Assembly: GCA_963727805.1 (NCBI GenBank)
Contig: CAVSHF010000003.1
Location: 1,504,001-1,568,000, forward strand
Length of the DNA: 64,000 nucleotides
Origin: an uncultured Nitrospiraceae bacterium
GTDB taxonomy: Bacteria; Nitrospirota; Thermodesulfovibrionia; Thermodesulfovibrionales; Dissulfurispiraceae
Direction: 5' to 3'
Shown piece after piece: positions 1 to 64,000 of the stretch. A program made the translations under genes and the position numbers. Position 1 is the stretch's first letter. Every line of letters begins with the position of its first letter. The notes below the pieces were generated by a model, which searched no databases, was not told where the DNA came from, and saw nothing but the letters and a program-made list of their open reading frames with translations.

Positions 1-7
1 ATCCGCA

Positions 8-745
8 TTAATCGAACTCATGCCGGAATTCGTTCAGGAATTCCTGGATATCCGGATTCTCTGATTGTAACAGACCGGGTCGGTCTCCATCAAAGATAAT
101 TCTCCCGTTCTGCAGGAAAAGGAACCGCCGCGCCACCTTGAAAGCATCGATGACTTTGTGAGTGACGATGATCATCCCCGTTCCTTCCTTGCACAATTCG
201 TTGATAAGCCTGCATATCTTGTCGGCATTGACCGGATCGAGACCGGTCGTTGCTTCGTCGTAGAGAAACATCTTAGGCTCAAAGGCTGCAAGAGATCTGG
301 CTATAGCGACCCTGCGGTGCATGCCGCCGCTCAGTTCGTCAGGCATAAGATTTATTGCTTGTTCGACGCCAACGACCTTAAGAAGTTCTCGCACCTTGAC
401 ATCAATCTCTTCCTCCGACATTTTCGTGAATTCCCTTAGGCAAAAGGCGACATTCTCTTTCACGTTGAGTGAATCGAAGAGCGCACCTTCCTGAAAAACG
501 ATACTAAACTGCCTGCGAATGTCCCTGAGTTCGTCCTCCGGCGTGTCGGTAATGTCGGTCCCATCGACTAGAATATGCCCCGAATCGGCTCTTATGAGAC
601 CGAGAATCAGCTTCAGGATCGTCGTCTTTCCTTCCCCGCTGCCGCCTAGAATCGCTACACGTTCATCGGCACCGATGGATAAAGAGGCGGCTTCCAGAAC
701 AGGTTTCGGACCGTAGCCAAACGTGACATTATCAAAAACGATCAT
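8..745 (-). CDS. mlaF: MlaF-like ABC transporter ATP-binding protein
   Basis: Walker A GGSGEGKT, signature LSGGM and LYDEATTGLDP. Start moved to MIVFDNV (ATG 745), which overlaps the mlaE stop (ATGA). Confidence 0.88.
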   Translation of the reverse strand: MIVFDNVTFGYGPKPVLEAASLSIGADERVAILGGSGEGKTTILKLILGLIRADSGHILVDGTDITDTPEDELRDIRRQFSIVFQEGALFDSLNVKENVAFCLREFTKMSEEEIDVKVRELLKVVGVEQAINLMPDELSGGMHRRVAIARSLAAFEPKMFLYDEATTGLDPVNADKICRLINELCKEGTGMIIVTHKVIDAFKVARRFLFLQNGRIIFDGDRPGLLQSENPDIQEFLNEFRHEFD

Positions 746-1512
746 AGCGAAAACCCGAGGACATAAAGCAATATTCTTGTAAGGACAAAATCGGCCATGA
801 TTATCGCGACGATGGAGAAGACTACCGCCGTTGTAGTCGAACGCCTCAAACCGACAGCGCCGCCGCGTGTTGATAGCCCCATATAACAACTGATCGATGA
901 GATGATGAATCCGAAAACAAAAGGCTTGAAGGCCCCCAGAAAGACATTTCCGAAGGTGAGTTCGTACTGAATCGAGGTCCAGTAGACATACCCGCTCTGA
1001 TGACTTACATAGACAGCAATGTACCAGGCCCCGAAAAGGGAAACAGCGTCGCCGATAAGGGTAAGAGCCGGCAACATGATGATGGAGCTGAGTATCCTCG
1101 GCGTAACAAGCTTTTTAATCGGGTCGATACCAAAGACTCTGAGGGAGTCCACCTGATGGCCGAGGATCATGAGACCCAGCTCAGAGGCCATTCCAGCCCC
1201 CACCCTTCCGCAAAATACGAGGGCAGCGGCAACGGGCCCTATCTCGCTGATGATAGAGATACCCACCACCTTTCCGGTATACATTTTAAGTCCCATTACC
1301 GAAAGTTCCGCAGCAAGCCGAAGAGAGAGGGCCATCCCGATAAAAAGCAAAACAAGGCAGACGATGAGGAGTGAACCGGCCCCAGAGTAATCCATCTGTT
1401 CGATAAAATCATGGAAATAGAAAGGCCTTCTGAACATTCCGATTACGCCCTTGGCCGAAAGGAAGTAATATTCCTGCAGCTCGTCGACAGTGCGCTTCAG
1501 ATCTCTTTTCAT
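742..1512 (-). CDS. mlaE: MlaE family ABC transporter permease
   Basis: Motifs EIGPV, GRVGAGMASELG, QVDSLRVFGIDP and GGAVGL..STTTAVV; multiple TM segments. Confidence 0.9.
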   Translation of the reverse strand: MKRDLKRTVDELQEYYFLSAKGVIGMFRRPFYFHDFIEQMDYSGAGSLLIVCLVLLFIGMALSLRLAAELSVMGLKMYTGKVVGISIISEIGPVAAALVFCGRVGAGMASELGLMILGHQVDSLRVFGIDPIKKLVTPRILSSIIMLPALTLIGDAVSLFGAWYIAVYVSHQSGYVYWTSIQYELTFGNVFLGAFKPFVFGFIISSISCYMGLSTRGGAVGLRRSTTTAVVFSIVAIIMADFVLTRILLYVLGFSL

Positions 1513-2402
1513 TCAGGCACCCTTTTCCATCTGCGATGGATCCAGAGCCATTCAGCCGGATGTTCCCTGATGAAATTTTCGATATGGCTGCTGAAGGCCT
1601 TCGTATCTTCAATGAGCGCCTTTTCCGCATCCTTTTCCTGCGAAAGGACGACTGCTGGAAAGATCGTACCGATGTGTCTGCCACCCTCCCGGTAGATAAA
1701 GGCTGGGAGTACCGCCGCTCCCATCTTTCGTGCGATAAGAGCCGGGCCCTTCATCGTCCATGCCGGCCGACCGAGAAAGTCGATTATAAATCCTTCATCG
1801 GGTAATACGGCTTGGTCCATAAGTATGCCTATTCCCCTGTTTTGTCTTAACTCCGAAACGATGGCCATCAGAGCACCCTGCTTATAGACGATCCTATTTC
1901 CATATCGTGCTCTTGCCCTCTCCACAAGTCTGTTAAGATAGGGATTGTTCTGCGCCCGTGCGATTACGGCAAATGGTTCTACTCGCGCGCCGAATCCAAG
2001 GGCGGTCATTTCCCAGTTTCCGCAATGACCGGTAATGAATAGTATGCCTTTGCCCTTTGCCTTGGCATTGACGAAGTTCTCAAATCCGGTAATCTCAATA
2101 GCATCTATCATCTCTCTACCAAGGCCGAAATAGATCTTGATGACCTCGACAAGCGACCTGCCGAGGTTCATGAAGCTTTTGCGTGCGACCGAATAAGGCG
2201 AAGCATTAAGCTTCAGCCCTCCGGCCTTCACCGCCTTTTCGATATTCTCGATAGCGATCTTTCTCCTGCTGCGCCAGAGGTAAAATACGAGCACTCCCAG
2301 AAGATCACCCGCTTTCAAGGCTATGGTTCTGGGCAGCACGGCAAAAGGCAACGCTAAGGCAACGACAATCACTGCCTCAACAAACCACTTAATTCTCTTC
2401 AT
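1509..2402 (-). CDS. Lipid A late acyltransferase (LpxL/HtrB family)
   Basis: Motifs TGHCGNWE, LMDQ, FLGRPA and PAEWLWIHRRWK. Confidence 0.9.
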   Translation of the reverse strand: MKRIKWFVEAVIVVALALPFAVLPRTIALKAGDLLGVLVFYLWRSRRKIAIENIEKAVKAGGLKLNASPYSVARKSFMNLGRSLVEVIKIYFGLGREMIDAIEITGFENFVNAKAKGKGILFITGHCGNWEMTALGFGARVEPFAVIARAQNNPYLNRLVERARARYGNRIVYKQGALMAIVSELRQNRGIGILMDQAVLPDEGFIIDFLGRPAWTMKGPALIARKMGAAVLPAFIYREGGRHIGTIFPAVVLSQEKDAEKALIEDTKAFSSHIENFIREHPAEWLWIHRRWKRVPE

Positions 2403-4852
2403 TTGTCCTCATTGTCGCCATCCTTCTTTTCCTGCTGCTCGTCCTCTTTCCCCTTTTTCTTTTCGAGTGCTACAGATATTTCCTCAAGCCGCTTCACAAC
2501 GAGGTAATTCACACTACCCTCGGGATATGCACCGTCATCCTTAAGCTCTCCAGCCGGCATGCCAGAGAGAAGTTCGAGTCCCTCTTCGACCCTGTCGATA
2601 GCGTATATTGAGAATTTGCCGTCTTTTACGGCATCGATCACTTCCTGCTTGAGCATAAGGTGCTTTATATTTCTCCGTGGGATAATAACGCCGTGGCTCC
2701 CATCAAGACCCCTAATCTTGCAGAGATGATAGAACCCCTCGATCTTTTCGTTTACCCCGCCAATGGGCTGGACATCACCATTTTGATCCATCGAGCCAGT
2801 AAGGGCAAAACTCTGCTTGAGAGGCACGCCCGAAATGCTGCTCAGGAGCGCGTAGAATTCGGCACATGTTGCGCTGTCACCTTCGATCATCTCGTAAAGC
2901 TGCTCGAAGGTGATGGATGCCGATAGGCTAATGGGCTTTTTCATAGCATATTTCGACCCAAGATAGCTCGTGATAATCATGATCGCCTTTTCATGAATGC
3001 GGCCGCTCATCTTCGTCTCACGCTCAATGTTGACAACTCCGGCCTTGCCGACATAGGTTTTTGCCGATATCCTTGAAGGCTTTCCAAAGCTGTAATCGCC
3101 TAAGTCCAGGACCGCCAGGCCATTCACCTGGCCTACTTTCTCGCCTGATGTATTGACGATAAGCGTATCCTCGACCATCATTTCCTGAAGGGTCTCTTCG
3201 ATCCTGTTTACCCGGTAAATCCGTTCGTCGAGCGCCTTAACGATATGCTTGGCACCGACAAGGCTGCTTCCCTCTTTTTTTGCCCAATAGTCGGACTCGC
3301 GCAAAAGGTCGGCAACCTCGCTAAACCTGGTCGAGAGTTTATCTTGATGGGCAGCAAGCCTCGAGCCGTATTCCACGACCTTTGCCACACCTTCATTGTC
3401 GAACGGTAGCAGACTATCGTCTTTCTGGCATGAAGCGATAAATGCGGCATATTTCACCATCGTTTCCGGTGTCCTCGCCATCCGGCTGTCAAAATCCGCC
3501 TTTACCTTGAAAAGCTCGCGGTACTCATCGTCGAGATTGTAAAGCATATAGTACAAATTAGGAATGCCTGTGAGAATGACCTTCACACTGAGGGGGATTG
3601 CCTCAGGTTTCATCGCGGTGGTACTCATGAGACGATACTGCTCCCAAACATCTTCGAACCTAATCTCGCGGTTCTTAATGGCCCTTTTGAGGCTGTCGTA
3701 AGAAAATATATTCTTAAGCAGGTCAAGGGCATTAATTACGATATAACCTCCGTTGGCTCGATGAAGCGATCCAGCTTTCATCATTGTGAAGTCGGTCAGG
3801 GCCATTCCATACTGGACCTTGTATTCAAGCTTGCCGAAAAGATTGAGATAAGTCGGATTGCTCTCAAAGACTACGGGAGCGCCCATCTTTTCACCATTAT
3901 TTACGATCACGTTGACGACATACCGGGCAAAGGAGGTCTCAGGCTTAGGCATCTTCAAAAAAGGAAGGGGCGAGGGTGCCTGTTCCTCAGTTGTTTTGAA
4001 ATCCTCGAGATGAGAGAGAAGGTCCTCCTTAACCGCTTCAAGATAAGCGGGTATCTTCATGTGATCTCTATATTTGTCCCCGAGCTCGTCGATTAAATGC
4101 CCGACTGCTCCGAGGGCGATCTGACGCTCAAGCTTGTTGAGCATATCCTTCAACAGCTTCTCTGCCTCACGCACCGAACGAGCGATATCATTCAACTTTT
4201 CCTGAAGCATCTTCCCTATTTCTGCCGCACGAGACTTGGTATTCTCATCGAGTGCAGCGAATTCCTCTTCGGTGAGCGCCTCGCCCGACTTTTTGACGGG
4301 GACGATGAAGAGCCCTTGCGGCCCACGCCTGATGGCGAAACCCTTGGAAAGGGCCTCCTCATCGAGACTGGAAAAAAGTTCCCTCTGCTTTTGCTGAAAC
4401 TCCTCGACAATATTACTACGCTGCTTTTCGTACTCCTTCGACTCAAAGACCCTGGGTATCTCCACAGTAAGACTTTTGATGAGATCACTCATGTCCTTTT
4501 GGAAGACAGTGGCTTTACCTGGCTCAAGCGAAATGGCCAGCGGTGCATCGGGATCCTTGAAGTTATAAACATAACACCAATCGTTGGGAACCGGCTCGTG
4601 AGATGCCTTTTCCAATAATATGGTCCTGATCGCGCGCGACTTACCAGTCCCGGCCTCCCCGAGTGCAAAAATATTGAATCCCTTGTTTGACAGCGAAAGT
4701 CCGAAATCTATGGATTTGAGTGCCCGCTCCTGTCCTATCAACTCGCTCAGATCAAGAATTTCCTCAGTTGTGCTAAATTTGAAGAAATCGGGTTCACAGC
4801 GTCGGTACAAATCTTCGTTCTTCAATTTGACTGCCATGAGTTCCTCCTGCAT
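2399..4852 (-). CDS. Lon-like ATP-dependent protease (AAA_32 + Lon_C)
   Basis: IGQERA, GEAGTGKS, GSLHRANGGY, catalytic EGDSAT and PIGGVNEKIEGF. Confidence 0.92.
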   Translation of the reverse strand: MQEELMAVKLKNEDLYRRCEPDFFKFSTTEEILDLSELIGQERALKSIDFGLSLSNKGFNIFALGEAGTGKSRAIRTILLEKASHEPVPNDWCYVYNFKDPDAPLAISLEPGKATVFQKDMSDLIKSLTVEIPRVFESKEYEKQRSNIVEEFQQKQRELFSSLDEEALSKGFAIRRGPQGLFIVPVKKSGEALTEEEFAALDENTKSRAAEIGKMLQEKLNDIARSVREAEKLLKDMLNKLERQIALGAVGHLIDELGDKYRDHMKIPAYLEAVKEDLLSHLEDFKTTEEQAPSPLPFLKMPKPETSFARYVVNVIVNNGEKMGAPVVFESNPTYLNLFGKLEYKVQYGMALTDFTMMKAGSLHRANGGYIVINALDLLKNIFSYDSLKRAIKNREIRFEDVWEQYRLMSTTAMKPEAIPLSVKVILTGIPNLYYMLYNLDDEYRELFKVKADFDSRMARTPETMVKYAAFIASCQKDDSLLPFDNEGVAKVVEYGSRLAAHQDKLSTRFSEVADLLRESDYWAKKEGSSLVGAKHIVKALDERIYRVNRIEETLQEMMVEDTLIVNTSGEKVGQVNGLAVLDLGDYSFGKPSRISAKTYVGKAGVVNIERETKMSGRIHEKAIMIITSYLGSKYAMKKPISLSASITFEQLYEMIEGDSATCAEFYALLSSISGVPLKQSFALTGSMDQNGDVQPIGGVNEKIEGFYHLCKIRGLDGSHGVIIPRRNIKHLMLKQEVIDAVKDGKFSIYAIDRVEEGLELLSGMPAGELKDDGAYPEGSVNYLVVKRLEEISVALEKKKGKEDEQQEKKDGDNEDK

Positions 4853-4856
4853 TTTT

Positions 4857-4912
4857 CATCCCGGTCTGCCAGGATCATTCTTCGAAAAAGAATCCCGACT
4901 AGCGGGAATGAC
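4857..4912. repeat. REP-like intergenic palindromic element (degenerate)
   Basis: The minus strand reads GTCATTCCCGCTAGTCGGGATTCTT..., the GTCATTCC(C/G)G..GGAATGAC type of dispersed repeat. Single copy in this window. Confidence 0.45.
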
Positions 4913-4973
4913 ATAGTGTAATCACGCACATGTGCCTTAATGAACAACTTAACCACTCGCAAACCTACTTTAC

Positions 4974-5849
4974 TTATTTTGCCCTGGGATGGTGGTCGAG
5001 ATAGGCCTTCCGAATCCTATCTGCCGAGACCTTCGTATAAATCTGAGTCGTCGATATGTCTTCGTGGCCGAGCATCTTTTGTACCGATCTCAGATCGGCC
5101 CCACCGTCAAGCAGATGTGTTGCAAACGAATGCCTGATGGTATGCGGCGTTATCTGTAGTCCGGCGAGGGCGCCCAGCTTCTTGAGCGCCTGCCAGAACC
5201 GCTGTCTAGTCATGGGCCTGCCCCTGTTGGTAAGAAACAGAAAAGGCGATTGTCTGCCCTTGAGCAGAAACGGTCTCAGCTCTAGTACATATTTCCTGAT
5301 CTTTTCCGCAGCCCGGCGGTTCATCGGAACGATCCGCTCCTTCGATCCCTTGCCGAAAACTCTCAAAAATCCGGCCTCGAAGTTGAGATCATTGACTTTG
5401 CTCGATATGACCTCGCTCACCCTGAGCCCCGATGAATACATTAGTTCGAGCATCGCAGAATCCCGAACAAAAGTCTCGCTCTTTATCTCTGTTTCAAACA
5501 AAGTCTTGATATCTTCCAAACTCAACGCCTTCGGTAGCCTGTCCCACTGTTTTGGGCTTCTCAGGGTTTCAGTGGGGTCCTCGAAAATGATCTTTTCGGT
5601 AATGAGATATCGGGAGAATCCCTTAATCGAAGAGATAAAGCGGCATACGCTTGCCGTGGAATATCCGGTATCCTTAAGCCGTCCGAGATAATTGACGATA
5701 TCCTGGCGCGTAAAAGAGCCTGGATCTCCGCCACTCTCGGAGAGAGATCCGAAAAACCCCTTCAGATCGGTGGCATAGGATGCTACAGTATTTTTGGAAA
5801 GCCCTCTCTCGACTGAAAGATAGGAGATGAAGGATCTAAGCACATCCAC
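4974..5849 (-). CDS. xerD: Site-specific tyrosine recombinase XerD
   Basis: YSSGLRVSE, GKGSKER, TPHTIRHSFATHLL and LGHEDISTTQIYT. Confidence 0.92.
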   Translation of the reverse strand: MDVLRSFISYLSVERGLSKNTVASYATDLKGFFGSLSESGGDPGSFTRQDIVNYLGRLKDTGYSTASVCRFISSIKGFSRYLITEKIIFEDPTETLRSPKQWDRLPKALSLEDIKTLFETEIKSETFVRDSAMLELMYSSGLRVSEVISSKVNDLNFEAGFLRVFGKGSKERIVPMNRRAAEKIRKYVLELRPFLLKGRQSPFLFLTNRGRPMTRQRFWQALKKLGALAGLQITPHTIRHSFATHLLDGGADLRSVQKMLGHEDISTTQIYTKVSADRIRKAYLDHHPRAK

Positions 5850-6630
5850 AGACCTTTTTCTCTCCCATGCATTCTTCTATACCCGAAAGGGTCTTCATCT
5901 TGTCGTATAACACCCCGGCTATCTTCAGCAGGTGTTTTGTGTCTTCCATATTATAAATAAGAAGCCTCTCCATCGCCTCAGAGCTCCCCCTTCTTGCCTG
6001 CTCCCACAGCTTCACGGCATCGTAGCCGTTCATCCCCCTGACACTCTCCTGTCTCTCAATGCCAAGCATCTGTTCAAGTTTCTTGAGACCTCCATTCATA
6101 TCAAGCCTTCGCGCCGTAAAACAGAGGTCGAAATGAGGAATGTTAAACTTCACTCCTGGGAATGTCCTGAGCAGGAATGGAATATCAAAGGCAGCCCCAT
6201 AAAAAGTGATCAGACATTTGTAGCCTTCGAGTTCGTGGTTCAGATTTTCGACAGTAAGGTCCTCGTCCCTCACAAGGCAGCGGCAGTCGTAGCCGTCGTA
6301 AAGCCCGACAACTGTCGCATATCCACCAGCGCCCGGCTGCAGGCCGTTCGTCTCTATATCGAGGCATACAGCACCCTCACCAAAGACTTCAAAAAGACGC
6401 CAGTGTTCTCGTCGTTTCAGGATCCGTGCGAAGTACTCAGCATTCCCGACGCCAAGTTCAATTGACGCACGAGTCAGCAGGTCGTCATAACCAATTTTCC
6501 TTTCAGGACTGATACCGTCTATCTCTCCGGTCTGCAAGAAATCATCCCACGTGAGAATACCTTTTTTCCAGAGACTACGTTCGAGTTTTTCCCCAATACC
6601 GTTGAGCAGGGAAAAAGTATGGCGTATCAC
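5836..6630 (-). CDS. RNase H-like (YprB/RNase_H_2) exonuclease
   Basis: DEDD-type motifs LDIETNG, TFYGAAFDIPFL, HFDL and YNMED. Confidence 0.85.
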   Translation of the reverse strand: MIRHTFSLLNGIGEKLERSLWKKGILTWDDFLQTGEIDGISPERKIGYDDLLTRASIELGVGNAEYFARILKRREHWRLFEVFGEGAVCLDIETNGLQPGAGGYATVVGLYDGYDCRCLVRDEDLTVENLNHELEGYKCLITFYGAAFDIPFLLRTFPGVKFNIPHFDLCFTARRLDMNGGLKKLEQMLGIERQESVRGMNGYDAVKLWEQARRGSSEAMERLLIYNMEDTKHLLKIAGVLYDKMKTLSGIEECMGEKKVCGCA

Positions 6631-6936
6631 ACAATGCTCCTTTTTTGTTTCTATTATACCCTTTATGAGTAATCATAACAATATTGATAAATTGGGGGAA
6701 TGTTGAAATAGACTTACTTCACAAGAAGTTGAGTGCACGCAAGGTGCGCGTCTTGAAGAAACTCAATCCTGGGATTATGAATCCATAACTTGCCTGACCC
6801 GACTTTCATTATTATCCGGCAAATAGCGTTGTAACTACTTTAGGAAAACTTCCGATGAGCATTGGGAAGATAGTGGATTTCATCGGCTAATTCCTGTCGT
6901 GCGAAACGATAGCCGATACATATTATCAAAATAATC

Positions 6937-6966
6937 TTGACATTAAATTTCTATCAGGCGTATATT
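6937..6966 (+). promoter_or_regulatory. sigma70 promoter upstream of leader/GNAT-cupin
   Basis: TTGACA (6937-42), 18 nt, TATATT (6961-66). Confidence 0.6.
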
Positions 6967-7087
6967 TATATTCATGTTTTTAACGAAGCTGATCTTCAAA
7001 AGAACCATTGATAAGGCTTGGCATACAATGCCATGGCTGAAGGGGTATTCTATTAGCTCTTAGTAGAAGGCGATCAGAAAATCTCAG

Positions 7088-7119
7088 AGGCCACGGAACG
7101 ATCTCCGTGGCTTTTTTTT
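7088..7119 (+). terminator. Intrinsic terminator in the 5' leader (attenuator candidate)
   Basis: GCCACGGA-acgatc-TCCGTGGC followed by T8, 56 nt before the GNAT-cupin ATG. Confidence 0.75.
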
Positions 7120-7175
7120 ATTTTACCCATGAAGCGTATGCAGATAAATGGATGTACCCATGAGGAGACCGATGC

Positions 7176-7994
7176 ATGATACGCAAATGCACTAGAAACG
7201 ACTTCGACCTAATGTATTCAATTATCAACGATGCCGCGAGCGCGTACAAAGGAATAATCCCTCCGGATCGATGGAAAGTGCCCTACATGTCACAGGATGA
7301 ACTGCGTCATGAGCTTCGCGAAGGCGTCGCCTTTTGGGGATATGTACATGACGGTGAACTGACGGGCGTTATGGGGATTCAACCCGTACAGGACATTACG
7401 CTCATCCGGCATGCCTATGTCAGAACCGAGAAACGGAATCAGGGTATAGGAAGTAAGTTGCTCGACTATCTTCTCAAACTGATAACAACACCTGTCCTCA
7501 TCGGCACTTGGGCGGATGCCGGTTGGGCAGTCCGTTTCTATGAGAAAAACGGGTTTCAACTAGTATCTATAGAAGAGAAGAACCGACTATTAAAAAAGTA
7601 TTGGGCCATTCCGGAACGTCAGGTCGAAACATCGGTAGTTCTGGCAGATCACCGGTGGCTAGCTCGGGCAGTCAAAGCTTATTCTCAGAACGACCCAACT
7701 TTAAGGCAGGCGGTACCGGGTGCAAAGATGTGGGCGGTAGCATTGAAGAAGAGCATGCTTAGTTATTTTGAGCTTGAGCCGAACATGCAGTTTCCCGAGC
7801 ATGCACATGAAGCTGAGCAAATAACGATGGTCTTGGAAGGCCAACTAACCTTTGCCTTTGAGGGCAAGACAGTTGTTCTCGGCAAGGGCGCTGTCGTCGC
7901 TATACCGTCCAATGCGTCACATTCTGCATCTACTGGCAGTGCACCATGTATGGCAGTGGACGCGTGGTCGCCAGTCGGAAAGGAATATTTATAA
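7176..7994 (+). CDS. GNAT acetyltransferase fused to a C-terminal cupin
   Basis: RHAYVR..RNQGIGSKLL..AVRFYEKNGF (GNAT), followed by FPEHAHEAEQ..VLEG..IPSNASH (cupin). Confidence 0.82.
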   Translation: MIRKCTRNDFDLMYSIINDAASAYKGIIPPDRWKVPYMSQDELRHELREGVAFWGYVHDGELTGVMGIQPVQDITLIRHAYVRTEKRNQGIGSKLLDYLLKLITTPVLIGTWADAGWAVRFYEKNGFQLVSIEEKNRLLKKYWAIPERQVETSVVLADHRWLARAVKAYSQNDPTLRQAVPGAKMWAVALKKSMLSYFELEPNMQFPEHAHEAEQITMVLEGQLTFAFEGKTVVLGKGAVVAIPSNASHSASTGSAPCMAVDAWSPVGKEYL

Positions 7995-7997
7995 GAA

Positions 7998-9167
7998 ATG
8001 AAAAAATTCGATCTTAAAGTGCTTTTACTGCTGGCACTGGGACATTGTATGACCGATATCTATCAGGGCGCTCTTCCGGCGGCATTGCCATTTCTCAGGG
8101 ATAAGCTCAGCCTTACGTATACCTCAGCTGGGATTATTCTGATTGCATCGAACCTTGCGTCATCAGTGGTACAGCCATTATTTGGATTCTATTCGGACAG
8201 GAAGGAGAAGCCTCTTCTGCTGCCTATGGGGTGCCTCTGCGCCGGACTAGGGTTTTCTCTGTTGGCCTTCCCTTCGAATTATACTATCATTCTGTCGCTT
8301 GTTCTCCTCAGTGGGTTCGGCGTGGCTGCTTACCATCCGGAAGGGTTCAAAACAGCATCCTACTTTACCGGCGACAAAGTCGCTACCGGTATGTCGGTAT
8401 TCTCTGTTGGCGGGAACCTGGGGTTTGCTCTCGGACCTATGGCTTCCCTGTTCATTCTCAAACACTACGGCCTCTCATTTCTTCCGTGGATGATTTTGCC
8501 TGCATTACTTTTCGTTCTGCTTATTGCTGTTTTCTGGAAAACAATCCTGGTCCCTGGCCGAGTGAATACCGGAGACGAGAAGAAATCTCTAACGAAATCG
8601 CAGAATTCCGCTTATGCAGCTTTATCGCTCGTAATCGCTACGGTCATAATGCGCTCATGGACTCAGTTCGGCCTTATAACGTACGTTCCTTTTTACTATA
8701 TTGATTATCTAAAAGGCGATCCCATGTACGCAGGGAAGCTCGTCTCGACCTTTCTCCTGAGCGGTGTACTCGGCACGCTGATCGGAGCACGTCTGGCCGA
8801 TCGATGGGGTCATAAACGCTTTGTGATAATTTCATTCGCCGTAGCCTCGGCAGTGTTTCCGCTTATCTTTGTTGCAAAGGGATATGCCTTGTTTCTGATA
8901 TTCGGTTTTTTCGGCTTCGTCCTTATTTCCTCGTTTGCCGTCACTACCGTAATGTCACAGCGGTTGCTCCCAGGAAATGTAGGCATGGCATCGGGTCTAA
9001 CGGTGGGATTCGCGATCGGTACGGGCGGCATTGGAGTCACTGTTTTAGGGGTGATCGCAGATGCGTATGGCGTCCCCGCCGCTCTGAAATTCATCACAAT
9101 ACTCCCCGTACTAGGATTTATCATCAGCCTGTTTATCCGGTATCCATTATATCAACGAGAACAATGA
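7998..9167 (+). CDS. MFS transporter, Fsr-like
   Basis: VQPLFGFYSDR, G.AAYHPEG and FSVGGNLGFALGP; about 12 TM segments. Confidence 0.87.
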   Translation: MKKFDLKVLLLLALGHCMTDIYQGALPAALPFLRDKLSLTYTSAGIILIASNLASSVVQPLFGFYSDRKEKPLLLPMGCLCAGLGFSLLAFPSNYTIILSLVLLSGFGVAAYHPEGFKTASYFTGDKVATGMSVFSVGGNLGFALGPMASLFILKHYGLSFLPWMILPALLFVLLIAVFWKTILVPGRVNTGDEKKSLTKSQNSAYAALSLVIATVIMRSWTQFGLITYVPFYYIDYLKGDPMYAGKLVSTFLLSGVLGTLIGARLADRWGHKRFVIISFAVASAVFPLIFVAKGYALFLIFGFFGFVLISSFAVTTVMSQRLLPGNVGMASGLTVGFAIGTGGIGVTVLGVIADAYGVPAALKFITILPVLGFIISLFIRYPLYQREQ

Positions 9168-9371
9168 CAGTACCTGCCTGTTTTATCACAATCATTTTCC
9201 CCTTTTGAAAAGGACTCGCATTAGTACGGCAATGATGGCCATTACGCCGACGACGACTGGATATCCGCACAGCCATTCGAGTTCCGGAAAAAGCGAATCC
9301 GCTGAACTATCCCTTATGCGCGATGCTGGTATTTATGAACTATCTCCACCCCATTCAGGTGGACTCTAAAA

Positions 9372-9512
9372 ATGGCGGGCGTCGAATTGCTAAATGTCGA
9401 TTGACTGAAGGAAGAAAGAGGGAACTCATTCACTAAAAGGGTCGCTTTATTGACTGCAGTCTTCGCCGTTATACTTGCCATATGCTCCCTTGGCTGGAAC
9501 AACTCTAAAAAC
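9372..9512 (+). pseudogene. 5' fragment of a DUF4337-like membrane protein
   Basis: Reads MAGVELLNVD*LKEERGNSFTKRVALLTAVFAVILAICSLGWNNSK with an in-frame TGA at 9402. Truncated against the convergent cyclase. Family assigned from memory. Confidence 0.5.
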
Positions 9513-9544
9513 AAACGTAGCCCAAAGCTTTTGCACTGTGGGGA

Positions 9545-10171
9545 TTATGCGCTCTCACTCACCAGCGCAATTACGCGGACTGGTGCTGCTTCGGCCTTGA
9601 ACTTCGCCGGCAACGCACAGACTTCAAACACAACAATGCCGAGCAGGCTTTCGAGGTTTGTCAGATTCTCTATGATCAGCACATCTCCTGAGAGCAATAT
9701 CCGATGGATTAGAAACGGCGTTCGGTCGGGACTGGCTGTATCCAAGCCCACAATGCTCACTCCCGCCTTCACGAGCTCCTCGGCAAATGATTCTGTCATA
9801 TCAGGATAATCGCTATAATAAGACGCATGATGGTACTGCTCGGAAAAACCGGTCAACACAAGGACAATATCATTCTGCTGAAGCTGCACTCCCGAGAGAA
9901 GATCATCGTCTATCATTTCCTTCCCACGCGCGTCGATCAGAACGCCCCGCCCGATGAATTTCTCCACCGGGATTTCAGAGAGAGATTTCCCGTTTTTGAA
10001 CATATGAAGCGGACTGTCCATGTGGGTCCCCGTATGCATGCACGTTTTCACCTGTGAGAGTGTGAAGCCCCCTACGGGGATGTCGGTCAAACGGATTATC
10101 TCCGGCTCAGGATCGCCAGGATAGACAGGCATGGCATCATCAAAGGTATGGGTCAGGTCGATGAGCTTCAT
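9545..10171 (-). CDS. Cyclase family protein (kynurenine formamidase-like)
   Basis: MKLIDLTH, PVYPGDP, HTGTHMDSPLH and IIENLTNL. Start moved to 10171. Confidence 0.9.
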   Translation of the reverse strand: MKLIDLTHTFDDAMPVYPGDPEPEIIRLTDIPVGGFTLSQVKTCMHTGTHMDSPLHMFKNGKSLSEIPVEKFIGRGVLIDARGKEMIDDDLLSGVQLQQNDIVLVLTGFSEQYHHASYYSDYPDMTESFAEELVKAGVSIVGLDTASPDRTPFLIHRILLSGDVLIIENLTNLESLLGIVVFEVCALPAKFKAEAAPVRVIALVSESA

Positions 10172-10182
10172 GGCTAATCTCG

Positions 10183-11214
10183 TCAGACGAGTCCTCGTTC
10201 TGCCAGTTCGCTCTTTATGTAAGCGTAATATATCGGGGCAGCGATGACGCCTGCAATGCCGAAAGCTGCCTCCATTGCGATCATCACAATCAGCAATTCC
10301 CACGCATGGGCATGGATCCGGGCACCGATAATGCGGGCATTAAGAAAGTATTCGAGTTTATGTATCACGATGAGAAAACCCATAGATGCCGCTGACACTG
10401 AAAGCGAATAGCTTAGGCTGACAATTACGATTATTGTATTTGAAATGATGTTGCCGATCACGGGAAGAAGCCCGGTGATGAACGTGATAGTCACCATTGT
10501 TACAACGAGTGGTAAGTGGATACCGAACATTGGAAGTAGAACGCCCAAATAAATCGCCGCAAACAGAGCGTTCAGAGCAGCGATGCGCACCTGGGCAAAC
10601 ACCACAAAACGGAAGGCCGTGCCGAACCTTTCGGCACGCGCCCCCAACGCACGGGCAAGAGGGCGGGATTCATGTGACGATACTACTTCTCTTAGAGAGA
10701 TAAGCGCGCCAAGCACCATGCCCATCAATACATGAATAGTGACTAGTCCAGCCTCCTTTCCCACTATCTGAACTTCCTTGGCATGGTCCCTGAGCCACAG
10801 CGCAATACCTTCCCTGAGACCTTCGGGGTCGCCCGGAAAGTATCCCTTCATCCATAGCGGAAGCGCCTCGCGGTAACCATCAATAATCTCAGCCATTTTC
10901 CTGAGCAAAAGCGGGATGCTGCCCGACTCTCCCCGCATAAATACGATAATGCCCCATATAATAAGAGAGAGCATTGCCACGATCATTATCGAGAGAAGCG
11001 AGACGACGACTACTCTGGCTCGAAGACCCATCAACGTGCCGATCCGGAGCAACCGCGAAAGCACGTGGACTAGCTCGTAGACGAGCATGCCCGAAAGCAG
11101 CGCCGGAAGCAGCTGAAGTTTAAGGACAAGAATCATTGCAGCTCCTGCCAACAGCCACGAGGCAAGGTCATAGCCCGTAAATTTCAATTTTTCGATTTCG
11201 CTTGTCTCTCCCAT
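10183..11214 (-). CDS. AI-2E family transporter
   Basis: Hydrophobic protein with LLPVIGN, HKLEYFLNARIIG and FGIAGVIAAPIYY. Confidence 0.82.
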   Translation of the reverse strand: MGETSEIEKLKFTGYDLASWLLAGAAMILVLKLQLLPALLSGMLVYELVHVLSRLLRIGTLMGLRARVVVVSLLSIMIVAMLSLIIWGIIVFMRGESGSIPLLLRKMAEIIDGYREALPLWMKGYFPGDPEGLREGIALWLRDHAKEVQIVGKEAGLVTIHVLMGMVLGALISLREVVSSHESRPLARALGARAERFGTAFRFVVFAQVRIAALNALFAAIYLGVLLPMFGIHLPLVVTMVTITFITGLLPVIGNIISNTIIVIVSLSYSLSVSAASMGFLIVIHKLEYFLNARIIGARIHAHAWELLIVMIAMEAAFGIAGVIAAPIYYAYIKSELAERGLV

Positions 11215-11454
11215 TTATATGTTCCGTCTCAGTTTGTATTATATCCATTCTCGCTGCTTTACGGGGGACTCAAACTTCAACCAATAGCATGCAGATAGAT
11301 ACAGCAAACCGCCTGATCGGTTCTCTTCATAAGAGTCTGTTGCCCTGATCGATGATCACCCGACTAATACCCTGTCAACGAAGTGAAATCCTCATACCGC
11401 AGAGAATGGCTAGGTTCTGTATAACATTTCTGCGGGTGTTCTAATAATGATTGG

Positions 11455-11736
11455 TTATAATAAGCTCCAGTCATCGACCACCAATCTCTTTAAACCGAGG
11501 AAACTGCTGACGGTGATGGTCAGAGGAATCTTCCGAAGCCTGCTTGGGACAAAAATCGTCACATCATGCATGATCTTCTTTTCATAATCTCGCATGTTTC
11601 GCGGCTCACCGAAACGGACGACAGGGCACTCCTGAAAGTCAAAACAGCAGTTTATGATGGTCTTCGGCAATTCAAGAAATATCGGTTTGTCCTTGCTCTG
11701 AATCAACGCGACGGCATCAGGGGTTAGTGTCAGCAT
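11455..11736 (-). CDS. CC/Se-motif family small protein (HesB-like fold), Cys form
   Basis: 93 aa: LTPDA..I......I.LE......CC....P.VRFGEP. The CC is encoded TGC TGT. Confidence 0.6.
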   Translation of the reverse strand: MLTLTPDAVALIQSKDKPIFLELPKTIINCCFDFQECPVVRFGEPRNMRDYEKKIMHDVTIFVPSRLRKIPLTITVSSFLGLKRLVVDDWSLL

Positions 11737-11937
11737 AATCTATTATAAAGTTTACTTAGAATCCTTGTCACATCACACAAGTTATATTTAGCCCGCTTTT
11801 CAGTGCAATATATTCTTTAAGTCTATCGGGACTGCTGCGAAGGATCTCTCGCCCATTGTGGCGTTCCAGCGGGTAGATATCCATGCAGCAATAAAAGCTG
11901 TTGTCCCTCTTTACGTCCTTTCGGGTAAACTAATCAA

Positions 11938-12705
11938 ATGCGAAATATCAGGCTCCTCATCCAATACGACGGAACGGATTATAGCGGATGGCAGGTCCAG
12001 CCCAACGCGGTGACAATCCAAGGATTGATTGAACAGTGTCTCAGGAAGATCACTGGCGAGGAGACACGGGTCTTGGGCGCAGGCAGGACCGATGCCGGTG
12101 TTCATGCACTCGGGCTTGTCGCTTGCTTCAGGACTTCCTCTCGACTCGACCCGCAAATACTTCAATATGCGCTCAATGCGCACCTTCCCTGCGATATACG
12201 AATAATGCAGTCTGATGAGACTGACGATTCGTTCCATGCCCGTTTTTCTGCGAAAAGAAAATCATATTTTTACCTTATCTCCATGGACAGAATCGTTACT
12301 CCGTTTCTTCACCGTTATGTATGGAGGTTGCCCTTTGCTCTTGATTTGGCGGTAATGAAAGAATCGATATCATACATAACCGGTACACATGATTTCTCTG
12401 CCTTCAGGGGTAGCGGTTGCGGGGCAAAAACTGCGGTCCGCACGATTCTCGAGGCAACGATTGAAAAACTTCAGGTACTTGAATGTATGACTTTTCGCTG
12501 TGAAGGCAATTACGTTAAGTTCCGCTTTGAGGGTGATGCCTTTTTGCGCCACATGGTGAGAAACATAGTAGGGACCATCGTGGAAGTAGGGAAAGGCAAA
12601 ATAAAGCCCGAAGATATCGGGCGAATTATGAGTAGCGGCAACAGAAATTGTGCAGGGCCAACAGCGCCGGCACAGGGGTTATACCTCGAGAAAATAATCT
12701 ACTAA
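11938..12705 (+). CDS. truA: tRNA pseudouridine(38-40) synthase
   Basis: YDGTDYSGWQ, GAGRTDAGVHA, FLRHMVRNIVG and TAPAQGLYL. Confidence 0.96.
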   Translation: MRNIRLLIQYDGTDYSGWQVQPNAVTIQGLIEQCLRKITGEETRVLGAGRTDAGVHALGLVACFRTSSRLDPQILQYALNAHLPCDIRIMQSDETDDSFHARFSAKRKSYFYLISMDRIVTPFLHRYVWRLPFALDLAVMKESISYITGTHDFSAFRGSGCGAKTAVRTILEATIEKLQVLECMTFRCEGNYVKFRFEGDAFLRHMVRNIVGTIVEVGKGKIKPEDIGRIMSSGNRNCAGPTAPAQGLYLEKIIY

Positions 12706-12706
12706 G

Positions 12707-13132
12707 TTAAAGTACCCCCTCTTCTTTTTCAAGTTTCTCCTTCATCTCTCGTTCTTCCTGGCAGTCCCTGCAAAAGATGGCGAAAGGCAGTATTTTTAGC
12801 CTCTCTTCGCTGATCTCGTCTCCACACTCGTCACAAATCCCATAAGTGCCCTCGCTGAGCTTTCTGAGGGCAGAATCTATTTTGAGCAGCGTCTCCCTGT
12901 GTGTGCTCAACTGCTTAAGGTTAATGTCCTCCGCAAGATCGACCACCGAAAGGTCTCCATCATCAAGCACCGTTTCAACGAGCTGTTTCTTTTCGCCCGA
13001 AACATACTTCCTTATCTCGGACTTGCTCTCTTTTACAATATTTTCCCTCTTCAAGATAAGCAATTTCTTAAGCCGGTCCCTCCGGGCCTCATCGCTCTCG
13101 GGCTGTTCCTTTTTCTGTGCCTTCTTGGCCAT
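12707..13132 (-). CDS. DksA/TraR C4 zinc-finger protein
   Basis: Coiled coil followed by GTYGICDECGDEISEERL..LPFAIFCRDCQ. Confidence 0.9.
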   Translation of the reverse strand: MAKKAQKKEQPESDEARRDRLKKLLILKRENIVKESKSEIRKYVSGEKKQLVETVLDDGDLSVVDLAEDINLKQLSTHRETLLKIDSALRKLSEGTYGICDECGDEISEERLKILPFAIFCRDCQEEREMKEKLEKEEGVL

Positions 13133-13192
13133 TTCTCTCTCCTCTGTGCAGTGTGAAAGCTGTCTCCAATGTCAGCCCTGTAGCCGCAACTG

Positions 13193-13324
13193 TTACTCAG
13201 CGGGGGCAACGACTTCTTTACAGATTCCCCTGATGCTTCTCATTTTGATACCGACCTGTTCGCAGGCCTTCAGGATATCGGTCTTTCTTGCCTCGGAAAC
13301 CTTAACAACGTAGCTTGCATTCAC
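13193..13324 (-). CDS. Putative 43-aa small protein between frr and dksA-like
   Basis: GTG start 7 nt after the frr stop; MNASYVVKVSEARKTDILKACEQVGIKMRSIRGICKEVVAPAE*. Below the ORF-track cutoff. Confidence 0.5.
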   Translation of the reverse strand: MNASYVVKVSEARKTDILKACEQVGIKMRSIRGICKEVVAPAE

Positions 13325-13331
13325 AGACGTA

Positions 13332-13886
13332 TCATACTTCCATAATCTCTTTTTCTTTATGCTGGAGCACCTCTTCGACCTTTTGAATGAAAGAATCAGT
13401 CAGTTTCTGAATCTCTTCCTGAACCCGCTTTACATCATCCTCGCTCAGGTGCTTTTCCTTCTCGCTTTTCTTAAGGTCTTCGATAATATCCCGCCGGATG
13501 TTCCTGATGGCCACCCTGGCTTCCTCGGACCTTTTTTTTACTACTTTCACAAGCTGCTTTCTTCGCTCCTCCGTAAGTTGGGGAATGTTTATCCGGATAG
13601 TTTTTCCGTCATTCCCAGGCATAAGGCCAAGGTCCGACTTTAGGATCGCCTTTTCAATGTCGGGAATGAGCCTCTGTTCCCAGGGTTGGATGGTCATCTG
13701 CCTGCTCTCAGGAATACCTAGTGTCGCGATTTGGCTGATATGCGTCGGGGTTCCGTAATAATCGATCTTGATACTGTCGAGCAGGCTGAGTGAAGCCCTT
13801 CCGGTCCGTATGGACCCATAATCCTTCTTCAGAGATTCAATGGCGCCGTTCATCCTATCAGTAGCCTTCTTCTTAAGTTCCTGCAT
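13332..13886 (-). CDS. frr: Ribosome recycling factor
   Basis: IRTGRA, PQLTEERRK and RVAIRNIRRD; follows pyrH. Confidence 0.97.
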   Translation of the reverse strand: MQELKKKATDRMNGAIESLKKDYGSIRTGRASLSLLDSIKIDYYGTPTHISQIATLGIPESRQMTIQPWEQRLIPDIEKAILKSDLGLMPGNDGKTIRINIPQLTEERRKQLVKVVKKRSEEARVAIRNIRRDIIEDLKKSEKEKHLSEDDVKRVQEEIQKLTDSFIQKVEEVLQHKEKEIMEV

Positions 13887-13916
13887 GTCCCACCCCGTCT
13901 ACAATGAATAGATGGA

Positions 13917-14663
13917 TCAGCGACCGCCCTTCATGACGGTCGTACCGATCTTCTGTCCAAGCAAAAGATTCTTTATATTATCTGTTTTTTTGATATCAAA
14001 AACAACTATCGGAAGGTTATTGTCCATGCAAAGCGATATGGCTGTCGAATCCATGACCTTGAGGTCCTGCTTTATGACATCAAAATAGGAAATAATATCA
14101 TACTTCTTCGCCGCCGGGTCCTTCGTGGGATCGGCTGTATATACGCCGTCGACCTTCGTACCCTTCAGGATGACCTCGGCACCGATCTCCATGGCCCTGA
14201 GGGCTGCGGCGGTATCAGTCGTAAAATAAGGGTTGCCGGTCCCTGCAGCAAAAATTACGATCCGTCCTTTTTCGAGATGACGCACAGCCTTTCGCCGTAT
14301 ATAAGGCTCAGCAAGCTCCCGCATCTCGATGGCCGACTGTACCCTTGTCTGAAGTCCCAGTTTTTCAAGGGAATTCTGGAGCGCAAGGGCGTTAATGACC
14401 GTGGCGAGCATCCCCATATAATCAGCAGATGCCCGCTCCATACCCTGCAGTGATGCCTCCACACCCCTGAAGATATTGCCTCCACCAATGACCACCGAGA
14501 TCTCAACACCCATATCATAGACCTTTTTGATCTCCGCAGCCATAAACCTAACCGTAGAAGGGTCCAAGCCGTAGGTTTTATCACCCATTAGGGCCTCCCC
14601 GCTCAGTTTGAGGAGAATCTTCCTATAGATCGGCTTGGGAGCTGATTTCTTTACAGATGACAT
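13917..14663 (-). CDS. pyrH: UMP kinase
   Basis: [17 protein letters not shown] and [15 protein letters not shown]. Confidence 0.97.
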
Positions 14664-14680
14664 GTCTTCAGCACCTTCAC

Positions 14681-15295
14681 TTAACAGGATTCGGCCTTAG
14701 CAAGGCCTTCGCCGAGCTGAAACCGGGCGAACCTTCTAACAATGATGTTTTCGCCTAGCTTGGCGACCTTTTCGGTTATTAGCTCTTTAACCTTTTTTTT
14801 ACCATCAGGATCTTTTATAAAGACCTGTTCGAGCAAACACGTATCGCTATAGAATTTCTCAAGCTTCCCCTCGAGAATCTTCTCAACCACCTGCGGGGGC
14901 TTGTTGACCACCTGTGCCCGGTAGATTTCCTTTTCCCTTTCGATAATCTCAGAAGAAACATCTTCCCTCGATATATATGGCGGGTTGGCTGCAGCAATGT
15001 GCATGGCAATATCTTTTACCAGCCCCCTAAAGTCGTCGGTCCTCGCCACGAAATCCGTCTCGCAATTGACCTCGACCATTACGCCGAGCTTGTCCATATG
15101 GATGTATGAACCGATGAGTCCTTCTGAAGCCGACCTGCTTGCTTTCTTGGCGGCGGAAGCAAGACCTTTCTGCCGAAGGAAATCAATGGCCTTTTCCATG
15201 TCGCCGGCACTGTCCGAAAGGGCGCGCTTGCAGTCCATCAGTCCCGCGCCTGTCTTTTCCCTCAGTTCCTTTACCATCTCAGCACTAACGTTCAT
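14681..15295 (-). CDS. tsf: Elongation factor Ts (short form)
   Basis: [16 protein letters not shown] and [10 protein letters not shown]. Confidence 0.97.
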
Positions 15296-16083
15296 TATGC
15301 GGTCTCCTTCTCAGCAGCTGCTGTTGATGCTTCCTTCTCATCACGAGCAGCTTTTTCCTGGCTTGCTGCGGCGTCGGCAGCCTCTTGTGTCTTCTTTGCA
15401 AGGGTCCCCTTGCCTTCTATGGTTGCCGATGCCATCTTTGATGAAATCAGTTTAATCGCCCTTATGGCATCGTCATTGCCAGGGATGACATAATCAGCAT
15501 CTTCGGGATCGCAGTTCGTGTCGACAACAGCGACTATGGGTATCGAAAGTCTCTTGGCCTCCTGAACAGCGATATTTTCCTTGCGCGGATCAATGATAAA
15601 CACCGCGTCAGGGATAGTCTTCATTTCCTTGATGCCGCACAGGTTCTTTTCGAGCTTTTCTCGCTCATTCTCGAGTTGGGACACTTCTTTTTTGGTGAGG
15701 ACATTATAGGTCCCGTCCGCCTTCATAGTCTCTATCTTTTTGAGTCTTTCGATGCTCTTTTTGACGGTAGTATAGTTCGTAAGCATGCCGCCGAGCCACC
15801 TACTCGTTACATAAAAAGCACCAGCCTTTTTTGCCTCTTCGGTTACGGCATCCTGTGCCTGTTTTTTGGTCCCTACGAAAAGTACAGAACCACCTGCGGC
15901 AGCTACATTCTTAAGAAAATTATATGCCTCTTCCACTCCCTTCAGTGTTTTCTGAAGATCGACGATATGTATACCGTTTCTTTCGCCGAAGATGAACTTC
16001 TTCATCTTCGGGTTCCACCTTTTAACCTGGTGCCCGAAATGGGCGCCTGACTCCAAAAGTTCCTTCATCGTTACAACAGCCAT
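15295..16083 (-). CDS. rpsB: 30S ribosomal protein S2
   Basis: [22 protein letters not shown] and [10 protein letters not shown]. Confidence 0.98.
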
Positions 16084-16296
16084 TTTTGTTCCTCCTTGGT
16101 TTTTCCTCCGCCCTCATCTCCTAACCCGCCGATTGTCGGGACCATAAGAGAATTATACTGGACGTGTGTTTTTAAGCTTAAAAGTTTATCATGAATTACA
16201 CTTATTTATCAAGAAGTAAAGCAATACATTTAGAAAGCTATAGGAGTGGCTTGATAAATAGTTGCATAATGTCGCAGAAAAGGCTTTCCCGTCGGC

Positions 16297-17631
16297 TCAA
16301 TCTATAAGTGGGAGCTGCCATTTATTGTGATGTCTTTTGTGGGAATACAGACGAATCGAATTCTTTAAAAGCTTTGCTTCATACAGCGCCTTGTCGGCGG
16401 CATCATATATATCCTTGTGATCTTTAAATTTGGCACCCTTTGTATGAGCGATCCCGATGCTAACTGTAGGGGCATAGGTCATTCCCCTGAAATGTTGTTT
16501 CGCAAAGGTCTCCTGTAGTCTCAGGGCGAAATTATAAGCACCTTCCACGTCGGACTCGAGAAGGGCATATCCAAATTCGTCTCCACCGAGCCTGCAGACG
16601 ATATCTCCCTTTCTACCAATCTGGCGAAGGATATTCGACAGGGTCCTGATGACCTTATCGCCGGCAACATGTCCATAAGTATCGTTGATCGGCTTAAGGT
16701 TATCGATATCGATGAAAAGCAGTGAAAGCTGCACACCGTATCGCGTTGTCCGCAAAAACTCTTCTTCGAGCCGTTTAAAGAAGAACCGTCGGTTGAAAAT
16801 GCCGGTGAGCGGATCGATCAGGGCGATCTTGCGCAACTGCCTGTTCTTTCTTGTCAGTTCTGCAGTCTTTTTGGCCACTTCCTCTTTGAGCGCCTCATTC
16901 CAGTGTGACATGTTGTTATAAAGCTTTGATAGAGCAATAACTTGACCGACAAATCCTGATAGCAGCACCATGAGGTTTTCCATATTCCGGTCATATATCT
17001 CGTGATACACCGGGTGGCTGAAATTGATGACACCGATCACCTCATCTCCGACCTTGATCGGCACTGCAAGTACCGATATTATATTAACGCTGGTGTCGAG
17101 CATTATGAATGTTGCATCTTTTGTAACATCGGGCACAAATACTGCTTTGCCGATAGAAAAAGCCTTCCCCGCCACCCCTTCTCCGATCTCTATCGTAGTG
17201 CCGATTTTCCGAGTCTTTGAGCGCTTGTACTTGTCTCCCTTGCCGCACCCGGCGATAAGCACAAGAGATCTCTCGTTTTCATCCTTAAGCATAATCGAAC
17301 AATTGTCGAAGTCAAGCTCCTTCGAAAAGATCCTGACCATTTCGCCGCAGAGAGTATCGATGTCCGTCTCAGAACGACTAAGCGCGCTCACTCTTATCAA
17401 TGCCGAGATCACCCCGATGATCTTCTCATAAAAATACTCGACTCTTTCAATAACGTGAATGGAACCACCTGCCATCACCTGGCATTTCGCTGCTTTTTCG
17501 ATTTCATCATTGATCTTTTTCGCAACATTAAGTTCTTCCCCTGAAAGCTGATTAAGAGGGAGAGGCCTTATCAGGGGTTGGCTGAATGATTCATGGAGAA
17601 GCCGTATGAATTCCTTATGGCTCATAACCAC
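16297..17631 (-). CDS. GAF-sensor diguanylate cyclase
   Basis: GAF (GEGVAG..VLAVPI), DPLTGIFNRR, intact GGDEF and RKGD I-site. Confidence 0.9.
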   Translation of the reverse strand: MVMSHKEFIRLLHESFSQPLIRPLPLNQLSGEELNVAKKINDEIEKAAKCQVMAGGSIHVIERVEYFYEKIIGVISALIRVSALSRSETDIDTLCGEMVRIFSKELDFDNCSIMLKDENERSLVLIAGCGKGDKYKRSKTRKIGTTIEIGEGVAGKAFSIGKAVFVPDVTKDATFIMLDTSVNIISVLAVPIKVGDEVIGVINFSHPVYHEIYDRNMENLMVLLSGFVGQVIALSKLYNNMSHWNEALKEEVAKKTAELTRKNRQLRKIALIDPLTGIFNRRFFFKRLEEEFLRTTRYGVQLSLLFIDIDNLKPINDTYGHVAGDKVIRTLSNILRQIGRKGDIVCRLGGDEFGYALLESDVEGAYNFALRLQETFAKQHFRGMTYAPTVSIGIAHTKGAKFKDHKDIYDAADKALYEAKLLKNSIRLYSHKRHHNKWQLPLID

Positions 17632-18491
17632 ATCTGCATCACCGAGTCGACGGTGTTGTCAACCCTGGATTCGACTTGCAATAATTTATGTTCAGTCATG
17701 CCGAGGATTTTTAGAACATTATTGTCAAGCGGGCCCTCGTATCCCCTTATAGAAGCAGGACTGAAGTCATTTTTTGCCGCTATGACATCCGCCAGATGCA
17801 CTACCGCTGCAACAGAGGACTTGAGCCCGTCATGGAATGGAATATGATGATAACGGATGACCTCATGCAAGAAATCGGGCAATCTCCATTTGTCTGCTAT
17901 CCATGCACCGATGTCTCCGTGGGTGAAACCGCACACCTCCATTTCGGCATCTGCGAAAGGCATTCCCTTTTTGACTCTGGCGATAATTTGCTCATATATG
18001 TCGGGGAAAAAAGCATTCATTACCAGTAGCCCGATATCATGGATCAGCCCGCTCGTAAAGACATCCTCCTGCACAGACCATTTGAGAACATCCTTGATGT
18101 CTTTGGCTATCACACCCACTGCCATGCTATGCCTTATGATATTTTCGTAGTCTCCGGCCTCGCCATTCTGTTTGACTCTAAAAAGCGTTAGAAGCGATAT
18201 GCCGAGGGCGATGCTCTTGACATTGTCAACCCCAATCTTCATAACGGCATCCCGGATATTGGTTACAGCCTCCCCCCTAGAGTAAAAGGCCGCATTGGAC
18301 AAGCCGATCACCTTTGCCGATATCGCAGGGTCTTGTTCAATCGTGTCGACGATGCTGTTAATGAACGCAGTATTGCTGCTGATGAGCCTGATGATTTTGT
18401 CGGCAACAGCGGGAATGGTAGGAAGTTTGGGAATCTTCTGCGTCAAAATTCTCAGAGATTCATTCATAGACACCGTTCCCCCATTCTTCAC
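17622..18491 (-). CDS. HDOD domain protein
   Basis: LPTIP, DPAISAKV, GLIHDIG, H..IGAWIA.KW.LP and YHH. Confidence 0.9.
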   Translation of the reverse strand: MKNGGTVSMNESLRILTQKIPKLPTIPAVADKIIRLISSNTAFINSIVDTIEQDPAISAKVIGLSNAAFYSRGEAVTNIRDAVMKIGVDNVKSIALGISLLTLFRVKQNGEAGDYENIIRHSMAVGVIAKDIKDVLKWSVQEDVFTSGLIHDIGLLVMNAFFPDIYEQIIARVKKGMPFADAEMEVCGFTHGDIGAWIADKWRLPDFLHEVIRYHHIPFHDGLKSSVAAVVHLADVIAAKNDFSPASIRGYEGPLDNNVLKILGMTEHKLLQVESRVDNTVDSVMQMWL

Positions 18492-18549
18492 GGCTTTTCA
18501 GTAGCGTCTATTATATACAAAAACAAGCCTGGAATGTCATCTTCTCTGT

Positions 18550-19233
18550 TTAAAACTTCCTGTATTTTTTGCCGGGGAGCCAAAAACGTATCGTCAACAA
18601 ACCTACCACAAAGCCTCCGACATGAGCCAGCCACGCAATGCCTCCCTGCTGTATCTCCGATTCGCTTATAAGGCCGTTCAACACTTGGAAGAAAGCCCAG
18701 TAACCTATGACAAGGAGGGCAGGAATTCTCATAACCCAGAACAAACCAAAAAAGACCAGCGTCGTTACCCTCGCTGACGGAAAGAGGACTATATAGGCGC
18801 CCAATATGCCAGAGATTGCGCCGCTGGCCCCGACCATGGGGACTAATGAGTCGGGGCCAGAGATAGCAAAAGTGTACGTTGCCAAGATGCCTGATAGCAG
18901 ATAGAAAAAAACAAATCGCCCGTGACCGAGTGAATCCTCTACATTGTCTCCGAAAATCCACAGGTAAAGCATATTACCGGCGAGATGAAATAAATTGCCG
19001 TGTATGAACATAGCAGCAATGACACTGGAGAATGGACTTATGGGCTGAAAGACTTCCGGCGTCGTCGCCAACGATATCAGGTTATAGGGGATCGCTCCGT
19101 AGAGCCGTGCTATGGTGGGAATGTCGAGCGGAGAGAATATCTCCCATAAAAAAACGAGACCGTTGGTGACGATGAGTAGAATGGTTACAAAGGGGAATGT
19201 TTCAGTCCTGTTGTCATCTTTTAAGGGGATCAT
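18550..19233 (-). CDS. Rhomboid intramembrane serine protease
   Basis: HLAGNMLYLWIFGDNVE, GASGAI and AHVGGF. Confidence 0.93.
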   Translation of the reverse strand: MIPLKDDNRTETFPFVTILLIVTNGLVFLWEIFSPLDIPTIARLYGAIPYNLISLATTPEVFQPISPFSSVIAAMFIHGNLFHLAGNMLYLWIFGDNVEDSLGHGRFVFFYLLSGILATYTFAISGPDSLVPMVGASGAISGILGAYIVLFPSARVTTLVFFGLFWVMRIPALLVIGYWAFFQVLNGLISESEIQQGGIAWLAHVGGFVVGLLTIRFWLPGKKYRKF

Positions 19234-19328
19234 CGTTTACCATCTATAACAGCCTTTTTTTTAATTCATATGCAGGCCACTGCTTGCTGTGCCCTTATTG
19301 GCCATGGGTAGGCAATGGATTGCAGATA

Positions 19329-19718
19329 TCACCCTTGCAGCACGTTCTTTACCTGCTCGCTCAACTCAGAGACCTGATAAGGTTTGGTGATAATACCCGC
19401 AAAGCCATGTTGCCGGAAATTAGTCATGACCGGATCGCTTGCATAACCGCTCGAAACAATCGCCTTTACTTTTGGGTCGATTTCAATAAGTTTTTTTACT
19501 GCCTCCTTTCCTCCCATACCGCCGGGGATGGTAAGGTCCATGATGACCGCGTCAAAAGACGTCCCTGACTTCATGGCATTGGCGTATTTCTCAAGGGCTT
19601 CAGCGCCATCTTTTGCGAATTCGACTTCATACCCAAAATGTTTCAGCATCTCTCCTGCCACTTCCCTGATAATTTCTTCATCATCCATGATAAGGATTTT
19701 CCCATTGCCGGTACTCAT
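19329..19718 (-). CDS. Stand-alone response regulator receiver
   Basis: ILIMDDE, MDLTIPGG, SSGY and KPY. Confidence 0.85.
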   Translation of the reverse strand: MSTGNGKILIMDDEEIIREVAGEMLKHFGYEVEFAKDGAEALEKYANAMKSGTSFDAVIMDLTIPGGMGGKEAVKKLIEIDPKVKAIVSSGYASDPVMTNFRQHGFAGIITKPYQVSELSEQVKNVLQG

Positions 19719-20068
19719 TGTATCTCTCCCCTTTCTGAGTGATTCTCTGATGGCTGCTACAGAGCGTCAATCTACCGTTAGTATTATTCGCAAGCAGGGA
19801 AACCGCGGCAAATTTCCCTTGCTACCATTCTTTTTGAAGTTGCTCAAGATGCTCAAAAGCCACATATGAGATCACAAGGGAGGGGTATTGTAAGAAAAGA
19901 TACTCGGATAATCAAGCTCGTTTTAATGTTGAGGGCGGGACGCACGGTAGACGCCTCCAAATTCGATAGTGCTCTTCAGGTAATAATATCACACGTTGCC
20001 TCAAAAACATACCACGGCCGGGTATTAGTATAAAAGGGAAAGGTGGGGTGCATGGTTAGAGGGGGGTG

Positions 20069-20098
20069 AAAAGGCAGGCCCTTTGAAGGGCCCGCCTG
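20069..20098 (-). terminator. hcp terminator
   Basis: Minus strand AGGCGGGCCCT-tcaa-AGGGCCTGCCT followed by TTT. Confidence 0.65.
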
Positions 20099-20118
20099 AG
20101 GAGGCTATGCAAGCAGTA

Positions 20119-21732
20119 TTAACCGAGAATCGCCTTCAAATCCTGGTCCGGGGTCGTGATTGGCTGGATGTTGAAGTTTTTCACCAGCACGCCGAGGACA
20201 TTCGGGGTGATAAAAGCAGGCAGTGAGGGCCCGATACGGATGTCTTTGATACCGAGGTAAAGCAGTGTGAGAAGAATCGCAACCGCTTTCTGCTCATACC
20301 ATGAAAGGACCATTGACAGGGGCAGGTCATTCACGCCCACATTGAAAGCCTTTGCAAGGGCCACGGCTATCTGGATGGCCGAATAAGCGTCATTACACTG
20401 TCCTACGTCGAGGAGCCTCGGGATTCCGCCTATGTCTCCAAGTTCCTTGTCAAAGAACCTGAACTTTCCGCAGGCCAGTGTAAGCACTACACAGTCTTTT
20501 GGCACCTTTTCGACGAATTCAGTATAGTAGTTGCGGCCTGGTTTTGCGCCGTCGCAGCCGCCGACGAGAAAGAAGTGGCGAAGCTGTTTACTCTTAACCG
20601 CCTCAATCACCGTGCCGGCAACGCTCATGACCGTATTTCTGCCGAAACCAACCGTAACACTCTTGCCGGGAACGTCGGCAGGGAATCCTGGCAGCGACAG
20701 CGCCTTGTCGATCGCCGGTTTAAAGTTACTGTCTGCAATGTGCTGAACGTCAGGCCAGCCGACCAGTCCAGCGGTGAAAATTCTGTCCTTGTAAGAATCC
20801 TGCGGCTTCTGGAGACAGTTAGTCGTCATCACGATCGCGCCGGGGAATGCCGTGAAATCCTTGTGCTGGTTCTGCCATGCCGTGCCCCAGTGCCCATAGA
20901 AATGCGGGTACTGTTTGAGCTTCGGATAAGCATGCGTCGGCAGCATTTCGCCGTGTGTATAGACGTTGACTCCGGTCCCTTCGCTCTGTTTAAGGATCGC
21001 CTCAAGGTCCTTAAGATCGTGACCCGAAACGAGCAGCGCCTTGCCCTTCTTCGGTCCGAGAGGGACCTTTGTCGGCACTGGGTGGCCATAGGTGCCGGTG
21101 TTGCCTGCATCGAGGAGTTCCATGACACGGAGATTTATCTCACCACATTTAAGTACAAGGCCGACCCACTCATTAAGGCCAAGCGATTTATCGAGCGTCG
21201 CCACAAGGGCCTCCTGACAAAATGCATATACAGCATCATCCTGCTGACCGAGGATCTGAGCGTGGTCCGCATACGCAGCCACTCCCTTGAGGCCGTAAAT
21301 AAGTGTTTCCTGCAACGACTGGATATCAGGATCTATTGAAGGATCGGATTTAATGCCTACCTCTTCTCCCTGTTTCACCAGTTCTGCCTTGGCAGCGGCC
21401 GGCTTGAATGTTGCTGGAGCTGCGTTGATGGAGATGCCGATTTTCGACTTAAGCTTCTCTCTTAGTTCAACGCACTTATTGATAAGGACGACAAACCGGT
21501 CCGCATCGAAATCGACATTGGTCAGCGTTGAAAAGAGTGCCTTAACAGTGAATACGTTCACCTCACTGTCAACGATGCCTTTCTTTCTCGCCTCGACCGC
21601 ATACTGCGAAAGGCCCTTCAGCGCATAGACCAGAAGATCCTGTAACGCCGCAACATCGGGTTGCTTGCCGCAGGTGCCGATCTTTGTACAACCTTCTCCC
21701 TTTGCTGTCTGTTCACACTGATAACAAAACAT
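20119..21732 (-). CDS. hcp: Hybrid cluster protein (hydroxylamine reductase)
   Basis: MFCYQCEQTA...C...G.CGK, YTHGEMLP, GGCDG, GQCND and SWYEQKA. Confidence 0.97.
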   Translation of the reverse strand: MFCYQCEQTAKGEGCTKIGTCGKQPDVAALQDLLVYALKGLSQYAVEARKKGIVDSEVNVFTVKALFSTLTNVDFDADRFVVLINKCVELREKLKSKIGISINAAPATFKPAAAKAELVKQGEEVGIKSDPSIDPDIQSLQETLIYGLKGVAAYADHAQILGQQDDAVYAFCQEALVATLDKSLGLNEWVGLVLKCGEINLRVMELLDAGNTGTYGHPVPTKVPLGPKKGKALLVSGHDLKDLEAILKQSEGTGVNVYTHGEMLPTHAYPKLKQYPHFYGHWGTAWQNQHKDFTAFPGAIVMTTNCLQKPQDSYKDRIFTAGLVGWPDVQHIADSNFKPAIDKALSLPGFPADVPGKSVTVGFGRNTVMSVAGTVIEAVKSKQLRHFFLVGGCDGAKPGRNYYTEFVEKVPKDCVVLTLACGKFRFFDKELGDIGGIPRLLDVGQCNDAYSAIQIAVALAKAFNVGVNDLPLSMVLSWYEQKAVAILLTLLYLGIKDIRIGPSLPAFITPNVLGVLVKNFNIQPITTPDQDLKAILG

Positions 21733-21773
21733 TTCAGTAGTCCTCCATAAAGTTTATTTGTATCGTTAAATGA

Positions 21774-21817
21774 ATTATAAAGGCCGGAGAGTATTCCTGT
21801 GTATGATTTAGATCATA
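21774..21817 (-). promoter_or_regulatory. hcp promoter with CRP/FNR-family (HcpR-like) site
   Basis: Palindrome TATGAT-ttag-ATCATA (21802-17), centred about -42 relative to TATAAT (21779-74). Confidence 0.7.
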
Positions 21818-21836
21818 TGCCCTATAAAGCGGACTA

Positions 21837-22832
21837 CTATTTGATGACGAGGCTCAGTCCTTTGCAAATGGCCCATGCGAGGCCGGCACATACAGGGATA
21901 GTAATGATCCAGGCGAGGACAATGTTTCCGCCGACGGTCCAGCGGACTGCTGATATTCGCTTTGAAGCGCCGACTCCCATAATAGAGGACGAGATGATAT
22001 GGGTCGTTGACAGAGGTATACCGATACGAGAGGCTATTTCTATTACTGTCGCTGCGGCTGTTTCGGCTGCGAAGCCGTTGATTGGTCTAAGATGCGCAAG
22101 CTTGGTCCCTAGCGTTTTGATAATCCTCCATCCTCCAACTGCCGTTCCACATGCCATCGCTGCGGCACAGAGGAAGATAACCCACATCGGGATGTCGAAA
22201 GTGGGGAGATGATAATAGCTGATAAGGGCCATAGTAATGATTCCCATCGTCTTTTGAGCATCATTGTTCCCATGACTAAAGGCCATATATGCTGCAGAGA
22301 CAATCTGGAATCGGCTGAAAATATTATTCACTAATGATGGGGAGTTATTGCAGAAAAACCTGGCAAGACAAAACATGATGAAGCCCCCCAGAACAAAACC
22401 TATAATGGGAGACACAACGAGTCCGATGAGGATTTTGTAAACACCGGCACTAATAACCACTCCTGTTCCTGAAGTAGCAATTGCAGCACCCACAAGGCTC
22501 GACAGCACAGCATGGCTCGATGATGTGGGGATGCCAAAATACCATGTTATAAGGTCCCATATGATAGCTGAGAAAAGGGCCGCAAGGACTGTCAACTGGG
22601 TAACGCTCCCTGCATCGACTAGGCCGGCGCCAACAGTCTTTGCCACAGCAGTGCCGGAGACTGCTCCAAGAAGGTTCAGTGCCGTCGCCATTATAATGGC
22701 GTTCCTCGGCGACAGAACCCGGGTCGAAACCGAAGTGGCTATTGCATTTGCTGTATCATGGAAGCCGTTGATGAAATCGAAGACAACTGCTAGGACTACG
22801 ACGCAGACAAGCAGGAAAAAAGAATCATGCAT
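21837..22832 (-). CDS. pit: Inorganic phosphate transporter (PiT family)
   Basis: NGFHDTANAIAT, GIPTSSSH, HGNNDAQK and P.STTH. Confidence 0.93.
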   Translation of the reverse strand: MHDSFFLLVCVVVLAVVFDFINGFHDTANAIATSVSTRVLSPRNAIIMATALNLLGAVSGTAVAKTVGAGLVDAGSVTQLTVLAALFSAIIWDLITWYFGIPTSSSHAVLSSLVGAAIATSGTGVVISAGVYKILIGLVVSPIIGFVLGGFIMFCLARFFCNNSPSLVNNIFSRFQIVSAAYMAFSHGNNDAQKTMGIITMALISYYHLPTFDIPMWVIFLCAAAMACGTAVGGWRIIKTLGTKLAHLRPINGFAAETAAATVIEIASRIGIPLSTTHIISSSIMGVGASKRISAVRWTVGGNIVLAWIITIPVCAGLAWAICKGLSLVIK

Positions 22833-23448
22833 ACTTAAGGACTATCGCCTCGAGGATGTTCGCCACGTCTTCACACGCATCCGATGCGTTCTCGAGATAT
22901 TCGTAAACTTCCTTCCACTTGATGATAGCTATGGGGTCTTTGACCTCATCAAAGAGCTTTACCAGCGCATTTTTATAAAGACGGTCGATCCTGTTTTCGA
23001 GGCTGTTGATCTCTATGCAATATTCCTGAACAAAAGAATATTTTTTGTCCCGGAGGGCTATAATCGCCTTGCTCATCATTTCAGTCGTCGTAAGGATCTC
23101 TTTAGCCATGTCAATGGCCTCTTTGGTGGGAACCGACAGCCTGAAGAGTGTAAACCGCTCTACACAAGCCCATATCATATCGATTACATCATCAATCTTC
23201 GTAGCAAGGGCATGAAGATCCTCGCGGTCGATCGGGGTGATGAAGGTCTTGTTGAGCTTCTTCATGATGTCGTGGGTCATCATGTCGCCCTCCTTTTCGG
23301 AGTCACGGACTTCCTTCGAGATCATCTCGAGATTATCCATGTCCTGCAGGACGGCAACGAGAAGCGAGGCGCCCTTGATAACGTTGCGCGCCGCATGATC
23401 AAAAAGCTCGAAGAAATCTATGTGTTTGGGGAAAAGGAATTTCATCAC
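22825..23448 (-). CDS. DUF47 Pit accessory protein (PhoU-like)
   Basis: LNKTFITPIDRED and LENASDACEDVAN. Confidence 0.92.
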   Translation of the reverse strand: MMKFLFPKHIDFFELFDHAARNVIKGASLLVAVLQDMDNLEMISKEVRDSEKEGDMMTHDIMKKLNKTFITPIDREDLHALATKIDDVIDMIWACVERFTLFRLSVPTKEAIDMAKEILTTTEMMSKAIIALRDKKYSFVQEYCIEINSLENRIDRLYKNALVKLFDEVKDPIAIIKWKEVYEYLENASDACEDVANILEAIVLKYA

Positions 23449-23530
23449 TTACCGCTGTTTAGATTAATAGATGGCAAAGAGGCATGTCAATAGTATTTTC
23501 ATGCTTACACAGGCCAATCACATCCGGTCA

Positions 23531-24778
23531 TCAAGCAGTAAACAGTTTGACCTTCGTACCCTTGCCGGGAGTGCTCTCGATGGCCATCTCCCACTCATGT
23601 GCCTTGACAAGATGCTTAACAATAGCGAGGCCAAGACCGGTCCCCCCCATCTCCCTTGAACGCGCTCTGTCCACACGGTAGAAGCGTTCACCGAGCCTCG
23701 GCAGGTGACTTGCCGGAATACCTACACCAGTATCCTCGACAAACAACACCGGCACCTCGCCCGACAGATCGAATCCAGCAGTCACTCCCCCTTTTTCGGA
23801 GAACTTTATGCCGTTATCGACAAGGTTGAGTAATATCTGCACGAGCCGGTCCCGGTCGGCGCTGATGACAGACTTGCCGGGTGGCAGGTCCTTCTTAAGA
23901 TAAAGACCTTTTTTGTCTGCTTTGTCCTTCAGAATTGCGAAAGCGGTATCGATAACATCATCAAGCTTAACTTCTGACTTTGTTACTATGATATCTCCCA
24001 GCTCTATCCTGGAAAGGGTCAGCAGGTCGTCAACGAGGCTGTTGAGCCTCTCACTGTGGTTTTTTATCATGCCCAGAAACCGAGCCGCGTTCTCCCTGTC
24101 GTCGATGGCGCCATCTAGAAGAGTTTCTGCAAAACCTCTAATCGCCGTTATCGGCGTCTTTATCTCGTGGGAAACGTTGGCGACGAAGTCTTTTCTCATC
24201 TCTTCGAGCAGTTTAAGACGGGTAATGTCATGCAGGGTGATGACCGTGCCGCCGACCGAATCGCCTGAATAAATGGGCACCGCAGTCGCGAAGAGATAGA
24301 GGTCCCTGTCGGCACTCGAAACAGTAATCTCAGCTGCAGCAATATCCCAGGTGGCCATCGTCCTGTTGAAGAGACCGAGAACTTCGGAGTTCCTAAGGAC
24401 CTCCATGATCTGTTTCCCCTCGATCTTCTCATTAATGCGGAATATCTTTCTGAAGGCCCTGTTCGCCAATACCACCCTTCCCTGGATATCGACCATGAGG
24501 ACACCGTCCGACATCCCCCTCAGGATCGCCTCCATCCGCTGCTGCTCGCGCTCGGCCAGATTGCGCCTCTCCCTCGTCAAATCCATGACCGAGACTATAT
24601 CACGGGCAATCCGGTCAAGGATCGGACTGGCCATTTTATACGACCGCGCCTCGGAATTACCGGAAGAAAGCTCTTTCATCAAACTGCCAAATTCGCGTAT
24701 TGCAAAAACAGTGCGGACAAGATACACAACAAGACTGACGATGATAAGTGATAAGATGATAATAATAAAGGTATCCAT
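23531..24778 (-). CDS. phoR: PhoR-like sensor histidine kinase
   Basis: PAS domain, FVANVSHEIKTP, RFYRVDRARSRE.GGTGLGL; adjacent to pit and DUF47. Confidence 0.85.
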   Translation of the reverse strand: MDTFIIIILSLIIVSLVVYLVRTVFAIREFGSLMKELSSGNSEARSYKMASPILDRIARDIVSVMDLTRERRNLAEREQQRMEAILRGMSDGVLMVDIQGRVVLANRAFRKIFRINEKIEGKQIMEVLRNSEVLGLFNRTMATWDIAAAEITVSSADRDLYLFATAVPIYSGDSVGGTVITLHDITRLKLLEEMRKDFVANVSHEIKTPITAIRGFAETLLDGAIDDRENAARFLGMIKNHSERLNSLVDDLLTLSRIELGDIIVTKSEVKLDDVIDTAFAILKDKADKKGLYLKKDLPPGKSVISADRDRLVQILLNLVDNGIKFSEKGGVTAGFDLSGEVPVLFVEDTGVGIPASHLPRLGERFYRVDRARSREMGGTGLGLAIVKHLVKAHEWEMAIESTPGKGTKVKLFTA

Positions 24779-25486
24779 TTATTTTTCCACGAAATACCCG
24801 ACACCCCGCATGGTCTTTATGTATTCAGGATTGTTTGGATCATTTTCAATCTTTGCCCTGAGTCTCCTGATGTGGACGTCCACAGTCCTCGGTTCGACAT
24901 AAACATCATTTCCCCAAACCATGTCCAGAAGCTGTTCCCTGTTGAATATTCTCTTTGGCCTTTCCGCCAGGAAGAGGAGCAGCTTGAATTCGGTCGCGCT
25001 CAGCTTGACGTGCCGGTCCCCAACCATAACTGTAAAACGTTCCTTGTCAATGGTCATTTCTCTTATCTTCAGGATACTCTCAGCCTGCCGCGCCTCCTCG
25101 ACCGTCTCGACAGGCTGTTCAGCCCTGCGAAGTATGGCCTTCGCCCGGGCGACCAATTCCCGCGGACTAAAAGGTTTGGTGATGTAATCATCTGCACCCA
25201 CCTCAAGCCCGATGATTTTATCAATCTCTTCGCCCTTTGCGGTCAGCATTATGACAGGGATACGGGACGTTTCGGAAGTGTTACGAATCCTCTTGCAGAG
25301 TTCGATCCCCTGAATACCGGGAAGCATGAGATCGAGAAAGATAAGGTCATATTTTTTAGAGTCTATTTTTTTCAGGCCCTCTTCGCCATCGTGGGCAGTG
25401 TCGACCTCGAAGCCCTCTTTCTTCAGATTATAAGCGACAAGTTCGACAATATCCGCTTCGTCATCTATGACTAGAATGTTCTTCAT
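24779..25486 (-). CDS. phoB: PhoB/PhoP-like OmpR-family response regulator
   Basis: LDLMLPG, GADDYITKPFS and RTVDVHIRRLR. Confidence 0.85.
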   Translation of the reverse strand: MKNILVIDDEADIVELVAYNLKKEGFEVDTAHDGEEGLKKIDSKKYDLIFLDLMLPGIQGIELCKRIRNTSETSRIPVIMLTAKGEEIDKIIGLEVGADDYITKPFSPRELVARAKAILRRAEQPVETVEEARQAESILKIREMTIDKERFTVMVGDRHVKLSATEFKLLLFLAERPKRIFNREQLLDMVWGNDVYVEPRTVDVHIRRLRAKIENDPNNPEYIKTMRGVGYFVEK

Positions 25487-26562
25487 TGCAATAAGACCCT
25501 TTCGATATCCATTGTTGTTATGTCCTTTCTGATGGCGACTTTTCCTATTTTTTCAGGGACTATAAATGTCATCTCTCCACCTACGACTTTTTTATCACGT
25601 TTCATGCAAGAAAGCAAATTGCCCGCATTGAGGTCTTCTGGTAAACGGCACGGCAACCCGTAGAATTCGATGAGGTTTTGTATCCGGCCGATCTGTTCTG
25701 AATTCATGAGGCCGAGAACTTCCGAAAGCCGGGACTCAAGGCACATGCCGAGCCCGACTGCCTCGCCATGAAGAAACCGAGTATATCTGGTCTCGGTTTC
25801 TACTGCGTGGCCTATAGTATGGCCGAAATTGAGGATAGCCCGCAACCCAGCCTCCTTTTCGTCATAAGAGACGACCCCCGCCTTTATCTCACAGGACCTT
25901 TTGATTATAAGACTCAGCACGTCTGCATCGAGGCACATGATATTATCTTTCTTTTTTTCTAAAAAGCCAAAAAATTCCGCATCTTGGATAATACCGTATT
26001 TGATCACCTCTGCAATACCGCTGATCAATTCCCTTTGAGGTAGGGAATCGAGTGTTCCAGTATCGATCCAGACAAGGCGGGGCTGATAAAACGTTCCTAT
26101 CATGTTCTTGCCGAGGTAATGATTGACGCCCGTCTTGCCACCCACAGAACTATCGACCTGCGCGAGGAGCGTTGTCGGCATCTGAACGAAGTGTAGCCCG
26201 CGCATGTAGGTCGAAGCGACGAAACCTGTAATGTCGCCGATTACCCCACCGCCCAAAGCGACTATGCATGAATTCCTGTCCAGTCCGCGTTTTAAAAGCT
26301 CCGTGAGGATGTAGTGAGACCAGGTATAATCCTTGTATTCCTCTCCGTCAGGAATCAGAACAGAGAAACAGTCAAAACCCGCATCATCCAAAGACCGCAT
26401 CACCCCTTCTCCGTAAAGCGCGAAAACATTGGGATTGCTAATGATCCCGACTATAGGGCTGAAGCCGAATGACTTCATCCTCTCCCCGACGCTGGAAAGG
26501 ATTCCTTTGCCTATATGAATAGCATAACTTCTTTGCCCCAGATCAACCGTTACTTTTTCCAT
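25483..26562 (-). CDS. aroB: 3-dehydroquinate synthase
   Basis: GGGVIGD, PTTLLAQVDSSVGGKT and LNFGHTIGHA. Confidence 0.96.
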   Translation of the reverse strand: MEKVTVDLGQRSYAIHIGKGILSSVGERMKSFGFSPIVGIISNPNVFALYGEGVMRSLDDAGFDCFSVLIPDGEEYKDYTWSHYILTELLKRGLDRNSCIVALGGGVIGDITGFVASTYMRGLHFVQMPTTLLAQVDSSVGGKTGVNHYLGKNMIGTFYQPRLVWIDTGTLDSLPQRELISGIAEVIKYGIIQDAEFFGFLEKKKDNIMCLDADVLSLIIKRSCEIKAGVVSYDEKEAGLRAILNFGHTIGHAVETETRYTRFLHGEAVGLGMCLESRLSEVLGLMNSEQIGRIQNLIEFYGLPCRLPEDLNAGNLLSCMKRDKKVVGGEMTFIVPEKIGKVAIRKDITTMDIERVLLQ

Positions 26563-27064
26563 ATGTCCTCATACCTGTCATTATCTCTTCGGCAACCTCC
26601 AGCGGAGACCTCCTCTCGGTGTCGATTACAATATCCGCCTTCTCGTAATAAGGCTGTCTGAATGCAAGCAGTTCCTTTATTTTGGCAAGCGGATCCTCGA
26701 CACTGAGAAGCGGCCTGGCCTTGTTTCTCTTCGTTCTCTCGTAAATCGTCACGGCAGATGCGGTAAGGCAGACAATAACGCCATTTCTTCTCAAGTTGTC
26801 CATATTCTCCTGCCTGAGCACCGCACCCCCGCCCGTCGAAATGACTGCCCTTTCGCGTTCTGAAAGTCTCTTGATCACAGCAGACTCGATGTCCCTAAAG
26901 GCCGACTCGCCGTATTGCTTGAATATTTCAGCTATCTTCATATGCTGCTCTTTTTCGATCTCATCATCCACATCGATCAGTACATAGCGGAGCTGCTGGG
27001 CTAATACTCTTCCGACCTCTGTTTTCCCGGCACCCATAAAGCCGGTCAGCACTACATTTTTCAC
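26543..27064 (-). CDS. aroK: Shikimate kinase
   Basis: GFMGAGKT, GESAFR, STGGG and RPLL. Confidence 0.95.
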   Translation of the reverse strand: MKNVVLTGFMGAGKTEVGRVLAQQLRYVLIDVDDEIEKEQHMKIAEIFKQYGESAFRDIESAVIKRLSERERAVISTGGGAVLRQENMDNLRRNGVIVCLTASAVTIYERTKRNKARPLLSVEDPLAKIKELLAFRQPYYEKADIVIDTERRSPLEVAEEIMTGMRTYGKSNG

Positions 27065-27133
27065 GATCTATTTCCACCCTTTCGGCCATTTCGCGAGTTG
27101 GCCGCATATCCCGATCCTATGCTAAGATAACGC

Positions 27134-27676
27134 ATGCGACGCTTCTATTATACTAAAATAGTCCCCATTATTTTCCTCATTACATTCATTACTTCCCCTT
27201 CTTATGCATTTCCCGGCACCTCTTATGTGGTGACTAAAGTCCATGATGGCAACACCGTGAGCATCAAGGTGGAGAGTTTTGCAGGCTTTCCCCTCAAAAT
27301 CGAGCGCCTCAGGCTTATCGGCATCGACTCCCCAGAACTGAGACAGGAACCATGGGGAAGGAGGGCCAAAAGACACCTAAAGAAACTCATCAGTGAAAGC
27401 AGCTGGGTCGTCACGGTAGAATTCGATGTCGAGCAAAAGGATAAAAACGGCAGGCTCCTGGGCTATCTCTGGAACAGAAAAAATGGGAAGCTTATCAATG
27501 AGCGAATGATCGAAGATGGCTATGCCGTGCTCTATACCTTCCCTCCGAATGTGCGGTATGACGAACGGTTTATCGAGGCGCAGAAAACGGCACAATTAAA
27601 AGGCCTGGGTATCTGGGGAAAGAAGGGCCTCACTCAAAATCCTTCACTCTGGCGTAAAGACCATCCCTCGTATTAA
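27134..27676 (+). CDS. Thermonuclease (SNase-like) family protein
   Basis: Signal peptide; VHDGNT, RLIGIDSPE, DKNGRLLGY and GLGIW. Confidence 0.88.
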   Translation: MRRFYYTKIVPIIFLITFITSPSYAFPGTSYVVTKVHDGNTVSIKVESFAGFPLKIERLRLIGIDSPELRQEPWGRRAKRHLKKLISESSWVVTVEFDVEQKDKNGRLLGYLWNRKNGKLINERMIEDGYAVLYTFPPNVRYDERFIEAQKTAQLKGLGIWGKKGLTQNPSLWRKDHPSY

Positions 27677-27697
27677 TAGAAGCAAGCAGTCCTGGAT

Positions 27698-27850
27698 TTA
27701 CTTGTCCTTCTTGCCGAAAAAATCCCTAAAGATACTGCTTTTGGCGATTGAGAAAATGATCAATGCCGCCAAGACAAATATAACAGCCATCTTGGTCAGC
27801 TTTAAAGCAACCAATGCGAGCAATATGCCGATGATGATAAGATAGTTCAT
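27698..27850 (-). CDS. 50-aa membrane protein
   Basis: MNYLIIIGILL...RDFFGKKDK; the ATG overlaps the atpI stop (ATGA). Confidence 0.55.
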   Translation of the reverse strand: MNYLIIIGILLALVALKLTKMAVIFVLAALIIFSIAKSSIFRDFFGKKDK

Positions 27851-28221
27851 GATTGGGAAGCCTTTCTTGACGCGATGAATCCCTCCTTGATCATTATGGC
27901 GAGAACAAGGACGAACCCAACCATAAGCGGTATTGGCTTGATAAGCCTGAAATAGGCGAGTATGACGAGAAAGATAAAGATCAGGATAACTTTCAGTATA
28001 CTGATACCCATGATGATCGGCTGGACCATCTGCGTGCCGATGAATTTCTGCACTGACCATGCCACTGTCCTGAAACTGAAGATGCTGATGCCGCCTCCGA
28101 GGAGGACATTGAAAGCGAAGAGCCAATCGGTAAAGATAAATGAAGTTGCTGCAAGGGCAGGGATGATGATCAGTGACTGCTTAGTGGTCCTTTCTATCAT
28201 TTGTGGCATCATAGCTTCCAC
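27847..28221 (-). CDS. atpI: ATP synthase subunit I-like membrane protein
   Basis: Four TM segments; follows atpZ; GTG start with GGAGG SD. Confidence 0.7.
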   Translation of the reverse strand: MEAMMPQMIERTTKQSLIIIPALAATSFIFTDWLFAFNVLLGGGISIFSFRTVAWSVQKFIGTQMVQPIIMGISILKVILIFIFLVILAYFRLIKPIPLMVGFVLVLAIMIKEGFIASRKASQS

Positions 28222-28444
28222 TGTTCTTCCCCTCCTGCTTCTTAGCGATCCTAAACAGCTCCCTGAACCCGGCAATGATCCCCATGAAGAGAAAAATGAA
28301 CTTGAGGAAGGATGTACCAAAAAGCTTATCGAGTCCATATCCTATGGCAAGTCCGGCAAACGTCGAAAGAACGAGCTGTATGCCGACGGTACTTGCTTCG
28401 AATATCTGCTTCAGAACAGATTTTTCTTTATCTTGTTCAGGCAA
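28181..28444 (-). CDS. atpZ: AtpZ/AtpI family protein
   Basis: STVGIQLVLSTFAG..IGYGLDKLFGT..GIIAGFREL. Confidence 0.85.
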   Translation of the reverse strand: MPEQDKEKSVLKQIFEASTVGIQLVLSTFAGLAIGYGLDKLFGTSFLKFIFLFMGIIAGFRELFRIAKKQEGKNSGSYDATNDRKDH

Positions 28445-28585
28445 TCACATGCCTCCCCTGTGTTCGTAATCTGATGATACTAGTTGCTTCAGCATAATTG
28501 CAATCTTCCTGTACGTCCCCTCTCATCGTTTCCAAATTGAGGCATTCTCTTAACATAAGAAGGCAGGATGCATCATGATATACCC

Positions 28586-29872
28586 TTACACAAGCTCTTT
28601 AAATGTCCCATAGGCAGCCTTTATCGTCCTGTCGATATCTCCCTTTGAATGGGCAAGCGAGATGAATCCTGCCTCGAACTGAGAAGGTGCGATATAGATG
28701 CCGCGATCGAGCATCCCCATGAAGAAACGCGAAAACCTATCTGTATCGGCAAGCTTTGCTGTCTCGTAATCGACAACTTCCTTATCTGTAAAATAAGTGC
28801 AGAACATAGTCCCGGCGCGATAGAATTTCGTCGCCACCCCGGCCTTCTTCGCGGCCTCCTTCAACCCCATCTCGAGCTGTATCATCCTTGATTCGAGTTT
28901 TTCATAGGTGTCGCTCATCATCAATATCTTCATCGTCTCGATACCTGCGGTCATTGCAAGCGGGTTGCCCGAAAGCGTACCGGCCTGATATACCGGTCCT
29001 TCAGGAGAGATCAGCGCCATGATCGCTCTGTTTCCGCCGTAAGCGCCGACCGGCAGGCCACCGCCGATCACCTTGCCGAGGCATGTCAGGTCCGGCTTGA
29101 TCCCGAAGTATGCCTGTGCTCCGCCAAGAGCCACCCTGAAACCGGTCATGACTTCATCAAATATAAGAAGTATCCCATATTTTTTGGTCTCTTTCCTGAG
29201 CGTTTCGAGAAACCCCTTTCCCGGCAATACGCAGCCGATATTGCCGACGACCGGTTCCACAATGACGCAGGCAATGGATTTCCACTCTTTCGCGATTATT
29301 TCCTTTAAAGCGGGGATATTATTGAAGGGAAGCGTGATCGTATTTCTGGCATAGGATTTCGGGACCCCCGGACTGTCGGGAACGCCGAAGGTCATTGCAC
29401 CTGAGCCGGCCTTGACCAGAAGGCCGTCCGCATGGCCGTGATAGCAACCTTCGAACTTGATAATCTTGTCCCTTCCGGTAAATCCCCTTGCCAGCCTTAT
29501 TGCGCTCATGGTTGCTTCTGTGCCCGAATTCACCATCCTGATTTTTTCGATCGATGGATAGGCCTTCATGATCAGGCTGGCCAGCTCGATTTCGAGCGGC
29601 GTAGGTGCCCCGAAACTCGTGCCTTTTTCAGCCGCGGCCTTCAACGCCTTGATTACCGCAGGATAGGCATGTCCCAGAATCATCGGCCCCCATGACAGGA
29701 CATAGTCGATATATTCATTGCCGTCGACATCGAAGATGTGTGATCCTTTTGCATTTTTTATGAATACCGGCGATCCTCCCACAGCCTTGTATGCCCTGAC
29801 GGGACTATTGACGCCACCAGGCATCAATGCCATAGCCTGCCTGAATAAGAGTGCTGATTTTTTTCTTTCCAT
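28586..29872 (-). CDS. hemL: Glutamate-1-semialdehyde 2,1-aminomutase
   Basis: [27 protein letters not shown] and GKVIGGGLP. Confidence 0.97.
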
Positions 29873-30038
29873 CGTCGTTTCCCCGCTTTGTCTATTTTGG
29901 CTTATAATGAAAAAATGTATCAGAAAGAAACTTGCCCTGTCAAAGTCTTCATGTGAAATTCACAATTCATTGGTATATTTATCAATAATAGACATTTTGC
30001 TGTCGTAAACAAAAATTAACAAAGGAGAGCGAAAAAAG

Positions 30039-30524
30039 ATGAAAAAAGTTTTAGCCGTTTTGGTTTTGCTGGTGTTGTTCGGGTCGTTTGCTGTTGCGCA
30101 GGCAGCTGACGAAAAGAAGGACGCCATGCCGATGATGGACCACCAGATGATGATGAAGGGTGGCGATGAAAAAGGTATGATGGATTGCCCCATGATGAAG
30201 GGCCCCGAGGGAAAAGGCATGATGGATTGCCAAATGATGAAGGGTCCCGAGGGACCGAGCATGATGGGTGGCATGATGAAACATCACCAGATGATGATGC
30301 ACGATATGATGCAGATGATGAAGGACATGATGGCCATCCAAAAGAAGATGCTCACCTCTGCCACGCCGGAGGATAAGGCACAGATGGGACAAGACCTATC
30401 GGCCATGATGGAGAAGATGGACAAGATGATGACTTCCCCGCAATGCATGAAGATGGACATGCAGCAGCCAGCGGCAGGGGAGCAGAAGAAACAGGACTCG
30501 ATGCCGGCAGAACATAAGCAATAA
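30039..30524 (+). CDS. Secreted Met-rich protein
   Basis: Signal peptide; about 39 of 161 residues are Met; 42-bp tandem repeat at 30171-30254. Confidence 0.8.
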   Translation: MKKVLAVLVLLVLFGSFAVAQAADEKKDAMPMMDHQMMMKGGDEKGMMDCPMMKGPEGKGMMDCQMMKGPEGPSMMGGMMKHHQMMMHDMMQMMKDMMAIQKKMLTSATPEDKAQMGQDLSAMMEKMDKMMTSPQCMKMDMQQPAAGEQKKQDSMPAEHKQ

Positions 30525-30637
30525 ATCAGCGTCAAAACGAGTGGGGAGAGCAATCTAATGCCTCCCCACTCCATGTCCCCCCTTTCAACTCGTTGATTCA
30601 ATCTGATAAACTGTAGAAGCTTCACAGGGGAGAGAGC

Positions 30638-32899
30638 ATGCCGTCATATGAAGAGCTGATCAACGAATTGTCTGAACTCTGCGGAATTGTCCCGGAATAT
30701 TGGGACACCTTCGGCATCAGGCACATGGCCCCCGTTGAGACAAAGAAGTCGATCTTGAAATCAATGCGGCTGAGGATTGCCACTGCTGAAGACCTACACG
30801 CTGAAATCGAAAAGAAGCGGCATAGACCCTGGAATATTTCCTTGGACCCTGTTAAGGTCATCCTTTATAACGAACAGCCCCTCGTCCTTACCGTCCATGT
30901 CCCGATCAGGGAAGGAGACGAGCACAGTATAGTTTTTAAATGTACACTTGAAGATGAAACTGGGAAGATTGATAGCTTCTCGTTCTCGCACGGGGATGTC
31001 GAAATCGTCGCACACCGGCTTATTGACGAGATCCACCACTTGAAAATCAATATTCCTTTCAATGTCGTGAAGGAGATTGGCTATTATACTCTTGATCTGC
31101 TCTTTATGAGTTCCGGGTTCGGACTCTCAGCCACCTCGCGGCTCATCATAACACCTGAGACCTGCTACCTACCCACTCAGCTGGAGCCCTCATCAACTGA
31201 TGCCATTGTCACACAAGAGCAATTGCCAAACAGTCTGCATTTCGAAAAAAGCAAGACCTGGGGGCTTTGCATCAGTCTCTACGGAATCAGGTCTGAAAGG
31301 AATTGGGGTGTCGGCGATTTTACCGACTTGAAAAGAGTCACGGAATGGACCGCAGACCTCGGTGGTGGATTTATCGGCATCAACCCACTGCATGCCATAC
31401 CCAACAAGAGGCCGTTTGGAATAAGTCCCTATTCGCCGATAACCCGCCTCTACAAGAATTACCTTTATCTCGATATCATGAGCGTGCAGGACCTTGCAGA
31501 ATCGAGCACTGCCTCCGAATTGATCGAATCGGAAGATTTCCAGGCAAAACTCAAGACCCTCCGGAATTCGGTGCTAATCGATTACAAAAAAGCTGCGTCC
31601 GTCAAAAGAAAGGTTTTACAGCTTGCTTTCGAATCTTTCCTTGATGCCCATCTTGTACATACTTCTGACAGAGGTGAGGAATTCGAACGCTATATTGAGC
31701 GAGAAGGACAGCTGCTCGAAGACTTTGCCCTTTTCACGGCGATCCAGGACAAGACGGGGACCGCATCATGGCTAGACTGGCCGATAGAGTACCGGGACAT
31801 CCGGAGTCCGGAGGTCGAGAAATTCAGGAAGGAAAACGAACGGGAAATTCTCTTCCATCAATATGTTCAGTGGCTCATCGATGGACAGCATGAAAAGATC
31901 GGAGAGCGTGCTCGGCAGCTCGGTATGCCCGTAGGGCTCTATCACGACCTCGCCGTCGGTTCCGCAGGCGACGGATTCGACGCCTGGATAGCTCGGGAGA
32001 TCATTGCAAAAGAAATTGACGTAGGCGCTCCTCCCGACGATTTCAATTCAACCGGCCAGAATTGGGGATTCCCCCCCTTCGCCCCCGAAAAGATGCGACA
32101 GTCCGGGTATGAATTCCTGGTCCAGACCATCAGAAAAAATATGCAACATGCCGGAGCCCTGAGGATCGACCATGCCCTGGGGATGTTCAGGCTTTTCTGG
32201 ATCCCGCAGGGGACGAAACCGGAACACGGGGCTTATGTGCACTATCCGGCGGAGGAAATCCTCAGGATCATCTCTCTTGAGAGCATCAGGAATAAAACGA
32301 TCGTCATTGCCGAAGATCTTGGCACTGTCGGAGAGGACGTTCACGAGACCCTTTTCAGGTTCAGGATGCTCAGCTACAAGCTTCTTTATTTCGAGAGGAA
32401 TTATCCCGATCCTTCCCTCAAGAGTCCCGAGCGTTATACCGACCGCGCCCTCTGCGCCGTAACGACCCACGACCTACCTACCCTCTACGGCTTCTGGTCG
32501 GGCCGCGACATCGAGGAAAAGACGAGACTCGGCCTTTATCCGAACGAGAACCTCAGACAGCGACAAATCCGCGAGCGGGAAAGGGACAGGGGCCTTCTGC
32601 TCCAAGCGCTTAAGTCGCAAGGACTTCTTCCCGAGGAGTTCTCTACCGACCCCGGAGTGCTTTTTATGATGATACCCTCGCTTTGCCTCACCATCTATGA
32701 ATACCTGTCCCTCACTCCCTGCAAGCTTCTCGCGGTGAGTCTCGATGATATCATAGCCACACAGGACCAGCAGAATATGCCGGGGACCATAGACGCCTAT
32801 CCCAACTGGCTGCGTAAGACACCGGTCACCCTCGAAAACATCATGTTGAACAGATCGTTCTTCACACTCTCAAAGATTTTCAGGAGAAACCATCGGTAA
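30638..32899 (+). CDS. malQ: 4-alpha-glucanotransferase (GH77)
   Basis: NWGVGDFTDL, SPYSP, DLAVG, LRIDH, AEDLG and TTHDLPT. Confidence 0.95.
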   Translation: MPSYEELINELSELCGIVPEYWDTFGIRHMAPVETKKSILKSMRLRIATAEDLHAEIEKKRHRPWNISLDPVKVILYNEQPLVLTVHVPIREGDEHSIVFKCTLEDETGKIDSFSFSHGDVEIVAHRLIDEIHHLKINIPFNVVKEIGYYTLDLLFMSSGFGLSATSRLIITPETCYLPTQLEPSSTDAIVTQEQLPNSLHFEKSKTWGLCISLYGIRSERNWGVGDFTDLKRVTEWTADLGGGFIGINPLHAIPNKRPFGISPYSPITRLYKNYLYLDIMSVQDLAESSTASELIESEDFQAKLKTLRNSVLIDYKKAASVKRKVLQLAFESFLDAHLVHTSDRGEEFERYIEREGQLLEDFALFTAIQDKTGTASWLDWPIEYRDIRSPEVEKFRKENEREILFHQYVQWLIDGQHEKIGERARQLGMPVGLYHDLAVGSAGDGFDAWIAREIIAKEIDVGAPPDDFNSTGQNWGFPPFAPEKMRQSGYEFLVQTIRKNMQHAGALRIDHALGMFRLFWIPQGTKPEHGAYVHYPAEEILRIISLESIRNKTIVIAEDLGTVGEDVHETLFRFRMLSYKLLYFERNYPDPSLKSPERYTDRALCAVTTHDLPTLYGFWSGRDIEEKTRLGLYPNENLRQRQIRERERDRGLLLQALKSQGLLPEEFSTDPGVLFMMIPSLCLTIYEYLSLTPCKLLAVSLDDIIATQDQQNMPGTIDAYPNWLRKTPVTLENIMLNRSFFTLSKIFRRNHR

Positions 32900-33125
32900 C
32901 GTTTGCCGTCTGTGGCTCATTCGGGAGAAGTATATAACTATCTTAAAGTTTTTTGGGCGGCAAGTTTCGCCGGTTGTGCTTTTCCCCTATCCTGTGTTTC
33001 CCTGATCTTCCGGGTCTAAAATATGCGGAGCCAATCTAATGCTAGATATTGTTGAAACACTTTACTAGAGCAAGGCCTTGCAAGAAAGCTCTGCAGACTT
33101 GGCAAAAGAAGTATTAGCTGTAAAA

Positions 33126-34031
33126 CTATTGCGGAGCGTACTTTGTCGATCCCGGATCCACGGATGTTCTTCTGATAGTGAAATAGACCCCGAACATCAT
33201 AATTGCCATCCCTATCCACTGATAACGCGATATATCTTCTTTAAATATTCCGATCAATATAAGCACACTGAAGAGTGGGAAAGTCATGCCGAGTGATATT
33301 GCTTTTGAGATATCGAGTCGGGAAAGTGCCTCATACCAGATTATTTTGCCCACTCCGAGAAGTATAATCCCTGTTACTAGGACGGTAGGCCAATCGGTAC
33401 GTATGATAGGTAATATGCTAGCTTGCGTCTCCAAGAGGATGGAAAGAACAAGTATGAATAATCCACCCAATAAAAAGCGGACAAAAAGGATTGTTGATGG
33501 GGACACTTGATTAAGGGCTTTTTTTGCATAAAAATTACCGATAGGATATGTTGCAGTACTGGCGGCAACCAATATGTCGCCAACATTCAGCTTGAACTTT
33601 CCGTTGTATAAAATCATTAGTGCGCCGATAAATACGCTCAATGCACCGATGAGCTTTTCAACCGTAGTCTTCTCCCCGATTAAAGGAGTAAATAACAGAG
33701 TAAAAATAATTTCTGAAAGTAACAGCAATGAAGTATTTATACCGGATGTTTTACTTGAACCGATGAAGAATAGAACATAAGGCATAATAACTATGCACAA
33801 AGTAATCATCAGAAGTGAGGCATATGCTTCTTTCTTCCTAAGTTCGCCCAATTTGTGTTTGATCACTGTATAGAGAAATGCGCCTGCAGCAGCCAGCAGT
33901 GTGGAAATCGCAGCAAACGTTAGCGGAGGAATATGACGCGCTCCCCGGTTGACCATTACCGGGAATATACCCCACAGTGCTGCGCTGATGAGGGCGAGAA
34001 GTACACCCTTGTTTTCGCGTGTGGTGGGCAT
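33126..34031 (-). CDS. EamA/DMT family transporter
   Basis: Two EamA repeats, about 10 TM segments. Confidence 0.85.
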   Translation of the reverse strand: MPTTRENKGVLLALISAALWGIFPVMVNRGARHIPPLTFAAISTLLAAAGAFLYTVIKHKLGELRKKEAYASLLMITLCIVIMPYVLFFIGSSKTSGINTSLLLLSEIIFTLLFTPLIGEKTTVEKLIGALSVFIGALMILYNGKFKLNVGDILVAASTATYPIGNFYAKKALNQVSPSTILFVRFLLGGLFILVLSILLETQASILPIIRTDWPTVLVTGIILLGVGKIIWYEALSRLDISKAISLGMTFPLFSVLILIGIFKEDISRYQWIGMAIMMFGVYFTIRRTSVDPGSTKYAPQ

Positions 34032-34089
34032 TCTTAATGTCGGAAACGAGGGCTATCGCTGATATCATTACCTGCCCGTCTGGCGATTT

Positions 34090-34761
34090 TCATACTGCCG
34101 TCTTTTCTTTCCAGTATTGATATTCATAGGGCCATTCTTCTTTTCGATAATCCACAAGTCCTCGCATGCGTTCCCGAAAGCTCTTCCGCAGCAAATCGAC
34201 GTCGGTCGGCACTTCGTCGGCCCTCCAACTTGAAATCAGCTTTTTGCCCAGCTTGCGCGCTTCATCTTGCACATTCGCTGTAAAGATGCCACCCGACATG
34301 GCGGACATGCTAGCCCATACTCCGCCTATGGGCACTGCCCCCGTTATAGTTAGAAAATGATTCATATACTCCACAATAGCCTTTTCGTCGCCCCCGCCTG
34401 AGGTAACTACCGAAGCCCCGTACTTACCCCAGAATTGCATACAATGGATTACGCCGCAGCACCGGTCCATAAAGGCCTTGAGCTGAGCGCTCACACTAAA
34501 AATATAATTAGGGCTTGCCAGTATCAAACCGTCAGCCTCAGCAATTTTATCCTTTAATGATTCAAAGCTGTCCTTTTGGACACAGCAACCTTTCTTGTGG
34601 CAGACGTCACATCCTCGACAAGGAAGCACAGTGTTTCCCTTCAGTACGATAATTTCAGTCTTCGCACCTTCGGCCTCAGCACCGTCCAGAACGTGTCGTA
34701 AAAGTCCGGCAGTGTTACCCTTTAACCCATGCGGGCTTGCCAGCAGTGATATGATTTTCAT
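34090..34761 (-). CDS. Iron-sulfur flavoprotein / NADPH-dependent FMN reductase
   Basis: SPHGLKGNT, CRGCDVC....C, LASPNY and LKAFMDR. Confidence 0.88.
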   Translation of the reverse strand: MKIISLLASPHGLKGNTAGLLRHVLDGAEAEGAKTEIIVLKGNTVLPCRGCDVCHKKGCCVQKDSFESLKDKIAEADGLILASPNYIFSVSAQLKAFMDRCCGVIHCMQFWGKYGASVVTSGGGDEKAIVEYMNHFLTITGAVPIGGVWASMSAMSGGIFTANVQDEARKLGKKLISSWRADEVPTDVDLLRKSFRERMRGLVDYRKEEWPYEYQYWKEKTAV

Positions 34762-34958
34762 GACAGCCTCCTCTAGCAAAAAACTTTAGTTATTTTTCAG
34801 TATATCAAAGGTTATTACCAAGAAACATAATCATCGTGGATCTGTTAACTCTGTAAGTTCACCAGCGGCATTCACAATTAGGGAATGAAAATTGTTATTG
34901 ATGGATGTGCTACTTGATTGTTTGATGAAAACACCATTCCAATAGACGTGCTATTATT

Positions 34959-34990
34959 GTAACAACTACGTAACAATAAGTCTGTATAAT
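34959..34990 (+). promoter_or_regulatory. Pho-box-type promoter of GH1
   Basis: GTAAC 34959 and 34970 (11-bp period), 10 bp, TATAAT 34985-90. Confidence 0.7.
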
Positions 34991-34996
34991 ATAGCG

Positions 34997-36232
34997 ATGA
35001 ATAAGAACTTCCTCTGGGGGGTTGCCACTTCTGCATTTCAGCTTGAAGGTTCGCCCCACGCAGACTGGTCGTCCTGGGACTCGATCCTCAGCCAAAATCC
35101 GGATGTTACCAATCACTATGCTCTCTACAAAGAGGACCTCTCCCTTCTGAAGGATCTCGGGGTTAATGCTTATCGCTTTTCTCTTGAATGGAGCAGGATC
35201 CAGCCTAAGGAAAATGCCTGGGACTCCTCGGTGATCGATCATTATCAGGAGATCATAGGGATACTGAAAAGCTACAATGTGGAGCCGATGCTCACCCTCC
35301 ACCATTTTACACATCCGCTCTGGTTCATTAAGAAATACCCATGGCACGATGACGCATCCGTGGAGATGTTTCTTGCATATGTCGAAAAAATTGTATCGGC
35401 TATCAAGGGAGTGTCATATTGGATTACCTTCAATGAGCCCTACGTCCTGCTGCTCGGCGGATATCTCGAAGGCTGCATGCCCCCGGGCATCAAAGACCCC
35501 GGCCTCGCTCTAAAGGCCTTGAAGAACATCCTTGTCTGCCATGCAAAGGCTTACGATATCATCCATAGGGCTGACCCCGCGGCTATGGTAAGCGTGTCGC
35601 ACAACATGGCCGCCCTTGCGCCTTGGAGCCGCTGGAACCCTTTCGACCGTGCCCTTGCGAAGATGGCTAAATATTTTTATAATCGCTCTCTTACCGATGC
35701 GTTTCTGACAGGTTATTTGAAGATCAAGTTCCCGTTCCGCAAAGAAGCACTGATAGAAGTCCCAATTAAGGGCAAGCTCGATTTCTTCGGAGTCAATTAC
35801 TACACCAGGGTGCATATACGCTTCAATCCCTTTAGGAAGATGGCTATCGAATTACGCCACCTGGACATTGACGGATACGGCCTCACCGATCTCGGATGGG
35901 AGATTCACCCTTACGGTCTCGAGAAGGTATTACGTTATGCCTCAGCTCTGGGGGTGCCTCTGATAATCACCGAAAACGGGATAGCCACGCGCAACGCCCA
36001 GAAGAAGATCGATTTCATGAGAAGGCATATCGACGCCGTCGAAAGGAGCATAAAAAATGGCATCGATGTTAGGGGATATTTCTACTGGTCCCTTATCGAC
36101 AACTATGAATGGCTCCAAGGCCTCGATGCCCGCTTCGGCCTCTATAGAGTTGACTTCAAGACCCTCAAACGCAAGCCCACCAACGCTGCCGCCTATTATT
36201 CTTATTTAATAAGGAGCAGGTCGGAGTTCTGA
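34997..36232 (+). CDS. Glycoside hydrolase family 1 protein
   Basis: WGVATSAFQLEG, YRFSLEWSRI, TFNEP, ITENG and WSLIDNYEW. Confidence 0.93.
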   Translation: MNKNFLWGVATSAFQLEGSPHADWSSWDSILSQNPDVTNHYALYKEDLSLLKDLGVNAYRFSLEWSRIQPKENAWDSSVIDHYQEIIGILKSYNVEPMLTLHHFTHPLWFIKKYPWHDDASVEMFLAYVEKIVSAIKGVSYWITFNEPYVLLLGGYLEGCMPPGIKDPGLALKALKNILVCHAKAYDIIHRADPAAMVSVSHNMAALAPWSRWNPFDRALAKMAKYFYNRSLTDAFLTGYLKIKFPFRKEALIEVPIKGKLDFFGVNYYTRVHIRFNPFRKMAIELRHLDIDGYGLTDLGWEIHPYGLEKVLRYASALGVPLIITENGIATRNAQKKIDFMRRHIDAVERSIKNGIDVRGYFYWSLIDNYEWLQGLDARFGLYRVDFKTLKRKPTNAAAYYSYLIRSRSEF

Positions 36233-36264
36233 TAACAGCAATCTGCCGGTCGATTATCGCCATT

Positions 36265-36318
36265 TTCACCTAACCTTAACATAACCGCAACCTCCTTGTA
36301 ACCGTGCTTTCGTAAACT
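36265..36318 (+). promoter_or_regulatory. Pho-box-type promoter of olsB-olsA-like pair
   Basis: TTCAC 36265, TTAAC 36276, GCAAC 36287, GTAAC 36298; 10 bp; TAAACT 36313. Confidence 0.72.
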
Positions 36319-36344
36319 TTAAGAAAACACTCCAAGGAGATCAC

Positions 36345-37109
36345 ATGATCGAACAAAAGCGCAGCACCGTTACGCCTAAGAAGGAAAGTCAACTTATTGT
36401 AAAACGGGCGGACCATCAAAGCGAAATAGAAGCGGCGCTGAGACTCCGGTTCGAGGTCTTTAACGTCGAGATGAATGAAGGACTTCAATCTTCATACAGA
36501 ATTGGCCTTGACTGCGACGAATACGATCCCTTGTGTGACCACATGATAGTGGTCGATGCCGCGAAGAATATGATTGTCGGCACTTACCGGTTGCTCCGCG
36601 GGTCCGAGGCCGAAAAGACCCTCGGATATTATTCCGAAACCGAATTTGAGATATCTGCACTGAAAAGGCTGCATGGAGAGAAGCTGGAGCTCGGCAGGGC
36701 CTGTGTTCACAAGGATTATAGGGGGTCGGCTGTATTGAATCTAATGTGGAGCGGCATCGCAGACTATATCGACAAACATCGTATAGATTATCTTTTCGGC
36801 TGCGGCAGTATCCATACTATCAACCCGACTGTCATCAGCAGCATGTATGGATATTTCAAAATGAACTATCTGACAGATGAAACTTGCAGGGTGACTCCCC
36901 TGAAGCATGTTCCCGGATTCGATTCCGAGGCCGCTCCTGACAGGCGGTTGATAGCACAGCACCTGCCGCCACTTCTGGGCGCCTATTTGCGGGTCGGGGC
37001 ACGGGTTGCCGGCGAACCAGCCTTCGATGAGCAATTCGGTGTGAGCGATTTCCTGATCGTGCTCGACCGGGAGAAACTGCTTGAACGTTATAAGAATCGA
37101 TACTTTTAG
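36345..37109 (+). CDS. olsB: OlsB-like amino-acid N-acyltransferase (GNAT)
   Basis: ALRLRFEVF, D.YD..CDH, VGTYRLL, ELGRACVHKDYR and PPLLGAYLRVGA...GEPA.D..F. Confidence 0.8.
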   Translation: MIEQKRSTVTPKKESQLIVKRADHQSEIEAALRLRFEVFNVEMNEGLQSSYRIGLDCDEYDPLCDHMIVVDAAKNMIVGTYRLLRGSEAEKTLGYYSETEFEISALKRLHGEKLELGRACVHKDYRGSAVLNLMWSGIADYIDKHRIDYLFGCGSIHTINPTVISSMYGYFKMNYLTDETCRVTPLKHVPGFDSEAAPDRRLIAQHLPPLLGAYLRVGARVAGEPAFDEQFGVSDFLIVLDREKLLERYKNRYF

Positions 37110-37914
37110 AAAGAACGTGACATTGCTCAGGATATATAGGCTTCTTCTCATCATTCTGATGAGTGTATTATTCCTTGCTACTGGGATTGGTGTTCTCGTC
37201 TTTCTCATTGCTGGTAAGTCAGCACTTACGAAGGTCAGGGCGCGCTGCACCATGTGGTGGGCCAGGTCCATGTGCTACATTCTTGGCATCCGCATAGAAA
37301 AAAGCGGCGAAACTGAAGAGCAAAGCGGTAGTTTCACGGTCTGCAATCATATCAGCTATCTGGACATCTTCGTCGTAGGAAGCGTCAGACCCTCGAGTTT
37401 CGTGGCTAAGCAGGACGTCCGAAACTGGCCCCTTGCGGGATGGCTGGCAAGCCTTGCAGGCACAGTATTCATCAATAGGCAATCAAGGCGGGCTGCAATC
37501 GAAGCAATGAGAATGATGGAGCAGAAGATTGACAGCGGCGTAAATGTCGTGATATTTCCTGAAGGCACAACCTCCGATGGCTTTGTTATCAAGCCATTCA
37601 AGAGCACTCTGTTCAACCTTCCTGCATGCAGGAATATCACGGTGATTCCCGTCAGCATCAGGTATACAGGCATCGATGGAGAAGTGATGCCCCAAAACAG
37701 ACTCGACGAGATCGCATGGTATGGAGACATGCAGCTAGTGCCGCACTTATGGAATGTCCTCGGTCTTAAATCGATTGAAGCAATATTGCATTTCAATCCC
37801 AGCATTTCGCCAGTCGGCGAAAGTGTGCCACTGCCCGCCGCAAGAAAGCGTCTTTGTTCTCTTTCTTATGAGAGCATCGAGTCGGGATTTGCCCTTGCTG
37901 GCAGAAGCAATTAA
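37081..37914 (+). CDS. PlsC/OlsA-like lysolipid acyltransferase
   Basis: NHISYLD, FVAK, FINR, FPEGTT and PFKS. Start uncertain. Confidence 0.85.
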   Translation: MNVIRIDTFRKNVTLLRIYRLLLIILMSVLFLATGIGVLVFLIAGKSALTKVRARCTMWWARSMCYILGIRIEKSGETEEQSGSFTVCNHISYLDIFVVGSVRPSSFVAKQDVRNWPLAGWLASLAGTVFINRQSRRAAIEAMRMMEQKIDSGVNVVIFPEGTTSDGFVIKPFKSTLFNLPACRNITVIPVSIRYTGIDGEVMPQNRLDEIAWYGDMQLVPHLWNVLGLKSIEAILHFNPSISPVGESVPLPAARKRLCSLSYESIESGFALAGRSN

Positions 37915-38063
37915 CAGGCTTTCATTACCGATCAGGTTCCGACTGTCTAAATCATGCAGAACTTGAGAATATGAAAAAAATAAGCACGTCCTGCCAATTT
38001 AATCTGATTGATGAAAAGATCAAGAAACAGTTAGATCAACCTTTCAAGACAAAAGCCAATCTT

Positions 38064-38118
38064 TTAACCCGAACGTAACGCTCCCTTAATAATCGCGTAA
38101 CACAATAAACGTTAGCAT
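38064..38118 (+). promoter_or_regulatory. Pho-box-type promoter of PHP-glucosyltransferase
   Basis: TTAAC 38064, GTAAC 38075, TTAAT 38086, GTAAC 38097; TAGCAT 38113. Confidence 0.68.
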
Positions 38119-38127
38119 TAAGCACTA

Positions 38128-38817
38128 ATGTTGCTCTGCGATTTTCACATTCATACGACATACTCCGATGGTTCAATCGAACTCAGTAAAGTTGTTGATC
38201 TTTACGGCCAGGCCGGCTTTGATGCCGTCGCAATCACAGACCATGTGGTAAACGAGGACAGCTCCATCGGTAAACTCGCACACCGTTTCGGATACACTGT
38301 CAATGAAAAAAACTTCGCAGAATACATGGAAACAATACAGTCTGAAGCAGCCAGGGCCTTGAACAAATACGGGATGCTGGTCATCCCGGGTATTGAGATA
38401 AGCAAAAACTATATCGACTCGGATAAGTCGGCACACATCCTGATCCTCGATCTGAAGGGGTTTGTTTCAGCCTGCTGGGATTATGAAAAAATATTTATGG
38501 AAGCAAAAAGACAGGACGCCCTCGTCGTCGCCTGCCATCCGCACACCATGTCGGATATGAGTAAGGACACGTACCACCTCTGGAACAACAGGGACCGGTA
38601 TGCGAAATACATCGATGCCTGGGAGATCGCCAACAGGGACGATGTGTTTAATGTGGTAAGCCTCAAGAAATACCCATATATCGCCAACAGCGATTTCCAC
38701 AAGGCTCGCCATCTCTACTCGTGGAAGACGCTCCTGAATTGCCAAAAAGAAGTCGGCGCGATCAAACAGTGCATACGCCATAACAAGGGTGTAGCAATAA
38801 CATTGTTCAGAAACTGA
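38128..38817 (+). CDS. PHP domain phosphoesterase
   Basis: DFHIHTTYSDG, AITDH, CHP and NSDFH. Confidence 0.88.
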   Translation: MLLCDFHIHTTYSDGSIELSKVVDLYGQAGFDAVAITDHVVNEDSSIGKLAHRFGYTVNEKNFAEYMETIQSEAARALNKYGMLVIPGIEISKNYIDSDKSAHILILDLKGFVSACWDYEKIFMEAKRQDALVVACHPHTMSDMSKDTYHLWNNRDRYAKYIDAWEIANRDDVFNVVSLKKYPYIANSDFHKARHLYSWKTLLNCQKEVGAIKQCIRHNKGVAITLFRN

Positions 38818-38832
38818 TTTAAGGAGGATACA

Positions 38833-40050
38833 ATGGTACTATTCCTCATTTTTGCGACATTAAGCATCATTGGGCTTCTTGCATATACAGCTCAGATATG
38901 GACCGTGCGCTCATATCGTTCCCTCCCCACGGTGCCCCCCTCGGGGGAAGATCATTCTTCCCCCCATTTTTCCCCACCGATCTCCGTTCTCAAGCCGCTA
39001 AAAGGACTTGACGACAACCTTTTCGATAACCTCGCAAGCTTCTGCCATCAGGATTATCCGCAATACGAGATCATCTTTTCTCTGCAGAATGAAAATGATC
39101 CGGCCTGCAAGGTGGCACGTTTGATAAAGGATAAATATCCCGAAAGGGACATAACCATCCATGTCGAGCGGTGCTCGTCAGGACTCAATCCGAAAGTAAA
39201 TAACCTGATCCCGGCATATCGGATATCTAAATATCCGTACATCCTTATAAGTGACAGCAACGTAACAGTAAACAGGCATTATCTTAAGGAGATCATCCGC
39301 GACATGGAAAACCCCGAGGTTGGATTGGTCAGCAACCTCATAAGAGGGATGGGGGGATATTCCGTCGGCGCCGTCTTTGAAAACCTGCATCTTAATACTT
39401 TCGTTATGGGAAGCGTCAGTTTTCTCGATAGGTGCCTCAAAATGCCATGCGTCGTCGGCAAATCGATGCTGATGAGAAAAGCCGATCTCGACGCTATCGG
39501 TGGCTTTATAGGTGTTAAGGACATCCTTGCCGAAGATTATGTTATCGGAAAGCGCATGCATGACAGCGGCAAAAGGGTTATCCTATCCAGACACATGATC
39601 GACAACGTCAACGAATACTGGGGGATCCGGAAATTCCTTAACCGGCATACCCGCTGGGGCAAATTGAGGTGGCATATAGGCGGCCCGAAATATTTCTCGG
39701 AACTGCTCTGTAATCCCGTGTTTATGGCATTTCTACCTCTGATCTTGCTTGGACCCACAAGACTGTCATTTGCCTTCGCAGCAACGGTAAGTCTCTGCAA
39801 GGCGATGGGAGACTTCATAATCGGCCGCCGGATAAGAACAGACTTAAAGGCTTCGTCATACGTTCTCGGTCCACTGAAGGATGTCCTGATCGGGTTCATC
39901 TGGTTTGTGCCGCTCTTAAGCAATACCGTCATCTGGAGGGGCAACAGATACATTATCGGTAAAGACTCGCAGCTTTCCTCCTGTCCGGAAACTGGAATAT
40001 TCTCCTGGAGATACAGGATATTCGATACTATAAAGGCGCGTCTGGCCTGA
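38833..40050 (+). CDS. Ceramide glucosyltransferase-like GT (GT21/HpnI-like)
   Basis: SVLKPLKGLD, NPKVNNL, ISDSN, GKSML, LAED and RH.RW. Confidence 0.85.
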   Translation: MVLFLIFATLSIIGLLAYTAQIWTVRSYRSLPTVPPSGEDHSSPHFSPPISVLKPLKGLDDNLFDNLASFCHQDYPQYEIIFSLQNENDPACKVARLIKDKYPERDITIHVERCSSGLNPKVNNLIPAYRISKYPYILISDSNVTVNRHYLKEIIRDMENPEVGLVSNLIRGMGGYSVGAVFENLHLNTFVMGSVSFLDRCLKMPCVVGKSMLMRKADLDAIGGFIGVKDILAEDYVIGKRMHDSGKRVILSRHMIDNVNEYWGIRKFLNRHTRWGKLRWHIGGPKYFSELLCNPVFMAFLPLILLGPTRLSFAFAATVSLCKAMGDFIIGRRIRTDLKASSYVLGPLKDVLIGFIWFVPLLSNTVIWRGNRYIIGKDSQLSSCPETGIFSWRYRIFDTIKARLA

Positions 40051-40130
40051 TTCTGGCATCCCTCATATGTCATCATGGCGGGCATTCTGCTTCCAGATGC
40101 AGATAATTAGCGTGCAACCAAACCTTGATA

Positions 40131-40184
40131 GTAACCAAACATTAACATTCCCTTCATGATGAGGTAATACCAGTGAGCTACAAT
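40131..40184 (+). promoter_or_regulatory. Pho-box-type promoter of small Cys-rich gene
   Basis: GTAAC 40131, TTAAC 40142, TTCAT 40153, GTAAT 40164; 10 bp; TACAAT 40179. Confidence 0.75.
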
Positions 40185-40221
40185 ATTACTAGAAATGAAA
40201 TTAAAGAAAGTGAGGTCTGAA

Positions 40222-40434
40222 ATGGAAACGATCCTTATGAATACATGCTGTCTGCAGCATGTGCTTGAAGCAAGGCAGCCCGAGATCTGTCCCTATCTCG
40301 ATACGGCAACGAACATCTGCGAAGCATCTCTCTCATCGATCACCACCGACGGGATCAGACGTGCCAGTTATTGCTCAACTGATAACTATGATAACTGCGC
40401 CCTGTTCATAGCAAAATCACTGAGAAGGAAATAA
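40222..40434 (+). CDS. Small Cys-rich hypothetical protein
   Basis: GTGAGG SD; CPY..C.AS..YC....Y.NC pattern. Confidence 0.65.
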   Translation: METILMNTCCLQHVLEARQPEICPYLDTATNICEASLSSITTDGIRRASYCSTDNYDNCALFIAKSLRRK

Positions 40435-40602
40435 TTCTACAGGCCCGGGGTAAAATAATCCGGTCCACCCGCAGCTCCATCCTGCCTGCACCAACCACAG
40501 TACCTCCCTACTCTTCCTCCCATTGTGCAGCAAACTTGCTGTTTGCCTTATTCTTGTTCACACATAGGCCCTGAAATAAAGAAAGTACTGCCGGAGATTT
40601 TG

Positions 40603-40656
40603 GTAACCAGATCTTAACATTCCCTTCATACCACGGTAATACAGCAAGGGTACAAT
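40603..40656 (+). promoter_or_regulatory. Pho-box-type promoter upstream of PIN-PhoH
   Basis: GTAAC 40603, TTAAC 40614, TTCAT 40625, GTAAT 40636; 10 bp; TACAAT 40651. Confidence 0.75.
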
Positions 40657-40940
40657 AAGATAAAATACGTTCATGAAAGTGAGGCTGCTATTCTCCCCAC
40701 TTGCCTGTCAACCGCTGCATCAAATGTTTTATTTCCGCTACTTTCTTATTTCAGACCGAGTCCGATTTTACATTCTTATCCTCTTGCCAGTCTTGTCACT
40801 CTCATTTCAAAATACACCTTTCCCCATCATTGCATGATCTGTCTAAATTGGCATCTACTAAATAGTCAGCAGCGTCAAACGATGTTCGCAATACTTGTCC
40901 TAAAAATACAAGGTTCATCTAAATTGAAGGGGGCTATACA

Positions 40941-42185
40941 ATGAAAAGAACATACGTGCTGGACACAAACGTTGTTGTTCAAAACCCGAACGCAGTGACG
41001 ACATTCGATGAGCATGATGTTATAGTCCCTATGACAGTGATTCGTGAGCTAGACCAGATGAAAAAAGGGGCTACGTCGGTATCATACAGTGCACGAGCGG
41101 CCTTGCGTGTGCTGGCATCCCTGGTGGAGCAGGATGAGGTGAATCGAAGCGTCAACGTACCGTTGCCAGGTGGCGGCCAGCTCAGCATTGACTCGAGTTC
41201 GATTGGGGATGACCCCTCCCTTTGTCCCGATGACCAGATTATTGCAGTGGCACAGGAGTTAACAAAGCAAGGGAAGCCCGATGTCTGGCTTATCAGCAAG
41301 GACACGGCCGTTCGCCTTAAAGCCAGTGCCAAGGGTCTTAAAACTGATGACTATCGGCATGATCAGGCCCGGCTGCATGAAAAATATGGGCGTCTGCTCG
41401 TTGAAGATGAACCCGTTAATGGCATTAAATCGGTTCGGTACCGCCTTGCCGGTGACAGCATCTGGAAGATACGGGGGACCAATGAGAAAAAAGCCCGACG
41501 CACACGCGAAGTATACGGAATAACTGCCAAGACACCCGAACAAGATGCACTCATTGATGCGCTTACAGATCCAGAGATCGAATTTGTTTGTGTCACAGGA
41601 GTACCGGGCGGCGGGAAGACCCTTCTTGCGCTTGCCTGTGGGCTGCTGCAGACCCAGAAGAGGTCGCCGCTTTATGACCAATTGATTGTCGCACGCCCCG
41701 TAACTCCCCTCAGGGGCAATGATCTCGGATACTTACCTGGCGATGTGGAGGCGAAAATCGGTCCTCACATGTTGGCCATTTGGGATGCGCTTGAAATGCT
41801 ACTGCCCACCGCAAAGGGCGAAAAAGACGGAGTCGCATACGGAAGCTATCCCAATGCCAAACTGCTTATCGACCAGGGGAAGCTCGCCCTGGAACCTCTC
41901 ACCTTTATCAGGGGACGTTCCCGTCCAAGAATCTACTACATAATCGATGAAGCCCAGCAATTGTCGCGTTTAGAAGCCAAGACCATTATTGCACGTATGG
42001 GCGCTGGCGCAAAGCTTGTGTTTACTGGGGACTTAGGGCAGATTGACAATCCCTTCATGGACGAACGATCATCCGGATTGGCGTTGACAATCGAAGGTTT
42101 TATCAAAGAAGACAACTTTTGTTATCTCCACCTTTGCCAGTCGTGCCGATCGCGCCTTGCCGAACAGGCTGACACGCTTTTGTAA
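40941..42185 (+). CDS. PIN-PhoH (PhoH2-like) protein
   Basis: PIN (YVLDTNV, ELD, DD.I, SKD), GGGKT, GYLPG, IRGRS and DEAQ. Confidence 0.92.
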   Translation: MKRTYVLDTNVVVQNPNAVTTFDEHDVIVPMTVIRELDQMKKGATSVSYSARAALRVLASLVEQDEVNRSVNVPLPGGGQLSIDSSSIGDDPSLCPDDQIIAVAQELTKQGKPDVWLISKDTAVRLKASAKGLKTDDYRHDQARLHEKYGRLLVEDEPVNGIKSVRYRLAGDSIWKIRGTNEKKARRTREVYGITAKTPEQDALIDALTDPEIEFVCVTGVPGGGKTLLALACGLLQTQKRSPLYDQLIVARPVTPLRGNDLGYLPGDVEAKIGPHMLAIWDALEMLLPTAKGEKDGVAYGSYPNAKLLIDQGKLALEPLTFIRGRSRPRIYYIIDEAQQLSRLEAKTIIARMGAGAKLVFTGDLGQIDNPFMDERSSGLALTIEGFIKEDNFCYLHLCQSCRSRLAEQADTLL

Positions 42186-42186
42186 T
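42040..42186 (+). repeat. 147-bp direct repeat, copy 1 (3' end of phoH)
   Basis: Matches 43589-43735 with 3 substitutions. Confidence 0.95.
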
Positions 42187-42511
42187 GTCAAAGCAGAGTT
42201 CTATAGGATGCAGTAAATTTCTTAGTTCTGTGCAGTAAAGTTCTCTTGGAGTCTTTGATGGGAATGGATGTTAATTTCCTCCCGTAAAAAGCCATCAAGA
42301 CCGCGATCGAGCGCTTTCGCATAAGTATTTAGGTCTTCAGGCTGGTCTTCAGCATTTTTAATAGGGCCTCCGATTCTTTCCATAATCTTGATACGTTATA
42401 TTGAGATTTATGCATGTGTCTAAGTATGTATTCCAAGCAATTGTGTTACGCTCCAGTGACTATTAGTGTGCTAACGATCTTGAAACTAAATAGTCGGAGA
42501 TGCTCTTAGAC

Positions 42512-42548
42512 ATAAATAAACCGGACCTGAGTTTTCACTCCGGTCCGG
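42512..42548 (-). terminator. Terminator of the 42628-43227 gene
   Basis: CCGGACC..GGTCCGG hairpin followed by TTTATTTAT on the minus strand. Confidence 0.55.
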
Positions 42549-42627
42549 GCCCGGGCCGTTGTCACTTGTCAGTCGTCATCGCGCAGTTGCTAGGCATGCG
42601 TCCGAAAGTCCGAAACTAAAATCCTGA

Positions 42628-43227
42628 TTAGATCAGTTTTTTTCTAATCCCCACCAGCCCCATCAGACCGGAGCCAAACAGCCAGGCTGCAGCCGGAATC
42701 GGGGTGGCTGTGGCGGGTGTGAGGCTTGCTGTAGCACTCCCACTCCCACCAGTTAAATATGACGCCCAATATGCATAAGTGTTTGGACCGGTGGCCCCTA
42801 TACCTATGGCGGGAACATTATCAGTGGAGCTATTTACAGACCCATTTACAACGAGAGGGTTATTAAGAAGCCCCGAACTTTGCACGAGTATCATCCCATT
42901 ATACTGATCAGCAGGATTAAATACAGGGTTTGAACCAGGAGATAACAGGTTATCAGCTCCACTTAAATTAGCACCAGCCCCATCACTATTTTGAGCAGTA
43001 AGCATCGGAGCAAGCAAGGCATAACTAATACCATTGTTTAAACTGCCATCTCCAGTTAGAGAAGCACCAGTAGCAAGTAACGGACCATTACCATTGGAAG
43101 CCGTGTAAAGTGTACCTGTAAAACCGTACTTGCCATCTGTACTAAGAAAGCTAAACGAGTAATCAGCATATGCCGAACTATAGCTGATACAGACCATAGC
43201 CACCATTAAGAACAATAATTTCTTCAT
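42628..43227 (-). CDS. PEP-CTERM/VPLPA-CTERM-type surface protein
   Basis: Signal peptide MKKLL..AYA; S/T/G/N-rich; C-terminus TPIPAAAWLFGSGLMGLVGIRKK; GGAGG SD. Confidence 0.88.
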   Translation of the reverse strand: MKKLLFLMVAMVCISYSSAYADYSFSFLSTDGKYGFTGTLYTASNGNGPLLATGASLTGDGSLNNGISYALLAPMLTAQNSDGAGANLSGADNLLSPGSNPVFNPADQYNGMILVQSSGLLNNPLVVNGSVNSSTDNVPAIGIGATGPNTYAYWASYLTGGSGSATASLTPATATPIPAAAWLFGSGLMGLVGIRKKLI

Positions 43228-43392
43228 TTTTCTCACCTCCTTTTTTTTAGATTTGATCAAATGACAACATTGTAGTTATTTGTATAATGTTATTCTTTTA
43301 CTGTTGCTTTATGCTCCTTACCTGATCGGAGTGTTACCCTTTGAATTTCAATTAGCCTGCACCAACATGGTCGGTGGTTTTGTCCGATGAAT

Positions 43393-43468
43393 AAAAAAAC
43401 CCGGAGCAGAACCTAACTGGTTCAAACTCCGGGTTTTCTGGTCCCTTAAAAGGTCAGCAAAATGCCCG
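43393..43468 (-). ncRNA. Conserved leader RNA + terminator, copy B
   Basis: CGGGCAUUUUGCUGACCUUUUAAGGGACCAGAAAACCCGGAG...CUCCGGGUUUUUUU. Confidence 0.75.
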
Positions 43469-43490
43469 TACCCTTATGCTAATTAATTTG

Positions 43491-43544
43491 ATTATACGAG
43501 TACCCTGTTACAAGATTATTACGAGATGATTACAAGACTATGAA
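43491..43544 (-). promoter_or_regulatory. Pho-box-type promoter (copy B unit)
   Basis: Minus strand TTCAT, GTAAT, GTAAT, GTAAC at 11-bp period; 10 bp; TATAAT (43496-91). Confidence 0.75.
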
Positions 43545-43588
43545 GGCTGGCTCGCGCAGACTATTAGTAATAAAATTAGGGTGACTTA

Positions 43589-43735
43589 AGATTGATAATC
43601 CCTTCATGGATGAACGATCATCCGGATTGGCGTTGACAATCGAAGGTTTTATCAAAGAAGACAACTTTTGTTATCTCCACCTTTGCCAGTCGTGCCGATC
43701 GCGCCTTGCCGAACAGGCTGACACGTTTTTGTAAT
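43589..43735 (+). repeat. 147-bp direct repeat, copy 2 (phoH 3' fragment)
   Basis: Matches 42040-42186. Confidence 0.95.
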
Positions 43736-43779
43736 CTTAGGCAGCGTGGATGTGGGATGCAATAACGTGCTTCCCATGC

Positions 43780-43867
43780 GTTAGCTGAGTTTCTCCATGT
43801 CCTTATGCTGCTTTTGCAGCCTTTTGCTGTCTCACTCAAATTTGGTAGTGTGTTGGAACTTAAGCAC
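43780..43867 (-). pseudogene. YafQ-like toxin remnant
   Basis: GTG start overlapping the antitoxin stop; reads MLKFQHTTKFE*DSKRLQKQHKDMEKLS*. Confidence 0.55.
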
Positions 43868-44126
43868 TATTTGTTTATATTCTCGAAGAACTCATCAAGA
43901 CTATTATAGGAATGCAGTTCTTTCCCTTGGCGAGCCTTTTGAAGCGTTTCCGCTGTCTCTTTGTTCGGAAGCCCGACATTGGAGGGAAGTCGCCTTCTCA
44001 ACGTTACCTGTTTGTAAAAAAGGGGATTACCTCCGTGCTGGACAACCCCAACTTTTCAAAAATGCCTTCAGCCCCTTTCTTGAAAGTAGGCTCCACTCGT
44101 GCTCGTATAGTCTCTGTCTTCGCAAT
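43867..44126 (-). pseudogene. RelB/DinJ antitoxin, frameshifted
   Basis: AKTETIRARVEP..AEGIFEKLGLSSTE, a frameshift, then FYKQVTLRRRLPSNV.LPNKETAETL. The start codon reads ATT. Confidence 0.75.
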
Positions 44127-44543
44127 GTCTATGATTACCCTGCTTTTTGAAGATGTGCTTGCTTTTTCTCTTGTACCCCATTTGAGGAGCAAAAGCAAAT
44201 GATGGTTCTAAGCATAAATTAGCGCTGGCCAAAAGGAACGATGAGAAAGGCGCGCCGATGATTTTCTCTCTGGTGTGCGGAGGCATAGCGGAATAAGTAA
44301 GGCCATCCATTTTTTACACGGCGAGGTGTATCTTTGATTTGCGCAGAGCAGCATAGGGTATTTCTTACACCTGAAGCTCAACACCTCGGGCATCTCATCA
44401 ACATTGATGATTTCCTCCAGAAAGAAATTGTTAAAATCAGGTTCTCAGGTTCTTCTTATACAGCGAATACTCAAAGATGTCATTACAAGTGCCTTTTTTT
44501 TGGCATTAAATGTTTTTTACAGAGTTCAACAGAGCAACTGTCG

Positions 44544-44984
44544 TCACTTTCCCCTTTCCCCCGATTGCTTCCAATTGTTTTTGAAAACTTCTTGAGCTTC
44601 CTCTATTGAGAAATCAGGCGGCAGTTGGGTATATCGCGGTTCATAAACGGTGACGCTACCGTCTTTGGGAATCATTGAGTATTGTCCCTTGATGGATAAT
44701 ATTGCGCCGACTGTCATATCGGAGAGAATCTTTATGCGGGCATCTTCTCGATTCTGGGAGAAATGGAACTCTAATCCTAACTTGAAAACAAATCCGTAGC
44801 TGTCGAGGGCAATGCAATCAATGGCAATGTGCATCGCTTTGTCAGGATGGATATATGACTCAACTTTTTCTATTCTGACAAATGTATTGAGTTCAAACCC
44901 GCCGCAAAACAGATAATGATTGAAAGCGGTAACTTCCCCACTTTCGATGTTCTTAATGTTCCCACTTACTATTTTGTCTTTCAT
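44544..44984 (-). CDS. Hypothetical protein
   Basis: 146-aa ORF with AAGGA SD; no recognised motif. Confidence 0.55.
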   Translation of the reverse strand: MKDKIVSGNIKNIESGEVTAFNHYLFCGGFELNTFVRIEKVESYIHPDKAMHIAIDCIALDSYGFVFKLGLEFHFSQNREDARIKILSDMTVGAILSIKGQYSMIPKDGSVTVYEPRYTQLPPDFSIEEAQEVFKNNWKQSGERGK

Positions 44985-45849
44985 TCTTATCCTTCTGATG
45001 ATGATTTATCTGGTGGGCTGCTCAAGCATATAATTCATAGCCGACAAATCTTTGTGAAGTAAGATCATCATTTCTCAACGCCCCAGTGTATCATCATAAT
45101 AAATTGTAGCCGAAACGACGCAGTAAAGCATCTAATTAACAAGAGAAAAGGCATGAAATATAAGAAGTTACTAATTTTGTGACCCCCATCACAAAAAATC
45201 AGCCAGATTAATTCACTGAGCCGCCCAGCGGCATTGCGGCATTTTGGCCACATCTCCAGTTGGCTGGGGAATCTCGATTATAGCGGTGACAATTGTAGCC
45301 AACTGCACATTTAGTAGGACCTTGTGGTTTCGCTTTCTCCGTGCGATTTCATTCCGCAGGAGCAATCTTTCCCGCCGATGGTCAGTGACTCCTAAAATTG
45401 TGCAGAATATTGACCCTAGTCCAGCAAAGAAACGTTGCCTAAGCGACGCCGTATATTAACTGAACATTCTTATTGGTATGCTTACTTTACATACACGCAA
45501 ACATGCAAGTGTTGTTGCAACTTTCCATTGATAGGTGACCTGAATGCATGTTGCGGATCAATGCCGGGGACCGTATTTAAAGCTGTGTGAGTGTAGATTG
45601 TAAAATGGAAGTAGTGACAGACAGCTTGTGGGCTGCCTTGGTAGTGCCCTGTAAGACACACAGCAATCGCGGAGGGTTAAACTCTGTAAATCGGCAACGC
45701 CATTTTCTCTCAGGTGGTTTATTTTCAGCCCTTCAATTCGATTTTTCCGCCTTCTCCGTATATTCCAGGAAAGGCCATCGCATTAAGGGCGTCGTGGCGT
45801 CAACCAGTGCTTTAACTATAACTTATTTAAAAAGCTTATCTCTCTAAAA

Positions 45850-45903
45850 GTAACGCAAATGTCACATTTAGTTCACTTTCTCGCAACAATTATTTGCTAT
45901 AGT
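45850..45903 (+). promoter_or_regulatory. Pho-box-type promoter (copy A unit)
   Basis: GTAAC 45850, GTCAC 45861, TTCAC 45872, GCAAC 45883; 10 bp; TGcTATAGT with -10 at 45898. Confidence 0.75.
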
Positions 45904-45915
45904 TTAATCAGGTTG

Positions 45916-45994
45916 CGGGCACTTTGCTGACCTTTTTGGGGAACCAGAAAACCCGGATATGTCATTCCAGTCCAATGATATATCCGGGTTTTTT
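45916..45994 (+). ncRNA. Conserved leader RNA + terminator, copy A
   Basis: CGGGCACUUUGCUGACCUUUUUGGGGAACCAGAAAACCCGGAU...AUCCGGGUUUUUU. Confidence 0.75.
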
Positions 45995-46036
45995 AGCTTC
46001 TTGAGGAATAAAATACAGTAAAATAAGGAGACTGCA

Positions 46037-46714
46037 ATGAGGAAAAGAGTACTAAGTGGATTGTTTCTGTTGGTTGCAGGACTAATCTTCCTGATCCCTT
46101 TTCAGGCCAGTGCTGCGTTGACGTACACAATGACCGGTTATCAGAACCTGGGTCCGTTATATGCGTCCGGGGAAATAACTGGCAATTTGACTGGCGATCT
46201 GATTATTGCGCCTCTGTATTCATTTTGCGTTGATAATCAGGCGCTTCTTTACCAAAATACCCCTTATGCAGCGACGTTAAGCCCGATAGGCAGCAACCAG
46301 GGGCTGCTTGAGTCGGCATATCTCATCGCCACATATGCTCCGAGCAATACTGCCTTGACGGACGTTAATAAGGGAGTGGAACTTCAGTGGGCTATGTGGA
46401 TGGCTTTAGGCCAAGCATCACCTTTAGGATCACCTTCAACTAGTGGCAGCTTGGCGAATACATATTCGTCTATTTACACTCAGGCTCTGCAATATCAATC
46501 AAATGCTCAAACGTGGTACACCAGTGCTAGTGCTGGCGATCTTGCTCAGTATGCCAGCATGTACCAGGAACTTCAGCTCCAAGGTAGCCAGAATCTGTTG
46601 TTGGTTCAAACTTCCACCGGAGGTAATCTTCCAACTCCCATCCCTTCAAGTATTGTTCTTCTCGGTCCCGGCCTAATTGCTCTCGGTGCTGTCAGAAGAA
46701 GATTTCAGATGTAG
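46037..46714 (+). CDS. PEP-CTERM/VPLPA-type surface protein
   Basis: Signal peptide; YSFCVD..LQWAMW; C-terminus PTPIPSSIVLLGPGLIALGAVRRRF. Confidence 0.88.
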   Translation: MRKRVLSGLFLLVAGLIFLIPFQASAALTYTMTGYQNLGPLYASGEITGNLTGDLIIAPLYSFCVDNQALLYQNTPYAATLSPIGSNQGLLESAYLIATYAPSNTALTDVNKGVELQWAMWMALGQASPLGSPSTSGSLANTYSSIYTQALQYQSNAQTWYTSASAGDLAQYASMYQELQLQGSQNLLLVQTSTGGNLPTPIPSSIVLLGPGLIALGAVRRRFQM

Positions 46715-46725
46715 GCTTTATCAAT

Positions 46726-46764
46726 AAAAAAAGGCAGGGTCAGAAACCGCCCTGCCTTTTTTTT
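46726..46764 (+). terminator. Bidirectional intrinsic terminator
   Basis: A-tract, GGCAGGG..CCCTGCC stem, T8. Confidence 0.85.
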
Positions 46765-47149
46765 CTTTGCAGGATCGAACCGGACAGGATAGTTTCAGGG
46801 CCACATCGCAACTCTTCGCCGGCGGCATCTTCATACGGGATCCGTCGTGCTGATCTAATCGATCAAATAGCAAATTATTAGCTATATTGCTTCGATTATT
46901 ACTTCGGGGTACTCCGCAAATATTGAGGGATAGAGCTGCAATGACTCTAAGCAAAAGCCAAGCAGGCGCATTTGACAGTTTCTAAATTGTTGAAGAAGGC
47001 CGCCTGATCTCAATTATTTAGGAACAGTTTGCAGCAGTGCCGTTTCCTGAAAATCAAGATTTGTACACGATATAAACGGCTGGCTAAGGTCGCCTAACTG
47101 CTTGATTCGCGTTGGATGTGGGAATCGCCCCATGATGATTACGTTTTAA

Positions 47150-47290
47150 ATAGAGCGTCTTCACCGTGTCGGGTACGTTTTCAATGAACTGTGAGTAGTT
47201 AACCGTGTTTTGCGTGACCTGCCTCTTAAAGGCGGCCTCCGCGATCCGCTTGATAAGTGGCACCCGTACCCCTTCTTTCCCACTTACATG
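47150..47290 (-). mobile_element. Degenerate IS256-family transposase fragment
   Basis: Minus strand SGKEGVRVPLIKRIAEAAF resembles the GKDG.L.PLIK...EAAL N-terminal motif. Confidence 0.4.
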
Positions 47291-47711
47291 ATGTGAGCAG
47301 GGCCTGCTTCAAAATCATTAGTATGGCCCTCTTATTTTATGTTGCCGGCAAGCCTTTGCCATGTGAGATTGCGCACAGAAATGAACACATGCTTGATTCA
47401 TGATCACTCTGCAGCGTACAAGTGGAAATAATCAGCGTCAGTGCTCAAGATTTCCCGGAAGCGCGCACAAACTAATGATCCCTAAAAATGCTCATCACCG
47501 TCGGCATATCACAGTGGTCCTTTCTTGATGGCACCGACCTCTCTTTCAATTACTACCCTTTGCAGCTGCCGATAATTTTTCAGCATCTTTTGGTATCTCC
47601 TCCGGACGGATCGAGAGGCCATTATGATGCCAATGAATGTAACGATAAATTAACTAATGCCAGGCTTTATTTATGGTATTGTTAATGTATAAAATTTAGG
47701 AGGTGGTTTAG

Positions 47712-48473
47712 TTGAAGAAGATTCTATTTGCCCTGCTCGTTTTCTTTCTGTTATTTCCTATGGCATATGCTCGCGGTGCTGACACGAAATGCGGGACTCT
47801 GACTAAGGAAGAAGCAACTGCGATTGTGAAGCATTTGGATCCTAATTTGAGCGCTATCGATGTTAGAACCAGCCCTGCAGAAGGTATGTGGGAGGTTACC
47901 GTCAATACCGGGGCAAAGAAAGTACTGGCATATATAGACTGCTCGAAACGTTACATCATATTAGGCGAGCTGCTCGACACAAAAGAAAAAAAGAACCTGA
48001 CGCGTGAGCGGATGACAGAGATCAACAAGGTTGGCGTTTCGTCCATTCCCCTAGATGATGCACTCGTTATGGGCGATAAAAGCGCCCCTCACAGGCTGAT
48101 TGTATTCGATGATCCTGAGTGACCATACTGCGCCAAACTTCATCAGGAGATGAAGCAGATTGTCGAAAAAAGAAAAGACATTGTTTTTTTAATAAAGATG
48201 TTCCCCCTTGCCATGCACAAGGGGTCGTATGATAAGGCAAAGGCCATTGTGTGTGAGAAGTCACTCAAGCTTCTTGATGATGCTTTTGAAAATAAGGAGC
48301 TACCTCCGGCAAAATGCAATACACAGGTGCTGGAAGATAATATAACATTGGCGGGCAAGCTTGGTATCCAGGGCACACCTGCAATTATATTCCCGGATGG
48401 GAGGATCGTACCAGGGTATATGCCTGCAGATTCTCTGATTAAGGAAGTGGATGTGGGTACTGCTCCAAAGTAA
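47712..48473 (+). CDS. DsbC-like thiol:disulfide oxidoreductase, selenoprotein (UxxC)
   Basis: The two ORFs share one frame. The active site reads FDDPE-TGA-PYC, a SECIS-like hairpin follows, and GIQGTP and GYMPA are present. Confidence 0.85.
48123..48158 (+). promoter_or_regulatory. Bacterial SECIS-like hairpin
   Basis: CUUCAUC-AGGA-GAUGAAG (48138-55), starting 15 nt after the UGA. Confidence 0.7.
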
Positions 48474-48589
48474 TCGAATATGCCAGCGAATGAACGGGTG
48501 ACCGGAATGCATCGGAATGGGTGGGAATCGTCCGGATAATGCAGGATTATGATCTTTTTTGACAGCACGCATGGCAATAAAGTGGTGTA

Positions 48590-49120
48590 TTATCGGGAAT
48601 TTCACTGAGCGTCGCTGGAGAGAGCTCTAGCCCGCACATGTCCTCCAGGTGGTGGGGCATTATCCGCGTAGCTCATTTTCAGACCTTGGCACGCCACGAT
48701 TCTGTCATTAGGGGCTTTGCCCAGAGTATTCAGTCAATTCTTTACAAGTTCGGGTTTGAACGTGGCATCCTTGTCACGCGAGGTTGCAAGCTCGAAAGTG
48801 ACGTAGTCGGAGCAAACGGTATTTTGTGTTTTTTATCATTCTCTTCGTTCTTTGTTTCTGGCGGTTCGGAGTCGATATGGGATTCTACCGCCCTTTTAAG
48901 GTGGCCTTCAAGATCCGTTTGATAAGAGGCATCAGTCCCTCATCTTTCCCACTTGGGGTATGCTAGCCTTGAGTTTCTCAATGATTTCCTTCTGAAAGGC
49001 TTCAAATCAAATCCGGTGGACAATAACTTCTTGAAATCCTGTTCCATATCAATCTTCCATACATAGATTGTAGCCCATCAGGCTATCCAGAATAATTGAC
49101 ACAGTTTATTTCATAGACCG
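48590..49120 (-). mobile_element. IS256-family remnant (decayed transposase + left end)
   Basis: Fragments EAFQKEIIEKLKA, LMPLIKRILKA, FELATSRDKDATFKPELVK and HLEDMCGLELSPATLSEIPD, broken by stops and frameshifts. IR-like GGTCTATGAAATAAACTGTGTC at 49119-49098. Confidence 0.7.
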
Positions 49121-49354
49121 GAGACGGGCGCCACTCCAGACTCTTAACGAGGGTCTTGCTATGCATAACAAATTCATCTATGAACATCTAGAAGGGAAGA
49201 GTCTGCGTAGCCGCGAATAAAGCCCTTAACCGGAAGGCCAACTTTGAATTCAATTAGTTACAGCGCACGCGAGCCGCAGGGGGATATATTTCCCTGCGAC
49301 GCGCGATTTCTTCACCTATCATGTTCGACTCCCCGAACTGCAAAGAAGTCGTAA

Positions 49355-49978
49355 CTAACACTCAACCCCGTGGCGCTGTACTTTAGGAAATTCACGCTTT
49401 CTCCCCATCACACGCAATCCCCCGATCATGGACAGTCCGGACCCTAATAGTAAAACGGCAGAAGGAATAGGAGTCGGACTGGGATTGGGTTCGCCTTTCG
49501 CCCAGTGCCTATGCTCCCATTGCCCTTTCTCCATCCATTGCCACTTATTGTGGGCGTCTTCATCTCCGCCGCGCCAATGCTCACCTTTGAAGCCTCGGAG
49601 CTGTGCTGAGTCGTCTGCCCATTTCTGGTCTGGGTCGTCCTGTTTTGCCTTCGCCCAGCGTCTATTTTGCTCGGAATCTTTCTTCTCCCATTGTAACTGA
49701 TACTGGACATTTTCATATCCGCCGAACCCAATTTCACCCTTTAAGCCTTGAAGCCGTGACTGCAAATATCGCTGTTCCTCACTGCTCTGACCGCTGGCTA
49801 GCGGGTAGGTATTCCCCCATGAGGCAACATCCGTCTTTGTCTGCTCCCACGTTGTCCCGGATTGAAATACACCGTTGGACTCCTGGTCGGCGCTTATACT
49901 GGCCTGGGCTGAAACGCCGAGACTAAGAATGCCGATTAATACAACTACAGTCATAATGTTTTTTACGACAGTTTGCAT
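49355..49978 (-). CDS. PEP-CTERM-type surface protein with internal repeat
   Basis: Signal peptide; C-terminus PTPIPSAVLLLGSGLSMIGGLRVMGRKR. Confidence 0.8.
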   Translation of the reverse strand: MQTVVKNIMTVVVLIGILSLGVSAQASISADQESNGVFQSGTTWEQTKTDVASWGNTYPLASGQSSEEQRYLQSRLQGLKGEIGFGGYENVQYQLQWEKKDSEQNRRWAKAKQDDPDQKWADDSAQLRGFKGEHWRGGDEDAHNKWQWMEKGQWEHRHWAKGEPNPSPTPIPSAVLLLGSGLSMIGGLRVMGRKREFPKVQRHGVEC

Positions 49979-50098
49979 ATTATCTCCTTTCTGATCTTAT
50001 CCAGGCCCTTCGTTGTTATATGACAAGCAGCAAAGAGCTTCTATTAGGTTAATAAGTTACTCTTAAGACGGATGCCTTACACACCAGCCTTAGTGCGA
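49976..50098 (-). repeat. Duplicated ~123-bp intergenic leader, copy 1
   Basis: Similar to 50297-50420; ends in GAAAGGAGA-ATG. Confidence 0.8.
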
Positions 50099-50119
50099 TT
50101 CGGAATTGATAACAGTGAT

Positions 50120-50299
50120 TCATTCCATAATCCCCGCTGCCTTCAACGCTTGTGTAACGTCCAGGGAATTCTCATCGCTGGATCACAGTTCTAGAGCTAA
50201 TTCAGACTCCTTTTCACCGAAGATGAGCTGGTAGCAGAAACTGAGCAGCCCGACTAATAACACAACAGCAATAATACTTCTCCTGATGAAAGCATTCAT
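50120..50299 (-). pseudogene. Short or degenerate secreted-protein ORF
   Basis: MNAFIRRSIIAVVLLVGLLSF..LEL*SSDENS..; the N-terminus resembles that of 49355-49978. Confidence 0.45.
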
Positions 50300-50420
50300 A
50301 GAATCTCCTTTCTGATTTTATCCAGGCACTTCGCTTTTTCTCGCAATACGAGCAGCAAAGAGCCGGCATGCGGTTCATAAATCAAGCATAAGACAGATGT
50401 CTTACACAGCCTTAGTGCGA
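50297..50420 (-). repeat. Duplicated ~123-bp intergenic leader, copy 2
   Basis: Similar to 49976-50098. Confidence 0.8.
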
Positions 50421-50431
50421 AGCAAAATGGA

Positions 50432-50824
50432 TTACTGCGATGCCTCATGCAATCCCGCCTCCTGAGATACCTTAACGCCTGATGCATTCTCACCGCTGGG
50501 CAACATATCTAGCTGAAATGCTGCATTCTTTTCGTCAAAGATAATCTTGTAACCAAGGGTCTTAGATAGACCAATTCGAAACTTCCCCGATGAGAGATAA
50601 ACACTGCCGTCTGATAGTTCACCCACATCAACGCCCGTCGGGCCTCCCTTGATTTCAGCCAGCTTGTCATACCGGATACCTTCTCCGGCCTTATCAGCAA
50701 GAAACTTCCTCAGAATCATTTCGATCAAACATGAACGCGAGCATCCAGACTCACGGCTGATGTCATCGAGTAATTCCAACAGTTCCTGCTTTGTCCGGAA
50801 AGATACAGTCGCCGTTTTAAACAT
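50432..50824 (-). CDS. Ribbon-helix-helix (CopG-like) protein with C-terminal extension
   Basis: TVSFRT..EL.E.LD.ISRE.G.SRS.LIE..L; AGGAGG SD. Confidence 0.8.
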   Translation of the reverse strand: MFKTATVSFRTKQELLELLDDISRESGCSRSCLIEMILRKFLADKAGEGIRYDKLAEIKGGPTGVDVGELSDGSVYLSSGKFRIGLSKTLGYKIIFDEKNAAFQLDMLPSGENASGVKVSQEAGLHEASQ

Positions 50825-50870
50825 CTACAATCCTCCTTTCATCCATAATGTCAACCCAACCTGCCCCATT

Positions 50871-50962
50871 AAAAAAGCCCGAATCGATAAGAAAAGACTT
50901 CTTTTCTCGATCCGGGCTTTCTGGTGCCAAAGCAGGCGATTCTGCTGGTCAGCAAAGGACCC
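50871..50962 (-). ncRNA. Conserved leader RNA + terminator, copy C
   Basis: GGGUCCUUUGCUGACCAGCAGAAUCGCCUGCUUUGGCACCAGAAAGCCCGGAUCG...CGAUUCGGGCUUUUUU. Confidence 0.75.
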
Positions 50963-50981
50963 TAACAGTGCGAATAAGAAT

Positions 50982-51046
50982 ATTGTACCACCTGAGTATT
51001 ACCATTGAGTGACAAAGGCATTACAAAAGTTTTACAAATGTATGGA
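50982..51046 (-). promoter_or_regulatory. Pho-box-type promoter (copy C unit)
   Basis: Minus strand GTAAA, GTAAT, GTCAC, GTAAT at 11-bp period; 10 bp; TACAAT (50987-82). Confidence 0.75.
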
Positions 51047-51350
51047 GGTCGCGCGCAATTGAAAGTCCCGGATTCGATGAGCTACTTACCACCTGAAAGT
51101 CATGATTGTGGCAGGATTGGGAAGGTTTTCAAGACTAACTAACGGGAATATAGTAGAATTTTATGGTATTGCCGGAATATCGCTACCATCTTTTCTGCAG
51201 AAACCTGCCACCCCTGGGAAGGAGCAGCCCTTTGGTAAGAATGAGACGGTGTATTACTTTCATGCGAGAGGTGATACTGCATATGCTGTGCTCGCTACAA
51301 TGTGGCGCAGAATGTGGAGTTGAATGTTGGGGTGGAATGTTGGGGTGGAA

Positions 51351-51379
51351 TTGACAAAGAAGTAAGATTATCTTACAAT
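51351..51379 (+). promoter_or_regulatory. sigma70 promoter with operator palindrome of the TA operon
   Basis: TTGACA-17-TACAAT, overlapped by GTAAGAT-t-ATCTTAC (51362-76). Confidence 0.8.
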
Positions 51380-51423
51380 TGAATTGGACGCTATTGTGCG
51401 ATGGTAGGATGGAGGCGGTAGCT

Positions 51424-51696
51424 ATGAAGACTATTACGGTTTCCGCAAAAGGGCAGATTGCTTTGCCGAAGGAGATTCGGGAGGCCTTACGTATCGAGAC
51501 GGGTTCGCAGCTTACGCCGGTTATAAAAGACGGTAAGCTCATTCTTGAACCGGTCGTGACCATTCCACAGTCTCAGGCTTGGTTCTGGACTCCCGCGTGG
51601 CAAAAGAAGATTGCCAATTCGATGGACGACATCAAGAAAGGACGCGTTTGCACCTTCACGTCGGTCAAGGAAATGAGGAAAGCCCTTGGCTCTTAA
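51424..51696 (+). CDS. AbrB/MazE/SpoVT family antitoxin
   Basis: VSAKGQIALPKEIREAL and QAWFWT..WQ; GGAGG SD. Confidence 0.88.
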   Translation: MKTITVSAKGQIALPKEIREALRIETGSQLTPVIKDGKLILEPVVTIPQSQAWFWTPAWQKKIANSMDDIKKGRVCTFTSVKEMRKALGS

Positions 51697-51961
51697 GACA
51701 TCTTTCACGGAGTCTGCCATAGGCGATCTAAATAGACTCCCAAAAGAGATCCGTTTAAAATTCTTTGATCAAGGCGAGCGTCTTCTGAAAAATCCTGCTC
51801 ACCCTTCATTGAGAAATGAGAAACTATCCGGCCGAGAAGAATGGGCGTTCAGTATCACAATGAACTATCGTGCTGTTTACATTCGCACATACGAAGAAAT
51901 TATAATCGTTGCCGTCAGCACCCATAAGGATGCGTTAGGGAACGGGCAGAATGCCAGATAG
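51686..51961 (+). CDS. RelE/ParE-superfamily toxin
   Basis: FTESA..DL..LP, NPAHPSL..EKL.G and YRAVY; overlaps the antitoxin. Confidence 0.8.
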   Translation: MALKTSFTESAIGDLNRLPKEIRLKFFDQGERLLKNPAHPSLRNEKLSGREEWAFSITMNYRAVYIRTYEEIIIVAVSTHKDALGNGQNAR

Positions 51962-52552
51962 CGGACTGGGGAGTCTATCGCTTGTGTCGAAGCGGCATGC
52001 AGTTTGTCTTTGCCAGTTAAAAGGATGGACTCAAGAGAATGACCATAGGGGGATACTGCAGAAGCATAGGGGAGCGGAATATTTTCTGCTTGAAGAGGTG
52101 AATGGCGGGCCGAAAGATCGTGCCGAGGCCAGACCTTGCATGAGGCCGCAGCAGCAAAACCCTCTGCTCAATATACTAGAGAAGCGTGAGGCAGCTTTGT
52201 GGAGTTCAGATGGTAAAATTGCGTGTGTGCGCAGGTGGGCAGGGTTATGAGCGCATGACACTGAAGATGACTTTGTTGAACATCAAATTGGCTCTCCTGA
52301 GCCAGTCAATGGAAGCAGGAAATATTCGTGGTCTCAGGTAGTTCCAGAGTGCCTTAAAGACCGGAGATGCTCTGCCACAGTTGCTGGATCGCTTTGATTA
52401 GCTGGATCAAATGACGCCTTCTTTATGCTACAAGTAGAGCAAGTGTTCTGCAAGCTCAGCCAGGACTATCATCGGATTGGGTTAAAATTGCACGATGCTG
52501 TGTCTCTAAGATCTTTGTTTGCCCCTTCTTATCCTTACCATGTCGCTGCAAA

Positions 52553-53356
52553 CTAACAGCGGTTCAGCACAAACCCCAGGATCTTCTCCTTCGGAAGAAA
52601 CTGGATTGCTTTCTTTACATCATCCATCGAAGTTTTGCCGGCTTGTACAACGATAATTACATAGTCGACGAGAGGGGCGAGAGTCAGAACATCTGCCCCC
52701 GTAAGAATGGGAGGAACATCAAAAAGTATGTAACGTTCTGGATAGCGTCCTTTCATTTCAGCTATGAGTTCTTTCATACGCGGCGACCCGAGCATCTCGG
52801 CGCTTTCCAGGAAAGCCCTCCCTCCGGAAATCAGAGTCATCTTCTCAATCCCCGGCCAGGTGATCAGTTCGGAAACAGGTGATCCATCGGCAAGATAGTC
52901 TATCAGTCCCTTTTCACCCGCGCATCCAAGGTATTTATGAATACTTTGTTTCCTCAAATCACCGTCAACCAGCAGGACCGTATGCTGGAACTCCCGCGCA
53001 AATGTGAAGGCAAGATTAATGGCAGTAATCGTCTTGCCCTCTCGCGGTAAGGCACTTGTAACCATAATCGTATTGCCCCCGGTGCCTTGGCGTCGCCGCA
53101 GAATCTGCGTCCGCAGGACCCTGAAGGCCTCTGCTTCCGGAACATTGTCCAGGTAAGCCAGACACCGATTACACGCGATGAATCCCGGGTCCAGATGAAT
53201 GGTCCGGGATTGAGAATAAGTCGGCGATATCCATCCGGGCTTCTCCTTGTCGTTCTCTTCCAGATTGTTCTGCATGGAGGGCGTTGGGGCTTCTTCCTTT
53301 AGCGTCCCCGGCCTTTTTCTCAACAACTTTATAGTTTCCCTGATCTCATTTATCAT
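52553..53356 (-). CDS. CpsD/CapB polysaccharide tyrosine autokinase
   Basis: EAFRVLRT, TSALPREGKT, LLVDGDLR and FDVPP. Confidence 0.9.
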   Translation of the reverse strand: MINEIRETIKLLRKRPGTLKEEAPTPSMQNNLEENDKEKPGWISPTYSQSRTIHLDPGFIACNRCLAYLDNVPEAEAFRVLRTQILRRRQGTGGNTIMVTSALPREGKTITAINLAFTFAREFQHTVLLVDGDLRKQSIHKYLGCAGEKGLIDYLADGSPVSELITWPGIEKMTLISGGRAFLESAEMLGSPRMKELIAEMKGRYPERYILFDVPPILTGADVLTLAPLVDYVIIVVQAGKTSMDDVKKAIQFLPKEKILGFVLNRC

Positions 53357-53389
53357 TAGAACCGCTCCCTTTCAAGCTCTCTTTTAAAT

Positions 53390-54961
53390 TCACTGGGCCA
53401 AACGCCTGCCAACGCGTGCCCAGAGAACATCCAGATCCATCACGAAGAAATGAATAAACAGGACCGCAACCACCACTAGGACGACCACGGTGCCGGCGAG
53501 TACCTTCCGGCGCTGCTTCTTCCTCAGTTCATCCTCCAATGTGACAATCTCTGGTATCTCTGCGAGGACCGGGAAGGGACCTGCTATCGCCAGGTCTTCG
53601 GACCGGCGCGCTGAGTGATCACTGGTTTCTTGCAGAGCAGCAGTTCCAACGCCTGCTCCTATTCCAAGAATGAGCCCGATCAGGAGGATAACTGGGCGAT
53701 TTGGTCTTACAGGCTTCTCAGGCAGTCTCGCCGGGTCGATCAATGTAAATCGCTCACCGATATTGCCCTTTTCCAGCCCCTGGGCTACCTTTGCTTCCAT
53801 ATACTTTTTAGTAAGATCTTCATACTTGGCCTGCGTATTGTTTCTGTCCACCACCAGATTCTTGTAGCCTTCTTCCACCCTGGGAGACATTTCCATTCTT
53901 CTTTGGTATTCGTTTTTCTTTTTTTCGAGCTCGCTGATTTGTCGTTGGACCGAGCTTATCTCTGACTGCGTGCTTGCCAGTTGAGAATCGAGCGCTATGT
54001 AAGCAGGATTATCCGGTTTTTTCGCAATGGCTTTTTGCTTTTCAGGAGAATCCAGTATTTTTTCAAGTTCAGCGATTTCTTTTTTGGTTTTGATGACGTC
54101 TGGATAAGCATCAGAATAACGGGTCTTTTGGCTCGATAATGCCACCCTTAACTCCTTTAGGCGATCCTTGTTCTGGGTTTCAGCATCAGGGACCATACTT
54201 GCCAGCTGGGTCTGCAGGTAACTTTCCTTCTCCTTAAGGGTGCGCAGTTGATCGGTGAGCTGCTCATACATCCTATTATTCGCATCAAGAGTCTGGAGGT
54301 TAAACTGAAAAAGTTCAGGCAAAGCCAGGGGATTCTTCTCTTTGTAAACAGCTATCGCCTTCTCTAACGCGAGGAGCTTAGCCTGTACGGAATTCACTTC
54401 ATCTTGCAGGAATTTTGTGGTCCCTGACGTCTGCTCACTCGTGACCTTGATGTTCTCTTCAAGATACAGAGATGCCAGGACATTGGCAACCTGTTGGACC
54501 ACGACCGGATTTTTCCCTTCATATGAAACAGTAAATGCAATGGTCGCCGCCGTTTTCTGACCCGTCCGCCGGTCTATGACGTCTGCCATGACGGTTTCGA
54601 ACTTGATATCTTTTTTTCGCATGTTCTCGACTATCTCTTCGGTGGTGGATTTATTGCGCTTATCCGCATAGAGATTGAACTTGTTGATTATTTCAACAAG
54701 ACGCGCCGAGCTCATGATTCTCTGGTTGATCATCTGCAGGCGCTGTTCCGCATAACTGGTCACAGTCGCCATAACATAGTCACGTGAAATTTCCTGTTCC
54801 TCGATAAGGATTGTTGATGTGGAACGATAAACAGGGTCCCATATGAGAAGGACAAGCACCGAAAGAATGACCGCTGAGAGTGCCGGCACTAAAACCGCCC
54901 AACGTCGCCGCTTGATTATTTTGATAACATCTTCGATATTTATTGCTTTATTTTGCTCCAT
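53390..54961 (-). CDS. GumC/Wzc-type chain length determinant
   Basis: N- and C-terminal TM segments, coiled coils, YPDV and IDPARLPEKP..PNR. Confidence 0.88.
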   Translation of the reverse strand: MEQNKAINIEDVIKIIKRRRWAVLVPALSAVILSVLVLLIWDPVYRSTSTILIEEQEISRDYVMATVTSYAEQRLQMINQRIMSSARLVEIINKFNLYADKRNKSTTEEIVENMRKKDIKFETVMADVIDRRTGQKTAATIAFTVSYEGKNPVVVQQVANVLASLYLEENIKVTSEQTSGTTKFLQDEVNSVQAKLLALEKAIAVYKEKNPLALPELFQFNLQTLDANNRMYEQLTDQLRTLKEKESYLQTQLASMVPDAETQNKDRLKELRVALSSQKTRYSDAYPDVIKTKKEIAELEKILDSPEKQKAIAKKPDNPAYIALDSQLASTQSEISSVQRQISELEKKKNEYQRRMEMSPRVEEGYKNLVVDRNNTQAKYEDLTKKYMEAKVAQGLEKGNIGERFTLIDPARLPEKPVRPNRPVILLIGLILGIGAGVGTAALQETSDHSARRSEDLAIAGPFPVLAEIPEIVTLEDELRKKQRRKVLAGTVVVLVVVAVLFIHFFVMDLDVLWARVGRRLAQ

Positions 54962-54992
54962 GCAGAGTCCTTTCCATTTTTTATAAATGCCA

Positions 54993-56222
54993 CTACTCTA
55001 AAACTGGATGCTGGATATACAAGCGCAGAGAGAAGAGATGCCTGTTCGCCTTAGTTGTCGTTGCCATATCGTTTACCATAACATAGTCGTACGACCCCTC
55101 TGCAAACATATCTCTTGAGAATTCGTAGCGAATCCATGGATTGATATGGAAGGTCCGCTGTTTGATCGTCTGTGAAGAAAATTTCTGCGAGTTCGAATCA
55201 TTAATAAAATATTCGGCAGTGAAATTGAGCAAGAATTCGTATGAAATCCTGTGCTGGGCCGAAAGAGCCAGGGAATCACGCACCGCTGCACCCCCCAGTC
55301 CGACTGCCGGCTGAACGAGTCTGCTGTAAGAGAGACTCCCCGAACCGACTTCACCCTTGAAATTCAGCGAAGCACTGCCTACCCAGCCCCAGCCGGCATT
55401 CTTGACTTGCTCACTCACCACCTGGTTACCAATCTGAATCGGAAATCCAAAGAAGAAGCCGTAGACAGGCTCCAGCTGTGTTATAGTTATATCCGCCCGG
55501 GTATGCTGGACCCCGCCATCAGCCTGAATGCTCCACACTTCGTTGAAATCCCGCGAAAAGCCGACAGTGCCCGTCACACTGCCTATGTCGGAGCCGATGA
55601 AAGAATAATCACTGTACGTCGCATTTATCCTTCCCTTCACAGCGGGGAAGTATGTGCCCAGATCATAGACAAGCCCTGCATTGACGTTATGGGATGTATC
55701 GTCAAGATACTTTTCACTGGTAAACTGGTCTCTGCCGTATCCATAGGATGCAGATAGCGCTGCCTTTTCGGTAAGCTGATAATCAGCCGACAGCGAAGAG
55801 GTAATATTTTGACGAGGTACTGCTGACAAAACAATGCCTGTGGTTTCTATGGCACGGTCAGGACGCGAATCTTTTATATAACCGGCTGCGGCTGATAATC
55901 TCAACAGTGGCGTAAGGAGATATTGTAAACTGCCGTTGTATGTCTGGTCTGTGGCACTTAGGTCCCTGTTGTTAGTGTATTCAATGCGGTCCAGTCTGGC
56001 TAGCACATCCATATTAATCCGCTCTGTGTTATTAACCATTTCGAGCCCGGGAGACAAAGTAGTGATAAAATCGTCTTTTTTATCACTTGAAGAAAGAAAA
56101 ATATTATTGTTGTATTCCTCTTTGACTGAAAGGCAAGGTACAATACGGAACTCATTTCCCCATGCAAAGGCGGGACAGGCAACCAGAAAGATAATAACAA
56201 GGATGATGGACCGATAACTCAT
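54993..56222 (-). CDS. EPS-associated outer-membrane beta-barrel
   Basis: Signal peptide; EEYNNNIF...DDFITTLSPG; alternating beta-strands. Confidence 0.78.
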   Translation of the reverse strand: MSYRSIILVIIFLVACPAFAWGNEFRIVPCLSVKEEYNNNIFLSSSDKKDDFITTLSPGLEMVNNTERINMDVLARLDRIEYTNNRDLSATDQTYNGSLQYLLTPLLRLSAAAGYIKDSRPDRAIETTGIVLSAVPRQNITSSLSADYQLTEKAALSASYGYGRDQFTSEKYLDDTSHNVNAGLVYDLGTYFPAVKGRINATYSDYSFIGSDIGSVTGTVGFSRDFNEVWSIQADGGVQHTRADITITQLEPVYGFFFGFPIQIGNQVVSEQVKNAGWGWVGSASLNFKGEVGSGSLSYSRLVQPAVGLGGAAVRDSLALSAQHRISYEFLLNFTAEYFINDSNSQKFSSQTIKQRTFHINPWIRYEFSRDMFAEGSYDYVMVNDMATTTKANRHLFSLRLYIQHPVLE

Positions 56223-56878
56223 CAGGGAATAACTACGACGTCACCCCGTTTGAGCCTGATATTCTGCTCAAGACGCTTGCCGTCAACCACCTCGTCATAC
56301 TCAAATGGCAATATAGTCGTTTCATTTTTTCCCCGTCTGAATACCTTGATCCTGTTCCTTTTTGCATAAACGTTAAGACCTCCGGCAGTGGCGAGAGCCT
56401 GCAGTACATCCACATTGGTATTCATGACGAATCGGCCGGGAGTATTGACTCTTCCAATGACGTAAATGATCAGACTGTTTACCTGCTTGATATCCATATA
56501 TAAGTTTGCCTCTGGGACATAAGGTTCGAGTCTTTTTTCAATCTCCGCTTTAAGTTGTGAAGCCGTCCTTCCAGCAGCCTGTATATCCCCGATCAGAGGG
56601 AATGAGATCAAGCCATCCGGTCGCACAGTGCACGAACGGGTTAAGGCTTCATCCTTCCACACGGCAATATCCAGAACATCCCCCGGTCCGATGATATACC
56701 CTCCTTCAGCGGGCACCTTTGTGGACGGTGACTCTGCATTCAGTGCAACGGCATTACCTTCGGACACTGATGCTGTAGTTGCAGAATTCTCAGCATCTTC
56801 GCCTTCAGCCCACATTATTGCTGATGAGGAAACTACCAGCATCCAAGCTATCATCAAAATCAACATGGTTCGAAGCAT
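56222..56878 (-). CDS. Wza-like polysaccharide export protein
   Basis: YIIGPGDVLDIAVW, VRPDG.ISFPLIG, SLBB domain and L..GDVVVIP. Confidence 0.92.
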   Translation of the reverse strand: MLRTMLILMIAWMLVVSSSAIMWAEGEDAENSATTASVSEGNAVALNAESPSTKVPAEGGYIIGPGDVLDIAVWKDEALTRSCTVRPDGLISFPLIGDIQAAGRTASQLKAEIEKRLEPYVPEANLYMDIKQVNSLIIYVIGRVNTPGRFVMNTNVDVLQALATAGGLNVYAKRNRIKVFRRGKNETTILPFEYDEVVDGKRLEQNIRLKRGDVVVIP

Positions 56879-56955
56879 TTTTTTTCGCTCCTCCTAAATT
56901 TATACAGGGACGGGTAGTAAACAACCCGCCCCTGCATTGATCATTTTTTCAGCTT

Positions 56956-58950
56956 CTAATGGATTCCAGCCACGGTTTTCTCTGCCTCCTCCTTGCCCGG
57001 GAAACCGACTTTGGAATTCAGGGCAATCTGGAGATATTCTTTTGCCTTTCCTGTATTGCCTGCCCGGTAGTAGGCCATCCCCAGATGATAATTGATCACT
57101 GGGTTCCCGGAGGCCTTTGCCTGCGCCTTTGTGAGCGCAATCAGTGCCAGATTCAGATCGCCTTTTCGGTAATTGATCCAGCCTTCGGTATCGTATATGG
57201 CGGGATGATCCGGGTAAAGGGATTTAGCCTTCTCAACAAGAATAAGAGCACGGTCAAGATCCTTCTTGCCATTGCCGTATTCACTTAACAGGTAGGCCAG
57301 GTCGTTCGTAGTGGACCATATTTCAGGATGAATTCGAACTATGTGCTCCAATTCTGCGATAGCACGGTCCCATTTCTTCTGTGCACCATATAAGGCACTC
57401 AGTTTCACATAACTCAACGGATTATTCGGGACGCGCTTCTTGATATCCTCGTACGCCCCTTCAGCACGCTTAAAGTCACCCGCAAGCATCATAAGGTCTC
57501 CCAAATCTGCCCTCACATCCAGATCGTTCGGGTTCTTATCCAGGATGCTGCGATACTGGGATTCGGCATTCTTGAAATCTTTCTGCGCGGCGTAGATGCG
57601 GGCCATGGCTCTAATTATGTCCCTTGAATCTGGCGCAATTTTTAATGCATTTTGAAGAGTGTCGAAGGCAAGGTTCATTTCCTTATTCATAGCATGTGCC
57701 TCGGCAAGGCTGATGTAACCCGGTATAAATGTCTGCCTTTCGTTGATAACAGTCCGGAATGACGAAACTGCCTGAACGCCTTCCTGCTTTCTGAGATGGA
57801 TAGTTCCGGCGATATAATTGGCATCCACGTTCTTAGGACTTTCCTTGAGCACTTCATCCGCATACTTCTTCGCCTTGTCGATCTCCTGTCTTGAAAGGTA
57901 GAACTGCGCCAAAGAATTTTTTGCATGAAGGATGTTCGGATTCGCCGAATCTCTCTCCAATCCCAGACATTCCTTCAGCATGGACTCTGCTTGCTCCGGA
58001 CGGTTTGTACTTAAATAGAAAGCACTCAGAGCAAAGCGAATCTGGAAGCTTTTTGCATTCTGTCGTATTCCTTCCTTCAGCTGCTGCTCAGCTTCGGCAG
58101 GCTTATTTCTTGAAGCATAGAAATCCGCCGCCTGTATCCACCGGTCTTCCTTTTTCGGATCAGCAGATACAAATGACTTCAGGACATCGGCTGCCTGCGG
58201 CTCTTTGCCCAATCCCCAATAAATCCCGGCCAGAGCCAGGCGGTGCTGACTTACCTCAGGCTCTATTGCAATAACCTTTTGCATAAGGTTCACCGCTTCA
58301 TCAGACCTTTTGTTCTTCAGATAAAAATCAGCCAGGGCAAGATAAAGCGGAATCGCTTTCTCATTGGCCTTGATACCTTCACGCAAGGTATTCTCCGCTT
58401 TTTGTGTATCGCCTTTATAAGCGTATATTGAAGTCAGAAGTAAGTAGCCGTCAGGTTTATGGACGTCCCTGCCCACAACGGATTCCAAGAATTGCCGTGC
58501 GCTGTCGACATCCTTCTTTTGCAACAGGACAGCTCCTTTTAAGATCAGAGCATCCTCTTTTTTCGGTTCGGCTTTTAAAACAAGTTCCACCTTCTCCATT
58601 GCCTCATCCGTCTTACCGGCGCTCAATAAAAATCTGCCCAACTGGATATGGGCGTCCCAATGCTGCGGTGCCAATTCGATTACCTTTAAAAAGGTTCCGT
58701 AGGCCGCCCTGGGGTCTCCCGATTTCAAAGCGATCATCCCGAGCATGAAATATGCGTCGGCATATTTAAGGTCGATCTGAACGGCATTTTTGAACTCCAG
58801 TTTGGCTTTTACATAATCTCCCTTTTCATACAACTCCTTGCCTTTATTATAAAATTTGAGCTTTTTTTCTTCAGGACCACTACAGGCCGCTAAGATCGCG
58901 ACGATCAACAGCAGTAAAACTCCTATAAACAGCTTGTTTTTTCTGAACAT
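56956..58950 (-). CDS. TPR lipoprotein (PrsT-like)
   Basis: Lipobox LAAC, many TPR repeats, NDLAYLL and DTEGWI. Confidence 0.8.
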   Translation of the reverse strand: MFRKNKLFIGVLLLLIVAILAACSGPEEKKLKFYNKGKELYEKGDYVKAKLEFKNAVQIDLKYADAYFMLGMIALKSGDPRAAYGTFLKVIELAPQHWDAHIQLGRFLLSAGKTDEAMEKVELVLKAEPKKEDALILKGAVLLQKKDVDSARQFLESVVGRDVHKPDGYLLLTSIYAYKGDTQKAENTLREGIKANEKAIPLYLALADFYLKNKRSDEAVNLMQKVIAIEPEVSQHRLALAGIYWGLGKEPQAADVLKSFVSADPKKEDRWIQAADFYASRNKPAEAEQQLKEGIRQNAKSFQIRFALSAFYLSTNRPEQAESMLKECLGLERDSANPNILHAKNSLAQFYLSRQEIDKAKKYADEVLKESPKNVDANYIAGTIHLRKQEGVQAVSSFRTVINERQTFIPGYISLAEAHAMNKEMNLAFDTLQNALKIAPDSRDIIRAMARIYAAQKDFKNAESQYRSILDKNPNDLDVRADLGDLMMLAGDFKRAEGAYEDIKKRVPNNPLSYVKLSALYGAQKKWDRAIAELEHIVRIHPEIWSTTNDLAYLLSEYGNGKKDLDRALILVEKAKSLYPDHPAIYDTEGWINYRKGDLNLALIALTKAQAKASGNPVINYHLGMAYYRAGNTGKAKEYLQIALNSKVGFPGKEEAEKTVAGIH

Positions 58951-59126
58951 CGGGCTAACCTCCACTTTGTCGCAGTTGTTGGGGACGCACTGATTACTGG
59001 CGAGCCCCTCCCGGCAGACGAGCCCCTATAAAGAAGATGTATTATTGCCTGACGACTATTACGGTAAGATGAAAGGCAGGTTAAACTTCTGTGAAATTCC
59101 CTGATTGATTAGAGATTGTGCAGTAT

Positions 59127-60770
59127 TCACAATCCCGCGAATCCCCGCACGGCAAGCAGTAATAAAGCTGCAAGGGTTGTTACAGCAAGGGCAGCAAACT
59201 TTTCACGCAGTTCTTTGATCAGTACTTCGTAGCTGAAGAAGAAAATGATAATTTCTACTGCCAGCAGTCCCAGGTTATAACTCTGTGACGACCACCCTGT
59301 CAGATTCGGAACGATAAGGGCAATGAAGATTATCAGGAAATCCATGGTCGTCATCCTAAACCCCTTCTTTCTTCTGGAGAACTTTAACGTAAGAATTACA
59401 AACAACGTGGCTATCCCGAAGCATAGATGATAAGGTAATAACATCTTATCGCTTATCCAGTCTGCTCGCCCCTCTCCTGTGAGATACAGAATAAAAGGAA
59501 TCGTGATGTAGAGAGCCAGCCTAAGGCAACCCCCAAGATATTCTTTTCTGAATATGAGCGCACCTAAGATAAGCAGACTGAAGCATACATTCATGATGGA
59601 AACATATGTGGGGATACTTGTAGGAAGAAGACATGAGGATATGAATAACAGTGGAATGATTATTTGCAACGCCCCAAAGGAAACCCTGATTGTCAAATTA
59701 GTTTCCCTGATTATCCTCAATCTACCTTTGACGGCATGTTCGATCACGGGGTAGCGATGGTATCGAAGTTCCTTGCGCTCCGCAACGGCAAACACACTGA
59801 TTGTGAACACCGAAAACCCGATATACCCGGCTATCAGAAGCCAATCTGCCTGGTACTTGAAGAAAATAGCTGACAGGACCATCACGGACTGTATGACATA
59901 TATGATGACAACAGCTTCGGCGTGAGACAACCCGAAGCCGATAAGCCGATGATGAAAGTGGTTCTTATCCGGCGAAAACGGAGACCTCCCCCGGCTGATC
60001 CTATGGACCATAACGTTCAAGGTATCAAGAATGGGAAACCCAAGGATAATCAAAGGCAAAATGGGACTGAGCGGTATATTTCCCTGGGTGGTTTTAACAG
60101 CCAATACAACAGCCGAAAACCCAAGGAGCTGACTTCCTGTATCTCCCATGAAGAGACTGGCGGGATGGGTGTTAAACCTCAGAAATCCGAATATCGCCCC
60201 GGCTATGGCCATGGTTATGAGAATAATAGCGCTGCTGCCGTCAAGATAGGCAAGATACCCGATACAGCAGAAACTTAAAAGGGAAATGCCTCCGGCAAGG
60301 CCATCCAGACCATCGGCGAGATTGATTGCGTTTGTGACGCCGACGATTGCTACGAGAGTGAGAGAGACTGAGAGCCACTCGGCCAGATGTATCTCATCGG
60401 GCACCAAACTCCCAAGGGAACTGATTCTGACACCGCCGTAGAATATGATAAACAGGGCAGCGAGAATTTGCCCGGTGAATTTTGCCTTGTATCCAAGGCC
60501 CTTCATATCATCGACAAAACCGAATAAAACCAATATACCCGTCCCAAGCAGATAAGCCTTCACGAACTCATCCGCGCCACCCCAAAGAATGACCGGAATA
60601 AAAATAGCAAGCGCCATCGCCAACCCACCTATCCTGGGCACAGGGCGAATATGGACCTTCCTCGGGTTTGGGAAATCCACCATTTGATAGCGATCAGCCA
60701 GTTTAATCATGATAGGAATGAGGCTGACCGTAATGAATATAGATATCAGAAGTGTTGAAAAATAAACCAT
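59127..60770 (-). CDS. WecA/MraY-family glycosyl-phosphotransferase with C-terminal TM extension
   Basis: RKVH..PVPRIGG, NAINLADGLDGLA, FMGDTGS and DKNHFHH. Confidence 0.9.
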   Translation of the reverse strand: MVYFSTLLISIFITVSLIPIMIKLADRYQMVDFPNPRKVHIRPVPRIGGLAMALAIFIPVILWGGADEFVKAYLLGTGILVLFGFVDDMKGLGYKAKFTGQILAALFIIFYGGVRISSLGSLVPDEIHLAEWLSVSLTLVAIVGVTNAINLADGLDGLAGGISLLSFCCIGYLAYLDGSSAIILITMAIAGAIFGFLRFNTHPASLFMGDTGSQLLGFSAVVLAVKTTQGNIPLSPILPLIILGFPILDTLNVMVHRISRGRSPFSPDKNHFHHRLIGFGLSHAEAVVIIYVIQSVMVLSAIFFKYQADWLLIAGYIGFSVFTISVFAVAERKELRYHRYPVIEHAVKGRLRIIRETNLTIRVSFGALQIIIPLLFISSCLLPTSIPTYVSIMNVCFSLLILGALIFRKEYLGGCLRLALYITIPFILYLTGEGRADWISDKMLLPYHLCFGIATLFVILTLKFSRRKKGFRMTTMDFLIIFIALIVPNLTGWSSQSYNLGLLAVEIIIFFFSYEVLIKELREKFAALAVTTLAALLLLAVRGFAGL

Positions 60771-60784
60771 ATCCGCGTCGGCCC

Positions 60785-62674
60785 CTAATTAAACCACACG
60801 GAATGCCATAAAGCTAGATTCATCAGGTTCCACATCTTGAAGCTGTTGAACCGTTTGTGGTTGCAGTGCTTTTTGAATATCTTCTCGATATAATCCGCAT
60901 TGAAAAGCTCTTCTATTAATCCACTGTCAAAAATGACCTCTCTCGCAAATTTGACTATCCTTGGAGTGACCATATTAGTTGCTGAACCGCAGAATCCCCA
61001 TTTGTTCCGGTATATAATTTCATCGGGTAGAATACCCTCAGCTGCTTTCTTAAGGACATATTTTGATATACCGTTTCTGCACTTCAGCGACGAAGGAATA
61101 GTGAGGGCATACTCCACAAGGTCGCGGTCCAGGAATGGAACGCGAGTCTCTATTGCATTGGCCATGCTCATCTTGTCAACCCTCATAAGCAGCAGTTCGG
61201 AAAGACGGTTCTTAAGCTCGACCTGTATGATCAAGGCAAGATGATCGGATGCACCGAGACCTTCCTTCAGCTGCTTTATAAATGCACTGGACGATGCCCC
61301 GCTATATCCGGATTTGAGAAGGTGCCTCTTTTCCTCGTCCCAAAAGGCGATGGCATTGCCAGTGAACAGAGGCTCGCCGTACTTGGCGCGGCGAAGCATG
61401 TCCGCTGCATAGGGAGGCAGCCAATCATGGGTCGTCCAGTAGAGCAAGGACTTTAACGCTGCTGGGGTTTTTAGGAAATGTTTATAGAAATATCTGTTCG
61501 CCTTGTCAAAACGATGATACATTCCATATCCAGCGAATATTTCATCACTGCCCTCCCCGATCTGGATTACCGGCGTCCCTGAATCACGGGCGAGCTTTGA
61601 TACGTAATAAAGCGGAACACATACGGGATCGGCAAGTGGCTCATCCTGATAATACGGCATTTTTGGCAGGAAAGAGATAAAGTCGAGATCATTGATAAAG
61701 AGTTCATGATGATTGGCGTTGAAATGCTGGGCAGTCCTGTGTGCAGAAACAAATTCATTCGAGGGATCTCCTTCAATCCCGACCGTAAATGTCTGGACCG
61801 GTTTGTCCATCATCTCTGTCATCAAGGCAACATTGAGCGAAGAATCCACCCCGCCACTCAGGAATACCCCGAAGGGAACATCAGAGACCATGCGGCGCGC
61901 AACGGACTGCCTGAGAAGCCTCCTGATCTCTTGTACACAGTCACTCTCAGTCGGATTAGAATCACCCGGCCTGAACTGCTTGGAGTCCCAATAACGCACC
62001 GTTCTGGAATTCCCGTTTTGATCGAATGTCCGATATGTTCCGGCCTCCAGTTTCTTTACGCCCTTGAAGAGCGTCCCCGGTGCAGGACTGTTTGCAAAGG
62101 TCAGGTAATGAAAGAGGGACTGTTGCTCGATCTGTTTGTCGAACCCGGGGAGGGCAAGAATGGCCTTGATTTCAGAGGCGAAGGCGACTACGCCACTCTC
62201 ATCGCAGTAATAAAGGGGCTTGATACCGAGAGAATCGCGCACCAGAGTTAGTGAATGATCCTGCCTGTCATACAGAGCAAAGGCAAACATGCCCCTGAAC
62301 CTATGCAGTGCGCCTTCCAGACCCCATTCGCGGACTGCGTAAAGAATAACCTCAGTATCGGTCTTTGATCGGAATGAATATCTTCCTATCTTCTCCAGTT
62401 CATCGCGAATAGCTTCGAAGTTGAAGATTTCGCCGTTGAACGTCACCCATAGCCGGCCATCTGCCGTACTCATGGGTTGGCGCCCACGAGGAGAGAGATC
62501 AATTATCGAGAGCCTGCGATGGCCGAGACCGACATAGAATCCGCCTTCGTAGTCGACATAAATACCGGCATCGTCAGGCCCCCGGTGCCGCATGGTATCG
62601 CGCATCCCAACTAGGTCAGCCTCAGAAATCGAATAACCCGTTCGTTGGGAGAAGACCCCTACAATTCCACACAT
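60785..62674 (-). CDS. asnB: Asparagine synthase-like amidotransferase (EPS locus)
   Basis: MCGI, HRGPD, HRRLSIID, NGEIFN, LSGGVDSS and ETRVPFLD. Confidence 0.9.
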   Translation of the reverse strand: MCGIVGVFSQRTGYSISEADLVGMRDTMRHRGPDDAGIYVDYEGGFYVGLGHRRLSIIDLSPRGRQPMSTADGRLWVTFNGEIFNFEAIRDELEKIGRYSFRSKTDTEVILYAVREWGLEGALHRFRGMFAFALYDRQDHSLTLVRDSLGIKPLYYCDESGVVAFASEIKAILALPGFDKQIEQQSLFHYLTFANSPAPGTLFKGVKKLEAGTYRTFDQNGNSRTVRYWDSKQFRPGDSNPTESDCVQEIRRLLRQSVARRMVSDVPFGVFLSGGVDSSLNVALMTEMMDKPVQTFTVGIEGDPSNEFVSAHRTAQHFNANHHELFINDLDFISFLPKMPYYQDEPLADPVCVPLYYVSKLARDSGTPVIQIGEGSDEIFAGYGMYHRFDKANRYFYKHFLKTPAALKSLLYWTTHDWLPPYAADMLRRAKYGEPLFTGNAIAFWDEEKRHLLKSGYSGASSSAFIKQLKEGLGASDHLALIIQVELKNRLSELLLMRVDKMSMANAIETRVPFLDRDLVEYALTIPSSLKCRNGISKYVLKKAAEGILPDEIIYRNKWGFCGSATNMVTPRIVKFAREVIFDSGLIEELFNADYIEKIFKKHCNHKRFNSFKMWNLMNLALWHSVWFN

Positions 62675-62873
62675 ATGTCTTCAGATCCTCCCTTGAACAT
62701 CAAAATAATATCAAATTTATGGTCCATCATATCACCTATTTCGCTTAATAGATTTCTCCGGACATAAAATCGATGACCGAGACGCATCAATGACAGTGCA
62801 AACCCCTTCTCCAGTGCAAGGTCAGAGATAAAAAGGAACAGAAAGACAAACAGCAATTAAAATCGCAAATGCC

Positions 62874-63938
62874 TTATTTGTCGGTCTGCCGGATAATGTC
62901 CCTGAATTGGCTCCTGATCACCGACACATCATAGTGCTCTTGAGCTTGCTTATATGCATTTTCAGCAAGTCGCACACTTAGTTCCTTGTCTTTGAGCAAT
63001 CTGGTAATCTTCTCACTCAGATCGGCAGGATTTTTTATCGCGACGATGAGAGCGTTTTCTTCATCTCGCAGAACCTCTTTCATTCCCCCCACAAACGTGG
63101 CAATAATCGGCGTTCGAGTTGCCATGGCCTCCAGAATGACATTAGGAATTCCCTCCGAATGGCTCGGCAAAATTAGTATGCTGCACTCGTAAAGAACCCG
63201 CAGCTTCTCTTCATCGTCGATCCAGCCGTTGACGCTGATCGCATCGGACAAACCCTTCGTCTGGACATAATCCCTCATGCGGTTAATCTCCTTGGTCCCA
63301 AAAAGACTGAGATGTGCCGAACAGCCTTCCCCTCTCAGTCTTTCAATGGCATCAACCAGCTCAAAGACCCCTTTGGCGCGAATATACCAGCCGAGATACA
63401 GCAACTTTCCCTCTTTGCGCTGGATATTGTACCGATTCCTCATAGCCTGGAGATTTATGGCGTTGCGAAGCACATGCACCGGCTTATGTGGGAAGAGAGT
63501 GGCTATATATCTTCTCATCTCTTCAGTCAGCACAACAAACGAGTCGACCTGTCTGAGGACAAAGGTGGCATACTTCAGCTCGACACCTGAAAGGCCATTG
63601 TAAAAATCGCTAAATCCTGACGGATGTATGTGAAGAATGACCTTCTTGCCCAGAAATTTGGTCATGAGGAGAAAAATACTTTTCCGGTAAAAACTGGTGA
63701 AAGCCGAACTATGAATATATACCAGACTTGCGCCGTTGATACTCATAACAAATCGAAACAAGCCCTTAAACAGCATAACTATCTTGTGGCGTGAGGTATC
63801 GCTCGAACTCGCAACGTATTTCAGTACATAGTCATCGAAGAAATCGGCATCACGCCAAATGGACACGACCCTCGAAACACCACCCTTGCCGAACTGGTCC
63901 GGTCCGACCATGACTATCTCTGTTTTCCCTTTCTTCAA
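62874..63938 (-). CDS. Glycosyltransferase family 4
   Basis: GGVSR, KGVFEL and LPSHSEGIPNVILEAMA. Confidence 0.9.
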   Translation of the reverse strand: MKKGKTEIVMVGPDQFGKGGVSRVVSIWRDADFFDDYVLKYVASSSDTSRHKIVMLFKGLFRFVMSINGASLVYIHSSAFTSFYRKSIFLLMTKFLGKKVILHIHPSGFSDFYNGLSGVELKYATFVLRQVDSFVVLTEEMRRYIATLFPHKPVHVLRNAINLQAMRNRYNIQRKEGKLLYLGWYIRAKGVFELVDAIERLRGEGCSAHLSLFGTKEINRMRDYVQTKGLSDAISVNGWIDDEEKLRVLYECSILILPSHSEGIPNVILEAMATRTPIIATFVGGMKEVLRDEENALIVAIKNPADLSEKITRLLKDKELSVRLAENAYKQAQEHYDVSVIRSQFRDIIRQTDK

Positions 63939-64000
63939 AAGCTACCCTTAACCCTATAATACGATAGAGTCCCATTCTCGCCGGCAACTACAACACCTGC

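Follow-up and report, generated by a model that had tools for sequence, protein, structure and literature searches.

Analysis of the window, the whole stretch of 64,000 nucleotides of uncultured Nitrospiraceae DNA considered here, confirmed that it carries three members of an uncatalogued but conserved leader hairpin of 38-50 nt. The putative antiterminator core of copy A occupies 45917-45954 on the plus strand, that of copy B 43467-43431 and that of copy C, which has a long apical stem, 50962-50914, both on the minus strand, and the three were scored by the covariance model at 55.5, 57 and 56.4 bits, respectively. Each is overlapped by a predicted intrinsic terminator that begins in the 3' strand of the core, which in copy A forms its 5' arm: 45948-45994 (+) in copy A (L006; -25.7 kcal/mol, U6), 43437-43393 (-) in copy B (L003; -26.2 kcal/mol, U7) and 50920-50871 (-) in copy C (L009; -26.4 kcal/mol, U6). 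The number, the positions and the terminator ends of the copies are those given in an earlier sequence-only reading, which had also placed a -10 box just 5' of each; we found -10-like hexamers, which end 13 nt (A), 23 nt (B) and 19 nt (C) 5' of the first G.

The predicted promoter of copy A (45849-45903, +) consists of PhoB-type half-sites at 11-bp spacing (45849-45865 and 45882-45887) and an extended -10 (45895-45903), that of copy B (43534-43491, -) of three half-sites at the same spacing (43534-43507) and a -10 (43498-43491), and that of copy C (51036-50982, -) of four such half-sites (51036-50998) and an extended -10 (50990-50982). The response regulator encoded at 24779-25486 (-) is the candidate activator of these boxed promoters; it has the highest PhoB score in the genome, 277.9 bits, which is slightly under the cut-off of 296.2.

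Copies A and B precede genes for exported proteins of 225 aa (46037-46714, +) and 199 aa (42628-43227, -), respectively. The VPLPA/PEP-CTERM-like tails for which both had been called PEP-CTERM-type are present, but their VPLPA-CTERM scores of 18.8 and 20.7 bits lie below the cut-off of 25.35. Copy C is followed by a gene for a 130-aa protein (50432-50824, -) whose N-terminal ribbon-helix-helix match is weak (RHH_1, E 0.017), by a hydrophobic 38-aa ORF recognised in the sequence (50183-50299, -) and by a gene for an exported 207-aa protein (49355-49978, -), the PEP-CTERM-like tail of which was recognised by eye, with no HMM match. Genes resembling that for the 130-aa protein were also identified 3' of the RNA at loci L007, L025, L074 and L085.

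Conservation and folding of the leader hairpin

A strict core pattern occurred seven times in the 3.9-Mb genome and in none of five shuffles, and the covariance model gave seven matches at 53-57 bits, the next-best reaching 19 bits. Homologues are spread over Nitrospirota and Desulfobacterota, tandem copies are frequent, and two matches to the pattern were found in viral contigs. A search of the window with Rfam 15, including atoC, RAT-type elements and riboswitches, returned no family at the gathering threshold, in keeping with the earlier claim that the element resembles no known riboswitch consensus; at E<=10 the copies matched only RybB (19.3 bits, in the terminator part) and mir-1204.

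Two alignments were compared. From the 94 rows of the pattern-selected alignment (A1), eight were removed as chance matches (L022, L043, L051, L068, L069, L073, L094 and L098) along with four rows from L001/L002, three of which are back as L011, L013 and L014, the second tandem copy being omitted; since the search pattern fixes the core, its invariance in A1 is no evidence. The second alignment holds 80 distinct rows from metagenome loci selected not by the RNA but by the 44-aa protein described below, many of these loci being near-identical, so that counts overstate independence. In these rows compensatory, both-sided changes were observed at 6 of the 13 pairs and 96% of the cells were paired, a value reached in 0 of 500 shuffles and compared with at most 59% in slid controls. 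The middle pair of CUG/CAG covaries (UA 67, CG 9, UG 4) and is a better example than the pair singled out in the sequence-only reading. RNAalifold, run on the pattern-selected alignment, placed the lower stem in a shifted register, and the register used here is better supported by the protein-selected set.

The sequence-only reading had further proposed a covarying Y-R pair and a set of invariant unpaired bases. The pair is U-A in copy B and C-G in copy C as stated but a C-A mismatch in copy A, and across 85 rows it is CG in 64, UA in 10, UG in one and unpaired in 10. In the protein-selected alignment, the bulged G (78 of 80 rows) and the A in the 3' loop (76 of 80) are indeed nearly invariant, but conservation is lower for the A in the 5' loop (57 of 80) and for the C in AC (61 of 80). 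The core is thus a single hairpin with two near-invariant unpaired bases, its conservation concentrated in the stems and its apical loop free to vary. At the loci selected by the 44-aa protein, 95 of the 98 RNA matches share the strand of its ORF, and the copies point towards a coherent gene set.

An overlapping intrinsic terminator was detected in 143 of 166 copies, the 3' strand of the core being common to both structures, which are mutually exclusive as in the expression platforms of riboswitches. In predicted folding the nascent core closes its GGG/CCC helix in 160 of the 166 copies, and the full-length RNA folds as the terminator in 141 of the 143 (median stability -25.0 kcal/mol, against -13.9 for the core); since the terminator wins the predicted fold, the default state would be OFF. 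In some second tandem copies the core is kept and a good terminator is missing. These predictions support a switch between antiterminator and terminator that acts in cis, is OFF by default and lies downstream of a PhoB-type promoter. That much of the original proposal, a riboswitch or protein-dependent antiterminator at such a promoter, stands, and the comparative evidence now favours its protein-dependent form.

A candidate partner protein and the composition of the leaders

The candidate antiterminator is an unannotated protein of 44 aa encoded outside the window (G000:C3:1621601-1621732), proposed from genomic association and a predicted helix-beta-hairpin fold (pLDDT 89.9). Its ORF is coding, as judged from codon-position entropies of 0.43/0.28/1.24 in 83 sequences, and the family comprises 305 representatives at 50% identity. 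A paralogue is encoded in the same genome at C3:1618060-1618185. Of 80 metagenome loci selected by the protein alone, 75 extend at least 200 nt past the ORF and five do not. In 60 of these 75 the RNA was found on the strand of the ORF, no more than 400 nt beyond its stop codon, which precedes the core by 2 to 337 nt, and by 2-15 nt in 25 of the 60. Among 425 genomes surveyed in three samples (124+151+150), 30 carry the RNA, 28 a strong match to the protein and 27 both. Four RNA-positive genomes (G281, G285, G627 and G607) gave no protein match and one protein-positive genome (G533) no RNA match, in assemblies that may be incomplete; in G059 the ORF is interrupted by stop codons, and the RNA copies 3' of it are degenerate. 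The co-occurrence is at the level of an island, four genes of which are present in 10 of 10 islands, and an exported PBP-like island gene is likewise found only in RNA-positive genomes (9/124). Two remote homologues of the protein (L234 and L360) are likewise encoded 5' of hairpins of other kinds, which share sequence with terminator-like stems.

Searches with the 44-aa family gave no significant Pfam match, no NCBIfam match and 0 sequence matches in the PDB, Foldseek on the predicted fold returned nothing at E<=0.001, and the best hit of a VIA fold search (Z 4.0, a MinE domain) was not meaningful. Matches in PHROGs were weak and scattered, and no relative was found in viral contigs.

The gene order observed is promoter, small ORF, hairpin/terminator (often in tandem), often a riboswitch of the c-di-GMP-I clan, and a PEP-CTERM gene. 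Of 20 loci picked by hand, 14 have this riboswitch, a separate RNA of the c-di-GMP-I (GEMM-I; RF01051) clan, 3' of the element, and Rfam gave no match to this clan in the three window copies. Direct repeats of 11 bp occur in 37 of 82 ORF-less leaders (5.6 in shuffles) and in 56 of 81 regions upstream of the small ORF (19.7 in shuffles); they stand before the -10, and pstS of this genome is preceded by the same repeats. A crude -10 test on the ORF-less leaders was not significant (16/82 against 8.3, shuffle maximum 17). PhoB probably drives the boxed promoters under phosphate shortage. Exported proteins, of PEP-CTERM type and others, make up most of the targets, which include alkaline phosphatases and one phosphoesterase. 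A single RNA run was also inspected: its word share was 0.05 and it consists of contigs only, mostly from other organisms.

Taken together, these associations suggest, at a probability of roughly 0.6, that the hairpin is a protein-dependent antiterminator, with the 44-aa protein, encoded just 5' of a master copy, as the factor predicted to hold it. PhoB would activate the boxed promoters when phosphate is short and, as the small ORF precedes the first terminator, the protein would be made at once with all targets still OFF. Once accumulated, and probably oligomeric, it would bind the bulge/internal-loop stem, so that RNA polymerase could pass the terminator and transcribe the genes for PEP-CTERM proteins, adhesins and exopolysaccharide. 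It would open all copies in trans, and such a feed-forward AND gate of PhoB and the small protein would delay and threshold a costly surface and matrix programme.

Alternative explanations

The core might instead be an ON-riboswitch that senses a small molecule or ion, for instance a nucleotide made in starvation or a signal linked to phosphate; the small ORF would then be no more than a co-regulated island gene. Its expression platform would be that of a transcriptional ON switch, the occurrence of tandem copies and of a c-di-GMP-I-clan riboswitch 3' of the element (14/20 hand-picked loci) is reminiscent of multi-input riboswitch leaders, the protein search drew a blank in four genomes that carry the RNA, and small aptamers such as those of preQ1-I and guanidine-II are known. 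We nevertheless regard this explanation as unlikely, as the element is a single hairpin conserved mainly in its paired stems with two near-invariant unpaired bases, and neither the ORF stops within 15 nt of the RNA (25/60 loci) nor the occurrence of DUF2292 and the two remote homologues before other hairpin-terminators would be explained.

Binding of the core by another protein, namely a NusG paralogue (UpxY/LoaP), an RHH-like protein or a housekeeping factor, is considered very unlikely. As described in PMC12691694, LoaP/UpxY proteins let transcription pass the terminators in leaders of genes for extracellular products, and LoaP requires and binds a leader hairpin. A UpxY-family protein above the cut-off is encoded in this genome, but none was above it in the 124 genomes of a family, 16 of which are RNA-positive, and UpxY/LoaP was rejected as the partner on this distribution. 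Moreover, the LoaP hairpin is described there as a UNCG-tetraloop element apart from the terminator, while the hairpin studied here has no UNCG loop and physically overlaps its terminator. As for the RHH-like gene, it is absent from the gene clusters common to at least 3 of 10 islands.

It is very unlikely that the hairpin is unregulated, with the leader attenuating output to a fixed extent or releasing a terminated RNA of 80-100 nt as a trans-acting small RNA or protein sponge. The predicted dominance of the terminator (141/143) and the second tandem copies with a core but no good terminator would agree with it, but core pairing is kept by compensatory changes though terminator formation destroys the core, and the genes towards which the copies point form a coherent set. 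Translation-coupled attenuation, in which a ribosome ending the small ORF masks the 5' strand of the hairpin and the peptide has no role in trans, would fit the stop codons 2-15 nt 5' of the core (25/60 loci) but is scarcely plausible, given that no such ORF precedes 82 of the 167 copies, among them A, B and C, which start 13-23 nt after their -10, that the stop-to-core distance varies from 2 to 337 nt and that the ORF shows the conservation of a folded domain.

Relation to known antiterminators and to DUF2292 proteins

The RAT of the BglG/SacY/LicT systems is a short hairpin with two asymmetric loops, OFF by default, the 3' strand of which overlaps an intrinsic terminator; it is opened by a dedicated protein and occurs in several copies per regulon. 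The window element is similar in its two asymmetric loops, its overlap with the terminator, its predicted OFF default and its multiple copies per genome, and it too would be opened by a dedicated protein, while it differs in that CAT and PRD domains are missing from the linked 44-aa family (no significant Pfam match), the targets are surface and matrix genes and the RNA has no Rfam match. In the hut operon with HutP, and with N of phage lambda, the gene for a small regulator lies between the promoter and the terminator that is overcome, as proposed here for the small ORF, but both the protein fold and the RNA are different. HutP is activated by a ligand and N modifies the polymerase processively, features that have no counterpart in the evidence on the 44-aa protein.

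An independent parallel may be found in the DUF2292/YezD/OscA proteins (PF10055) of about 45 aa, which share with the 44-aa protein the predicted helix-beta-hairpin with identical strand limits (21-28 and 31-39) and a G-x8-G-x8-E register, gapless at G21/G30/E39. Twenty-two distinct GCYSAC-type hairpins were identified in 36 DUF2292 loci of Geobacterales and Bacillota, their 3' strands running into a U-tailed hairpin in predicted folds. The DUF2292 hairpin likewise starts with GCYGAC and its 3' strand begins the terminator; it is otherwise a different hairpin-terminator of about 22 nt (against 38-50 nt) with another 3' strand. Covariance model R1 gave no match to it, the 5' GCYGAC and the overlap logic being all that is common, and membership of one RNA family was rejected; Rfam had no match at three DUF2292 loci. 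Membership of the 44-aa protein in PF10055 was rejected as well (0/29 members match, with no PF10055 match in genome G000), and at sequence level the kinship is weakly supported: hhalign probabilities were 1.6% and 0.3%, mean HMM cross-scores were 3.0 and 0.8 bits, and an Atlas score of 0.78 linking the two families is a lead only. The two named DUF2292 loci adjoin sulfate assimilation or transport genes rather than a Pho or surface regulon, and oscA is co-transcribed with the gene for a sulfate-binding protein (PMC3596284).

It is conceivable, at somewhat less than an even chance, that the RNA and its 44-aa partner represent one branch of an unrecognised superfamily of helix-beta-hairpin mini-antiterminators, including DUF2292/YezD/OscA and phage relatives, each branch reading its own bulged, terminator-overlapping hairpin, and that in this branch a PhoB signal is converted into a delayed all-or-none switch of PEP-CTERM, giant-adhesin and exopolysaccharide genes. 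The literature searched contained no account of this RNA, of the 44-aa protein or of DUF2292 as an antiterminator. The main texts of PMC11109978, PMC8632094 and bioRxiv 10.64898/2026.10.21.760802 do not include a PEP-CTERM motif; the supplements of these surveys list many more motifs, so that a prior listing of this RNA there is possible.

If correct, these proposals would define a new class of RNA-binding antiterminators of very small size and would provide a testable function for two orphan families, the 44-aa family and, probably, the DUF2292/YezD/OscA family, whose link to sulfur starvation has no mechanism in the literature searched. A 44-aa protein and a 40-nt RNA are easily reconstituted, and orthogonal genetic parts could be drawn from families that differ in their hairpins. 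For environmental anaerobes, the switch would explain how PEP-CTERM and matrix genes are gated at the RNA level, in leaders where PhoB control would be joined by a protein switch and a riboswitch for cyclic dinucleotides.

The RNA family, its fold and its distribution

All three RNA copies that the sequence-only reading had placed in the window were located where it put them, with core hairpins at 45917-45954 (A, +), 43467-43431 (B, -) and 50962-50914 (C, -). The 3.9-Mb genome holding the window (G000) carries seven copies, all in the 1.547-1.697 Mb stretch of the window's contig, C3, and the core pattern gave 0 matches in each of five shuffled versions of this genome. The covariance model of the RNA, R1, scored the true copies at 53-57 bits and the next match in G000 at 19, a clean separation. 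In agreement with the earlier view that the RNA resembles no recognised riboswitch consensus, the window had no Rfam match at gathering score and nothing credible at E<=10. No description was found in the literature searched or by term look-up in PMC11109978, PMC8632094 and a 2026 preprint, whose supplements could list the RNA. The RNA family is real and, in these sources, undescribed.

In the core, GGG/CCC is followed by a 2-nt bulge and YUUU/AAAR, then by a bulged G and CUG/CAG; a loop of A opposite NAM leads on to CC/GG, above which the apical stem varies freely. Since the search pattern dictated the first alignment, the structure was tested on loci chosen by a protein. In the 80 distinct rows obtained, which had been fitted to R1, 96% of cells were paired (slid controls, <=59%), 6 of 13 pairs showed compensatory change on both sides and a CUG/CAG pair switched from U-A to C-G nine times; none of 500 shuffles equalled the score, in a test that kinship inflates. 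At the covarying pair proposed from the window (U-A in copy B, C-G in copy C), copy A has a C-A mismatch, and of the unpaired bases claimed to be invariant only two are nearly so.

Among copies with enough DNA, a U-tailed hairpin using the 3' CCC of the core was found in 143 of 166, and the nascent core was predicted closed in 160 of 166. The terminator was the predicted full-length fold in 141 of those 143, with medians of -13.9 kcal/mol for the core vs -25.0 kcal/mol for the terminator. The leader is thus predicted to be OFF by default, so some factor would have to hold the weaker core hairpin. That the RNA is itself a riboswitch, one of the options first proposed, we consider unlikely. Tandem CCG/CGG variants with no obvious terminator precede a PilZ-type gene in a comparison genome (L159/L164/L166, G198:C3:116030-116193); elsewhere, single RNA copies with a terminator (L276 and L312) precede PilZ genes.

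The exact pattern matched 84 stretches in contigs representing one genome per species; 8 of 94 extracted rows were discarded as chance. The matching records were mostly labelled Nitrospirota (Thermodesulfovibrionales) and Desulfobacterota-type lineages (Geobacteraceae, Syntrophales, Smithella, Syntrophorhabdales, Syntrophobacteraceae, Desulfobacterales and Desulfatiglandales), plus Deferrimicrobium. Occurrence is patchy and multicopy, with up to 11 matches per genome. The pattern search detected the RNA in 3/68 genomes of the G000 family, and R1 searches detected it in 4/151 genomes of the G000 class, 16/124 of the family of G195 and 10/150 of the class of G198. Locus L078 is labelled Pedobacter sp., yet its genome (G217) groups within the G195 family sample and the label is probably wrong.

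A small protein gene ahead of the RNA

The candidate partner of the RNA is the product of a 44-aa ORF (G000:C3:1621601-1621732), which stops 21 nt ahead of a tandem RNA copy outside the window, the master copy. Its codon variation is of the coding type, and its family comprises 305 representatives at E<=0.001 with no match in Pfam, NCBIfam or PDB. The protein was confidently modelled as a helix and a beta-hairpin, a structural search with this model gave no meaningful match, and by inspection it carries no signal peptide, unlike the remaining universal genes of the island, the conserved gene cluster around RNA copies. In metagenome loci selected solely by the protein and with enough DNA, the RNA lay on the same strand <=400 nt past the 44-aa stop in 60 of 75. 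Across 425 genomes from three samples the RNA occurred in 30, a strong protein match in 28 and both in 27, four weak matches of 22-23 bits being excluded; G281, G285, G607 and G627 have the RNA and no protein match. Because another island gene is equally restricted to RNA-positive genomes, co-occurrence alone is insufficient to single out the 44-aa protein. A different protein as the partner is improbable. In L361 (G059:C29) the small ORF is decayed and the RNA copies behind it are degenerate too; the next gene is phosphoesterase-like by eye.

UpxY was ruled out as the partner by its distribution, although G000 encodes one. This UpxY-family antiterminator (L100, G000:C3:534121-534405, -), with a MarR-EPS-like regulator, adjoins an rmlC-like gene (by eye).

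A paralogue of the FSG type with an acidic tail (L364, G000:C3:1618060-1618185, -) lies in the island 3.4 kb beyond the 44-aa ORF, has no RNA behind it and may be an antagonist or heterodimer partner. A tandem pair of small-protein paralogues lies upstream of a distant RNA-like sequence in G277:C88 (L233/L236).

True DUF2292/YezD (PF10055) genes often precede a different hairpin of ~22 nt, which starts with GCYGAC and whose 3' strand begins a terminator. With the first pattern it was found <=130 nt downstream of 13/30 genes, and 22 distinct hairpins were collected from 36 loci, Cytobacillus and Bacillus yezD included; the hairpin had no Rfam match in three loci, and R1 gave these hairpins no score. 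The predicted strands of DUF2292 (21-28 and 31-39) are those of the 44-aa protein, and G21, G30 and E39 are common to both, gapless; the statistics for this kinship are weak and the link given by the Atlas resource is a lead. Two remote small-protein homologues, L234 (G209:C87) and L360 (G057:C43), are each followed by yet another hairpin overlapping a terminator-like stem. As a mini-protein gene with a terminator-overlapping hairpin recurs in unrelated regulons, the protein model ranks above island hitch-hiking. In L353 and L355 (Cytobacillus and Bacillus), yezD lies between a SAM-riboswitch-like element (by eye) and the DUF2292 hairpin-terminator, with sulfate-assimilation genes downstream in L353.

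Target genes and the island

A PEP-CTERM-like tail was recognised by pattern in 67 of 114 distinct first downstream proteins, 35 further RNA copies without a callable downstream gene standing outside this count. The family scan, covering 28 of the 47 targets without such a tail, returned TpsA, TpsB, glycosyltransferases, RCC1, FG-GAP and fn3 repeat proteins and subtilase-type proteases, together with two alkaline phosphatases, one phosphoesterase and PilZ proteins. RNA copies cluster within the island, which in 10/10 cases encodes a PBP-like exported protein, an FKBP-like lipoprotein, TpsB and a giant TpsA; MotA/ExbB-, TonB- and SurA-like genes, labelled by inspection, occur in 7/10 and polysaccharide export genes in 6/10.

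In the master leader the tandem RNA copies are followed by a c-di-GMP-I-clan riboswitch (L104, G000:C3:1621260-1621338, -, 52.1 bits), one of seven matches above cut-off in G000, whose ligand may be c-di-GMP or cGAMP. Such a riboswitch follows the RNA in 14 of 20 hand-picked loci; copies A, B and C gave no match to this clan.

Two ~140-nt segments in the window (50300-50445 and 49979-50135, -), 75% identical, each closing with a Shine-Dalgarno and with no Rfam match, precede a 38-aa ORF and a 207-aa PEP-CTERM-like gene; one copy is kept in G027, and the segments may have been duplicated locally or form an additional leader element. At 47712-48473 (+) an in-frame TGA at ~48120 divides a DsbC-like gene into two ORFs, and a MazE/AbrB-type antitoxin and ParE-type toxin pair (51424-51961, +) adjoins the promoter of copy C.

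Promoters and a probable mechanism

Direct repeats at 11, 22 and 33 bp spacing were enriched upstream of the RNA in ORF-less leaders (37 of 82 vs 5.6 in shuffles). The PhoB-type promoter of the sequence-only reading gains support because the same repeats precede a gene read as pstS (G000 C3:1663877) and the best PhoB-like regulator of G000 is encoded in the window (24779-25486); PhoB would bind the boxed promoters.

A fixed attenuator or small RNA appears slightly less probable again than a different partner protein, and translation coupling very improbable. Activation under phosphate limitation combined with a small protein opening all RNA copies in trans is the most likely mechanism (probability about 0.6). 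Its mode of working resembles RAT/BglG and its gene order that of HutP and lambda N, but it is a member of neither. The boxed promoters would be activated when phosphate is limiting, the small ORF, being upstream of the first terminator, would be expressed first, and its product would bind the hairpin and open every copy in trans.
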